Shown: one piece after another, positions 1-64,000 of the stretch
Position numbering within the stretch: position 1 is the stretch's first letter
How the letters are laid out: each line of letters opens with the position of its first letter
NCBI GenBank assembly: GCA_025201805.1
Contig: MU619250.1
Span: 1-64,000, forward strand
Length of the DNA stretch: 64,000 nt
From: Parasitella parasitica NRRL 2501
Taxonomy: Eukaryota; Fungi; Mucoromycota
Reading direction: 5' to 3'
The notes under the pieces: generated by a model
What the model saw: the letters and a program-made list of their open reading frames with translations, nothing else
Told to the model about the DNA's origin: nothing
The model's database searches: none
Program-made: the position numbers and the translations under genes

Positions 1-443
1 GAATTTGGTTCATCTACATTTGAGCCAAGACAGTCTTTGTGGGCAATAATTAATACAATTGGTAAATAATTGAATCTTTCGTAAACAAGTATACAGTATT
101 GCATAATTTTCAGAATCAATACTTGATTAATTTCACTTTGAATAGTTACGACTATTGGTTTGAAACGTTCGTCGCTTTCATTCTGAGATTTGTATACTTT
201 AAAAAAACCTCCAGCCTCTGGCCATCCATTCCGATGCACCACATAGTTGCTTTTTGGAACGTGTGTACCTATAAGTAAAGTCATGTGTTATATAAGAGCA
301 GTGAGGTTTATAAGAAGGCTATGATGCATCATACCGACCAAAACTCGAACGATCAGATTTATTATTTCTTGTTCATTCAGTAAAAGCTGAGCTATAAGAT
401 CTGCGTTTGACTTCCATTTAAATGGTAGATTAGGAGTATCCAT
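1..443 (-). CDS. Hypothetical protein, 5' part (runs off window start); resembles a Mucorales-expanded family with PD-(D/E)xK/Rpn-like layout
   Basis: ATG at 443; exon 443-335 (MDTPNLPFKWKSNADLIAQLLLNEQEIINLIVRVLV), GT-AG intron 334-269, then a frame open to base 1 (GTHVPKSNYVVHRNGWPEAGGFFKVYKSQNESDERFKPIVVTIQSEINQVLILKIMQYCILVYERFNYLPIVLIIAHK...). Not in the ORF track. Family resemblance is from memory. Confidence 0.65.
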
Positions 444-1290
444 ACTCTCGTTTATTATCTATTAAGGAGTGAGTTTTTATGTACAATTTTTTTTTTTTTT
501 TTTTGGTTACGAATTTTCCTAGCGGGTCCGGCTCGGTACCCCGAGCATGGTGAATTTTTATTTACCTTTTTATGTACACCGACGCCGACACCGACAAAAA
601 AAATACGGGTCCTAATCCCTCAGAACGCTCGTATAACTCTAACCCTAAATTCCTAGTCTCTATTATGGCTCGGATCCTTTTTCCACTTTCATCGAATTGT
701 CCTCCTTTCAATCCCTTTTTTTCGACTTTCATCTTTCAGAGCTAAAACTTATCCAGAGATTCTTTCGCTCTATTGGCGATGCCGTATATTTAAAACGGCA
801 ATATTGAGTAAGAGTTGAAACGCTACACATTGTTGATTAAGGCATGTAATGCCATAACTGCTGAAATTCTATACAACTCCCCCCTCCCCCCCATGTTATA
901 AAAAAAACACCATTCTAATCGTTTTTAAGTCAAAAAATACATATCATTTTTAACTCAATTTGATTTAGCTTATTGTGACATTTCTTTATTTCAAAAGGAC
1001 AAAATTTCTAGACATATAGGGACAATCATTTTTGGCTTAATGCCATTAATTTTTTGGAAAGCGACATTTATTTTTTGGTTATGGACATTTGATTTTCTCA
1101 AAGTGGCAAAATTTACCGTTCTCACTGTAAATGCAGTAAAAACGGAAAGAAGCTGAGGAAATTTAAACCAATCATGTTTCCCGACTAGCCATCAGAGCAA
1201 TCCAACACTAACAACTAAACACTAACATGAATCAAGTCGTTTTTATTAATTAATAGTAAGAATAAGAGAGCGAAACTCTGTAATACTGTA

Positions 1291-2111
1291 CTACAAAGGT
1301 GAATGCATTCCAAGCTAAAAAGAGTAGATGGTGTGTCAGATACAGATTCTGTATAAATATTTCAGCTTACTTTTGTACTAAATTCCAGCTTTGATCGCTT
1401 TTGAAATCTTGTAAATTCCTTATTGTCATGCATTTTCACTAGTTCCTGAACTGGCATCAACACAACTGGCCAAGCAAAACCAAGGAAGTAGACAAACCAT
1501 GGTATTTTGGACAAATCGAAAGGTCCGTGAGCAAGTGAGACGGCGCAGAAACAGAATTGTAATATAACGCTACGAGATTTCATTGAATACCGACTTGAAA
1601 GCTTCTGATCTAGCATTTGTTCTTACCTTAAAAAGAAAGCCCCAATCCAAATCCGATTTCTAAATGGTATAAATTCAACAAGTGAGGATGTTCTATGCAG
1701 AAAAGATGGTGAAATGCAAGCTATGTATATCAAAGCATTTAGTAAATTCAAATTTTTTAGGTGCTGCAAACTTACCTAGGTACCATACGAACGAAAGCAG
1801 CATAAAGTTTTGAGCATAAGTCACGGCCCACTGCTCCTCAGTGGTCCAATGATACCAACCATTTGTGCCAAATTTGCCAAACGCATCTGTTATGTTTATG
1901 CCCAAAGAATAAATTAATGTCCTGCCAAAATTAGGTTAGAATTAAGATTTGTTGATTTAAATAATTCCCCGCTTCAGTATTACATTGCATAAATGGCCAC
2001 ACACATGGTAATAACCAAGATGAATCGTAGCACAAAATAGCACATGAACCGCCAAAAATCAGTGAGATGTTCAATATTTTTGCCTGTACATCGTTAGCAA
2101 ANNNNNNNNNN

Positions 2112-2144
<33 letters not shown>

Positions 2145-5100
2145 AAAACTAAAGCAGGACAAATATGATTATTACCAGGCATTAACAACATGATCCCATC
2201 TTCATGAGGTGTGAAGAGCATAGACATGGATAAAATAGGCAAAATAATCCACAAAACCCACAAAATCTGGTATCCGGCAAAGATAGGCGGCAATAACAAA
2301 CAGAAACTCAAAAGCAGCATAAATGACATTGACATACATCCAGCCACATAAAAAGCAAATCCCTAATAAAAGGATTATTAGTTAAAAATTACACTGTTTA
2401 GTACCAGAAAAAGCTTTACCATGCGAACGCAGGTTAATAGTCTTCTAGCATCACGTATAAGCTGTGTTACGGCATATAAACTTGTTTCGTATTGCATAAA
2501 CAACCCACATGGTAAACTACATAATGATGCTCCTACTGCCAAAGGTGGCTGACGATCGTTTGTCGATAAACGGCCTTTGTTTTGAGCACGAGTATGCATG
2601 GGCTCCATAGCAATGCTAACATCAGCCTGTAATCAACAATAAACCGTTATTAGTGTATACTCTGTAGATAACCAATTTCTTCAACACGTACGAGAGCAAA
2701 AGATTCGGTATTCTTGGTATTCAGCGCATTTCCAATACAGCAAACAACCTCCCCATTCTCCTGAAATATACGAATCATTTCTCTCATTGCTCGAGGCGTA
2801 CATTCTGCGAACAAAGATACGTGTAACGGGATATCATCTACGTCTTCTAAATGGGGGCGGATTTCGTCGATGCCGCGAGGCAATTGCGCTTTGATATCGT
2901 GTGTTTGTAGATATCCATTTCCACAATTTTCATCGTCAGGGTTTGATAGCAGAATGCAGCTGTTCCAATCTGTCTCCAGACCGAGTCTTTCAGCAAAAGC
3001 TATATCCGATATTAGTTCTAGGTACATCTAAAACCTGTACAGAGTGTTGTACCTTTTGATTCTCTTTCAGCAGTTGTTGAGAAATAAACAAAGCGAATTC
3101 CAGCAAGCCCTAAATCCTCAATGAAATCGACCACATTCTATCATATCAAGGCATTGTCAGTAGAGGCAATGGTTGCTTGAACGATCTACTCTTGCCTGCT
3201 TTGGTTGGTGACACATGGCTGTCATTCCCAAAAAAATCTGTCCCTTAACAACTTCTTTATAAAAAGTAGCCTCCTCTTGCTCATCTATCGGGTCGTCCTC
3301 TTCAAATGAATAATCACTAGAACCTGTATCGGATGAATCACTGCTGGAACTAATAGGTCTGCTATTTTTAGCTGAATTTTCAATGATGACTACGCTGTTG
3401 GAGCGCTGCTTGCCATTCTCTTGGTCGCCTGAAGATGAGGACGAAGCTGTCGAAGTTTCTGACGAAGAGTCACTGCTACTGTCAGAGCTGTCAGAATTTG
3501 GCGGTTTATAGGGCAGTACAATGAACGCACAGCCTGGGTCCTCATCTCCATCGTCTGAAGGATTTAAAAATGGGATACGGCCATCATTGACAGTGTTAAT
3601 GGGTCGATAAGCATAGGCAATACATTGCATGTCATGGACAAGAGCGTTCTGAAAGAAATCATTTATCTTCTTTTCCATCTACGTTCAAATGTAAGACAAA
3701 AGCAAGACAAACTAAGGAATAGTTGAATAGTTACCGTTTCACTCATGGTCTGGAGAGAGTTTCCATCCCAATAATCTGAGCATTTGTCCATCACCAACGA
3801 CGGATGCCCATCTGTAAGCAACTGATAGCTCTCTGTGAAAGACTTTAGCATATAATTGATGTATGATTTTTTTGCAGGACATTTTCTACTTACCTGATGA
3901 GCGCTCCTCAAACACAGTTGACAGAGCATTGGGCACTTCAAACTGATAATATTTGCTGTATTTATATCTTGGTGTATTCAGAATCTCATGATACGGGGCA
4001 AACGTGTAAATTTCTGCTCTTAGAGCAAATGATTGCAACGCTTCTTCTCTGAAACCTATGCATTTGCCAAGCCGACAAAGACAAGCTAGTAAAAGCAATT
4101 AGATTATGGTTGTTTTGAATACAACGGGACTAGCACATTACATTGTCTGGCGGGAGCTGTTTTACCGTATACATGCAGCTTGGACCGTCTACGATGGTAT
4201 TCAGATCGTTTACGACTTTGAACGACACCGCAATTGGTATTCAACATGAAATTCAAGCCCAAAGGCTTCAGGCATCTATGTCAAAGAAACAGTTAGATAC
4301 TGTATCACACTATATGAATCAGCTATCTGTACGGCAAGTATTGTTCCCAGTTTTGGTCTTCAAATTTTAATCCAGTTTCTTCGTCGGAATCCTCTTCTAC
4401 ATCAAGGTAAGTAATGTCCTCTTCGTTATTAGGAAACATCAGTTGTTCTACTGTAGGAAAAGGCTGTGATATTCACACACAAGTGTCAGTAAATTTTTCC
4501 ATACGCAATCAATTATGCAGCGTACGTTGGCAATAGTTCCCTCTCTGTCTAGACAGCAAATAACAGTGGTACTCCCCAATGATTCCAGCAAATTTGTCGA
4601 TCTAGTCAAAGATAGCCGATCCCACTTGGTCAACAAGGATAAGAATCTATCCCAGACCGCGTCTAATCAACACAAGTTAGAAGATGCATGTAAAAGTGCA
4701 CTGAAGAATTACTTGGGCTCAACTCAAGATCTTTTGTTGGTGGTGGAGCTTCTGCGTCGAATTCGTCCACTTCGTCATCATCCTCGTACTCTGTCTTTGA
4801 GATTTGAAGGGCCTCAAACAGAATAAGCAATTGGGCATTGCCAAAACTACGAGCAATGATCCACATGCTGGGGATACACAACGGCAGCAATGGAATAATA
4901 GCGTAAATCGACATGGTGAATACTTCTTCGATGAGCTGGTCAGCAGGAAAGCGGTTAATCATGGTGCTTCGGACGCCATATCTCAAGAAATTCACCAATA
5001 GTGCAATGCCCAAAACGACCCAAATGATATATTTATAAAAGACTCGAATAATAACATGGCTTTCGTTATGCATTACTGTATTGGGCCGCTTTTGGTTCAG

Positions 5101-7095
5101 GGCTCTTCGCATGTTCTTTTCCAAAGGAGATTCCAGCAAAATAAACTGATGGCGACCTCTCGAACGCATGTATTCTTCCATCAAGCCTGAAGGTGGTGGA
5201 ATACCAAAGAAGGACGGCTTAAATGACTGATCTTTTGCAATGTAATACTCCTTTGTATTCAAAGGAGGTTCTAGAGAGTTATCGCTGGTTTTGCTGTTGC
5301 CACTGTTTGTACTGTGCCTTTTTCTCTGCTTTGCATCTGCTTCGTCATTCCCATCATCTTTGGCGTCATGTACACTAGATGCTGGCATAGTCTTGTGGAT
5401 ATACTTCATTCTTCCAGGCGCGATATCGCCATACAGCATTTCGACGATATCTCCTTCTACCATCAAGTTGACAGGAAAGATTCGAACCACACCATCTCGA
5501 ACGACCTTTGCAACGGACATGGACGGTATAAATGGGATTTTGGTGTCCTGGACCATGTTCATGCCACTTCTTTCTAATGCGCCAATAATGGTCGAAGCGC
5601 GATCTGTCATCTCTCGGTATGCTAATACCTGTTCTCTGTAAAATATGTATCCATTCCAAGCTGTAATTGATAGCAGCAATAAGGCCTCGACTAGCAAGCC
5701 AGTGATCCGGAATTGATATGGTTCACTCTTGAGATATCCTGCAATGTAAAACGCCAGTAATCCGATACCGCTCAGTCCACTTAGAATCATGGCAGGGTTC
5801 AATAAGACAGCGCGGGAGTCTTTGCAACTGTGTTTAGACGGCTGAAAAATTGATGTGCCCAGTCAACTTACCGATTGTCTTGTCGATGCGAGCTCGTTCC
5901 TCTGCTATGATGCTGTTAGCAAGATAGAGTAATTTGCTAGAACATCAAAGTTTAGTTGGGACTCTCGGGCAAAACGGCCGTTGGTATACCTTAATGCTTC
6001 TTCACTGGACAATCCAGGATGTCTGCTTGACTGCAAACTCTCTCTTCGACTCCACGATTGTGATTGTAAATTCGTCTGCAGCACTCGCTGGGTTCGCTTA
6101 TGTAGTCGTCGAGGAATTGATCTTCTGCGAAAACCGACATCATGATTATGCCTTCGATAGTTCCGTTCGTTATGTCGCATCATCCTCTCACGATCTCGCC
6201 GAGGCATCTCATCTACTAAATCGTCGTCTTCTTCAGTGTATACTGTAACCATTGCTTTACTATTAGCTAATTGATCTTTTCTGTTGCCATTTCTCGCTAA
6301 TCCTGTCGAAGATTTGCCGTTGCGATGATGGTGTTTATGGTGCCGACGTCTAGCAGTGCGGTTCAAGTGGTTTATACGACCATTCAAGTCTGCACCCATA
6401 TGGTCATTTTTTACCCGATTGTTTGAATTGTGCCTTGAAAGTGAGTTTCGGTCCTCCTCATCTTCGTCATCGAGATCATCATCTCCATCGTTTTCGGCGG
6501 CTGATATGTCTGTGTCTTGTTGGCTATGTAGAGAACAGGATTCCATCATGTGTAAATGCGAAGAGCCATGTTCAGTATGCAATGAATTTAATAAGCGGCG
6601 TTGATGGTTACTGACTGAGTCAGTATCAGATTCTCTTCGAATGGGCGTATAACAAAATGCATAATCGCTTTCAGATTCATCATCGCCAGACCTTAAAAGA
6701 TGGGCGGCACCATTTTTTTCAAGACGGCGTGGAATAGAGCTTCCATGGTCTATTACAACTTGCGCTGATACACTAGAGCTAGAAGAATCAGTGCTGCTTT
6801 TGGATGAATGGCTGGAAACACTGATATTATCGTTATTCTCGTCTTCCGCTTCATTGTCTATTCCCTTTTTGCGCTTATTTCTTTTTGATTTGGCTTTTGC
6901 TGATGCTTCTGGTTCAACATTAACAGGCTCAGTCTCGCTGGCCACATCCAGTAAGAAAAACGTAGTGCCTTCCTCGTCCTGTACAGGTTCTGGCAGGGCA
7001 TTCAAGGGTGATTCTGAATTGAAAGAGGCGGCAGAGTTGTGTGATGTCTCTGATATGGACCGCTTCAGCTCATCATTCTCTTTATTTTCAGACAT
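1291..7095 (-). CDS. TMEM94: TMEM94/KIAA0195 (ERMA)-like atypical P-type ATPase-family membrane protein, multi-exon
   Basis: Spliced segments match TMEM94 hallmarks: LLESLGSTTVICCLDREGT (P-domain), GQIFLGM...NVVDFIEDLGLAGIRFVYFS, AFAERLGLETDWNSCILL, AQLPRGIDEIRPHLEDVDDIPLHVSLFAECTP, GEVVCCIG, and C-terminus KRSKLEFSTK|LGMHSPL* (intron 1315-1370, TAG at 1291-1293). First ATG at 7095 precedes a long low-complexity N-terminus. Not every exon boundary is resolved. Confidence 0.88.
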
Positions 7096-7744
7096 GAACG
7101 CTGACAATAACGGAAAATTTAATGTATATAATGTGATGTAATATGCGCTTTAGAAGACAAGGATTCTCTTTTTCTTGTTTTTTGCAATGATGAAAGTAGC
7201 CAAAGAAGAATGGCTTTTACATAGTCACGAAACGCTTGATTCCTCGCATTACTATCAGATGGCTATATTCAAAGGATTTTCATGGCATGCTTTAATCAAA
7301 GGAACGAGCCATGAAATAATTATCCATGTTATTCAACGTGTTAAATTTAGAAATTCACTTTTTATTGTTGATATAATCAAGTAGTAGGGGCATAGTTCTG
7401 AAAGGGTAAGAATGCCCATATGTGGTCGAGAGAGTCTTAAATTTAAGACACTGTGCAATATGACTTCAAGACCAGTTAGTTTATTTACATCTACATCCTC
7501 TTAAGGAGTTATTTCCTTGTCTCCTCTCTTTATTTTCCATGTATATTGTCTTCTCAAATATCTCTCTTCTTTCGATTTCTTTATTATTGTTTTGATTTCA
7601 TTGTTGGTTTAGTTTCGTTTCACCTGGTTTCCTTTCTCGTGACGGCCTGATTACAATTCAATCAATTTAAATTAACCTATTTAAAAGGTGAAATTTGTGT
7701 CCCCGGCAATCAAAGAAGGCTTTTTCTGCAACAACTTACTTTAA

Positions 7745-9907
7745 ATGAATGGGGACAGTTCAGAAGAATCATCAGAATATGATTTATATGCAGCGTTAAT
7801 GCTGTCTAACATGCTTGATACTGACCAAGTCATTTGTGAAAACAAGGAGGAGCCATCCCCTACATTGCAAGAAGAGACAAATCATGATGTTATATGGTAA
7901 GCCGCACTACAATCAACCACAGCGAATCTGAACTAACAGAGCATGCAAAGGGTTCCTGCTGATAAACATCCAGAAATAGCTCCAGACGAGTTTACTAACT
8001 TTATCAAGACGCATGGTGCAAATACACCCACCCGAAGAGCGTCAAGTCTGCGTCGCCGAAAGTCATTTTTGTCTCAATCGCTCTCTCACGATGATGCTGA
8101 TGATGAAGAGGAGGAGGAGGAAGAGGAGGCCAAATTGAGCCGTACATTGTCAGAGAAAAAGCGCATGTTTTTACAAAAGGTCATGGCCGAGAATCAACAA
8201 TTAAAAGGTAATTTGTGCGCTGGGGAAATGTTATTAGCGCAAAATGATAACCCAAATTTAGACTTGACTGTAAAGCCCCAAATATTCGATCGTAATTCTA
8301 CCGCAAATGATGATTCTCGTATTATTGCTCCCAGAGCAGATAAGTCATTGCTTCGACGATCTGCTTTTTCTGCTCGAGGTCGAAGCAGGAAAGCAAACGG
8401 TTCAATGGATGACAGACAACAGGCGATGAAAAGGCGCTCTGTCTCTCAACGAAAATTATCTTGCTCCTCTTCTCTGAACGAGGACATTGCTTCTGTACAA
8501 TCAATATCTACAAAACGTTCCTGGGATAAGGCGGAAGGCGTCAGTTTATTTGATCAACCAGTCAACATGAGTGAATGGATTGATTTAGGCAGCGCGAGCC
8601 TTGAGTCGGACGATTCCCAGAGGGGCATCCTTTCACGTGTGCATGACGCGGAGTCGCAACTATTGTCTCATCAAAATAGTAACGATGACAACGAGTATTT
8701 GCAAAATAAACAGACAGAAGAAACAAAGCAGGAAGATGTCGCCAATGAAGAGCCACCGCCATCAGTACAGTCACCTGAAAAAAAAGAAGATAAAAGTTTA
8801 GTAGAAGGCCATCATGTTGATACAAAGGAAAGTGTTAAAGACGTGCAAGCACCAGCTGCACCATCTGCCGGTATTGCATCAAAACCAAAACTAGCATCAT
8901 TGAAGCGCCCTAGTATGATTCGCTCCGAGACCGAAATAAACAAGATCCCAACAACAACAACAACAACAGTTACGGCTAAATCTGAGAAACGTACATCATG
9001 GTTGAGTGGACTGTTTAATGATAAAAAGGTTGGTAAAAACGCTAGCAAGAAGGACTCCGTGTCTGCAGCAATGATCAGCAATTCTACTTCATCGCCCATA
9101 TCTGGACTAGCGTCTTTATTCAGTCGATCTTTATCCATGAAATCAGCATCTCAAACTGGGAAAATCAAGTCAAAGAGTAAGATCAGCAATACCAACACTC
9201 CAAATACAATTACAATTACATCTACCACTACTTCTAATAATAATAACACTAGTACTAATACACATAATCTTGAGGCAACCAAGTCGATTCCATCTACCAT
9301 TATCGCAAACAATACCTTACTCAACAACAAAAAGAAACGATCCAGCAGACTGGAAATCCCGCCCCCTTCCGAGCGCACCTTTTTCAATTCAAACCGACTA
9401 CCTTTGCATGTCGAAAGAGCTATTTACCGTTTATCACACATGAAGCTGGCAGATCCTCGAAGGCCTTTACAGCAACAAGTGCTGATATCCAATTTGATGT
9501 TTTGGTATCTTTCAATTCAGCAAAATGACTTTCAACATGCTGCTGAACAACGGATTGAAACGGAATCTCCTCCAGCGCCTGACACGCAGCAAAAGAAGGG
9601 TGGGAAAATGAGTCGATTGATCCTTTCCGCTAAGAAACGACGAAATGAAGTGGCTCAGTTTGTACAAGCGTATCCGTTATCAGGGTCGCATCATGATATA
9701 TCCACTTCTTCTTTATCTGCTTCGTCAATGACATCTTCGTCATCTTCAATAACGTCGTCAACATCAAACAGCAGTATGACAAGGCCGTTCTTGAAGCAGA
9801 ATAATGTACAATTTAGTTTACCACCAATACCAACACATCAACATCTTATGCATGTCGATAAAGAAGAAGAGGAGGATGATTTACCCTTGAGTCATTACAA
9901 AAGCTGA
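7745..9907 (+). CDS. ZDS1: Zds1/Zds2-like protein (Zds_C domain; PP2A-Cdc55 regulator)
   Basis: ATG at 7745; one intron joins ...HDVIW|VPADKHPEIAPDEF (conserved N-terminal WVPAxxHPE motif). Zds_C motif RLPLHVERAIYRLSHMKLADPRRPLQQQVLISNLMFWYL near the C-terminus; Ser/Thr/Asn-rich linkers. Confidence 0.85.
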
Positions 9908-10379
9908 ATAAACAATGTTTTTGGTTGTGTACAGGAATCGACAACGGTAAAAGCTCAAGTACATGAATATACAATGCAAAATGATGTTATGGATGGTCAT
10001 CTTTGTTTGATCTACGCAATGCTATAATAGTCTCCGTTTAAAACCAAAAATATACATGTAAATACTGGCATTTCTTCACGATGGATTTCATTGTCGGTTT
10101 ATCTATAATGCCAATCTTTTCACATGTCCATCCACTGCATTTCCAGGCATTTGAGCTCCGAATATTCCAAAATACACACTGTTTTACAGAAGGGAAATCT
10201 AGAATAAGCACATGGTAGAAAGAACAATATGAATGTAATACGGAAGTCAAAAAAATAACAAACCCCCTCTTCCCCAAAATGTACAATCTCTCTGTAACTC
10301 CTATTAATATTTCAACCTGTTTCTTTTGCTTCCTTTTTTTCTTTCTTCTTCTTTTTCTTTTTCTTTTTCTTTACACAAA

Positions 10380-11960
10380 ATGGGAAATAATGTATCGTCT
10401 AAAAACGGGTTAAAGAAAGACAAAAGAGCGAAAAAGAGCAGGAGCATGCCTCTACCCCCACGTATCGAACTTGAAAATGAACATTCAACTAATACAGCCC
10501 ACTCTGTCAGCTCGATTCTATTAACATCCAAAAATAACAACAATAATACCATCGACAGCCGTAATAGCAACAACAATGTAGAGAATAGCAATAATACCTT
10601 GGCTCAATTGAATCCAGATTACCCACTTCCTAGTAATAACGAAGACACTTTACCCAGAGGAACTGACCCATTTCAAGGCAAGGTCGAGAATCCTCAGCAA
10701 CATAAGTTACTCGCAACTTCTGATTTTTGGCCCCCTCAGCAGTCAGCCGGAACAGCGCAGCCTTTTCAAGGCCAAATCGACGATGCAAATCAGCTCACAG
10801 TTGGATCTATGAATCAACTGACAGTAAACTCCATGTCATCCGAGTATTCATCAACCACCAACATTGATGAATACATCCACCGCCTCTTAGAAGCAGGCTA
10901 TGCAAGCAAAGTATCCAAGCAACTATGTTTGAAACCATCTGAAGTGACAGCAATTTGTAGAGCTGCCATGGATATATTTTTAAGCCAACCTGTAATGTGT
11001 GCGTATGTTTGATATTTTTAGCATGTAAAAATTAAACTTTTGTATTCTAGTCTCTATTAGAACTCTCTCCACCTGTCAAGATAGTAGGTGATACCCACGG
11101 CCAATTCACTGACTTGATTAGACTGTTCGAAATGGGTGGTTTTCCACCCAGCTCCAATTACCTGTTCTTGGGTGACTATGTCGACAGAGGAAAACAAAGT
11201 CTCGAAAATATGCTGTTGCTCTTTTGTTACAAGATCAAGTTCCCGGAGAATTTCTTCCTGTTGCGTGGAAACCACGAGAGCGCTAATGTGACAAAAGGTA
11301 CATTTGGTCTATTTTATCGTGCCAGACATCTAATTCGGTATTTGCAGTTTACGGTTTCTATGACGAATGTAAACGTAGACTTAGTCCAAAGATGTGGCGG
11401 ACCTTTGTTGATGTGTTTAATACCCTGCCTATTGCTGGTTTAGTTGCTGGTAAGATTTTTTGTGTCCATGGTGGCCTCAGTCCTTCATTGAACAGTATGG
11501 ATGATATTCGCAATATACAAAGGCCTACGGATGTACCTGATTATGGCCTATTGAATGATTTGTTGTGGTCTGATCCTGCTGACATCGAAACGGATTGGGA
11601 AGATAATGAAAGAGGAGTATCCTATGTTTTTGGTAAAAGGGTGATCAATGAATTCCTGTCTAAATTTGATCTAGACCTCGTCTGTCGAGCACACATGGTA
11701 AGCATTTTGACAACATCTGGAAATCTTTTTGTATTTATTTTTTTTTGTCGTATCAGGTGGTAGAAGATGGATACGAGTTCTTTTCAAACAGATCTCTTGT
11801 CACTGTATTCTCAGCTCCTAATTACTGTGGAGAATTTGACAATTTTGGAGCCATCATGAGTGTTAACGAAGAACTATTATGCAGCTTTGAACTTCTTACG
11901 CCAGCAGACCATCCCTTGGCCAAGGAAAGACTCAAACAAAGTAAAAACAGCAAACGTTGA
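10380..11960 (+). CDS. PPZ1: Ser/Thr protein phosphatase PP-Z (PP1-like, fungal), 4 exons
   Basis: MGNNVSSK myristoylation-type start and Asn/Ser-rich N-terminal extension. PPP motifs [57 protein letters not shown]. The RAHMVV and [14 protein letters not shown] segments are PPZ-type. Confidence 0.88.
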
Positions 11961-12563
11961 GCATATACTTTTTTTTTTTTTTTTGTTTACATGTGTGTGT
12001 ATAATATATCATTGTTACATTGCTTTTTGCCAAGGAATCGAGCCGTAATTAATTGAATGCCTAGATCATATTAGACGAAAAAGTAATAAACAAATTTAGT
12101 TTATAATCTAATACGCATATACGATGCCCAAACAATAATGCAATATGAAACTATTATTTACTCATTATCCTCACAAAAATACAATTCACTAAATGGCATT
12201 ATCGTTCAACTACTTGGATTTTAAACATGAACTTGTTGAATGTAATGGGAGTGCTATTTATCTAATTTAGGAAATTGCAACGGTGTCGATTGTTTCCAAC
12301 TAGAACAGCATACTTTTTCTTGTGATACAAGATCTGAGTGTTTAGTAGCACTAGTTACTGTTACAATAAATTTGACATGACGCAGACATCCAGAACAAGG
12401 TAGTTTGCAAGGTGTACCTGAATTAAAAATTTGTCTTCTTGGCACTATTTACGTGATCAATGTAAAGAAATCTGTTACTATTATAGTATCTTATTGACCG
12501 TTTTCTTTTAATCCAACTACTTTTGCAATTTATAAACATAAACAGCAAAAATGGACATTTTTA

Positions 12564-13138
12564 TTATGGACGAATGTTAACTTTAACTTCATTGCTGACT
12601 GGCCCTTCTGTATCGCCATCGTAACCAGAAGACGGGGTTGGCATATCTTCTCTTCTAATAGCATTAACGATACGTGAAGTTGCATGAGTAATGATGGGCA
12701 ACGGAACGCGAAAATCTGCCGATGCTGTTGTTGGAGCATTGCTATCCGTGCTACTATTTCCACTGCTCATTCTGTGATGATATTTCTCAGCAATCGTGCT
12801 ACTTGTTTTCCTGTAGTTCATCAAAGATTTTTTGAACTGATGTCGTTCCTGAAATAACTTTCTCAACTCTTCTTTGTGTTTCTGTTCTTCTTCGTCGTCG
12901 AGCTCGTCGTCTTCATCGCCTCCCGATGCCATAGAGGAAGCTGATGCCTCCATACCTGACTCATAATCTTCACTGAAAGTATTTCGAAGAGGAGAAAGAG
13001 ATGCGTAGTTCGCGCTTAAAGATCTGTCCACCATATCAAAGTAGCCCACTAACAAGGGAGAAAAAATGATCTACAGAAGAAAAGAGAACCTTTTTTTTCA
13101 AGCCTGCATCAAAGAGCGTATATCTTACTTCCAATCAT
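12564..13138 (-). CDS. Hypothetical protein with acidic tract and short coiled-coil; termini uncertain
   Basis: 163-codon open frame (GYFDMVDRSLSANY...DEDDELDDEEEQKHKEELRKLFQERHQFKK...) with an acceptor at ~13050. A short upstream exon ATGATTGGAA|GTAAG at 13138-13129 fits the phase. The 3' end may be spliced further. Confidence 0.55.
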
Positions 13139-14844
13139 GCAAGCCAATATTCAATCATTCAATTCACACCAGTCACCAACATACTCCCGATCAGCAAAAT
13201 TGCATGAATTATAGTTGCCTCTTTGCTTTATCTCTTGAGCAGAAACAAATGATATAAAAACTAATCGGTTGAGTAATGCGGTATATAATTATGGCCATAT
13301 TGCTTAAACTTTATACATGTCTGGACCGAATATATTTTCATTGACAGATGGTAGAAGATGCAATGAGATGATAGCATTGGTTATTATCTTGAGCAGATAC
13401 GTATTATGTCTTATGTATTTGTACCTTGAATACGAATACGTATATGATGTATCTTTATGCGTAACTGAAAAGCACAGACTATTCTATAAATACATGCTCA
13501 CATAGCACGCTCTTTGATATTTCATTTAATAACCAAAGAAATTGTTGTTTAGGGACAATAGATAAGGCCTATCGCCGTTTTTCCTTGAAGCACAATATGC
13601 CTGCCATGGATCATAAAAGCTCTCGGAAATAATTAAATTCGATAGTGATTACTGCCTTCTTAGTCTCATAACTCGCAAAAAGGCTAGTGCTTTGCATACA
13701 ATTCGACTAAAATACAGTTTGGGTTGCCAGAATTAAATTATGCAGAAGAAATTTGTCGCAAAAAATAACATCCAAAACTCATTTTTTATTAATGGTGAAT
13801 TAGCTTTGATCAGGGAAGAAATAGACAACACCATATAATAATGATGGAAACAATACACAGTTTTTAATTTTCTATGTTAATCAACAACATTTATTGCCCA
13901 GATCAAGGAACACAAAATCACAATGGTGATAATGTGGGATATCTGCAAACTTTCATCTAAAAAAAATATGTTATGAATCGGCCCGACACACATTGTCAAT
14001 TAAAGCAAAAAACCGAGAGCAAACTAGTCAATTACTGGAAGGAAAATTTATTTTGATAATAATATACACATGTTATCTCATTATATGAGGGAGAAAAAGT
14101 ACCAGCAGGCATTCTTTAGCTATCATCATCGCGTTTATTTGTCTTGAAGGGATGTAATTTAAGCAGCAAGTAGTCTCAAACATGTACTTTAGCTTTCGAT
14201 TCTTTGTATGTACTAAGAAATTTATGAAGATTTTGCAGACATCCACACCAAGGCAAATGGAAGCTAGCGACTTTAATCGTCTAAAACTGCACACAAGCAC
14301 ATGCAATAGAGTTTAACAGATCAGTTCAATCTGTCATCTATTATTATGTGCTAAATTTGATTCTTAACTCAAATAATAACAACGTTGATGATCATCAAAA
14401 TGAAAGCATCATTATACCTGGTTTTTTTTTACAATTTTTAACAGGACATTGATTTTATTAATCTGCAAAAGCAAATCATGCTACACACACATCATTTATC
14501 ACGGTGATGCTTGTAGATTTGAATTCAAAATGCAAAACGATTTTCGTCCAATATAATGATGAATAAAAGACATCCAATGTCGATTCAGACTTCAAAAAGT
14601 TGAGCGGGTATTCAGCAATGTATGTCGAGATAATGGATAAACAAACGGTTTATCAGCCGTTGACATCTTTAGAACTGAAGGTTAAAGAAATAAACGTCAT
14701 CAATTCTTTGATTCAAATCCCAATTACCCTGGTGAAAAAATAAGGTGGGTAATGGGCCTCCCCACACTTTAATCCACGATGTAGACCTCTCTTCTGTTTC
14801 TTACTCCCTTCTCTTTCTTTATAACCATTTGAATTAAATTAATA

Positions 14845-15383
14845 ATGTCTGAAGCTGCTGATACACAAAAGTTGACCACCGGTAAGTGGGACAATTTAGC
14901 GTTTCATTTTGATTTCTTCTGTAGTAATTATCTTGTATTTTTTTTTTAAGCTGGTTTCGATGCTCGGTAACGTGTCGACTCTTATATTACAAATGACATG
15001 CAGAGAATATAAATTAACATTATACGTACATTTAGTTTCCCCAACACCAACCAAACCAAGCAGTATGTATTGTTCGACTTTAACAACTAGGAGATTTTAT
15101 TATTCACGGTTTTCCACTGATTTATTTAGCTGCTGGCAAAACTATGTTGACTACTACAAGTGTATCAACGCTCGTGGTGAAGAATTTGCTCCTTGCAAGC
15201 AGTTTTATAGAGCCTATCACTCTTTGTGCCCTAATGAATGGGTATGTATTGGTTTGAGGAAGAGGGAGAGGGTGTATGATTATTCGGTGTTGGAAAGGGC
15301 TAATCCACCATTTATACTTGTAGATTGAAAAATGGGATTCTCAAAGAGAAGAAGGTCGCAACCCCTCTAATTTTGAAGTTTAA
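14845..15383 (+). CDS. COX12: Cytochrome c oxidase subunit 6B (Cox12), 5 exons
   Basis: Exons 14845-14881, 14951-14966, 15036-15062, 15130-15241 and 15324-15383 splice to MSEAADTQKLTTAGFDARFPNTNQTKHCWQNYVDYYKCINARGEEFAPCKQFYRAYHSLCPNEWIEKWDSQREEGRNPSNFEV*. Twin CX9C/CX10C motif present. Confidence 0.97.
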
Positions 15384-15519
15384 ACCTGTTTTCCTACCAA
15401 ATAAATGAAGCCGTTTTCTTTTTATTACGTTATAAGTTATTGTGAGATATACACGTCTTTATTGATGATGGTACAAGGAAAAGGAGGAAACGTATTTACA
15501 GGGAATTATCTAAAAAACA

Positions 15520-16416
15520 TCAAGTTGCAGCTGCCATCAATAAACGACGTCTTTGCCACCAAACAGTGCTTCCTCTTATAACAGTTGATTTCGGCATAAA
15601 TTTGTTTGTATCGATAATGTGTGTCAATTGGCTTCCCACATCATCGTCTTCTTGTTCCTCATCATTGATGTTCTGCAAATCATCATTCTTGCTCGCACTT
15701 TTATCAATCAGCTCTTTCATATATCTACTTTGAATCATGTCTCTCTTTACTCCACCGAGACATAATCGCTGCAATCCGGATCCTGCATTAATTTGATGAT
15801 GCAAGATATTTTCCATCTCTATATTTACACGCTGGACAACAGAATTGAAGAATGTCGAGCCTAGACATCGAGAATCGCTGAGGCTAATAGTTTGTAGTGT
15901 AGGGCAATGTGTGATCATGGCAGTAAGGGTATCTTCAGAAACTCGTTCTGTATTATTAAATATACAAATTTGTCGTATTTTTTTACACCGCAAAGGAATG
16001 TATCGCATTGATTTGTCTGTGAGCTGGTAAGCATTGCCTATGCTTAGATATTCAAGTGTGGAGCCGCATCGGTCTGCTATTGTTGCCAGGCTTGAGTCGG
16101 TGATGGGGGTGCTCCCCATGATTTCGATAGATTTTAACTGTGGATTTGTAATTGCCAGCTTGCATAGCGTTGAGCTTTGAATAGTCGTGCAATTGCTAAG
16201 GGTGATGGATTCTAGACTCCCTGATGTCAAAAATTTAGCCATTTCATAAACAGAATCATCTGTTTTTGGTGAATAGGATGCAAGTCGGATGGATTTTAGT
16301 TTCAAGCAGTTGTGAGCGAAATGAGCTAAGGGCAAAACTGGAGTATGTCTAGGCTGTGGCGGAGGTTGTTGCTGGCGATGATTTTGCTGTAGCTGCACTT
16401 GCTGCACTTGCTGCTC

Positions 16417-16453
<37 letters not shown>

Positions 16454-16974
16454 TGCTGTTGCTGCTGCTGTTGCTGTCTTGCGATGATGGGCAGTGGTAA
16501 GGTAGGTCTTTGAGCTGGGGGTGATGGCTTTCTATTTATTAGCAAATGTTGCGCTACGGGTGGCGCAACTAATCGGGTATGATGAAATGTGATGGAAATA
16601 GACTCGAGCTTCGGACATAACATGGTGATTAGGAAGATATGATTCGAACTGATACCAAAGTCTTTATCCGAGTGAATCAGTTCTAGCGATGTAATTAAAT
16701 TTCCATATGCTATTGAGGTTGATCTTTTCGACAGAATATGGAATATGCGTTCGAACTCTTTTTCTTTGACAAATTTAAAGGTGGACCATAGTTTTTTGGC
16801 TGCTTTCTGGTGCCAGCTTTTGGAAACGAGGGACGCTGCTAACAAGTCCTTTCCCGCATCAAGAAAGGAGAATATATGATCGAGACATGAATCTATTTTG
16901 TTGCCGTTGGGATTAATTGTAAACGTTGTAGTGGTTGAAGTTGGAGTAATCTTTAAAAGAGCATCTCTTGTCAT
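15520..16974 (-). CDS. F-box / leucine-rich-repeat (RNI-like) protein with polyQ insert, intronless
   Basis: F-box-like segment CLDHIFSFLDAGKDLLAASLVSKSWHQKAAKKLW. Cys-containing LRRs (CPKLESISI, CLKLKSIRL, ITDSSLATIADRCGSTLEYLSI, LTDKSMRYIPLRCKKIRQICI). First ATG at 16974. Confidence 0.85.
16411..16476 (-). repeat. CAG/CAA trinucleotide repeat encoding polyQ
   Basis: (tgc)n/(tgt) run on the plus strand, translating to a run of about 19 Q in the F-box/LRR ORF. Confidence 0.95.
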
Positions 16975-17212
16975 AAATGCCAACAATAATGTGTATTCAA
17001 ATGATTACAAATCAATTTATATACACTGCAGATTTACGCGAGAGTTTTTTCTTTCAAACTAAAGACAAGAGAGTGGAAAAAAAAAAGAGCACAGAGAAAC
17101 AATCTTCCTTATTTTATTCCTACAAGAAAAAAAAACAGTCAGTGAAAATAGCCTTTTTGTTGTAGCAGCATCCAAATTAAATATGGAATGAGCTGGGGTG
17201 GAGGCACACTTA

Positions 17213-17227
17213 CACACACACACACAC
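17213..17227. repeat. (AC)n microsatellite
   Basis: acacacacacacaca upstream of the F-box gene. Confidence 0.8.
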
Positions 17228-18208
17228 GCACAAAAGTTTCAGAAAGGGAGTGTTAGTTATTCTTATTAAGGCAACTATGATATCATGAATTCTGTGTAGC
17301 ACATGTCATTCGGTTGTGCAGCGCTTACATATTTTCATTATCCGTAGTCAAAATGGTAAATTCAGGGCAAAATCCAAGATCTATTCTTAATCAAACAATC
17401 AGTCAACGCATTCGTATAAGATGAGCCATTAATATCAGAATACTTTATTATATCCCACTCGTCTCAGCATTTCAATGTAGTAATGCAATATTCCCAAGAT
17501 GCAATAGACATTTATTTCCATTTACAACATCTAGGAGTTTCTTTTCACATTAAATATGTACCCGCCTCTGAAAAATGATGAATCTTATTGTAACTGCAAA
17601 GTTCTATTTGTAATAAACATATACAAAATGGAATATTCTCGAGTGCTTTTGTAATATGATGCAACTGAATCATTTAAAGACTCTTCACATGCTTGCACAT
17701 TGTATGCATATTCATTTTTTGATACGATCCAAGATACTTGCATGGCTTATTATCAGAACGTATCAAGATGATCCTTTCCTGTCTAATGCTGCATGTCACT
17801 GTTACTGAAGCGAGAAGATACCGCGATTCCAGATTCTTTGTCGCAGTATTGCTGTCCTTCTGATTCAAAATCATCACATGCGATTAGCCTAGATCTGCCT
17901 AATAAACGCTATACTACATGGTAAATGCAAAAGAAATGGTGGCATACTACTGTAACGCCGCGTGTTTATCAACCAAAAATTGGCAATTCTGGAAGCACAC
18001 TTGGATTACTATATTAGTTTGCTATAGGATTATGACAATTACTACAACAGGGATAAAAGGGGGGGATGTACATCTTTGACATTTAGCAAGCATCTTTCGC
18101 CGTTTTCATCGCACTGAACTCAGCTTTCTGCATTTATAATCTTCTTCGGTGACACGCATAAACCCAAGCTTTTCTTCTTTTATCGCCTGTGGTTCGCTCT
18201 AATTTGTC

Positions 18209-21195
18209 ATGGCAACTATCGATGCGTCTGAGGAATTGATTCTTTCTCCTGATTTATCTTCATCAATCATTATTGACCAGCGCAACAAGGCTTTCATCAC
18301 ATTTTACTGCTACTCATCTGTTGAGCGACGCATTGAATTATGGACAAATCTTTCACAGAATGGTAGGTGGACCGGGATACCGTTTACTCAACAGCACAAT
18401 AGCCCAAACGAATATACACTGCAAATGAATACATGTCAGCTGCCTCCTGGCAAATACGAGTTCACCATGAGATATTCCACGGCTCTTCTTAAACTCGAGA
18501 CGAACAGCGTTCCTGATTGCTGGTTTTGGTATGGAAGGCCCAATCAAAACGGAGCCATCCACATTGTTCAGCAAAAAAACGCCACGCCCACTGCACCATC
18601 ATTCGCAAAAGTGCCTCAGCTTTGTTTTGTAGCCAAAGAGCATGACAGCCTTGTAAATCTTTGGCATTTCAGGACTCGGACAGAGCAAAAAATGCCATTC
18701 TCGCTTGGGAAGCTTCAACACCCTATGCATCGCTATGTTTGTTTGATACAGAAAGGGTATTTATGAGTTGAATTATGCATGTACAATGGGTTGGCTAATG
18801 CGTCCGTTTTTTTTTGGGGGGGTGGACAAAAGATCTACCTGGATAACTCCTGTTACAGGTGCTAATAACTTTCAGGGTCGAAACATAAGCGAGAAATGTC
18901 AGCTTCTCTTGTACCAAGACGCTGAAAACGGTGATATTCATCTTTGGATTGTTTTATGTCAATATGCAGACTGTTATCTATCGTTTGAGCCAAATGACTC
19001 GATCAATTTCCATCATAAACCAGGAAAAGACGCACATCTATTGATTGCTTCCACTTCTAATAGGAGACACTTTGCTCAGTTGATACAAACGGCACATGAT
19101 TACTATCAAAATTCCATCAAACAAGAAAGAAGCGCTACCGTAGCCAATTCACCAATGTTAGCTTCAGATAATATCCTGCTGGAAAAGTTGGGCTACTGTA
19201 CCTGGAATGCGTTTGGCCAAAATGTTGATATAGCGAAGGTCAAGCTCGCCTTGGACAGCCTTAAAGCTCACGATATACCAGTAGGATACCTTATGATAGA
19301 CGATGGGTGGCAATCTGTAACAGAAAAGCGTCAAATGGCAGGATTTGATGCATGTCCCTCAAAGTTTCCAGGTGGACTAGCTAGGATAGTGGCTCAATTG
19401 AAAGCAGATTATACATTCATTGAATGTATTGGTGTGTGGCACGTAGGCTTTCGATGCTTTCATTAAATTTGCCTTCAAACATTTACTCTATATCATTTCG
19501 TAGGCTTTGTGGGGATACTGGAATGGCATAGATCAACGTTTCGCCGAGAAAAATAATTATAATTGGTCCTTCAACCGCCAAAATCATGAGCAAGTAGGAA
19601 TAATAGAGAATCCCAAGGCATTCTACAATGATTTCTACAAGTTTTTGAATGAGTCAGGAATTGATTTTGTCAAAGTTGACAACCAGGGGAGCTTTCAAGA
19701 GTTATCTGATACTAAGGATGAGCAAAATATAAGCTTGTGGGATGATTTTAGACAGGCGATGGTTAACAGCGGCGACACATTTCTTCAAAGTCAGGTTTTG
19801 CATTGCATGTCGTTGACACCCCATGCGCTGTATGATCCGATTCTTTCTCAGAAGAGACAATCGATTTTCAGGTATGTGCATGACAATTATACGTTTCGAC
19901 GCATTGGATGCAGTTTTAATGCGGGTATGTATACGCACTTGCTAGAAACAGCGACGACTTCTTTCCTGACGAAAACGACAGCCATGCATGGCATATTTAT
20001 GCCAATGTAATGAATTCACTGCTAACGGCACGTTGCTTTGCTATTGGAGACTGGGATATGTTTCAATCAGATCACTTGTTTGCCGAATACCATGCATCTA
20101 GGTATTATATATATTTTTCCCTGTTGTACATCTATTTCATGCACTTACAGAACTGCCATTCATACATTTAGTCGAGCTATATCAGGAGGCCCAGTGTATA
20201 TTACTGATAATCCCGGAAAACATAATGTAGATCTCATTTACAAACTCGTTGCTAATACCAAACATTCCGGATATACAGTTCTACGATCTTCTCAGGCACC
20301 ACAGCCTACATTTGAAACAGTATTCAGCAATTCCATGGACTCTCAATCGCTTATCTCTCTCTACAACATACACCACGAATTGCACCTCGAAAACAAAGGA
20401 TCCAGAGAGCTGGCTACGACGCCTGTGTATGGCGTATGTGGATTTTGGAACACAGGGCCGCGTGAGCAGCTGGCTGTTGTCACAAGTGATCTGTTTTGCT
20501 TTAGGAAATTAGCCATGGTCCCAATAGTTGCTTATGTGATCAGTGGTCCAGATGAGGGAAAGATTGTACCACTCGAACAGTCTCATAGCTATCCGAACGA
20601 TGATGACAGTGGTAGCATAAAAAGTGCTAGCAGTATTTGCAGCAGTAGCTGTAGCAGCATTAACAGCGTGGACATCAGCAGCTCAATGCCTGCGGTCGTG
20701 CAGCCGCATATGGATGGAAATATGTCACCAGAAGCATTGGTGGCTAGAGTACGCAGTTTTGGATCTACATTAGTGTCCGTGAGCACCGTACAATTCACTG
20801 GCCTCCTGTCTATGGCTTGTTTGGGTTTAATTGACAAGTTTAATGGAACAGTATGTATTCTGCACACCGAAATCATACAACACGACCAACCATGCCACTG
20901 GTATGCTACGTTTGTGGCTCATCTGTCCCATCAAAGCTCAGCCTGTGGTTTCTGGATCAAAACTCATGATAGCTCGAAGCGAAAAAACTCGAGTATCCTC
21001 GTTGGTTTAGCTCCTGATCGTGTACGTATTGATAACCGTATTCTTGATCCGAAGGATTGGAATTGGTGTTTATCAGCTGGCTTACTTACTGTTGATATGA
21101 TGTCTGTTCCATCGAATACTCACAGAGGAGCCTCGACCATCGATAAAATATTCATCATTCAAATTGATGTCATAAAAACAAAAGTAACCGTATAG
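18209..21195 (+). CDS. GH36 raffinose synthase / Sip1-type alpha-galactosidase, multi-exon
   Basis: Motifs LGYCTWNAF, MIDDGWQ, GVWH|ALWGYWNGI, GIDFVKVDNQ (nucleophile), HCMS, R|NSDDFFP (acid/base), DWDMFQSDH and RAISGGPVYITDNPGKHN after removing GT-AG introns. Confidence 0.92.
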
Positions 21196-22621
21196 ACAAA
21201 CCTAAACAAATTCTTGGATTAAGGGCTTTTTGAGCCATTACTGATAAATAATCGTTTTTTAAGCTTTTATTGACATGACCTTCTCCGTGTACTAGGCGTC
21301 TTAATGAACTAGTTGCATCGCCAGCTTCCAAAGGAGCGTTTATAAACATTGATTTATAGACGCAATTATGCGATATTTTCAAGCATACCGCTGTATTTGT
21401 TGTATTCTAGCATTTCAATAATACTCCAGGCCTTTTGAAGCTAATAATTGAAATTTACAAAAGTTTTTAAAAAAAGCACCGTTTTAATGTAAGTTGCGAC
21501 TTCATGTTATCCATTAAAGGTGAATGGCACCGAATCTCGTGAATGTATTTCATTCAGCGGTTTTAGTAGAAAACAAACTTTTGCTTAATTTAAGCATTCA
21601 AAGCCTAAAATTTTGATTTTTTGACTTTTCGTCCGAAAAAACATTTTCGTAATAAAGATTGATTGCTGCTTTGCAAAATGAAAGTAAATTAAATTTACAA
21701 CTGCCCTTTCTTGTCTTTATTTAATTAAAGGTTTATAGATTTGATAATGTATCTTGTCTTGGTTCAATATCGTCATTCTTAAAAGAGAACTTTAAAGCAA
21801 ATGTGGAATATCTGCTCGTGACACTTGCTAACTGCTTAGGTATAAAAGGATGTATTTGTTGCCAGATAAAGGTTATGACATAGAGAAGAGCTCAGATTTA
21901 TGTATACTTGACCACTGTCAAACTAGTTCAGGTGCATAGCGGCTGTTTTGTTGTTGCATCGTTTGGGATGCAAACAAATTGTCTGAAAACCTAAATAACG
22001 TAAATCGACTCAATGTAAACACCTAAAAAGAGAGTTTACAGAAATTATGAGTCATTCTTGACTGTGTAACAAATTTAGATAATATATTCTTCATAATGTA
22101 TAATCGTCTGTTTTATCATGCAGGTGTTTATGCCTTTCAGTAGAATTGACCAGAATGGAGATTTTTTTTTTTGCCTTGCACGTATTTGACAGGTCATTGA
22201 ATCAAGTTTCTCATTGATTTTCAAAATAGCAAATATTTATAATTGCAAATCGTTAGGAGCCATTTTTGTTCGATGAGAATCATTGCTGATTCTTGACGTT
22301 CGAAAATAGTTTGTAATATGCATCAAACCAGCGTATCATAATGTAATAAGAATAAATTTTCGAATGCAGATGATTCTTTTTACGTAAAACCCGAAATGAT
22401 GCACGCACAAAAAGGAAATTAGTCAGAAAAGCTATTAAATGCTAAGGCCATTGGCCATTGTTCACTTTGACTTTTTTTTTTTTTTTTTTTGGATTACAAA
22501 CACCCTTTTCATTTTGCTATAAAACGGCGAGAAAAAAGTGTCTTTTTATATATACCTTTTATTTCTATTCTTTTATCGAAATTTGATATAATTCAGGCAA
22601 GATTCACAAATACACATCACC

Positions 22622-25600
22622 ATGACCGAAAAGGAAAATAATGTCAACAATGACTGGCATGCAAGGTCTATTGAACAAGTGGTAGATCACTTTGAAACTT
22701 CATTGGAAAATGGTCTTTCTACAAACGAGATTATATCAAGACATGCTACTTATGGATTCAATGAGTTGTCTGCAGGCGGCCGCCCTACATGGCTCAAGGT
22801 CATGGTCGGACAATTGTTGGATATTATGAACTGGATCTTTATCGCACTTGCCATTGCCTGTTACTGTTTAGCTGACTACATAACCGGATCATTGCTGATG
22901 TTCATCGCGCTGCTCAATTTATATCTTGGGTTCTCTCAGGAATATGCTGCAGAACAAACACTAGCTGCTCTTCGAAACCTTTCATCTCCTATGGCCGAAG
23001 TTATCCGTGATGGCAATGAACAGTCAATTCCAAGCCGCGAAATAGTGCCTGGGGATATCCTGCTTGTTAAAGAGGGTGACTCCGTTGGCGCTGATGCTAG
23101 ATTAGTGTATGTGTCTAATCTCGAATCGGACGAAGCATTGCTGACAGGTGAATCACTGCCCGTTACTAAGCAACTGATTGTTCTCGAAAACCCTGGCAAG
23201 TAGCTCTATTCAATGTCTATCAAATGAATTGCATCTAACCTACTCCTTTGCATATGTATTTTAGATGAGCCTTTGGGTGATCGTATCAATATGCTCTACT
23301 CTTCTACTATTATTTCCAAAGGCAGAGGTAAAGCCATTGTCACTTCAACCGGCATGTACACAGAGATCGGTAAAGTCGCTTCTAAACTAAACGATGCAAG
23401 TGATTCTGATCGTACCCGCCTTCAAAAGAGCCTTGATAAAATGTACTTTATACTACTCGTTGCATCTGTCATCTGCGTCATTATTGTCCTGGCGTCTGTC
23501 AAATTCAACGTGGACTACGATACGGGAATGTACGCCATCACCAGTGCTTTGTCTGTTTTACCTGCCGGTCTGACAACCGTAATGACAGTTACGCTTGTTT
23601 TGGGCGGTAAAGAGATGACTCGACAAAAGGCTATTGTCCGTAAGCTAAAGTGTTTGGAGACTTTGGGCTCTGTTACCAATATTTTCTCTGACAAGACCGG
23701 CACTTTGACCATGGCTAAGATGGTTGTTGTGCGTTTCTGGATCCCAGTTCAAGGCTTTTTCTACGTTACGCCCAATGGTCTTGCTCCTAAGGGTGATGTT
23801 TTCTGCACCAACAACAACCTGTCCGACAAGATTAGTGACGATGCAGATGCCGAGTACGTTGACAAGACTAATCTGTCGCCTGATATGGCTCATTTGGTTC
23901 GCTGTGCTGCTCTCTGTAATATGTCCAGTATCTATCAACGTAACGAAAATGACGTTGTTATTGAAGACGACAAGAAGATGGCCGCGATTGACAATGAGGA
24001 TACTGAATCCGATGATTGGATTGCTAGCGGCGCTCCTACAGAAGTCGCTCTTCAAGTGTTTGCGCATAAATTCGGCATGGGTAAGCCTGACTTAGAGATT
24101 AATGGCTGGGAATTACTCGCCGAATATCAGTTCGATTCTACCATCAAGCGCATGACAACCATCTGTCTGGACAAAAACACTGGCTTGATTTATGCTTTCA
24201 CCAAAGGTGCTGCTGAACGTGTTGTCGAACTCTGCAACAACACGACTACTGCGGCAGAACGCGAGCCTGTACTAGAGAATGTAAATCTCTTGGCTGCCAA
24301 AGGCCTTCGTGTCATGGCCATGTCTTATCGCAAGTTGGATTTGCCTTCTGATGTAACTGCAGAAGAACTACAGCAGGGCTCTCGTGATGACATTGAACGC
24401 GACTTGACTTTCCTGGGCCTTACTGGCATTTATGACCCTCCTAGAAAGGAGTCTAGACAAGCTGTCAGTGAAGCTCACCGTGCTGGTATCTCTGTCCACA
24501 TGCTTACTGGCGATCATGAAATTACGGCCACTGCTATTGCAAAGGAAATCAACATCTTGAACAAGAACTTGACCCCACAAGATCTCAAGCGTTTAGTCAT
24601 GACGGGCACTGCTTTCGACGCCATGACAGATGAGGCGATCGATGCACTTGCTGATCTGCCTCTTGTGGTTGCTCGCTGCTCTCCTGAAACAAAGGTGAAA
24701 ATGATCCAAGCATCTTCTCGCCGTAATAACATTGCTGCTATGACTGGCGATGGTGTTAATGATTCACCGTCATTAAGAATCGCTGACGTTGGAATCTCTA
24801 TGGGCAAAAATGGCAGTGATGTTGCCAAACAGGCTTCGGATATCATCTTGACTGATGATAACTTTGCTACTATTATCCGTGCTATTGCCGAAGGTCGTCG
24901 TATCTACCAAAATATGCAACGTTTCCTGCTTTACTATTGGATTTTGCTATTCAGTTTAGCTATTGTTGTGTTGGTCTGTTTGGCCGTTCGTGATCCCGCT
25001 GGTCGTAGCGCAGCCCCTATGTCTACTCTCCAGATGATTTACATTTATATTGCCATCACGCCTCCTGCAGGCTCTCTGAGTACTCAGCCAGCTTCTCAAA
25101 CTGTAATGAAGGAGCCACCTCGACCGCCCACTGAAAGCATTTTCAATCGCGAAATTATCATGGACACCATTGCCTACTCGCTTGGTGTCACTATTGTCTG
25201 TCTGGTTGCTTTCTTTGTTCCCCTCTATGCTATCGGTGATGGCGTTGGTGGCGTTAATTGTGATTCCAATTATGTTGCTGGTGCTTGCGATTCTTTCTTC
25301 AAGGGCCGCGCTTCTCTTCTAGTAGCATTCACTTTCTCCTCCTTGGTCATTATGGTACACTGCAGATCTTACCGTAATGTGGAATGGAATGTTGCTGGCG
25401 TTCGTGAGACTCTCCGCTCCAAGACGTTTGTAGGCACCTTGATTTTCGATATTATCACCTTGGTTCTCTTTATCTACATTCCTGTTGTTGCTATTGAGGG
25501 CTTTAGGATGATGGCCATCACATGGGAATGGGGATTAGATATGGGTCTTGTTATCTTTATTATTTTATACGGCGAAGCTTTCAAGTGGTGTAAACGACGC

Positions 25601-25678
25601 TTTTTGAAGCCTATGGATTCCGGCGCAGTAGACGACGAGTGCGATTATGACCAAGAGAATACTATCAAGAACAGCTAA
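22622..25678 (+). CDS. P-type cation-transporting ATPase, ENA-like (type IID) but divergent; 2 exons
   Basis: LLTGES, SDKTGTLT, FDSTIKRM, KGAAE, MLTGD, LPLVVARCSPETKVKMI (ENA-typical) and MTGDGVNDSPSL. TM4 reads VLPAGL without Glu, as in ENA pumps. One intron at ~23199-23264. Confidence 0.88.
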
Positions 25679-26193
25679 GGAAAATTGAAAACCCATTGTA
25701 TACATGTGCAAATGCAAGTCTCATGTATGCTTGGACACAAATCACATTAATGTACACACAGCATTCTTTTTATATAACTTGCATTTAGTCTTTTAATCCG
25801 TCAATTGTACTTAATTTACACACTTCTTTTGAAATGAACAAACTCTTTATAATTTTGTTATGTATTTATGTGTGCACTACATATTTCGTTAGAGTATCAT
25901 CCATCCATATGAAAGTCTTCAATCAAGCCTATTCATATGGAGAGTTGGTCAACTTTCTCCAGCCTCCTGTCTTCATCTTATTATTTGTTCGGGCTATGAT
26001 AGATTCTTATACACACAGGCAAATGCGGTCTTTTTATGTATTTGATATTAGCGTTCTTGAAAATCGGGTTTGTTTTTTATTGTTGATCAGGATTTATTAT
26101 GGAATAATACTGATAGTGAAATGGTGACAAAACTTTGTAATTACAAGCATATGGGGATGAGTATTCTGATTTTATTGCCTGGTTTCATGGTCC

Positions 26194-27414
26194 CTACTCT
26201 CTTTTGAGAGGACGAGCAACCTTCATAGCTTTGTAATCACCGTTTAAGGGAATACCGAGCTTCATGATTTCAGTAAATACATTCCAGTCCAATATCTTGG
26301 TCATTAAAATCTTCATAACAACCGTGATGGGCCCTTGATCAGAGACAACAATCTTGCCGGCATTACGACAGATGGTATCGGCAATGACAGAAGGAGGCGA
26401 TGAAACCTTCTGAGCCGAAGTGAGGGCAGACATCTTGCCAGCGTTGCTGTAAAAGTTAGAGTCGATAGGAGAGGGATGCTATTTTCGAAAAACGAAATAA
26501 ATGGTGAGGAATATGCGTATCAAAAAAAAAAAAAAAAAAAAAAAAAACGTAAACTTACAATGACAAGAACATCGATCTTGGCCTCGGCTAATTCAGCGGC
26601 AATAGAGCCAGCAAAGGTGGTAAGGAAAACTTTGGAGGAAGCTTGATAAAAGCGCATCGATTTGTTAGTTATTAAGCCATCTATTCACATGAATGCTCTG
26701 GCAGCTTACCATACAGCGCAGACATAGGGTTGGGGATGAAACCGGCGCTGGAAGAGGTAAAGGTGATTAGGCCTTTGAGACCCTTATTTAGCATTTCATC
26801 AGCAAAATGATGTGTCAAGATCAGGCCAGAAGTGACATTAGTGTGGAAATTGGACATCTCACGCTGCATTGCAACATCAGCATAGCCGCCAGTTGTGATA
26901 TAGCCAGCATTGTTGCACAAAATTTGAACATCAATATCACTAGTAGCCTCCTTGACGGCATTCAAGTAGGTCTCTCCAGAGGGCTCAGAGAGATCACAGC
27001 CAACAAAACGAAATTCGACATCAGGAAACTCTTTGGTAATCGTTTCCTTGAATGTAGCAAATACAGCATCATTAAGAGCCAGAATAACGACATTCAAACC
27101 TTGACCAGCAAACTTTCGAACAATCGCAGCGCCGATGCCAGAGGAGCCACCGGTTACCAATGCCCTGCATTTGCGACTATAAGTACAGGGACCTCAAATG
27201 CGTCTGTCTGATCGCTGATTCACTTACCATTTGGCATTGTACTTTTTCCTCAGGTTTTGCTCAGGGCAGCCATAGGCACCGTACGCAACCAAAATAAGAT
27301 AGGGACAGACTGCCAATACGCCGATCCAGAAAAAGACTATGCGTACAGTGAGCAACATGATGCATTTACAGCAACAAGCGTAACTTTGTGCTCACCTGAA
27401 GTGATAGAGATCAT
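26194..27414 (-). CDS. Short-chain dehydrogenase/reductase (17-beta-HSD / ketoacyl-reductase-like), N-terminal membrane anchor
   Basis: Spliced MISITSVFFWIGVLAVCPYLILVAYGAYGCPEQNLRKKYNAKW|ALVTGGSSGIG. Also NNAG, TSSSAG and catalytic Y|ASSK. Confidence 0.88.
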
Positions 27415-27751
27415 GCTTGCTAATTGGAACAAAAAAAGAAGAGGGGAAAAAAATAAATGTCTGCGCGTCCTACCTTTATATATCTCGCTGAGAAAGAACT
27501 TGCAATTTGTTGCGAGACACCGCTTTAATAGTGTATTTAACAGCGTAGATAGACATGTATTTCATGGAATACAATAAGCGCATAGCGAGCAACTCTTGCA
27601 TATAGGCGACTGTGCAGTGGAAACGGGTATCTTGATTTCTTTACTGTAGACATCTGTATAATTCTTTGTGGTTGTACAAATGACTTGCTTGATACGAAGA
27701 TGGTAATATTATGGAAGAGAGTCTGCCCATTTTCATTGTACATCTATCTCC

Positions 27752-27780
27752 CCCTCCTCTCTCTCTCTCTCTCTCTCTCC
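27752..27780. repeat. (CT)n microsatellite
   Basis: cctctctctctctctctctctcc run in the SDR-forkhead intergenic region. Confidence 0.8.
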
Positions 27781-27908
27781 CTCAGCGAAACGATATCAAA
27801 TCCAACGTAACGCTACTTTTTTTTTTTTTTTCCAAGACATTTAGGCATGAAACTTTATTGGTCAGTGTGTATGATGATGGTCATATATAATGTGATGGTA
27901 TGAAGAGG

Positions 27909-29396
<1,488 letters not shown>

Positions 29397-29601
29397 TCTC
29401 CCTTTTGTGTTTTAGAGAAAGAAAGAAGACACAAACTGAAAACCTTTCATTTCTGCCAAATGTACCCATACGGGCAATGGATCCAGTTTTGGTTGCTGCT
29501 TTTTTTGAAAGCCAGGAGGCAAACCTTGACACATTTTTCATATAAAATTTTCAAATTGCACACAGCTCTCCCAGCTGGCAACGCGAGAATCAGATAAACA
29601 A
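29397..29601. promoter_or_regulatory. Compact 205-bp divergent (bidirectional) promoter between the forkhead gene and SAD1
   Basis: Head-to-head ATGs at 29396 (-) and 29602 (+); TATAAAA at ~29541. Confidence 0.6.
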
Positions 29602-31315
29602 ATGGAAGAACCGCACGCCAAAAGAGCTCGATTGAGCTCTCCTCCAGAACCTGAGGCAAAAAACCAAGCCAGCAAAAACGATACGACAGATCTTTATCTG
29701 GATACAATTGACAGACACATGTTGGATTTTGATTTTGAAAAGGTGTGCTCAGTCTCATTGTCGCAAATCAACGTCTACGCTTGTTTGACTTGCGGCAAAT
29801 ACTACCAAGGCCGTGGAAAGTCTTCCCATGCCTATTTCCACAGCATGGACAAGGACCACCATGTGTTTATCAACCTGCAAACGCTGAAAGTCTATGTCCT
29901 TCCAGACGGGTACGAGGTCGATAATGCCTCATTGAATGACATCAAAGTGAGTCGTTACTCTCTCTCTCTCTTTCACTCTACAACGTGCATTTTACTAACA
30001 TCCCGCTAAATAGTATGTGCTCAACCCTATTCTGACAAAAGCCCAAGTGCACCAACTCGACACAACCTTGAAAATGTCTTACGATTTGAACAACAAGAAA
30101 TATCTGCCTGGCTTTATCGGTTTAAACAATGTCAAAGCAAACGATTATGTCAACGTTGTCATCCAAGCATTGGCGCACATTCCTTCCATCAGGGATTACT
30201 TCATTTTGGAAGACTTTGAAAAGAAGGCTTCATCTCAGCTTGGTAACTAGGATACACCGTTTCAAAAAATGACAGCTGGATATTCATTTATTTCAAAATT
30301 GCTAGTCTGTAGATTCAGTGCCTTAATCAGAAAAATGTGGAATCCAAAAGCTTTCAAGGGACAAGTGAGCCCTCACGAGCTTTTGCAAGAGATCTCAAAC
30401 GCCAGCCAAAAGAAATTCAAACTGACGGAGCAGAGCAATGCCATTGACTTTTTATCTTGGTTTCTGAACACGCTTCATAAAGACTTGGGAGGAACACGGA
30501 AGAAAAACAGCAGTAAAATATTGAGCAAAAAAAAAAGGGCGGGGGGGGGGAGAGGGGCGAGAACCACACGGTTTTAACCAGTTTGGGGGCATGTAGGCAT
30601 TATATACAGAAAGTTTCAGGGAGAAGTCAAGGTAGAATCTCAGGATTTTGGATCAGCTGGAGCACCCACTGAGAAAGAGGCATTGTTGCTGTTTGACGAA
30701 GCTAAAGAAATCAAATCCACAACTTCTCCATTCTTATTTTTGGCCCTGGATTTGCCGCAAGCACCTCTATATCAGGACGAAAAAGACAAGGATATTGTCC
30801 CTCAAGTGCCACTGACAACCATTCTTGCTAAATTCGACGGCAACAAGGTGCAGGAAGTGGCAAACCAAATGCGACGATACAGCATTATTCGGTTACCCCA
30901 ATTTCTCATCTTTCACATCAAACGGTTCAACAAGAACAGCTGGACAAGCGAAAAGAACCCGACCATCGTCAACTTTCCAATCAAGAATCTCGACATATCC
31001 AACTTCACTACTGATCCTGATGCTGAAGCAGTAGGAAAACACTATGACTTGCGAGCCAACATCTGCCATGAAGGCAAACCTGACGCAGGAAAGGGAACCT
31101 ATAAAGTCCATGTTCGCCATTCAGGTACAGGTCAGTGGTACCAAATCCAAGATTTAATTGTAGAAGAAATCATGCCCCAAATGATTTTCATGTCAGAAAG
31201 CTATATTCAGGTAAAAAAAAAAAAAAAAAAAAAAATTGGTGCTGATTGGCAAATAACCCTGTATTAACAAAACCTTTGGTAGATTTGGGAAAGAAAAAAT
31301 AACACAAAAGCTTGA
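29602..31315 (+). CDS. SAD1: U4/U6.U5 tri-snRNP protein Sad1/USP39 (ZnF-UBP + inactive USP domain)
   Basis: LDFDFEKVCSVSLSQINVYACLTCGKYYQGRG; GFIGLNNVKANDYVNVV (Asp in place of catalytic Cys, typical of USP39); FKGQVSPHELLQ; EKNPTIVNFP; PQMIFMSESYIQ|IWERK; TGA at 31313-31315. Confidence 0.96.
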
Positions 31316-31330
31316 ATACTAATAAAAGCC

Positions 31331-31391
31331 TTAAAGATTCTTTTTGAGGAATTCGTCTGTTAAACTGTCAGCCTCACGAATGTCAAATCCC

Positions 31392-31427
<36 letters not shown>

Positions 31428-32131
31428 CGTATACCGTATTGTTAGCTGTGCTCGCTGCGATGAATAACCCAATCAGACTTACTCTGTTGACTTCAATCTT
31501 TTCTTGCAGATATGTCTTGGCCGATGCGTACTGTTATGAAAATGCGTCGTTGAGTAAACACTCTATTCGTGTCAGGTTTGGTTGCTTACAAGCATATTCA
31601 CTTCGGCCTTGGCTGTTGAAGGAGACCAGTAAACAAACACGAGAGGAAAGTTGGTTCTTCCATCATCATGCTTCAGCTAGGGATGCAATCGCATTAAATC
31701 AATCCAATAACTCACAATGCTCTATCCCTTCTTACTTCGTAACTCAAAATAATGAAACGCGGTGTATTTTCAGGCAATTCTGTGTATTTCAATTGAGTCA
31801 GCTTGCATGTATCAGTGCTCCATCAATACAGCAGCATCAAACCTTCAATCAAATCCTCTAGAGAGATATTGTCATAAACCTCATCCTCCACAATTTTTAA
31901 GGTTTTGCGATCAATTTGCACTATCTCTCTCTCTGTTAACTTTTGTCGTAATTTACTCGCAAGATACTTACAGACAAAAGCTGCATTTCCACTTTCATAT
32001 TTAGCAAAACGAAAATCCTTGATTTTTTGGACCAGGTCAGCATCAATCTCACAGGTAGACGAGGCGCTCTATTAGTCATAAACGTTGGTACATGTGCCTT
32101 TTTTTCTCTCTCTCTCTCTTTTTACTGCCAT
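31331..32131 (-). CDS. AIM7: Glia maturation factor (GMF/Aim7, ADF-H family Arp2/3 debrancher), 7 exons, ~139 aa
   Basis: Hand-spliced: MA|SASSTCEIDADLVQKIKDFRFAKYESGNAAFV|LQIDRKTLKIVEDEVYDNISLEDLIE|ELPENTPRFIILSYE|LKHDDGRTNFPLVFVYWSPSTAKAEVNML|YASAKTYLQEKIEVNR|GFDIREADSLTDEFLKKNL*. Matches GMF motifs (FRF, ELPExxPRF, HDDGRxxxPL, MLYA). Absent from the ORF track. Confidence 0.93.
31392..31427. repeat. (TAG)12 microsatellite inside the last GMF intron
   Basis: 12 perfect TAG units; reads (CTA)n on the coding strand between the GCTAAC branch point and the 3' AG. Confidence 0.95.
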
Positions 32132-32681
32132 GTAGATTTGTTTGTTACCATAATGTAATTGATATGTTTTATGGAAAAACCAGTTGTTTCCTTTTGATTT
32201 TTGAGAATTTTAACGACACGCGGGTCTTCAAACATGAAGCCCAATCTTTTGTTTTCATTTTGAAAGAGTTACTCTAAATAAAGAACATGTTTGCTGTATG
32301 TTGGCAATTGGCATCTGTTAACCACCACCCCAACCCCCAACCCCCCCTTTGGCTGTGAAAAGTAATACAATTAGAATATGAGTCGTCTGTGAGGGCTTGT
32401 GTAGCATTGTTGAGTGCACAACAGACAATTTTCCCTCATTTCCAGTCTCCTGATAAAAAGCACCACAATGATACCAAAAGATCTGCAAAGGCTGATTGGG
32501 CATTGGTATCACTACACTTATGACATGCATTGCGTCTTCATGGCCTCAAATGATTTAAAACAAAAAGCTTAATGATACCGCTGATTGAACCTCAGCATTA
32601 AAAAGAGCCTTCACATCCTGAAATATTTTTTTCTTTCTTCTTCTTCCTGCACTATTACGCACACAATATCCAAAATACAAT

Positions 32682-33123
32682 ATGAAATCTGTCCGTGTCA
32701 ATACTGAGAGCTTTGATCAGGAAGTCGACAAGGCCATCAAATCAGGTAGCCCCGTCTTTGTTCTCTTTTTCGGTACCGAAACTCCCGAGACATCAGAATC
32801 TTGGTGTCCGGATTGTGTTATCGCTGATCCTCTTGTTCGTAGAGCCATCATTCCCGTCAAAGATGCAATCCTTATCGAAGCCCCTGTTGGTGATCGCAAT
32901 GAGTGGAAGGGTAATAGCACCCATATCTATCGTACTCGATTCGGTGTCCCTGCAATCCCTACTCTGTTCAAGTGGTCTGCTGTAAGCGATTCATTTGTTA
33001 TAATGCGTATGTGTACTACCTTCAATGTTACTAATGAATCTTTTTTAGGCGGGTCCTGGTGAGAAATTGGTTGAAGAGGAATGCGCTGATATTATCAAGC
33101 TTACCAAGTTTGTTGGAAACTAG
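32682..33123 (+). CDS. TXNDC17: Thioredoxin domain-containing protein 17 (TRP14-like), 2 exons
   Basis: SWCPDCVIADP active site, VGDRNEWK and IPTLFKW. Second exon AGPGEKLVEEEC...GN* ends at 33123. Confidence 0.93.
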
Positions 33124-33668
33124 GCTTTGTATTTATAATAAATGGGTTTGTACCATCACATCTTGTAGTGATTATCAAAAGTGGGATAGAAATGAGTTAT
33201 GCACCATGATAAGAGTTCTTTTAATTTGTAGGAATAGCTATTTATTTGCTTTAGTGATTAAAAACCACCAAACACGAATGTGTTTGTAGAGATTTTGAGT
33301 AAACCTTGTTTGGATGCCTAAATATGCTACATTTCATGTTTTTCGTGCTATTTTTGCAGCTGTCTTTAGAAGTGGTTAACTTGCCAGTGTTTGTTATTTT
33401 ATTTACGTTGTAAATGTTCAATATGAACTTCACAAGATGTAGACATTGAGTATGCTAGTATATATTAATTGAAATACGCTTGGCTCAAAATGCTAATTTT
33501 GTGCGTTATTGACCCCCTATAAACCTCTAATTTATATCGATCGATTCCCCAAAGGTCAGAGTAATATACTAATACAATTTTGTAGCATTTAGAGATATTT
33601 TATTTTTCTGTTAAAATCTGCAAATTTTCATGAGGGAGTATAAGGAAAAATTGGGGATTTTTACACAA

Positions 33669-34418
33669 TGTGGTTTTTAAGCTAAAAAACGAAACTTTTT
33701 ACTATTGTTTGTGCGGACAAAATTAAGCACCAAAGTGTCCTTCTTCATTTTGTTGTTCAGGTCTTTTAGTTTACATTACCAGTTTTTGATATATTTACGA
33801 AAAACTGTTTTTCAGTTTTTTAACTTTTACGAACAATTTTATCAGGTGTTTTTTTAGAAAAGAAATAGAATATTATAGATGATATTAATTAACATGTATT
33901 CTTATTAATTGGCTATGCGTGGTTAGTATATGTTTTGGATTGATAAAATACTTTAAAAGTGGAAAACGCTCGTTTGTATTAAACCGAATGTTTGAATCAT
34001 CCAATACTACGAAACAAATTTCAACCCCCGTAAACCAAAAATCGCACCGCATCAAAAAATGCGAAGATGCAGTATACCAAAAAAATGTACATGTGAAATA
34101 CACAGACTTGCACATCTCACTTCGCAAGACTTGAGGATACGATTACAATAGCTCGTATTTGGCTTATTTCGATTGCTCAGTGAGCATATGACGCTTTGCT
34201 CAACTATAAAATCTAAAATCAGTAAATCCGATGGCAATAATTTGGATTATCTGATGTACCGGAAGACTTTACTGCCTGGTAATTTGCAAACAGTAACTGA
34301 ATTGGCAAACAAAGCAATAGCTAAACAAACGAGAGAGCAAACTACGCTTAACTTGTGTACTGTATAGAGCAGTTTACACTGATGCTGCACCAGCTAGAAA
34401 ATGCCTAATTCTATGACC
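33669..34418 (+). repeat. Long direct repeat copy 1 (750 bp, ends at N gap)
   Basis: Collinear with 37107-37708 from TGTGGTTTTTAAGCT to ATGCCTAATTCTATGACC; last 95 bp identical. Confidence 0.92.
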
Positions 34419-34691
34419 NNNNNNNNNNNNNNNNNNNNNNNNNNNNNNNNNNNNNNNNNNNNNNNNNNNNNNNNNNNNNNNNNNNNNNNNNNNNNNNNNN
34501 NNNNNNNNNNNNNNNNNNNNNNNNNNNNNNNNNNNNNNNNNNNNNNNNNNNNNNNNNNNNNNNNNNNNNNNNNNNNNNNNNNNNNNNNNNNNNNNNNNNN
34601 NNNNNNNNNNNNNNNNNNNNNNNNNNNNNNNNNNNNNNNNNNNNNNNNNNNNNNNNNNNNNNNNNNNNNNNNNNNNNNNNNNNNNNNNNNN
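34419..34691. other. Assembly gap (273 N)
   Basis: N run between direct repeat 1 and the inverted array remnant. Confidence 1.
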
Positions 34692-34743
34692 TTGCGTTCC
34701 TTCCCAAACTGATTTTTTCTTACTTTTTGTTCAGATAATTATC

Positions 34744-36558
34744 ATGACAACATCAGACATAAAAACAACTTGTAACAAGTGCAATACATCGGTTGGAGGG
34801 TCACTCAAACACCATGAAAAGAATTATCATACATCTTCTATTTCAGTGAGATACATGGAAAGCGAAGGTTTTGTTCTTTTTAATATTTCCTGTTTTGTTC
34901 GTTAACATGTGCGAATTTCTTTCTGCCAGATTCAGAACAACCAACCATCCTTCTTTTGGAACGCAATGAGAAGACGGACCAATTTGAATGCCCCTTTTGC
35001 AAGAAGACATGGGCTACATGTTCAAGCACTCGCAGCCATTTTTATCGACATGCTGGTAAATGCTGTGATTCTTCGGGTAGGAACGAATATAACTACCGAG
35101 TCTTTTCTGCTCACCATTATTATATCAAACACAGCTAATTCATCTGGTGATGAAGAAAGTGACATTGAGGACACAACCATTGCCACCATCGAAATGGAGG
35201 CCACAGAACTCATCACTGTGTTTCCTGAATCTATTGACAGCCCTCGAAGAAGCTTTGATGAATCAATTTTACGTGCTTTAAGACAATCAGGCGGTTCTAT
35301 CTGTGAGAGAAACAAAGCCCTGTGGATTGCAGATACATTGAAATTACAACCATTTGCATTGCTGGACGACAATCAAGTGGAAGAAATAGCTCTAACCCAC
35401 TACGACAATCATATGCCTTTGATGACCAAGAGTCAGGATCACACTTTTCGCGTCAAACATGTCACAGCTGGCAAGAAACGTGCATGGGATGATAGTCTTA
35501 TATCGACAAATGCAAATTCAACAACGAATATCGAAGCAAGTCTCATGTCAATCCAACATTACGGACCTTACGCCCAACAATTATCCACACGATGCTACAA
35601 GCAGTTAGATATCAATTCATGTCAATTATTGAACGACGACTGGACGTTTTTGCCTCAACTACGATATGCCTGCGCCCAATTGCTTGCCGGTGCGATTATT
35701 ATGAACAAAAACAATGAGGCTGTACTTGTCAACACCGTGGAGATTTATGGACGCCAGCGTTCCCTCGATGTTCATCGAGAAAACTTTGTGAACAAAAAAG
35801 GAAAATCAGCATCCTCATCTTTACCACCTGTCACCACCAAATACCACCACACATGGGCAACAATTATGGCTGACAATGAAGGCGATAAGTTAGTTGTGTG
35901 AACCAAGACATTGAACGCATTAATCACATCAAGTCTCCGAATCGATTCCATTCATGAAGCAAGTGTTGGGGGGATCATCTCGCATTTTGAATTGGACGAA
36001 AGTGCAGCATTGACAGCGTCAATTTTCTTGGACAGCGATTCGATCAAAAAAGCCAGCAGTTTGGCAAGCAATCGAAATGCAAACAAGATTGATCGGTTTG
36101 ATCTGCGATACCAACTTCGACAATTACGATCAAAATTCCAATACCCTTCAACGTACCTCTTTTGTCGCGCGTCGAGCATCTTTGCAAATGACGTGCGGTC
36201 ACAACCATATAGCATTTTCACCTTATGTGAAGGACCCGACACAGGACGTGAATCAGCAGCGAAAATAGCCTCGAAACTTTTTCTCAACATTGCGGAAACT
36301 GTCCAATCTAACACTCATCCAACGTTGCCAAAAACTCTTGTAAATTCTTTATGGACGAAGTGCCAAGATGGTCAAGTGAAATCTATACTGCAACAAATTG
36401 TTGAACTATACCACGATGAAAACGTTATGGATATCTTGGAAAACCATTTCCTCAACGAAAAATTGAAGTCTTTAGCCAACTTGATGTCAACAAGCCTCGT
36501 TTTAGCAAACAAATCAGTGGCAGAAAATGTCAAGTCTCGTGTCCAAAATGGTTATTAG
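34744..36558 (+). pseudogene. Two-C2H2-zinc-finger protein of unknown family with one in-frame TGA (pseudogene, sequencing error or readthrough)
   Basis: Exons 34744-34867 (CNKC...HEKNYH), 34930-35055 (FECPFCKKTWATCSSTRSHFYRH) and 35135-36558 give 557 codons with clean GT-AG introns. A single TGA at 35899-35901 (DKLVV*TKTLNALITSS) splits one frame. Confidence 0.75.
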
Positions 36559-36688
36559 TGCGCTCTTGTACCAATCTCAAATTTTTTCATCATTTCAACC
36601 TTTGAATAAAAATTATCCTTCTTTTCAACATTAAGTGCTGCGTCTATCTTTTTACTTTTAAAACATTTTGTCATCATCATTCACTTGA

Positions 36689-36915
36689 GCTAAAAAAAAA
36701 AAAAATAGTGTGAAGGAACGCAATTGGAACGCAGCTGGAACGCAGTTGGAACGCAAGCCAAAAAAAACAGTGTGGAGGAACACAGTTGGAACGCAGCTGG
36801 AACGCAGTTGGAACGCAGTTTGGAACGCAAGCCAAAAAAAACAGTGTGGAGGAACACAGTTGGAACGCAGCTGGAACGCAGTTGGAACGCAGTTTGGAAC
36901 GCAAGCCAAAAAAAC
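36689..36915 (+). repeat. Higher-order tandem array: 11-bp GGAACGCAGYT monomers in ~74-bp units
   Basis: GCCAAAAAAA unit starts at 36757, 36831 and 36905 (period 74), with a degenerate first unit from 36689; 14 GGAACRCA cores in total. Confidence 0.95.
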
Positions 36916-37106
36916 TAACCACCTTCACATTGACAGCCCATTAAAAATTCATTCAAGTTCGATAGAAATTTCTCGCAAATGTTGATAGTGCCAATTTCTT
37001 TTCTTTTAAATCTAAAAATTGGCAACCAAATAAATGTTCAAGAAGATTCCAGCATAATAACATTTCCCATTTTGTTCTTCAGGTCTAATTAGCAATTTCC
37101 ACAAAT

Positions 37107-37708
37107 TGTGGTTTTTAAGCTGAAAAACAAAACTTTTTACTACACAAAATTAAGCACCAAAGTGTCTCTCTTTGTTTGGTTGTTCAAGTCTTTTAGTTAA
37201 CATATTCATGAAAAACAGTTTTCTAGTTTTTCAACTTTTTTGGACAATTTTACAAGGTGTTTTTTTAGATCAAAAATATAATCCAATAGATGGTATTAAT
37301 TAGCATGCTTTAATTAATTGACTAAACATTGTTGGCAAATGTTTTGGATTGATATAATACTTCAAAAGCGGAAAATGTTCGTTTGTTTTAAACCAAACCA
37401 AAAAAATATACATGTGAAATACACAGACTTGCACACGGTATCTCGTACTTGGCTTATTTCGATTGCTCAATGAGCAAATGACGCTCTCTTAAACTATAAA
37501 AGTTGAAATCAGTAAATCCGATGGCAAAAATTTGGATTATCTGATGAAGCAGAAGACTTTGCTGCCTGGTAATTTGTAAACAGCAACTGAATTGGCGAGC
37601 AAAGCAATAGCTCAACAAACGAGAGAGCAAACTACGCTTAACTTGTGTACTGTATAGAGCAGTTTACACTGATGCTGCACCAGCTAGAAAATGCCTAATT
37701 CTATGACC
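37107..37708 (+). repeat. Long direct repeat copy 2 (602 bp)
   Basis: Homologous to 33669-34418 with substitutions and internal deletions (one of ~90 bp); followed by a T-run. Confidence 0.92.
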
Positions 37709-39238
37709 TTTTTTTTTTGTCTACTCTGTGCAAATGTCTTTACTATCATCAGCATGGTTATTCTCTCATCAAATATCTAATCGGTTAAAAACTTTTGAAA
37801 GACGAGTACATTCAACTGTAGATTTTAAAGTGTACTTATTATTACAATTTTGGTTTTCATGCAACGAAAATCACCGGTCTTATAGTAGTAATATTGCTTC
37901 TCAGATCACAAATTTGAAGTGGGCTAGAGCCTTTGGAAGATGCAACGCTCTACAGAAATGAAAAGATTGCAATGCGTAGTAATATCACAAGCTGCATCAA
38001 AAAATTCCTCGATTTATAAAGAGGAATATGATCTCATTACGAGTTTAATAGCATTTATTTTACTACAACATTTAAAAAAACACACACACACCATCCAGAA
38101 TTAACAATATGTTTGATGTTGGGTTGCACGTGGTCTGATCGTTCTTAATGCAACTGAACGAACACATAAAAATTGTTTGCATTGTATCTACAAAAATTAA
38201 CTTGAATATTCAAGTAAACAAGGTGTCTGATTGGCTGTAAAACTATAGATACTCTGTATAATGCGTATTGTACCACTGCATACAAACATCCTTGAATAGT
38301 GTAACGTTTTACAGCTCTTTTTTTTGGTTATTGGCATCAAGTTTTATCGATTTGCTTATGAAACCGGTACATCAAAAGTCCGTTATAACTGATCATTGAT
38401 GAATTATCATCTGTGAAGATTAGTATTTTTCAAACTGTTTTGTGGAAACCTTTTATTATATTTGAGACGGTCGACGTGCATGCAGGGTTGCCGTTGCTGT
38501 CAGCCTACATTTATGCATTATTTCAATATGTATACATCCCTCAGATCTACGGATGCTAAAAAAGTACAGCCATATAACTTGGAAAATAAACAGCAGAATC
38601 CAAAGCACAGACTTCCAAGAAGCTTCATATAAGCCATACAAGGAAAAAAGTAAAAAGTGTGTAATGTGCTAAGGTATTATTTTTTCAAAGGTGAACAGCT
38701 ATTTTTTATTTAATAAGATTGGGAATAACGTGGGAATTTAATCCTTAATTCTGTATTGCAAATGTCGAATATCAGCCACAAGGAACAAACCAAATCTTGA
38801 TACATAATTCTACAAAAAAGAACTATTTGCAGCACAAACATTCGTTGTTTATTCGAGCAAACAGAATACTAGGTCATATAACAACTTTTCGATGGAAATA
38901 AATAGATGCATCGATCCTTTACATTGTCCTCCTCTCCAGTCAAACGATATTTGTGTTAAGATTCCGAATATCCAATGTAACCCTATATCTGCGGGGCATG
39001 TGACATCATTGGTGGATTGATATGGTAGTTGAGGGAGGGTATATTTGATGGCATACAACAGTTGGTATTATTGCTATATCCATTACTCAACCCATTTATG
39101 ATTGGGGAGCATTGCACCTGGTGACTGCAGCCAGAAAAAAAAAGGTATATAAGCAAACAGATCTTGTCCATAGCTTTGTCTTTTTTTTTTTTCTTTACCA
39201 TCAACACTTCTCTCCACGACAAGATATCAACGATTAAA

Positions 39239-40586
39239 ATGGCTGCTTACGAATCTCTTGAATTTGAACAATTAAAGACCTCTTCTTTGGGTCAATGTAT
39301 CGGTATGGATTTGAAAATGCATATCGCTTAAATGATATGCAAGCGACATCTAACACCTTTCACTCTCATAGATCTTGCTTCTTCTGCTCTTGGATCCACC
39401 ATTGTTGCTGTCACTGATGAGTTCTTTGCTCCTGCCACCAACATGATCAACCCTGCTCCCCCAATTCACGCTCCCGGTCGTTTCGTCGGTAAGTAGCATT
39501 TGCTTGTTTCTTTCGGGATCAAAAATCTGATAAATCACACCATTACTGTAGACACTGGTGCCTGGATGGACGGTTGGGAGACCAAGCGTCATAACCCCAA
39601 CTATGATTGGTATGTATTATATAGAAAGAATGAAAGAAACAAAAAGGCAGAGAAAAGCACACAAAAGAGAACTCGGGAACTGACTATTTCTGAAAACACA
39701 GGGCCATCATCAAGCTCGGTTTCTCTGGCTCTTTCAAGGGTTTTGATATCGATACTCACTACTTCACCGGTAACCAAGCTCCTTTCGCTTCCGTCGATGC
39801 CGCTGTTGTTCCTGTCGGTGCTGATGCTCAATCCGCTGAAATCAAGTGGACCGAAATCTTGCCCAAGGTTGCCTTGCCTCCTACCCAGCACAATGTCTTT
39901 GCATTGAAGGAAGAGACCGCTGTCTACACCCATCTCCGCGTTAACAACATTCCTGATGGTGGTATTGCTCGTTTCCGTGCTTACGGTAATGTCTCCCCTG
40001 TCTGGCCTCAAGACAAATCGTAAGTTTTGCATTTATTTGTGATAAGTAAAATAGATAAGCTGATAAGAAGTTTTTTCGTAGCGCTATCGTCGATCTCGCT
40101 TTCTGCGGTAACGGTGCTCGTGCTGTTGAGGTTTCTAACCAACATTACACTCCCGGTTCCAACATCTTGTTGCCTGGCCGTGGCCAAAACATGGGTGACG
40201 GTTGGGAAACCAAGCGTTCTCGCACTCCTGGACACACTGACCACGTCCTCATCCGCCTCGGTGATAGAGGTCATATCTTAAAAGCTGTTGTTGACACCTC
40301 CAACTACTGCGGTAACTACCCCCACAAGATCATCTTGCAAGCTACTTCCTCTACCAAGGAAGTTCCTGAGGCTGATGCTGAATGGACCACTTTGATTGAA
40401 CCCGCCACCACTGGTCCTCATGATCTCTTCTACTTTGATCTCCCCCACACCGATAAGGTCTTTTCTCATGCCAAGATTGTCATTGTTCCCGATGGTGGTC
40501 TCAAGCGTCTCCGTCTTTACGGTGTTCGTGAGGGCGCTACTCTCCCTGCTCTCCCCATTGATATCGGAAATGCTGCTGCCCAGTAA
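39239..40586 (+). CDS. DAL2: Allantoicase, 5 exons
   Basis: Two allantoicase repeats: TDEFFAPA..., WMDGWETKRHN, GFDIDTHYFTGN, PDGGIARFRAYG; then MGDGWETKRSR, VDTSNYCGNYP, PDGGLKRLRLYG. ATG at 39239; TATATAA at ~39147. Confidence 0.96.
40041..40067 (+). promoter_or_regulatory. Cluster of three GATAAG (GATA-factor consensus) motifs in allantoicase intron 4
   Basis: GATAAG at 40041, 40054 and 40062 within intron 40020-40081. Confidence 0.4.
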
Positions 40587-41324
40587 ATTAACTAGCAGGA
40601 GGAAAAATAAGTGGAATTGTTCATGTTGGGAGTTGGTTTTCTAGAATTAAGATCCTTCTAATACTCGAAATTTTCATTCTTATTTGTTTAAATCACATTC
40701 AACTACTACATACCTTTTTGAAAAAACTGTAGATATAAAAATAAAACAATACACTGTACCATTACTGCCATTAAACAAAATTACAGACTTTGTCATGACC
40801 GCTTTAACTCTTAAACGAACTATAGAATAGATGTCTAATTTAGCACGATGAAATTGTTAGCACGATGAAATTGGCGAACACCGAGGCTTTTGATGACTAG
40901 ATCGTTACAGACAGAATCAAACGCGAGTTTATATTTCTAGAATAGGTTCTTGCGATATGGATTGATGGTTCAACACACATCAAATAATCTTGGGCGATGC
41001 AGAAACTCTCAACTGGCGCAGAACTTTTATTACTGACACGCTAGGATTTAGAATACGATGTTTTCCTAATCAGTACTGTGTAATAGGAGAAGCCGTCTTC
41101 AGATATTGCTGTCAAATTTTGAGTAAAAAAAAGGTGTAATAATCACACAGTCTCCATCGTATACGTTTAATGTACATTGATACAGTCTTTTGCTTCCAAT
41201 ATGCAGACAATTAGACGCAGAACTTCAATCTGAGATTGTTTGTCACTTCTCTACTTTTCTCAGAGTGTGCTTCTTTTCTTTTCTTTTTTTTGTAATAAAA
41301 AAAGAAGCAAACCGATATACAGCC

Positions 41325-42589
41325 ATGGTAGAGCTTGATCCACAAATCTTCTTTACAGAATCTCGAAATATATTAGATGATCATGTGAGTCTTAGTTTAT
41401 AAGGCTAGTATCGTAATTTTCTAAAGCAATACAAAACATATAGCATGATAGAAGAGAAAGAATTATCAAAGTATCAAGGTTAGACATATGATTACAGCCA
41501 GAGACTTTCTGCTTTCTGAATATCAGCATTGTAGGGATATTACAGCACTCAGCAAAAAGATGATATTCGCATTGCATAGGTACATACAGACACGCCCTTT
41601 TACATGGCGATAATTGATATAGTAGTATTTATATCCTTATATGAATACGATTAGAGCAGTTCAAGCAAACAATAGCAACCCAAATTATAAGGAAGCTGAC
41701 AACCGTCAAGAAGAAATTATTGCATTGTTCAAGAAACTAGCTATTGATATACAAGGGTTGCATTATCACAGGTAATTCTCTTTATGTTAAAGACTTGTAC
41801 ATTAACATTTGATTAAATTCTAGATATGCAAGAAGCTTTTCAGGCGGATTTGAGGAGTTTGTAGGGCAATTGAATGATAAAAAAAAAATACCAGGACCAT
41901 TACTTACTTTATCATGTACATGTAGATTGAAGCTATCGCATTCTATCATTTTTTGCTTCATAAAACTGTCATTACAAAAGACCAAGTGGATGCATGTTTC
42001 AAAGATGCACAAGGTCAAATGGTAACGCACATACGCCGTTTAGAAATATTACACCAGCCAATTTACAACTTGCACTAATTTAGTGGATTCCTGTCAAAGT
42101 AGAGGATTATGTAAAGGAGTATATGAATAGGTATATTTCAATACATTATAGACTAACTTGAAACTTGCTAGATTTTAGGTTTAGCCGATTTCACTGGTGA
42201 ATTAATGCGGCATGCAATTCATGTAGTTTCTACAGGAAAATACGATCAGGCGATGGTTATTTGTAAGCTTTTAAGAAAGATTGATCTAGGTTGGTGAAGA
42301 ATCATTAAAATAAAATTCGATCGAACAATTAAGACCATGATAGATTTTGATCTGATTGCAACATCTTACTTGCCCCTGTTATCCAAAAAACTGGGGGCCT
42401 TGAAAGGAAGCATCAAAAAAGTTGAGCAAGGTAAACCCTCAGCCTGTGCCTGCATAGTGGATCATAAAGCTAATACAAATCATAGCCTGTTACACTTTTC
42501 AGATAAGAGGAAGTGAATACCCAGAAGAAATGTATTTGACAATCATCAAAAACCATCAGGATAATTATGAGCATGAACAGATTTCTTGA
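41325..42589 (+). CDS. TSNAX: Translin-associated factor X (TRAX, C3PO nuclease subunit), ~10 exons
   Basis: Hand-spliced: MVELDPQIFFTESRNILDDH|HDRRERIIKVSR|DITALSKKMIFALHR|...HYHR|YARSFSGGFEEF|IEAIAFYHFL...|WIPVKVEDY|ILGLADFTGELMR...|...SIKKVEQ|ACYTFQIRGSEYPEEM...*. The catalytic EExxE and DxTGE acidic residues are intact. Only exon 1 appears in the ORF track. Confidence 0.93.
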
Positions 42590-42686
42590 GTAAACACAAA
42601 ATGTATTTGAAATAATAGCAATAAAATATACACAAAAACTAGAAAGAGAAATCCTTCCACATATGACGAATAAATAGGTGCACTTT

Positions 42687-44852
42687 CTAATGAAATTTCT
42701 CAAGGGCTTCAGCTTCAGCCTCAATGGCAGGAGGAGCAGCCTTCCCTTCCATTTGATATCCAGCTGCATCTTGGTCAGCCATTCTCTTGAGACGAGCCTC
42801 TTCGTCAATAACATCGTAATGTCTAAATACAATATAGTAGATGATACCTGTAACAAATGCTCCTACGGCTACGCCAGCATAGACATACGTCATGTAGGGA
42901 TCGTGTGCTGATGGTGAAATAGCCAGAGAGATCAAAGCAGCAACACAGTTTGGCCACAACGAAAGAGCAGAAACCAGGGATTTCATCGACTTTGGAGCAT
43001 GCGTGTAGGCGTATTCCATGGAGGTGATAGACGCAAAGATTTCAGAGAAAGCAATGAGGATGTAACAAGGAATTTGCAGAAAGACGCTGACATTCGATTG
43101 CTTACCGAGCGATGAAATGAACAGGTCATCTATGTAGATATAATGCTGAAGAACAGAAGCATAGACCATGGCAAAAGACCCGAGGAAGAAGCCAACAGTA
43201 ATACGCTTTTGGCTAGCAAAATTGATTTTGTACTTGCGCAATAGAGGGTAGAGGATGCCATCAGTGATAGGAATGAAAATAATGAGAGCAATAGGGTCAA
43301 AGTTGTTCATAATATCGTTGGGAAGGCCGGCAGGCTTGCTCATGACACCCGCTTGAGACAACAGGTTGTTTGACAGCTGGTTGTAAGAGACCCAGTAGAT
43401 GCTAAGAGGGATAAAGATCTTACATGCCATAATCGCTTGCTTCAATTCATCGACAAAGGTATCATCCCATTTGACTTTCTCGCTAGTTTCCGCAGACCAT
43501 TCACTGACGGCGGGGATATCCGAACCTCGCTTGGCAAAATCCATGACATCTTTTGATCTCTTACGAGCTTCCTTGTTTTCTGGTAACTTGGCCTGGGCCA
43601 ACGCAAATTTGATCACTTTCCAAGCCTTGAGGATAACAGAATCAGTAGCAGTGGGCTTGTAATAGAGCTTTGAGCCAGCAATAAAGACAAGAATGGCTAC
43701 AGCAAACATGCATGTAGGCAATAAAAAGGCCGCATAGAAACCAACATTCAGTTCCAAAAGGGGGCAAATAACACCACCCAAAAGCGAACCCACATTAATA
43801 GCCCAATAAAACCTAAATGTAGCAAAAATCCGTTAGATTATCAAAATGAAACGGAGACTTTGCCATCGGTTGCAACTTTTACCAGTTGTACAAATGTTGG
43901 ATACTCAGATCATAATCCACCATGACATGTTCGCCAGATTTAAGTTCCTTGACGTAATTCTCAGTCTTCCTGTATTGGTCTGCACAAAGAGGGGAAACAA
44001 TGCCCTTGATACCCCCGGTACCAACTATACAAGAAAGAATCAGTGAAACCTTAATTTGAATATTCATGCTTTACGTTACAGCCAATAACCACAAGAGCGA
44101 CGACGTAACCTGGGAAACCAGCTCCGTTTGCTAAAGCGGAGGGAATGGAAGTTGTTGTGAGAATTAACCAGCCGACCATGTAAATAATCGAAAATATAAT
44201 AATTGTCCAATAACGGCCAATATAACCATCTAAGTAGGTCCACGGAAAAAAGTTTGTTTAGTTGACATGTATAATAGCGATTTATTTTTTCTTACCAGCA
44301 ATAATAGCACCCAACATTGGTGTAAAATAACAGAAAAAGGTAAAAAAGTTTTGCAATGCAGTAGCTGTAGATTGGCCGCGATTCAATTCACCAGCGGGAT
44401 CATCCGTAGGGCCATTCTGATTGCAAAATTGAGGAAAAGCACCATGATTTTCATACTGTCACCTAAAGCTTACCTGAACATAATTCTGGAAAGGAGTGGA
44501 CCCACCATAGTATGCAAATCTACAAACAGTATGAAATGATCGTGAGAAATATATCCTACCTGTTATAGAAAAAAAGCCAAGAAAAGAAATTTGTAGAACA
44601 GTAAATATTTTACCTTTCACTGTACGCAGATGGAATGTTAGCCATTATTGATGTAAAAAAAAAAAGGAAAAGTGCTTACCAGAATTCATTGACCAGAATA
44701 AAGCAGGCGGCAAGAGGAATGCCCTCTGCTACTCGACGCAAATTGACAGCGTCTTGATGGGCATTTAATGCCCCAACATGCTCGTACTCCACTTCCGTAG
44801 TGACATCAAAGTTCGCTTCAAACTTTTTATCGTCTTCCTTTAAAACTGACAT
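42687..44852 (-). CDS. PTR2: POT/PTR-family proton-coupled oligopeptide transporter
   Basis: NEF|CE|RFAYYG (ExxERFxYY), FFCYFTPMLGAIIA|DGYIGRYWTI, GTGGIKGIVSPLCADQY, FYWAINVGSL, QIPCYILIAFSEIFASITSMEYAYTHAPKSMKS. ATG at 44852 lies just before an N gap. Confidence 0.94.
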
Positions 44853-44874
44853 TCTACTCTTTTTTTTTTTTTTT

Positions 44875-45479
44875 NNNNNNNNNNNNNNNNNNNNNNNNNN
44901 NNNNNNNNNNNNNNNNNNNNNNNNNNNNNNNNNNNNNNNNNNNNNNNNNNNNNNNNNNNNNNNNNNNNNNNNNNNNNNNNNNNNNNNNNNNNNNNNNNNN
45001 NNNNNNNNNNNNNNNNNNNNNNNNNNNNNNNNNNNNNNNNNNNNNNNNNNNNNNNNNNNNNNNNNNNNNNNNNNNNNNNNNNNNNNNNNNNNNNNNNNNN
45101 NNNNNNNNNNNNNNNNNNNNNNNNNNNNNNNNNNNNNNNNNNNNNNNNNNNNNNNNNNNNNNNNNNNNNNNNNNNNNNNNNNNNNNNNNNNNNNNNNNNN
45201 NNNNNNNNNNNNNNNNNNNNNNNNNNNNNNNNNNNNNNNNNNNNNNNNNNNNNNNNNNNNNNNNNNNNNNNNNNNNNNNNNNNNNNNNNNNNNNNNNNNN
45301 NNNNNNNNNNNNNNNNNNNNNNNNNNNNNNNNNNNNNNNNNNNNNNNNNNNNNNNNNNNNNNNNNNNNNNNNNNNNNNNNNNNNNNNNNNNNNNNNNNNN
45401 NNNNNNNNNNNNNNNNNNNNNNNNNNNNNNNNNNNNNNNNNNNNNNNNNNNNNNNNNNNNNNNNNNNNNNNNNNNNNNN
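44875..45479. other. Assembly gap (605 N) bounded by poly-T/poly-A
   Basis: N run in the PTR2 promoter region. Confidence 1.
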
Positions 45480-45536
45480 AAAAAAAAAAAAAAAAAAAGA
45501 GCCCCCTATAATAAGGGCAAACACAAATGTGTGAAA

Positions 45537-46463
45537 TTAGCCTGCCAACATTGCTTGTTTCTCCCTAGCCGGCTTGGCAGCTAATTGAATTGGGAATTAG
45601 GATTCTACGGAGCTATATTAATCATTCAAGGGCCTTACCTTGCTTATCCTCTCTGATAGAGGAAGGTATATGAGTTGGGACGTCTGGTATTTGATCAGGA
45701 AGAGTCTGTGGTAGCTCAACATCAGGAACTTTGGGTAATGCTGATTTAATCTGCATTTAAGGACGTATTAGTTTGATTTGCTGTACGTCTCGGTCTGTAA
45801 AATATACCTCTTGCTCGCGGAGATCATCTAGTTCCTTCGAAATCTCTTCTTCATCTTCAGAGCTTATTAATCCATGCAGCATTTCATCGATTTCCTATCA
45901 AACCGCTTTAGCATAAACACGGTGCCAAAAGAGCCCTTTTTTTTTTTCCTTTACTTTCTGATAGGCAATTGCATCAGCTGTGTCATCCATTAATTTCTCG
46001 ACAGCTTCTAATGATGTCTCCTTGTGGATCTCCTTTAATACATCGTTGCCACACTTCAATCCCTCCAAAACTTGCTTTTCAACAAGCGCAAACTCAATAG
46101 AATTCGTCTAGACGGCATAATTAGTAGTGCAGATAGTTTGCAACCTGCCTACACTTACTAATTCTTCTAGATTCATTAGTTGTTGATAGGTTTTGTCAAG
46201 TAACTGGATTTGATATTTCTTTTTTTTCAATGCTAAAAGTGCCTTTTGTTTGTTTCCTTGCTGTATTGCTAGTTTGGCTGCCTCAACCTCTCTGTCAATA
46301 ACTACGTTAAGCTAATTGACACTGAATGAGCTGTCTGTTTTGTTATTTCATTAAAGGATTTCACCTTTTTCTGATATCTTTTGAGCTTATCTCTTTGGAC
46401 TTTCAAATCCAACACTGCTCTATCTTGCGAAGTAACTCTGTTCTTTGACGCGCCAGCTCCCAT
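45537..46463 (-). CDS. VPS20: ESCRT-III subunit Vps20/CHMP6 (Snf7 family)
   Basis: MGAGASKNRVTSQDRAVLDLKVQRDKLKRYQKK; ALLALKKKKYQIQLLDKT; SIEFALVEKQVLEGLKCGNDVLKEIH; VEKLMDDTADAIAYQ; acidic/Pro tail. TAA at 45537-45539. Confidence 0.94.
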
Positions 46464-46810
46464 ATTGTTAAATAGATAAAATGAAAAGGAAGAATACATG
46501 TTTCCTATAAGGTCACATTATATCTATACTTGGAGAGAATTAACTCATAACCAATCATAAAACTGAATACTGCCGAAGATTATCGATGCTTTGAGGGATT
46601 GTTTTCATCTTAATTACACATACCAAGTGAAGGTATTGAGCGATATTCATTCTTCAAAAAGCTGAACATGCCTTTGGATTTTCTTTTTCCATAAAAAAAT
46701 TAATCAGAACATACAAATAATCCAAGATTAAACCATGACACAGAAGCATGAAAGCTTGGCTGTTTTACTGTATGCCCAATTTTAAATCTGATACTGTTTA
46801 TTAAAAGAAA

Positions 46811-47950
46811 TTAAGCAGTGTCTACCAAAGCAAAGCGAGAAGCACTGCGGTCAAATAGACTCGATTTCAGGTCAAGGTCTTGTAAATAAGGGTGTTGAGG
46901 CGCAACCTCTTTCAATTGACTATGCAGAGAATATTAATATTGCAGCGAACAAAATCACGTTATTACATACCTGACATAACGATTGACAATTTCTTGGGAT
47001 TTAGCAGTTAAAGTGGCACATGCAATCATGTTGATTAGTGTGTCTGGATTATCAGAATCCTATACAGCACATATTACATCTCAAAGTAAAGCCAAATCTC
47101 TCTTTGGAATACTCACCTTGTTTTGAGCCTCCAACAACAAACTCTCGGCTTCAGGATATCTGCCTAAAGTGAGGTTGGCAGCAGCCTGTCCATTCAAAAC
47201 CTTTACTGTTTGAGCTGTCTTCGATTGTCCAAACTCTTCGTAAATGTAAAAAGCTTCTTGATATTTCTCTCCACCCTATCGTTATTGTCAATAATCGCCA
47301 CATACTTTATCTCCATTTAAAAGCTATACCACGCGAAGATCAACCCAGGCTTCCATCATTTGCAATAACAAGGCATCCTCAGCCCAAGTTTTAACACTCG
47401 CAACTTCGTTTCTCGCTAAATCTAAGCGGTCCAGTTGTAGGTATATCTGTACAGCCAAAGCAGAGCTAAATCCTCCCAAAAGCTATCAGTCTCATACTTG
47501 TACAATATCAGCCAGAAATTACCATTCTATTTTCTTTTTACGAGAATGAAGAGTTCTCAAAGCATCCTCAAAGCGTCCAGCCTGCACCAAGATAGTAGCA
47601 AGTGTCACTTGAATGACAGAGTTGATACGGTTGGCACCTTCTTCGAGCAGATTGTTTGCTTTTACAACATAGTCCTCAGTATTGGTGGTGTTATTCTTTT
47701 GCTTGTCTGCTAAAAATTCAGCCAGCAGCTTGATGGCCTTTAAAGAAGGCTCATCATTTTCACCAATGTCGTTTACAACCAGGTTGTATTTGCCTTGGGC
47801 GACATAGGAACGGTACAAGAACGTTTGAGCTTCCAACTTGGCTTCAGTTGAAAGGAGTTCGTTGCTGGAGCTAACTTCATTAATCACTATTTGGTAGTTT
47901 CCAATAGTGAAAATTTCACGGAGGCCAAATAAAACTGACTCTTCATCCAT
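46811..47950 (-). CDS. SEC28: Coatomer epsilon subunit (COPE/Sec28)
   Basis: LFGLREIFTIGNYQ, FLYRSYVAQGKY, AVQIYLQLDRLDLA, EDALLLQMMEAWVDL, GEKYQEAFYIYEE, LNGQAAANL...YPEAESLLLEA, C-terminal SLFDRSASRFA. Confidence 0.93.
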
Positions 47951-48809
47951 AGTTGCTGTAATGTTCGTTGAAAAAAAGAGACAATGTGAATTTGCACCTG
48001 CAACGTGTCGAGTTCAGCTGGCGGGTTTCTTGCTGAGTTTTGATAGAACGAGCGACTCCTTCATAGTCGCTCATAGTACCACTTCATAAAACGGCACAAG
48101 TTGATACAATAAAACAGACAAAATGATCTCTCTGGATTACATGTATATTAGTAAAAATTGGTCTTTAATCCCTTGTAATCCAAGTGGAAGTACAGAATCA
48201 AGTGGAATCGAAGTGGAATTGCTATCACATGTGGAATCAAACAATTTACAAAAACACATAACTATCAAGTTATGATTTACATGTATGATCAAAACACTTT
48301 TCGGTATTTCAGGCTACGAATGTAATACTGTGTCTTGAAGTTTATCAGAACACACCAACGATATCTTTTTAAGATGATTGTGATTTTTTTTAAGCTGTAA
48401 CCTCTATTTTCAAGCGCTGCAATGTAGCATGACAATGTAACATTTTTAAATGCTATCATGTAAGCTAGTACGTTGTCTTTAAGCGTGCCGATTTAGAACA
48501 ATTTTGTTACAATTAAGCATAGTACTGTAGCTTTGAAATATAGGTATGTTTAAACTTATGTAGTCAATTACAAAACCGTTAAGCGGCTTCTTTTTTTTTT
48601 TTTTTTTTTTTTCCATTCTAAGCATGGCGATGCAGTCTTTTTTAAGCACCAAATGTAAGATAATGCTGAGCCAATGTATTGGTCTATTTAGGCGTATTGA
48701 TGTACTTGGGTTCGAAGGAATAACAGAGTGAAATCTTCATCATAGCATTCTTGAAAGCAAGTCGGTTAAACGTTCTAGCCTTCTCCACTATGCCATTGTA
48801 TCAATAAAA

Positions 48810-49050
48810 ATGCGCCCAAGAAAGAGAGAAAAAGTATCCCTTTCTCTTTCTTTCTTCTCATTGTTTTTTCTTTCAATATCATTTGTATTGGCACCAGCAT
48901 TAGATGTGGCTGCACTCAAATATTTTCCATAAAGCAGCACTCACCCAAGATACTTGCTTTTCTAGCGCATGCATCGAAACAACAGCAAGTTTATTAAATC
49001 TATGAACATAATTGTTGACCCTTGCTCTGATTTTTACCAATATATGTGTA
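48810..49050 (+). pseudogene. Relic of the 5' end of an M13 (neprilysin/ECE-family) metallopeptidase gene
   Basis: Signal/anchor-like MRPRKREKVSLSLSFFSLFFLSISFVLAPA ends at TAA. TCFSSACIETTASLLN follows in another frame and, after a frameshift, KSMNIIVDPCSDFYQYMC (M13 DPCxDFYxYxC motif). No downstream HExxH region was found. Confidence 0.7.
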
Positions 49051-49459
49051 ATCCAGAGAGACAATTATGTCTGTCTATTGTATTGAGTTGTGCCGTTTAT
49101 CAGACGGTATTAGATCAAACAAGTCAATGGAACAGTTGCAAAATGAGATTTGCAGCATTTTTTATCGCTATTGCGTAAAGGGAGAGTTGCATGTCTCATG
49201 TTTATTCAAGTACGGTAGTATTCATGTGTAATAAGGAGTTTTCATGTGACAAGATTGGTTGCTATTGCGACATTTTTATACATGTTGTATATATTCGGCC
49301 TCCAAACTCCAAATATAATAGCATTTCTGTATATTATAGGAAAATAAGGATTAAAAATAGCATGCATTGGAGGTCACTTGAGACGACAAACATTTGTATA
49401 GTCAATCTACTTCCGTTACATATCAACCTTTCATCTCTTTCTTCCCTCTATCTTTTCAA

Positions 49460-49783
49460 ATGAAGCTTCTTTACTTTATTCTGATTGCTCTTATTTGCGC
49501 TCTTGTTCATGCTCAAGATGGCGACAGTTTCCAAATTGATTTTTACGAATCTCCCAATTACAAGAAACATAACGGTGTAATATCTGGCTCTGTTAAACCT
49601 GGCGAGGGCGCCGGTACTCCTAGAGGTAACATCACTGTTGCTTCCTTCAAATCGCCTTCCTGGTTGCAAGTAACACTCTTTGAAGGCCCTCGCTGGAGCG
49701 GCAAGTCCTATGTCTATAAAGGTCCTCAAAAGAAGATTTCTCCTCCTGTTGCGCTCCGTAGTGTCAAGTGGAAGCATTTGTAA
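49460..49783 (+). CDS. Small secreted protein (107 aa) with a single beta/gamma-crystallin-like Greek-key domain, intronless
   Basis: Signal peptide MKLLYFILIALICALVHA. Greek-key-like segments IDFYESPNY, VASFKSPSWLQVTLFEGPRWSGKSYVYKG and LRSVK. AATAAA downstream at ~49832. Confidence 0.7.
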   Translation: MKLLYFILIALICALVHAQDGDSFQIDFYESPNYKKHNGVISGSVKPGEGAGTPRGNITVASFKSPSWLQVTLFEGPRWSGKSYVYKGPQKKISPPVALRSVKWKHL

Positions 49784-51354
49784 TCACTTTATTTATGTCG
49801 CAATGTAGCAATTCGCATTCCATCTCTTTCAAATAAATAAAACTTGTACGGTCTTTCGCTGCTGATGCGAGCCATTTGCTAGAAAAGCTGATCTACAATA
49901 TTTATTAATAATCTGATAGCATGCATTTAAACTTTCTTTACGCCACAATGCATAACAGAGTCATATATTATAACCACAGGATGTCAAAGACATGTCGCAA
50001 TGAGTATATTATCTGTACCAACTTGTTCAGATCTAATGAAAGACTGAAAAGGACAAAATATTTTTATACATCCTTTTCCTGTGCACTGCTTATAATGTAA
50101 GTCCGTGATACCTTTCGATTTCTTATAATAGCACCACAACAAATATCAACTATTTTCAGTCGCAATAGCCTACCTTGCTTTTCCCATGTTCTAGACTAGG
50201 CCAATTTTGTGATGATGTACACTGAAAATTATGTAATTTCAATTACTACATAGCATTGAGTTTGCTCAGAGAGCCATCATGTATATAGACCGACACATAG
50301 CACACAAGAATAACATTGTCCCAAATATATAGCTGCTGATATAACCATAGCTTTATACATTACATGTAGTGCTAATATTCAAGTATACCATTTTTTTTTT
50401 TCGAAAACCATGTAGCTTTTGAAGAAATGTTAAAATAGCGAAGAGGTAGTGTTACGCTGAAAATGGTGTCTCCATTGGTTTATATCTTACAGAGATTATA
50501 CCAGATATTGCAGATTATGCCTTCAAGCAGGAAGGCAAAAGGTAATGAATGAAATTCTACAATTGCAGCGATTCCAAGTTGCGCGTGAAGCTTTTGCTTC
50601 ACTCCTCAATAGAAAATAGCTTTACAGGTTAATAATCAAATCTTTGTAGAGTGTTTCCCGATATGCGCACTACTAAGTATTTCCATCGAGCGATAAATTT
50701 TCTATTGAAAACAGTACAAGCCTAGGAAAGCAACTTTTCATAAACCAACCAATTTTTAATCCCAAGAAGCTTTTTAGTACTTTGATTTTTGAGTCAGCCA
50801 AATCAAGGTCATCCATAACACCAGTTGTTTGCTCGAAAATCAGTATTTTTTGATGAAGCAAAATTATTTGACAACGTATGAGCCTGTGAAGTAGTCCATG
50901 TATGGTAGTTTCTTTATTCAATTGGCAAGAAGATACTAGGTATCATCAGTAGATTATCCAAAACGTGCATAACTTGATACGTTGGGGAAATCGGGGAATA
51001 GTAGTCAGGTTCGTTTTTCTTTCAAGAAATGTCAAGATGTATCGTTGTTTTAGATCATCCCAAATCCGCAACGCCGAAAATTGAGCGTTAGATACGGGTC
51101 CCCACACAGGGCAAAAATATAATTAATGGTGTAGATTAGGTGGTAATTATTTCAACAACTAAAACAAAAATGACTTTGAAGGCTATATTTCACAACTAGT
51201 ACCATTTCAACACTTTGAAGTTACCTACTGAGAAAAAATCATACAGCGATTTTATTGAATTTTAGCTTTATTTACTCGATATTTTGTATGTGCGTAACAC
51301 TTGCGAGAGAAACCTGCTTGATCATACAGCAAAGAGTACTGGTATAAGTCTTTC

Positions 51355-51385
<31 letters not shown>

Positions 51386-51393
51386 ACGTATAG

Positions 51394-51427
<34 letters not shown>

Positions 51428-51496
51428 CAAGCTAGGCTACGCTCACATTCGAGTAACTACATGTTGTCATCTTGGAGCGGGTTATGTTTATAAAGT

Positions 51497-51829
51497 TTAC
51501 GAACTGCAATTGTTCCCCCAATCCAATGTCGAACTCTTTTGATGCTTTCTGCTTTTACCTAAGGTTTGAAATGACAGAGTTGGTGCATAGCAAATATTAA
51601 ACTGCATTGCTGATTCACATACAAACTCGTAATCCTTGTCGCTCATCATCATTTGATTTAGTAGGTCCTTTTGATGCAATTCTACATGTCCCTTGATAAG
51701 TCTTTTTATGTGCAATATCCTTTCCGCTTGATTTTCAGGCGGAACGCGAAGCTTGTACACTGTTTGGGAAGGATCACAGAAAGGACATTCCCATTGTTCG
51801 CCTTTCTTTGACGGATTGAATATTTTCAC
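51497..51829 (-). CDS. Hypothetical protein exon with CPFC...HxxxH zinc-finger-like motif; start unresolved
   Basis: WECPFCDP...LIKGHVELHQ in an open frame that begins right after a TGTAG acceptor. The candidate upstream exon (ATG ~51946) does not splice in phase. Confidence 0.4.
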   Translation of the reverse strand: MKIFNPSKKGEQWECPFCDPSQTVYKLRVPPENQAERILHIKRLIKGHVELHQKDLLNQMMMSDKDYEFVCESAMQFNICYAPTLSFQTLGKSRKHQKSSTLDWGNNCSS

Positions 51830-52373
51830 CTACATGTTCAGAAAAGAAAAATTAAGTCAAGAGCATTCTTTTCCAATTGTAAACCAGGAGGTTGCCTCTT
51901 CAATTGTGTTTTTTCTTGTAGTTTCTGTAATCAACTTTGAAAACATTTTTCTTTTCTTTTCTTTTCAATGTTTGTTGGCTTAAAAGAGAGAGAGAAAAGA
52001 AAGAAAAGTAAGGTCTGAGAAGAGGATATGCTCTTTTATTCTCTCTAGTATTTCTTTGGCAGGCCAATAGTCTGCAAAAAGATTAGTGCGCAAGGCATTA
52101 CCTTTTTTTTTTCCTTCTTGCATTCATACTATTGAAAACTAATTTTTCAAATGATATTGCATTTTTACTCTGTTTATCGTCGCTGCCCTGACTGTACACT
52201 GCATTTACCGTAGATTTGTGATGGTCTTGATGCTGTAAATCAAGCAAACGAAAAAACTCTCAGATTCAAATTGAAACCAACAGTAAAAAACGATCATGTG
52301 CGAATTTCTGCCAAACTTGATTCAACAATGAATGACACAACAGTTGAATAGATATTTATTATACATATAACCT

Positions 52374-52670
52374 TCAATAACCTGCATTAGAAGGGACATA
52401 GAAGCCAGCATGTAAGTGGCCCATTGTACTTGATTTCAATGCGGTTAGCTGTCGAGTTATATTTGCTCATGCATTTGGTTCTTACTTTGACAAAAGAATA
52501 TACACCTCTTCACTAGAGTTTAGCGACAGTTTGTTTGTAATGTTACGTTTGACTGATTTGCATGCTTCCTTTATGCTACGTATCGGTTGAAAAATGGGTG
52601 ATTTGCTGGGTGCTTTGTTCTTGTTTTTACTGCCAGCAGTGAACATTTCAGAAGGGTAAATAGCAACCAT
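52374..52670 (-). CDS. Small hypothetical basic protein (~79 aa), 2 exons
   Basis: MVAIYPSEMF...EEVYILLS|NTMGHLHAGFYVPSNAGY*. Intron 52485-52429 has a GTAAG donor, GCTAAC branch point and AAG acceptor. Confidence 0.55.
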
Positions 52671-52888
52671 TATGGGGTATTATGAATTAAAATGAGGATG
52701 TTGAATAAAGAAAGAAAGGCTTCATGTAAGATAATTGATCAGTTTTATATTCTGCATGAATAATATGCGAGACATGTTAGCTGTATTTGCAGTAATGATC
52801 AGGAGAGACACACAGAATAAGTCTCCCTTCGCATTCAGGACATTACAACAAGCCCAACCTCCTTGTCGTCTAATACTGAGTTTATTGT

Positions 52889-54781
52889 CTAAAAGTCTCT
52901 CAAGATCATGACTACAGAGTCCATTCTTGACTTGGCAACTTCCAGTCGTTCAATAATTTTGTCCATATTAGCAATCTCCTTCTTTTCACCATCACTAAGC
53001 AAATCTGGGTTCTCCAATACATCTCTCCTAAGGGTTTTATCAATGAGCCGTCTACGGATGCTGAGCTCATATTCTTTTCGTTGCTGAAGATTACAGATAG
53101 CACGGTACGCATCCACCAGCAATTCCTCATAGCATTTTTCTAGTGGCACATACCACAAATGGAAACATCTGCCAGGTGCACGGTCAGCAGATCTGGGAAT
53201 CTCCTGAATCTCGACAAAACCCTTCGTCTTTAGCAGGGCCAGCTTTTCTCTCGTGTCTTTGGGGGGTAACATGGCTAATTTTTGGACTTGCGATTCGTCT
53301 AGTTTACCTCGCTCGATCAAAATTCTGAGAATACGGCATGTTGCAACACCATAACGCTCACGGATTAATCCTTCTACAACTCTTCTCTTCATCGTATTGC
53401 GTAGCTTGGCGAAATCAACTGCATATTGGCTTGCGCCTCGTTCGTCTTTGGATTTCACAAAGCCTGCAGTATCTGTCTTTAGTAAGATGATGTAGCCGCG
53501 CACTGTCTCCTGCAGACTGGGGCCCTTTTTAGGGTCAAGCAGGTCTTTGGGTAAACTGATGTCTCCCCTACTAGCAATATCAGTTTTGGAGACGAAATTT
53601 GCAATGTGAATGGGTGTTGCAGAAGCTAAGCAAAAAAAAAAAAAAAAGGGGGGGGGGCATTAATTTACGCCCATCTTATGTACACTGACACTTACGAGAA
53701 TCCTCCTCTTTTAAAGAGTGTATTTTGTCTTTGCCATACTCTAAAAATGCCTTGACAATTTCACCGGCTGTGCGATTAATACGTTCAGTAGCAAAATCCA
53801 CAATAGACTCATTTCTGAACACCAGGTTGAATTTGTCGTAGTTTATAGCAAAGAAGACTTTCTCGTCGACTTCTTCGTCGTTCAAATCATCAAGATCGTC
53901 GTTTCCTCCGTATTCATCAAGAGCCGCACGCTTGCGTTGATATTCAAGAGGATCTAGTGCCTTTCGTTTCATACCGACGGTTTCAATTGAGCTGTATTCG
54001 GCATCAATCTGAGCTTTAGCTGTGGTTTTCGCATGTTGAAGTTCTTTGGCTGTCATAATAGTGTATTTTTCCGTCTCTTTCTCGGTTGCTGCCAAATAAC
54101 GATCCATTGCAGAGCGACTGTGCTCTGGCATTACTGCTCTAATATAGTGAGTTGAGACAAGCTGTGTAAACGTCTTTACATGTTTATCTGTTTCTAAATT
54201 CAAAATGCTCAATTGTTGGTTTTGAAAGTTTAGAAGTGCACTGTGTTTGAACTTACTTGATTCTTTGCCATTTTGAGTCAGCCATTTCTTGACTCCTGCC
54301 AATGTCATACGTCCATTAGTGAACAAAAGCTTACAAATTGACGAGGCCTAGTTACAAACATTAGCACAAAATCCTCTTTTTTTTTTTAGGAATCTGTTTC
54401 TAATAAAGCACCTCGTGTCCAAAGCGATCCTCGACATCTCGAAGAATAGAACCCATGCGCAAACGCATCATAATTCTTTCAGCATCGGTGGTATAAAAAG
54501 TAGGCTCATTTTTGCCGTCAAGAGACTCTGAAAAAAAAGTAATTCCATGTTGAATAAGCACTACCAGGCATTCTCGCACTTGTTTTGCTGGCAAACTTGT
54601 AAAACGGGCCAAGTCTGAAAGTGTCAAGCGACCTTTGAGAAGCATTTGACGGCCAACCTTCTACAATAATTGCGGCATTAGCATTGCATTGTCTCATCTG
54701 TCCATGTGTATCACATACTGCAACAAAAGGGCCGAAATCCTCTGCTAAAATTTCTTTACATAGACGAGATTCAGACGACAT
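52889..54781 (-). CDS. RPC82: RNA polymerase III subunit RPC3/Rpc82 (POLR3C)
   Basis: LCKEILAEDFGPFVA, LLKGRLTL...VRECLVVLIQHG, FAINYDKFN...FRNESIV, RILRILIERGKLDESQVQKLAM, QEIPRSADRAPGRCFHLW. Confidence 0.95.
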
Positions 54782-55226
54782 ATAGAGTTGATGATCGTGA
54801 TAAATGAACAAGTAAAGTTATTCTGTTAAAGAGTAATGCCTTTGATGTTTTGTGGGATCAAAAAAATTTGAGGCTTGGAAAGTCGCAAATGTGACCTTGT
54901 TATGTGCGGAAATGAAGGTCTTTGACATGAATAGACAATGCCTGAGGGTTACTAACCCTTCTAGTATTTTTGACAGATATACCTGTTGCCTGTTTCATTC
55001 AAGACGCGGATAAAATCAAATTTTCAACTAGATTTCCGTCATCGAAAAACACTATGACACCATTATGATGCCTACTTGAATTGTCAACATATCAAGATAG
55101 ATGGTACATTGTGCCAAATAAGTACTACATATCACTCCTGTCAAGTCTGCTTTTTTTCTTTTTTATATTTATATATATATATATATATATTATGAATGTT
55201 TCCATTCAAAATTTGACATCTCGTTG

Positions 55227-55981
55227 CTACAGAGTTTCTAGTTTTGTCGAGTGTTGCATATTCGGTGGAGGATATGTTATTTCTTGCTGTCGTGCTACTT
55301 TGCACAACTCTTGAAAAAACCTATGTAATCACATTAATTAGGATACAGATGTAAATAGACATCTTACTTTAGTTTCTGAGGCCTTTGATACGCAGATACG
55401 ATGCCGCTGGTACTGGGCATGACAAACATGACAGTCTCCCCCTCACCATCCCGCGAAAGCCATTTAACATTGTGTTCTTTAGGTTGAAGGCCCATTATGC
55501 TACATTTCTTGCCTGAATATATCTCAAAGATGCCTTTGCCGACAAAGCAAGCAACTCTAGGGCGAAGTGACTCAAATTTGTGATTTAGCACCGGGATTCC
55601 TTCTCTTTGCTCTGCGAGTGACAAGTCAGATTGTCTGCGGGTTGTTCTCGCTGTCAGATTTGTAAATCCCAGTCGGAACAGCGCTGGCATGTCTGCATCC
55701 TCTGAAAATGTCACCTTGCGATCTACTAAACCACTGTCAGACAAGCACGGCCAAAAATGATTAGTTGGTCCAGCGTAATGATGGCCTCTTGCAGCACTTG
55801 TTAGACCTGGGTTGATACCCACAAATAGCACACTCAAATCATCGGCCATGAGATCAGGTACGCCCTGTAGGCCTGGTTCAGTTTTGACCTCGGTTTTGAT
55901 TGTTTTTGTTTCTTTTTTTTTAAAGTAAGGTGATATCTTTGATGTTTCACGCTTGATTTGTGTGTAGTGTATTTCCTTCAT
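55227..55981 (-). CDS. G:T/U mismatch-specific DNA glycosylase (UDG family 2, TDG/MUG/Thp1-like), 2 exons
   Basis: VLFVGINPGLTSAARGHHYAGPTNHFW, GFTNL, FVGKGI and MPSTSG motifs; second exon ends at TAG 55227-55229. Confidence 0.93.
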
Positions 55982-56406
55982 TGATTATATCTCTCACAAT
56001 TGAAAGACAAAGGGATGAAATAGAATTACGACTACGGGTTTATTTAGTATTTTTGCAGGATTTCAGTCATGGTTTAACTGTCATGAAACAGTCCTCTACA
56101 GTTTGCAAATTTATAGTACAAATCAGAATCAAATGTTGAAGAATGTACATAAGTAATTTGATTAGAAAAGCGAGGGAGGCAAAAGGAGGGATATGATAAA
56201 AGAAAGAAAGAAAGAAAAAAAAAAGAAATTATAAGGATTGTGCGTACGTATATAAAATATGGGAAAGAGAGAAAAGAAAAAAAAAAAAAGAATTACGAAT
56301 AAATGATACAGAGAAGCAGAGAAATGGGTACAAGAAGGGCTTTCTCACAAAGAAAAAGGCCAAAATTTGTTTAAAAAAAATCTAATAATTAGTTGTTCTT
56401 CTACGT

Positions 56407-58811
56407 TCAAATACCAGATCTCGGTCTTTCACTAGTGGAAGATTTTCCTTCCGGAGAAGGCTGTGGTATGTTGTTGGGCGTTACCACGTTTTTTTCATTT
56501 GGAGAGATGCTGCTCTGATCAATTTGCTGTTGTTTTCGTTGCAATTTGTCCTTCTTTTTCATGTCTTCCCAGACGCCAATATTTTCATTGATCTGATCTA
56601 CAGTAAACTGCATGCCTAAATTAATTCAGTGAGTCTGAGCCGCTCTACATCGATAACGCAGCATGGATACGTACAAGGAGTTACACTGCTGACAGATTCA
56701 AAGAGCTTCATTGCAACAAACCGCTTGAACGTGAGTTGAAAGTCCTCCAATGGAATTTTTCCTCTTTCATTGATTGGTAAAACAGACATCCCTAGTTCTT
56801 TCTCGAGGTCGCCCTGTTCAAAGAATTCTTCTGCTAGTATTTGAGCCCATCTTTTGGCAGATTCAAACGGACGAGCCTATTCAAGAATGTTATTATCCGC
56901 CGCCGTTTTCTATTCGAATGCAGTTATACTTGCACAATTACTGATATCAGCACATTTGATTAAGGCTCCACAAATCAAAATCTTTTCTTTCTCACAAGTG
57001 GCCTTGTCGGTAAAATCAATCTTGTTTCGCTGCAGTCGCTGAGCTTGATCTTGAATTTTTGTAACATATTCGTCATGCATGCTCATGTCTGTAGCTAGTA
57101 TACTGTTTACGACAATCTTACGAAACGCTACATCATTTGTGGATTAGTACCGCATTTTTCCTCACAAAAAGCATAAAAAGACCTACTAGCATATTCTGGG
57201 TTAGAGCAAAGATCTGTCAATTGACTGAAACAATGCTCTCTCAGTAAATGAAAAAAGGACATCGCATGGAAGCTCTCTAGAACAGACTTATCATTGTACA
57301 AGATAGCTAATGGCGCTGAAGTAGTAATCTAAAAATAAAATATAAATAAAAAAAAGACAACGTCTAGTTAGTACGGAAAATCTAACCAATCTCCAACAGT
57401 CAGTCATGGTACCATAAAGTTATTATTCACACCAGGATGTCCAACATCATGGCCAATACTAGCCATAAGCAATGCGAATATATCTAAAGGGTGAAATAAA
57501 CCCTTGATTCCAGAGTGACCCTCAGGAAAAGAAACACTGGAGTCCATAGGTTCTAAAACGCCTAGTCTACACAAAAAATAGTAATTTGCTTGAAGTACGT
57601 CCACTGCGTGTCGAAAATTGTGGTAAGGATTTGTGCTGTGATAGGAATTGCAAATGTCAAAGATAAAGTGGTACAAATCACCTATGGATTTTTGATTTTA
57701 GTACGGGGTCAAGGCGTCCACGTGTTTTACGTTTTGTACGACTTACCACTGGGAACACGGAGCGCTTCAAGTTCATTAAAAGTCGAGAGAACCTGGCTCA
57801 ATATCATATACACAACTTGAATAAGATCCTTGTTGTCCAAGTCCAGCGGGAGGAATTCCCAGCTGCATATCTGTACCTCGAGGTACTCTTTGCGATCACT
57901 ACTCAAGCATTTCTGTAAGCCTACCTCCTTCATGATGTCTCTATGGCGATCTTACTTTAGCATGGATGTCATTGAAGATCTTCTGACGCTTGGCTTAGGG
58001 GTATAATAGTCCGCCACAAGTTTAGATAGCCTAAACGCACAAGTTAGCAATCCCTGATCCGTAGAAGCCGCAATAAGAGAACCTACCATTGCTCTTGACG
58101 GAACACACCCTTAAGACGTCCCTTAAACTTTGCCCAAATCTCTCCACATTGCGAGTCTGCCTCCATTGTGCACGCTCTTGATGTCTGACACCCAGTATCC
58201 ATGGTTTTTTCGGCTTTATTAATGTGATATCGAGTGACATTCTATACAGCGTTTAGACGTTGTTTTGTAGCCTGGAAAACTGATAACGTACCAAGAATAA
58301 AGTTTTAATCACATCTTTGGATAACGGCTTGAGAAGAAAGTCTGCAGCTCCTTCATGTAGACATTTTACCATAAACGTTGGAGAATCTTGATAAGCGCAA
58401 ACTACAAAGGAAAAAGACTGAGCAGGGCAATAGCGTTTTAATTTCTTCTTCTTTTACCTATTGGAACCACATTGCTTAAAAGACCTTGTCGCAAAAAATG
58501 AACGATTTGGATCAACAAATCCGGACATTCATCAGCAAATTTCATGTCGCAAGATTCAGCATCAATCAATAAAAGAGTTGATGTTGTTTCGTTTTGTTGC
58601 TGCTTCTTGAGTTCGGCAATGATGTCTGATTTTCTGGAATGAACGACAACTAGCAACAGAGCCATGTGAGACATCTGTCTAAAAAAGTAACCGACGCTGC
58701 ATACTTACCATTCGAGAATACAGAGTAAAGCAAATCGAGCGTTGGAGTAAAATTTTCCTTGCAGTCATAATAAACAACGACCGAGCAGTTGTTTGGATTC
58801 AAACGCTTCAT
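56407..58811 (-). CDS. PDE2: Class I 3',5'-cyclic nucleotide phosphodiesterase (Pde2/PdeH/RegA-like) with N-terminal receiver-like domain
   Basis: PYHNFRHAVDVLQ, HDVGHPGVNN, YNDKSVLESFH, ILATDM, IKCADISNC|ARPF, EEFFEQGDLEKELG. N-terminal CSVVVYYD...LLLID...VVPIVCA...MVKCLHEGAADFLLKPL. Confidence 0.92.
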
Positions 58812-60612
58812 AATGTCACTATCTGCTGTTGATTATCTATACATTTCATCCAATATTCGTTTAATATCTTGGCATTTCTGTCTTGAAAAAACCCCTTTAA
58901 TTGTTATTTACCTATAGAAGACACACAAACACTTGAAAATATATATGTACAAATAAAAGAAAGATTGGTTTTTTTCTCAAAGGAAAAAAAAAAAAAAAAG
59001 AGAGACACACACACACACAAAGTGAGAGACAGAGAAAGGAAATAGCGGGGCGCGATAATATAATCTCAAAATGATTGGCTTCTCAAAACTGTCAAGACAT
59101 CCCACTTTTCTTGTCCACCATTCTGTTGGAATCGAGAGCGGAATGAAAAGCGAGACAATCCGTCCTTTGCCTTGGAAATGCGCAAACCAGATTGGGTTTC
59201 TTTCAAACTGTTTACTTTACTGGCTCCTGAATGCTTTGTGCTCCAATCTTCAATTGTTTGATTTGATAGAAGATTCAGAGGTGTTGTAGCATAGCAATCC
59301 AGTAATTGCATATGCTGTAGACAGGAGTAGATGCTGCTTTTTCAAAGCAAAGTTCAAAAAAAGAAAAAAAAAACAACTTTATAGAACAACACATACGAAG
59401 CTTTTACTCGAACAGAGCCTGCCTTCTAATTGCCACATGGAACATCAACAATTAAAAGGCATTACATCTAGAAAAACATTACCAATTCCGAAGGACACAT
59501 GACTAATCGTAATTAACTAGTTGACTACACTCACTATCATTATAATTTTGCGATATGCAACTGATATTCAGTATCTCCATCGTTATTCTTCGGTAAAATG
59601 TCAGTTAGCACACGGCTAATGCCACTCCCTGGTTTCTAACAAAAGTCTGCTGGAAGATTGCAGCAGAATACTACAAGAAAGTATACGGTAGATATAACCA
59701 TATTTGATTACATTCTTGAGATCAAAGCAAGAGCAGCGTATATACACCTTGCATTGTTTTCTCATTGTAAATTTTAACGATTAATGTCATTGATGGATAA
59801 AAGACGAAAGACCTGCAAATTGGTAAACAATCTTTAGCTGCGGGACTTTGTGATGCAGGGTCTTACACTACTCGAACACAGTTTATTCAAATTTGCTTGA
59901 CTCAAATGTCAAAGTATGATAATCTTTGTTGTCATAATATTGAATAATCTTGCAGCATATGGGACTATGGCTGATACCAAATTTTGCAAGTAAACCAGAT
60001 CCAAGTTTCCAAGGTTCCAAACAAATTTGTGCCTCGTAAAGCCAACTGACATCAAGACCTGTGACAGGATGAGCGGGTGGCAAGAATGATAAATGTTTCA
60101 ATCTCTCGTAACCGCCACCAGGATTAGATATCAAATGATTGCAGGACACAAGAGATGCAGTACAACGTAATAAAGACCCTGCTATCAAGTGATCATCAAC
60201 CGCAACGAGTATTCTTTATTGCAGTTGTTTTTGGATATAAACAAACACAGCTCGAAACATCAACTTTTCCCCCATACACATTAGGGGTATTGGTTGATCC
60301 AGCATTCGAGATTCGCTATGGATGTGAGCTCACTGGAAAGCAATAATTCAATATAAGCCATACATGTGATTCATCATTTCCAACCTTACTTGGATGAATC
60401 GCAATGCAAAATGATGCAAACAATGATGATATGGAAAGATGATACACCAGCATATCAAGGCAACGTGGATTATGTGATTGGCTTCCCTCCGACTAACGAA
60501 AACCGTAAACTTTCAGGATAGAATAAAAAGGGTCCTCAAGGTTTTTGTTTTTTTTGTTTTTTTTTCCATTTCTCAACCGGGTAGAAAAAACACACACACA
60601 CTTATATATATA

Positions 60613-61732
60613 ATGAGATTAATAATTCGCGAGGATTATGACGAAGTAGCAGAATTCGTCGGTTTGTAAACACACTACTTTGCTCTGCCGCTATCTTGGA
60701 TATCTGCTAATCTTAAATTATGTCTAGCTAATTACATAAAAGAACGCATTCGCCAATTTGAGCCTGGACCTGAAAGACCCTTTGTTTTGGGTTTACCTAC
60801 AGGGTCTTCGCCTATTGGAGTGTACAAGCGCCTAGTAGAGCTTTACAAGTCTGGCCAGGTTAGCTTTCAGTACGTCGTAACTTTCAATATGGATGAGTAT
60901 GTTGGATTACCGCGAGACCACTCTGAATCTTATCATTCATTTATGTGGAAGAATTTATTCATGCATGTTGATATTCGGCCGGAAAATGTCAACATTTTGG
61001 ATGGTAATGCACCTGATTTGGACGAAGAGTGCAAGAAATTCGAGGCTGCGATCACTCGTGTAGGAGGCATTGAGTTGTTCTTGGGTGGCATTGGCCCTGA
61101 TGGTCATATAGCTTTCAATGAGCCTGGATCCTCTCTGACTTCTCGGACACGTGTAAAGACATTGGCGTATGAAACAATCATCGCTAATGCCAGGTTTTTT
61201 GACGGTGACATTGCAAAAGTACCAAAACTTGCATTGACAGTTGGAGTAGCGTAAGAGAAATCAATAATTATGCGGCTGGTGTTTCTGTACTGACATCCAA
61301 GTTAGTACTGTTATGGATGCTCGTGAAGTGGTTATACTTATCACAGGCGCTCATAAGGTGAGGATCCAGCAAAACGAATCCTAAAGCATGTCTTTAATAT
61401 AGTTCAAATAGGCAATCGCATTAGCTAAATGTATCGAAGAAGGCGTGAACCACATGTGGACTGTTTCCGCCATTCAAATGCATCCCAAGGGATTGATCGT
61501 GTGTGACGAAGATGCCACCTTGGAGCTTCATGTTAAGGTATGTCCTACAAGATGATGAAGAGCCAATGCTAACATGTATCTGTAAATACAGACCGTAAAG
61601 TACTTTAAATCAATTGAGCATGTTCATCATTCTTTGATAGGCTCTGAAAATTTGTCGCTTCAAGGCGGTGTCAAGCAGCTCAAAAATGTCTTGGCTGTTG
61701 CTGACACAAGACCTTCAACTCCAATGGAGTAA
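60613..61732 (+). CDS. NAG1: Glucosamine-6-phosphate deaminase (isomerase), 5 exons
   Basis: [93 protein letters not shown]|TVKYFK. Confidence 0.97.
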
Positions 61733-61958
61733 CTATAGCCCTCAAAACACAATCTTTTATATTATAATCATTATAGCAAAAATTCTTAATAAATTGTGAA
61801 TCCAGACATCAATCGCCCAAAGAGTAATTTAGCATATCCAGCATGTCAGTTTTACCTTGTGGGCTGGAAACCTAGTCGCTGAGAATGTGACTCTTGCAAT
61901 ACCTGTTATTTTACAAGCTTTTCGCCAAGGTTGCGTTTTTTTCTTTCATCACAACATA

Positions 61959-64000
61959 ATGGAAATTACATCACATAACAGATGGGAGGACGATCACTCT
62001 GGTAGCCGTCGTCCCATGCGAATGTCAGGAAGAGAAGATGGCGGTGGTGGAGGAGGAGGTGGTGGTGGTGGTAATATACCGTTCTCAAAGATGATTTTCG
62101 ACGGTAAAAGAATGAGAAAGGCTATTCAACGAAGAACAGTCGATTATAATCACAGTGTTGCTAGATGGATGCAGGTTAGATTTTGTTCATTTTTAAATAA
62201 AATACAAGATATTTTCTGTGCAAAATGTTCTCTTTTCTCGTATTTTCTATTTGCTGATTTTATACATTTTCGTTTTGATTTGTAGGAGCGTGTATGGATT
62301 CGAGACAGACGAGATTCGCGATATCTAAGGCCTGACCCTAATTTCATTGTCAATGTAAGTGATAGATCTCTCCACGTAATCGTCGGTTTGCTTATTCTCT
62401 TTTCTATTGCCGGTAGATGCTACCACCTGTTGCCTACCTTGATAACCCGATTAACGCTGTTACAACGAAATTCATCCATACCTCCACTAATAAAATTAGA
62501 TTCCCAGTAAACGTAGTGCGAGTAAGTCTGCGGCGTTCACATAAAAAATAAGCACAGCCATGTAATTCATTGCAAATTTCTAGTGGACACCTGAAGGCCG
62601 TCGATTGATTACAGGCTCTTCTAGCGGCGAGTTTACCTTGTGGAATGGCTTAACGTTCAACTTTGAGACTATTTTACAAGCGCATGATTCAGCTGTACGT
62701 GCTATGAATTGGTCTCATAATGACAACTGGATGGTAACTGGCGATCACAGCGGTATAATCAAGTATTGGCAGTCGAATATGAGTAATTTGAAAATGTTCC
62801 AAGGCCACAAAGAAGCCATTCGTGATCTTACTTTTGCTCCTTCTGATACTCGTTTTGCTACTTGCTCAGACGACTCTCTCATCAAGATATGGGACTTCAA
62901 CACAGGCGCAGAAGAAAAGACTCTAACTGGCCACGGTTGGGATGTCAAATGCGTTGACTGGCACCCTTACAAAGCGCTAATCGCTTCTGGAAGTAAAGAC
63001 AATCTTATCAAACTTTGGGATCCTAAGACTGCCAAGAACATCACCACACTGTGAGTTGATTTTATGCTATACATGTTTGTTTGATCTAATCTATTTTGTT
63101 TTCATATTTTTTTTATAGCCATGGTCATAAAAATACTGTTCTGGCATTAGAATGGAATCAAAATGGTAACTGGCTGGTAACTGCTGGTAGAGATCAGCTT
63201 GTCAAGGTGTACGACATCAGAACAATGAAAGAATTGCAGATATTCAGGGGCCATAAAAAGGAAATTTGCTGTATGTCTCAACCAATATTATGGCTATGGT
63301 TCCATGTTAATCATTCTGTTTTTAGCTGCCAAATGGCATCCTCAGCACGAAAGATTATTGGCTACTGGTGGCTCAGATGGTGCATTGATGTTCTGGATGA
63401 CAGGCCAAGACCAACCTGTAGGCGAACAAGAAACAGCGCACGAAAGCAACATTTGGTCATTAGACTGGCATCCTGTTGGACATATTCTAGTCAGTGGCTC
63501 AAATGACCATACGACTCGATTCTGGACTCGTCCTCGACCTGGAGAATTGACGTCAGACAAATTCGACTCTAGCCAACATCATGATGAAGAGCCTACACCT
63601 GTCAAACATGAGGATTATGGTAGACAGCAATTCACAGAACCTCCTCCTTTCAGACCTCACAACGTCGCTGGTGCTCACAATAAGATGGAACCACCACCTT
63701 TCAGACCTGCCAATATGCCTCGTCCTCCCTCAATCATGGATAACAACGGCCCACCACCTTTCAGACACAACAGCTTTAATAGCAGTTACAATAATGACGC
63801 CCCTCCTCCTTTCAGACCTCCTCCCCCTCCTCAGCAAGATGGAAACATGATGGGAAGTATGATGCGACAAAACCAGCCTCTTCCCTCGCAGCAAATGCAA
63901 CATATGCAGCATTCACAGCAACACCACCAACAGTTTGATGGAGGTTACAGGCCGCAACAACAAGGAAATAGAGGAAACCCTCGTCAATACGGTAGAGGAG
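61959..64000 (+). CDS. PFS2: Polyadenylation factor WD40 protein Pfs2/WDR33 (3' end beyond window)
   Basis: [66 protein letters not shown]40 repeats, [17 protein letters not shown], then a Pro-rich tail. Confidence 0.96.

Follow-up and report, generated by a model that had tools for sequence, protein, structure and literature searches.

The window, a stretch of 64,000 nucleotides of Parasitella parasitica NRRL 2501, contains between positions 33542 and 37708 a spliced zinc-finger gene that is preceded by an assembly gap, followed by an array of short tandem monomers and enclosed by two long direct repeats (DR1 and DR2). The features, by start position, are:

33542-33971, no strand: one copy of a dispersed repeat that is older and of low copy number (72-76% identity to contigs C99, C51 and C82)
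33649-34418, + strand: DR1, left copy of a local direct duplication; its right edge is exactly the edge of the gap
34419-34691, no strand: assembly gap of 273 N, which probably hides a left inverted CTGCGTTCC array (the putative left terminal repeat)
34692-34743, + strand: inner edge of the left terminal repeat, with a single inverted TTGCGTTCC monomer, then a T-run and the 5' leader
34744-34867, + strand: exon 1, with the start codon and the first CxxC...H...H finger; 81% DNA match to the spliced transcript L053
34930-35076, + strand: exon 2, with a classical C2H2 finger (CPFCKK...HFYRH); zf-C2H2_4 E 0.0045, below the cut-off; L053 match
35135-36558, + strand: exon 3, from the acidic linker through the small alpha/beta and glycosylase-like domains to the helical C-terminal domain; one in-frame stop
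35593-36231, + strand: region of predicted alkyladenine-DNA-glycosylase-like fold, corresponding by alignment transfer to residues 134-346 of the intact C75 paralog
35740-35781, + strand: family signature VEIYGRQRSLDVHRE, unbroken in the window copy
35899-35901, + strand: in-frame TGA, a Gly codon in relatives, which splits the glycosylase-like domain in half
36559-36697, + strand: 3' trailer together with the inner portion of the right terminal repeat; weakly similar, in inverted orientation, to 34692-34750
36698-36914, + strand: right array of GGAACRCA(GTT) monomers (n=14) with A-rich spacers, 2.7 units of 74 bp
36915-37086, no strand: spacer of 172 bp between the array and DR2
37087-37708, + strand: DR2, right copy of the local direct duplication

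A spliced gene with two C2H2 fingers had been proposed at 34744-36558 in an earlier note on this DNA, and it is indeed present, in three exons whose spacing agrees with that of a spliced homologous transcript contig from a related species (L053, 563 aa). The zf-C2H2_4 match of exon 2 scores 18 bits. The in-frame TGA at 35899-35901 had been overlooked; both the paralog closest to the window gene and the copy in Mucor velutinosus read GGA (Gly) here. Because of this codon we count the window copy as not intact, and its sequence, in which a nonsense codon interrupts the glycosylase-like domain midway, indicates that it is probably inactive. The exons and both halves of exon 3 were searched separately, with no joining of exons and no read-through of the TGA, and the whole protein was analysed in intact natural relatives (the C75 copy, P0004 and P0005).

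The 273-N gap, the inverted monomer to its right and the 14-monomer GGAACRCA array, all described in the earlier note, were found as reported. The 14 monomers span 36715-36903, and the two-monomer pattern of the array gave 9 matches versus 0.00 expected by chance; a search of the 32.8-Mb assembly found no occurrence outside the window array. The gap sits upstream of the start codon and no reading frame spans it. Immediately to its right, 52 nt upstream of the ATG, TTGCGTTCC and the T-run form a 30-nt segment with 77% complementarity to the right array at its inner end, and a weaker inverted likeness extends over ∼ 60 bp to ATGACAA at the start codon. The estimated length of the gap (273) is close to the length of the right array (217).

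The long direct repeats also exist, and are slightly longer than had been claimed (33649-34418 and 37087-37708). DR1 and DR2 are 75% identical in the first 340 bp and 84% identical in the last 343 bp; their final 95 bp are identical, the remainder being 75-92% identical. A genome search found no third copy of the full-length repeat. The older dispersed repeat, which begins 107 bp outside DR1, overlaps its left part. The 172-bp spacer has no match in the DR1 flank or at the M. velutinosus copy, and Rfam and tRNA scans of 32-40 kb found nothing. An LTR-type element was considered and rejected, there being no tRNA/primer-binding-site-like feature, no purine tract before DR2, no TG...CA ends and no reverse transcriptase.

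The gene has 27-30 matches in the Parasitella genome, on more than 25 contigs and at 27-73% identity. Open frames of 446-539 aa are present in nine copies; at least 10 carry internal stops. Most full-length copies are bracketed by inverted repeats of 10-12-bp monomers (about one helical turn), and the monomer sequence is specific to the subfamily, so that every subfamily couples a monomer of its own to its own copy of the gene. The bracketing takes different forms: a perfect inverted repeat of 31 nt whose arms are 2109 nt apart (C75), an inverted repeat of 127 nt at 87% (C64), inverted repeats of 323 and 105 nt at 99-100% plus 11-bp arrays (C116), a 91-nt inverted repeat at 96% composed of 10-bp monomers (C19), arrays at each contig end (C333), and an inverted repeat of 721 nt at 100% plus arrays (C1). 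The multi-copy family bracketed by inverted tandem-monomer repeats that had been predicted from the window is thus seen at these six loci. At three of the 10 loci (C5, C58 and C52) the sequence as assembled has no inverted repeat that brackets the gene, and the more distant copies (Cunninghamella, Mortierella and Rhizopus) show no simple bracket. In several copies the inverted repeats take in the first exon or exons of the gene itself. No second ORF was found inside the units examined.

Assembly gaps are a recurrent feature of these loci. At least one lies within 1.5 kb of the gene at nine of the 10 loci, window included, and gaps abut or interrupt visible arrays at five of the nine others (C75, C116, C19, C5 and C52). 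Since gaps are often found in the arrays of paralogous copies, and since the inner edge right of the window's own gap matches the right array, the 273 N probably hide the left inverted array. Perfect palindromes occur at four copies in three species. Some of the perfect palindromes may be assembly artefacts. The outer ends of the copies fall in gaps or inside palindromes, neither element termini nor target-site duplications could be defined among the examined copies, and in one Logan contig (L046) only one flank junction is visible.

The protein of ∼ 560 aa begins with two C2H2 fingers and an acidic linker, which are followed by a small alpha/beta domain, a central domain of predicted alkyladenine-DNA-glycosylase (AAG) fold and, at the C-terminus, a helical domain; it belongs to a family of 1525 clusters at 50% identity. 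Among 73 members the only Pfam matches are to C2H2 fingers (zf-C2H2_4 in 31 of the 73 relatives, best E 1.9e-7); none matches a DDE/RNase H, HUH, or tyrosine or serine recombinase family, and individual exons, pieces and the intact paralog gave sub-threshold noise only. The absence of a recognisable transposase from the gene, noted earlier, was therefore borne out, also by the structure matches, which include none of these transposase folds. The PF02245 profile has no match at E up to 10 in the 73 members, a PDB profile search returned no AAG chain and only chance MukF rows, and an ESM-Atlas feature search (≤ 0.80) was uninformative. A canonical PF02245 gene is absent from the genome, as judged by a search of the assembly.

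The predicted structure is more informative. AF2 models reached a pLDDT of 84.5 for the whole protein and 93.7 for the domain alone. The whole model matches the AAG chain 1ewn_A with a Z of 8.6, and the domain model with a Z of 10.4 (rmsd 4.0, 168 of 200 residues, 7% sequence identity). The rows that follow AAG have Z ≤ 3.8 and are formyltransferase C-terminal domains, which we take to share the AAG fold. In the ESM-Atlas a TM of 0.64 to a PF02245 cluster was obtained; the Foldseek match to AAG is weak (E 0.015-0.1). The AAG-like domain carries an ExYxR...DxHxE motif with no variation at E and D across 73 relatives and almost none at Y, R, H and E. Within it the spacing E-x-Y-(8)-H, with an invariant E and near-invariant Y and H, places the H 11 residues on, a spacing that resembles, and may correspond to, that of the catalytic Glu125 and the base-stacking Tyr127 and His136 in human AAG. 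On these models the central domain has the alkyladenine-DNA-glycosylase fold and not that of any known transposase. Of the earlier suggestion that the unrecognised C-terminal part might prove to be a mobility enzyme, the fold check thus yielded a nameable fold, the AAG-like one; the DDE, HUH and recombinase folds for which it had been proposed to look were not found.

Two subfamilies are far more alike between species than host genes are. The M. velutinosus copy is 93% identical in DNA to the window gene over 1450 bp and has GGAACGCAGTT arrays in 93-bp units downstream, of the same array type as in the window. Between these two copies dS is 0.16 and dN/dS 0.28, while in flanking host genes dS reaches 0.70, 1.0, 2.2 and saturation; dN/dS for the element gene ranges from 0.13 to 0.28. 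The C75 subfamily is 90-91% identical to a Chlamydoabsidia padenii sequence over 2160 bp, non-coding DNA included, and 95.8% identical to a Logan contig, while the host TXNDC17 protein is 63% identical between C. padenii and the window genome. The flanks of the M. velutinosus copy are syntenic with contig C161, which is without the unit. The inverted array upstream of this copy is just the mirror arm of a perfect palindrome (3603 nt) that also takes the place of the finger exons, so M. velutinosus supplies no independent left end. At the M. velutinosus TXNDC17 locus the next gene is an adh_short gene, the window orthologue of which lies upstream and inverted (26195-27339); since synteny breaks right after TXNDC17, no clean empty site was found at this locus. 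The mobility anticipated earlier is supported by the non-syntenic sites together with these signatures of horizontal transfer (dS 0.16 versus 0.7 to > 2, and the 90-91% identity with C. padenii). We consider it very likely that the window holds a copy of a mobile, array-bracketed family.

Several other readings of the locus were weighed. The long direct repeats could be the functional ends, in an LTR-, TRIM- or LARD-like or composite arrangement with the arrays incidental, and two direct copies of 620-770 bp do enclose the gene and array. They are, however, absent round eight other copies and unmatched at that of M. velutinosus, and the left part of DR1 is an older dispersed repeat that starts outside it; we find this reading barely credible, and the place that the earlier note had given to the repeats in the design of the element falls with it. 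Judged by sequence, DR1 and DR2 are a local duplication peculiar to the insertion site in the window. It is also improbable, in our view, that the gap represents a wrong scaffold join or ordinary sequence, which would leave the window with a right array and one stray inverted monomer. Such a join would suit the 95 identical bp at the contig end of DR1, a possible contig-end artefact given 75-92% identity elsewhere, and an assembly that is probably Illumina-only (PMC10079182), but gaps abut inverted arrays at five other copies, the ∼ 60 bp right of the gap are an inverted match to the right repeat's inner edge, and the gap estimate is near the length of the right array. That the genes are lineage-expanded host zinc-finger regulators, their flanking arrays serving as autoregulatory binding sites with no mobility involved, would fit the orthologue-like conservation across genera, the purifying selection and the one spliced transcript contig from a related species. 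We regard this as very improbable in view of the non-syntenic sites and many decayed copies, dS values some five-fold or more below those of host genes, non-coding DNA that is 90% identical between different Mucorales families, and inverted repeats at either end that contain the first exon of the gene itself.

A harder case is a mobile unit in which the gene is a passenger or accessory, for example a base-removing enzyme that is targeted by sequence and counters silencing marks on the unit's own repeats, while an unrelated transposase encoded elsewhere moves the unit. The lack of any known transposase fold or family in the protein speaks for such an arrangement, as do fungal DNA transposons that are reported to carry DNA-modifying TET/JBP dioxygenases beside their transposases (PMC12730594). 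Against it, every subfamily pairs its own gene with its own monomer and no second ORF was found in the units; the gene itself is part of the sequence whose dS between species is several-fold lower, and its dN/dS is as would be expected of a protein that the element needs. We consider the passenger arrangement unlikely. The best explanation overall, and in our judgement a probable one, is that 34.4-36.9 kb of the window represents one dead member of a Mucoromycota family of small inverted-repeat DNA elements, ∼ 2.2-3 kb in length. Literature searches and Pfam yielded neither a published description nor a Pfam family for the element, in agreement with the earlier proposal of an undescribed family in Mucorales.

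We consider it possible, if just short of probable, that the family's own protein is the mobility enzyme. We speculate that the fingers would bind the phased monomers at both ends and draw the ends together, and that the AAG-like domain would then act on the DNA at the ends, where base flipping or base removal could lead to a strand break that starts excision or copying. Breaks at the inverted arrays might sometimes be repaired via fold-back priming, which would account for the perfect palindromes at four copies in three species. We know of no transposon with a glycosylase fold, and to our knowledge the proposed chemistry is unprecedented. Taken furthest, the family would constitute a new superfamily of eukaryotic DNA transposons, the sole protein of which joins sequence-reading zinc fingers to an AAG-fold mobility enzyme that starts the reaction by base flipping or removal instead of DDE, HUH or recombinase chemistry, and it would spread horizontally among Mucorales, plausibly via hyphal fusions between Parasitella and its hosts. 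This full proposal is tentative, and we think it rather doubtful as a whole.

Parasitella is a mycoparasite that fuses its hyphae with those of its hosts and has long been known to pass genetic material to them. If the interpretation is true, the copies described here would be concrete cases of transposon transfer between Mucorales genera that involve a fusion parasite, and would belong to a class of fungal mobile DNA overlooked by standard transposon and Pfam annotation, with 1525 protein clusters that lack a family name. The family would also explain why assemblies of mould genomes recurrently show gaps and perfect palindromes, and would offer a candidate for an unprecedented mobility chemistry on a DNA-glycosylase fold and, in its subfamily-specific pairs of monomer and finger, a natural matched set of putative DNA-binding modules and their targets.

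In Drosophila, the Foldback-type elements FB and Galileo (the latter of the P superfamily) have long terminal inverted repeats built of short tandem subrepeats in variable number and a small internal coding part, and are linked to rearrangements. The family described here resembles them in its inverted repeats of tandem subrepeats, its small coding part and its rearrangements, seen here as the palindromes of four copies. It differs in its protein, which has no relation to theirs (structure searches gave no THAP, DDE or RNase-H-like fold), and in its host, a mould; its terminal repeats can contain the first exons of the gene, and no target-site duplication was defined. In CACTA elements (12-bp motifs of En/Spm TnpA), Ac/Ds and Mutator, a DDE transposase goes together with defined short terminal repeats and duplications. 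Many phased short motifs near both ends, in inverted orientation and presumably bound by an element-encoded domain, are common to these elements and the present family, whereas the DDE transposase, short terminal repeats and duplications are not recognisable in it. With AAG/MPG (PF02245) the family shares the predicted fold of its central domain (Z of 10.4 to 1ewn_A); unlike AAG/MPG, the domain has no sequence similarity to that family, is fused to C2H2 fingers and extra domains, and is encoded in multiple copies inside inverted arrays. The fungal DNA transposons that carry TET/JBP genes are reported to have a separate and recognisable transposase nearby (PMC12730594). Like them, the present elements encode a DNA-base-directed enzyme fold within a fungal DNA element; unlike them, they have the glycosylase-like protein as their sole gene.

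The features listed for the proposed composite structure, a zinc-finger gene set between modular inverted arrays and long direct repeats (DRs), are all present in the window:

33649–34418, DR1, left direct repeat
34419–34691, assembly gap of 273 N
directly right of the gap, 52 nt before the ATG, an inverted monomer, TTGCGTTCC, with a T-run
34744–34867, 34930–35076 and 35135–36558, plus strand, exons 1–3 as read from the sequence
35740–35781, motif VExYGRxxxxDxHxE of the 73-sequence family alignment
36698–36914, right array, 14 GGAACRCA monomers (tandem subrepeats) in 2.7 units of 74 bp
37087–37708, DR2, right direct repeat

The two-monomer pattern occurs nine times (0.00 expected) and has no occurrence elsewhere in the 32.8-Mb assembly. 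Over ∼ 60 bp, up to ATGACAA, the sequence that follows the gap is similar to the inner edge of the right repeat read in reverse complement. This likeness, together with the gaps found at the arrays of other copies, suggests that the left array of the window copy lies within the 273-N gap. The JGI assembly of P. parasitica is Illumina-only (PMC10079182), which fits gaps sited at inverted arrays. N runs in the window number about one per 21 kb, the others being at 2102–2111 and 44875–45479.

Homology searches were run with each exon separately and with exon 3 as two halves. All three exons are matched by a 563-aa relative (P0005) encoded by a single uninterrupted ORF on a 1856-bp contig. Between that ORF and the window the exon spacing shifts by 65 and 58 nt; two introns would account for this, the first of 62 nt (with a 3-nt indel) and the second of 58 nt. 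The alignment begins at residue 1 of the N-terminus; thus no coding sequence lies inside the gap and no frame runs across it. An in-frame TGA at 35899–35901, overlooked in the earlier note, falls in the middle of a domain resembling alkyladenine DNA glycosylase (AAG, Pfam PF02245); at this position a Gly codon stands in both the closest paralog and the M. velutinosus copy. The window copy is dead. Here the proposal needs correcting on that point and on two others: the left array is an inference, and the DRs are not part of the element design. A minus-strand 41-aa ORF (36555–36680), which begins ATGATGATGACAAAATG, is as far from the array as the true start codon is on the left; it could be what is left of an inverted first exon.

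Either half of exon 3 has 27–30 genome matches (27–73% identity), with open frames of 446–539 aa in nine and internal stops in at least ten. No GGAACGCA arrays were found at the paralog loci; most full-length copies have inverted repeats of their own. The claim of a gene within modular inverted repeats holds at the level of the family. The ends found on other contigs of the genome are:

C75, 31-nt perfect inverted repeat, 2109 nt apart; GGTACGCA-type units with A-runs; gaps start within the arrays on both sides
C116, inverted repeat of 323 + 105 nt, 99–100%; outer 11-bp CTCACTTTTCT arrays; gap within the left array
C19, inverted repeat of 91 nt, 96%; 10-bp GAAGTGTKCT monomers; gaps on both sides
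C64, inverted repeat of 127 nt, 87%; 12-bp arrays
C333, arrays at both ends of a 2318-bp contig
C1, inverted repeat of 721 nt, 100%; 12-bp arrays
C5, no inverted repeat assembled; gaps on both sides; 35-copy 12-bp array

At C116, C64 and C1 the first exon(s) of the gene lie inside the inverted repeat, so the gene stands opposite a truncated mirror of its own 5′ end. At least one gap lies within 1.5 kb of the gene at 9 of 10 loci, window included (13 such gaps in total). Perfect inverted repeats of 95–98 nt were also seen at or near the edges of large gaps flanking family copies (extracted stretches L030:2458–2555/8934–9031, L035:586–680/7023–7117 and L034:6802–6896/8481–8575). Their length is about that of one read; they could be real, or could be artefacts of contig ends in palindromic DNA. 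Directly adjoining the C64 copy is a Tc1/mariner-like unit (L031:6102–7667) with 77-nt inverted ends (94%), whose ORF is helix-turn-helix-like in its N-terminal region. A distant Mortierella alpina member (L063:3125–5066) has a 21-bp array (∼ 37 copies) upstream of the gene and a second upstream array with the reverse-complement core TGCAATCA, the inner array overlapping the annotated start; no array was seen downstream of this gene.

Both DRs start slightly further left than the earlier note placed them. Their identity climbs from left to right (75% to 84–92%, the last 95 bp being identical), and DR1 has four additional blocks of 11 to 88 bp. Long flanking direct repeats are absent from eight other copies, and nothing at the M. 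velutinosus copy matches the DRs, which argues that the DRs are not part of the element design. Between the array and DR2 lies an unrelated 172-bp spacer. The left part of DR1 belongs to an older, low-copy dispersed repeat of ∼ 430 bp that begins 107 bp ahead of DR1 (window 33542–33971; C99:61317–61746; C51:98846–99132; C82; 72–76% alike). Considered as LTRs, the DRs show no LTR hallmarks. They read as a local duplication linked to this insertion or to subsequent repair; either gene conversion or the assembly could account for the identity gradient and for the final 95 identical bp at a contig end.

Larger palindromes accompany the family elsewhere. In M. velutinosus (JASEJX010000016.1, L052:6525–14691) a 100% perfect inverted duplication of 3603 nt around a 961-nt centre mirrors 2.5 kb of flank along with the array and the 3′ end of the gene, and takes the place of the finger exons; the N-terminus of the annotated protein ATC70_006129 derives from the mirrored arm. 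C. padenii (JAIWND010000001.1, L061:1–8408) carries two head-to-head family genes inside a perfect inverted duplication that measures at least 3227 nt; the genes have tandem arrays of 236-bp units on either side, oppositely oriented. The arms at C116 (323 nt) and C1 (721 nt) are likewise 100% identical. Such perfect palindromes would be explained if breaks close to inverted arrays were repaired by folding back; those in long-read assemblies may be artefacts.

DNA identity between window 35123–36569 and the M. velutinosus copy is 93%, and ∼ 340 bp downstream of that copy lies the same array type (GGAACGCAGTT monomers, 93-bp units, A-rich spacers). The genes around the M. velutinosus copy are syntenic with another contig of the P. 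parasitica genome, C161 (67–77% DNA identity), which is without the element unit. The element genes of the window and M. velutinosus differ by a dS of 0.16 (dN/dS 0.28), against synonymous divergences of 0.70, 1.0, 2.2 and saturation in four flanking host-gene blocks (a fifth, GNAT, was excluded as its frame is off by a stop). Between the C75 subfamily and Chlamydoabsidia padenii, DNA identity is 90–91% across 2160 bp that take in introns and untranslated parts, and the subfamily is 95.8% identical to one Logan contig; the TXNDC17 proteins of P. parasitica and C. padenii are only 63% identical. A TXNDC17-like ORF (PF06110) lies upstream of the element in the window, and its product is 100% identical to a P. 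parasitica protein. Synteny with M. velutinosus breaks exactly downstream of TXNDC17 (window 26195–27339, minus strand, and 32682–33142, plus strand, versus L065); there an adh_short gene follows, whose window orthologue lies 5 kb upstream, inverted. Parasitella fuses with hyphae of other Mucorales and can transfer genetic material to them, which would offer a plausible route for the element. Horizontal transposon transfers, mostly of DNA elements, are reported to be especially frequent in Mucoromycotina (preprint, 10.1101/2025.06.16.659975).

The protein family comprises 1525 clusters at 50% identity, its named members coming from Mucorales, Umbelopsis and Mortierellales and all annotated as hypothetical. 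Pfam searches of the window pieces, of the intact paralog and of 73 diverse relatives recognised C2H2 fingers and nothing else, and our literature search returned no paper describing the element family. At family level, the proposal of an undescribed mobile family lacking a known transposase is upheld. As the protein that moves the element, we tentatively favour its own finger and glycosylase-fold product over a passenger role for the gene, which we regard as unlikely.

AlphaFold models the intact C75 paralog with confidence (pLDDT 84.5), and residues 134–346 of the model match human AAG (whole model, Z 8.6; Foldseek probability 0.93–0.96, but E only 0.015; Atlas, TM 0.64 to a PF02245 cluster). 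A domain-only model built from the 73-sequence alignment (pLDDT 93.7, pTM 0.91) matches AAG with Z 10.4 and an rmsd of 4.0 over 168 of 200 residues. Only 14 chains reach Z 2, and the next matches (Z ≤ 3.8) are formyltransferase C-terminal domains, which we take to be of the same structural fold class as AAG. E71, D80 and P227 are invariant in the 73 sequences, and Y73, R75, H82 and E84 nearly so. The E-x-Y-(8)-H spacing is presumably that of Glu125, Tyr127 and His136 in human AAG, a lead, and only that, towards the family motif as a putative counterpart of the AAG active-site residues.
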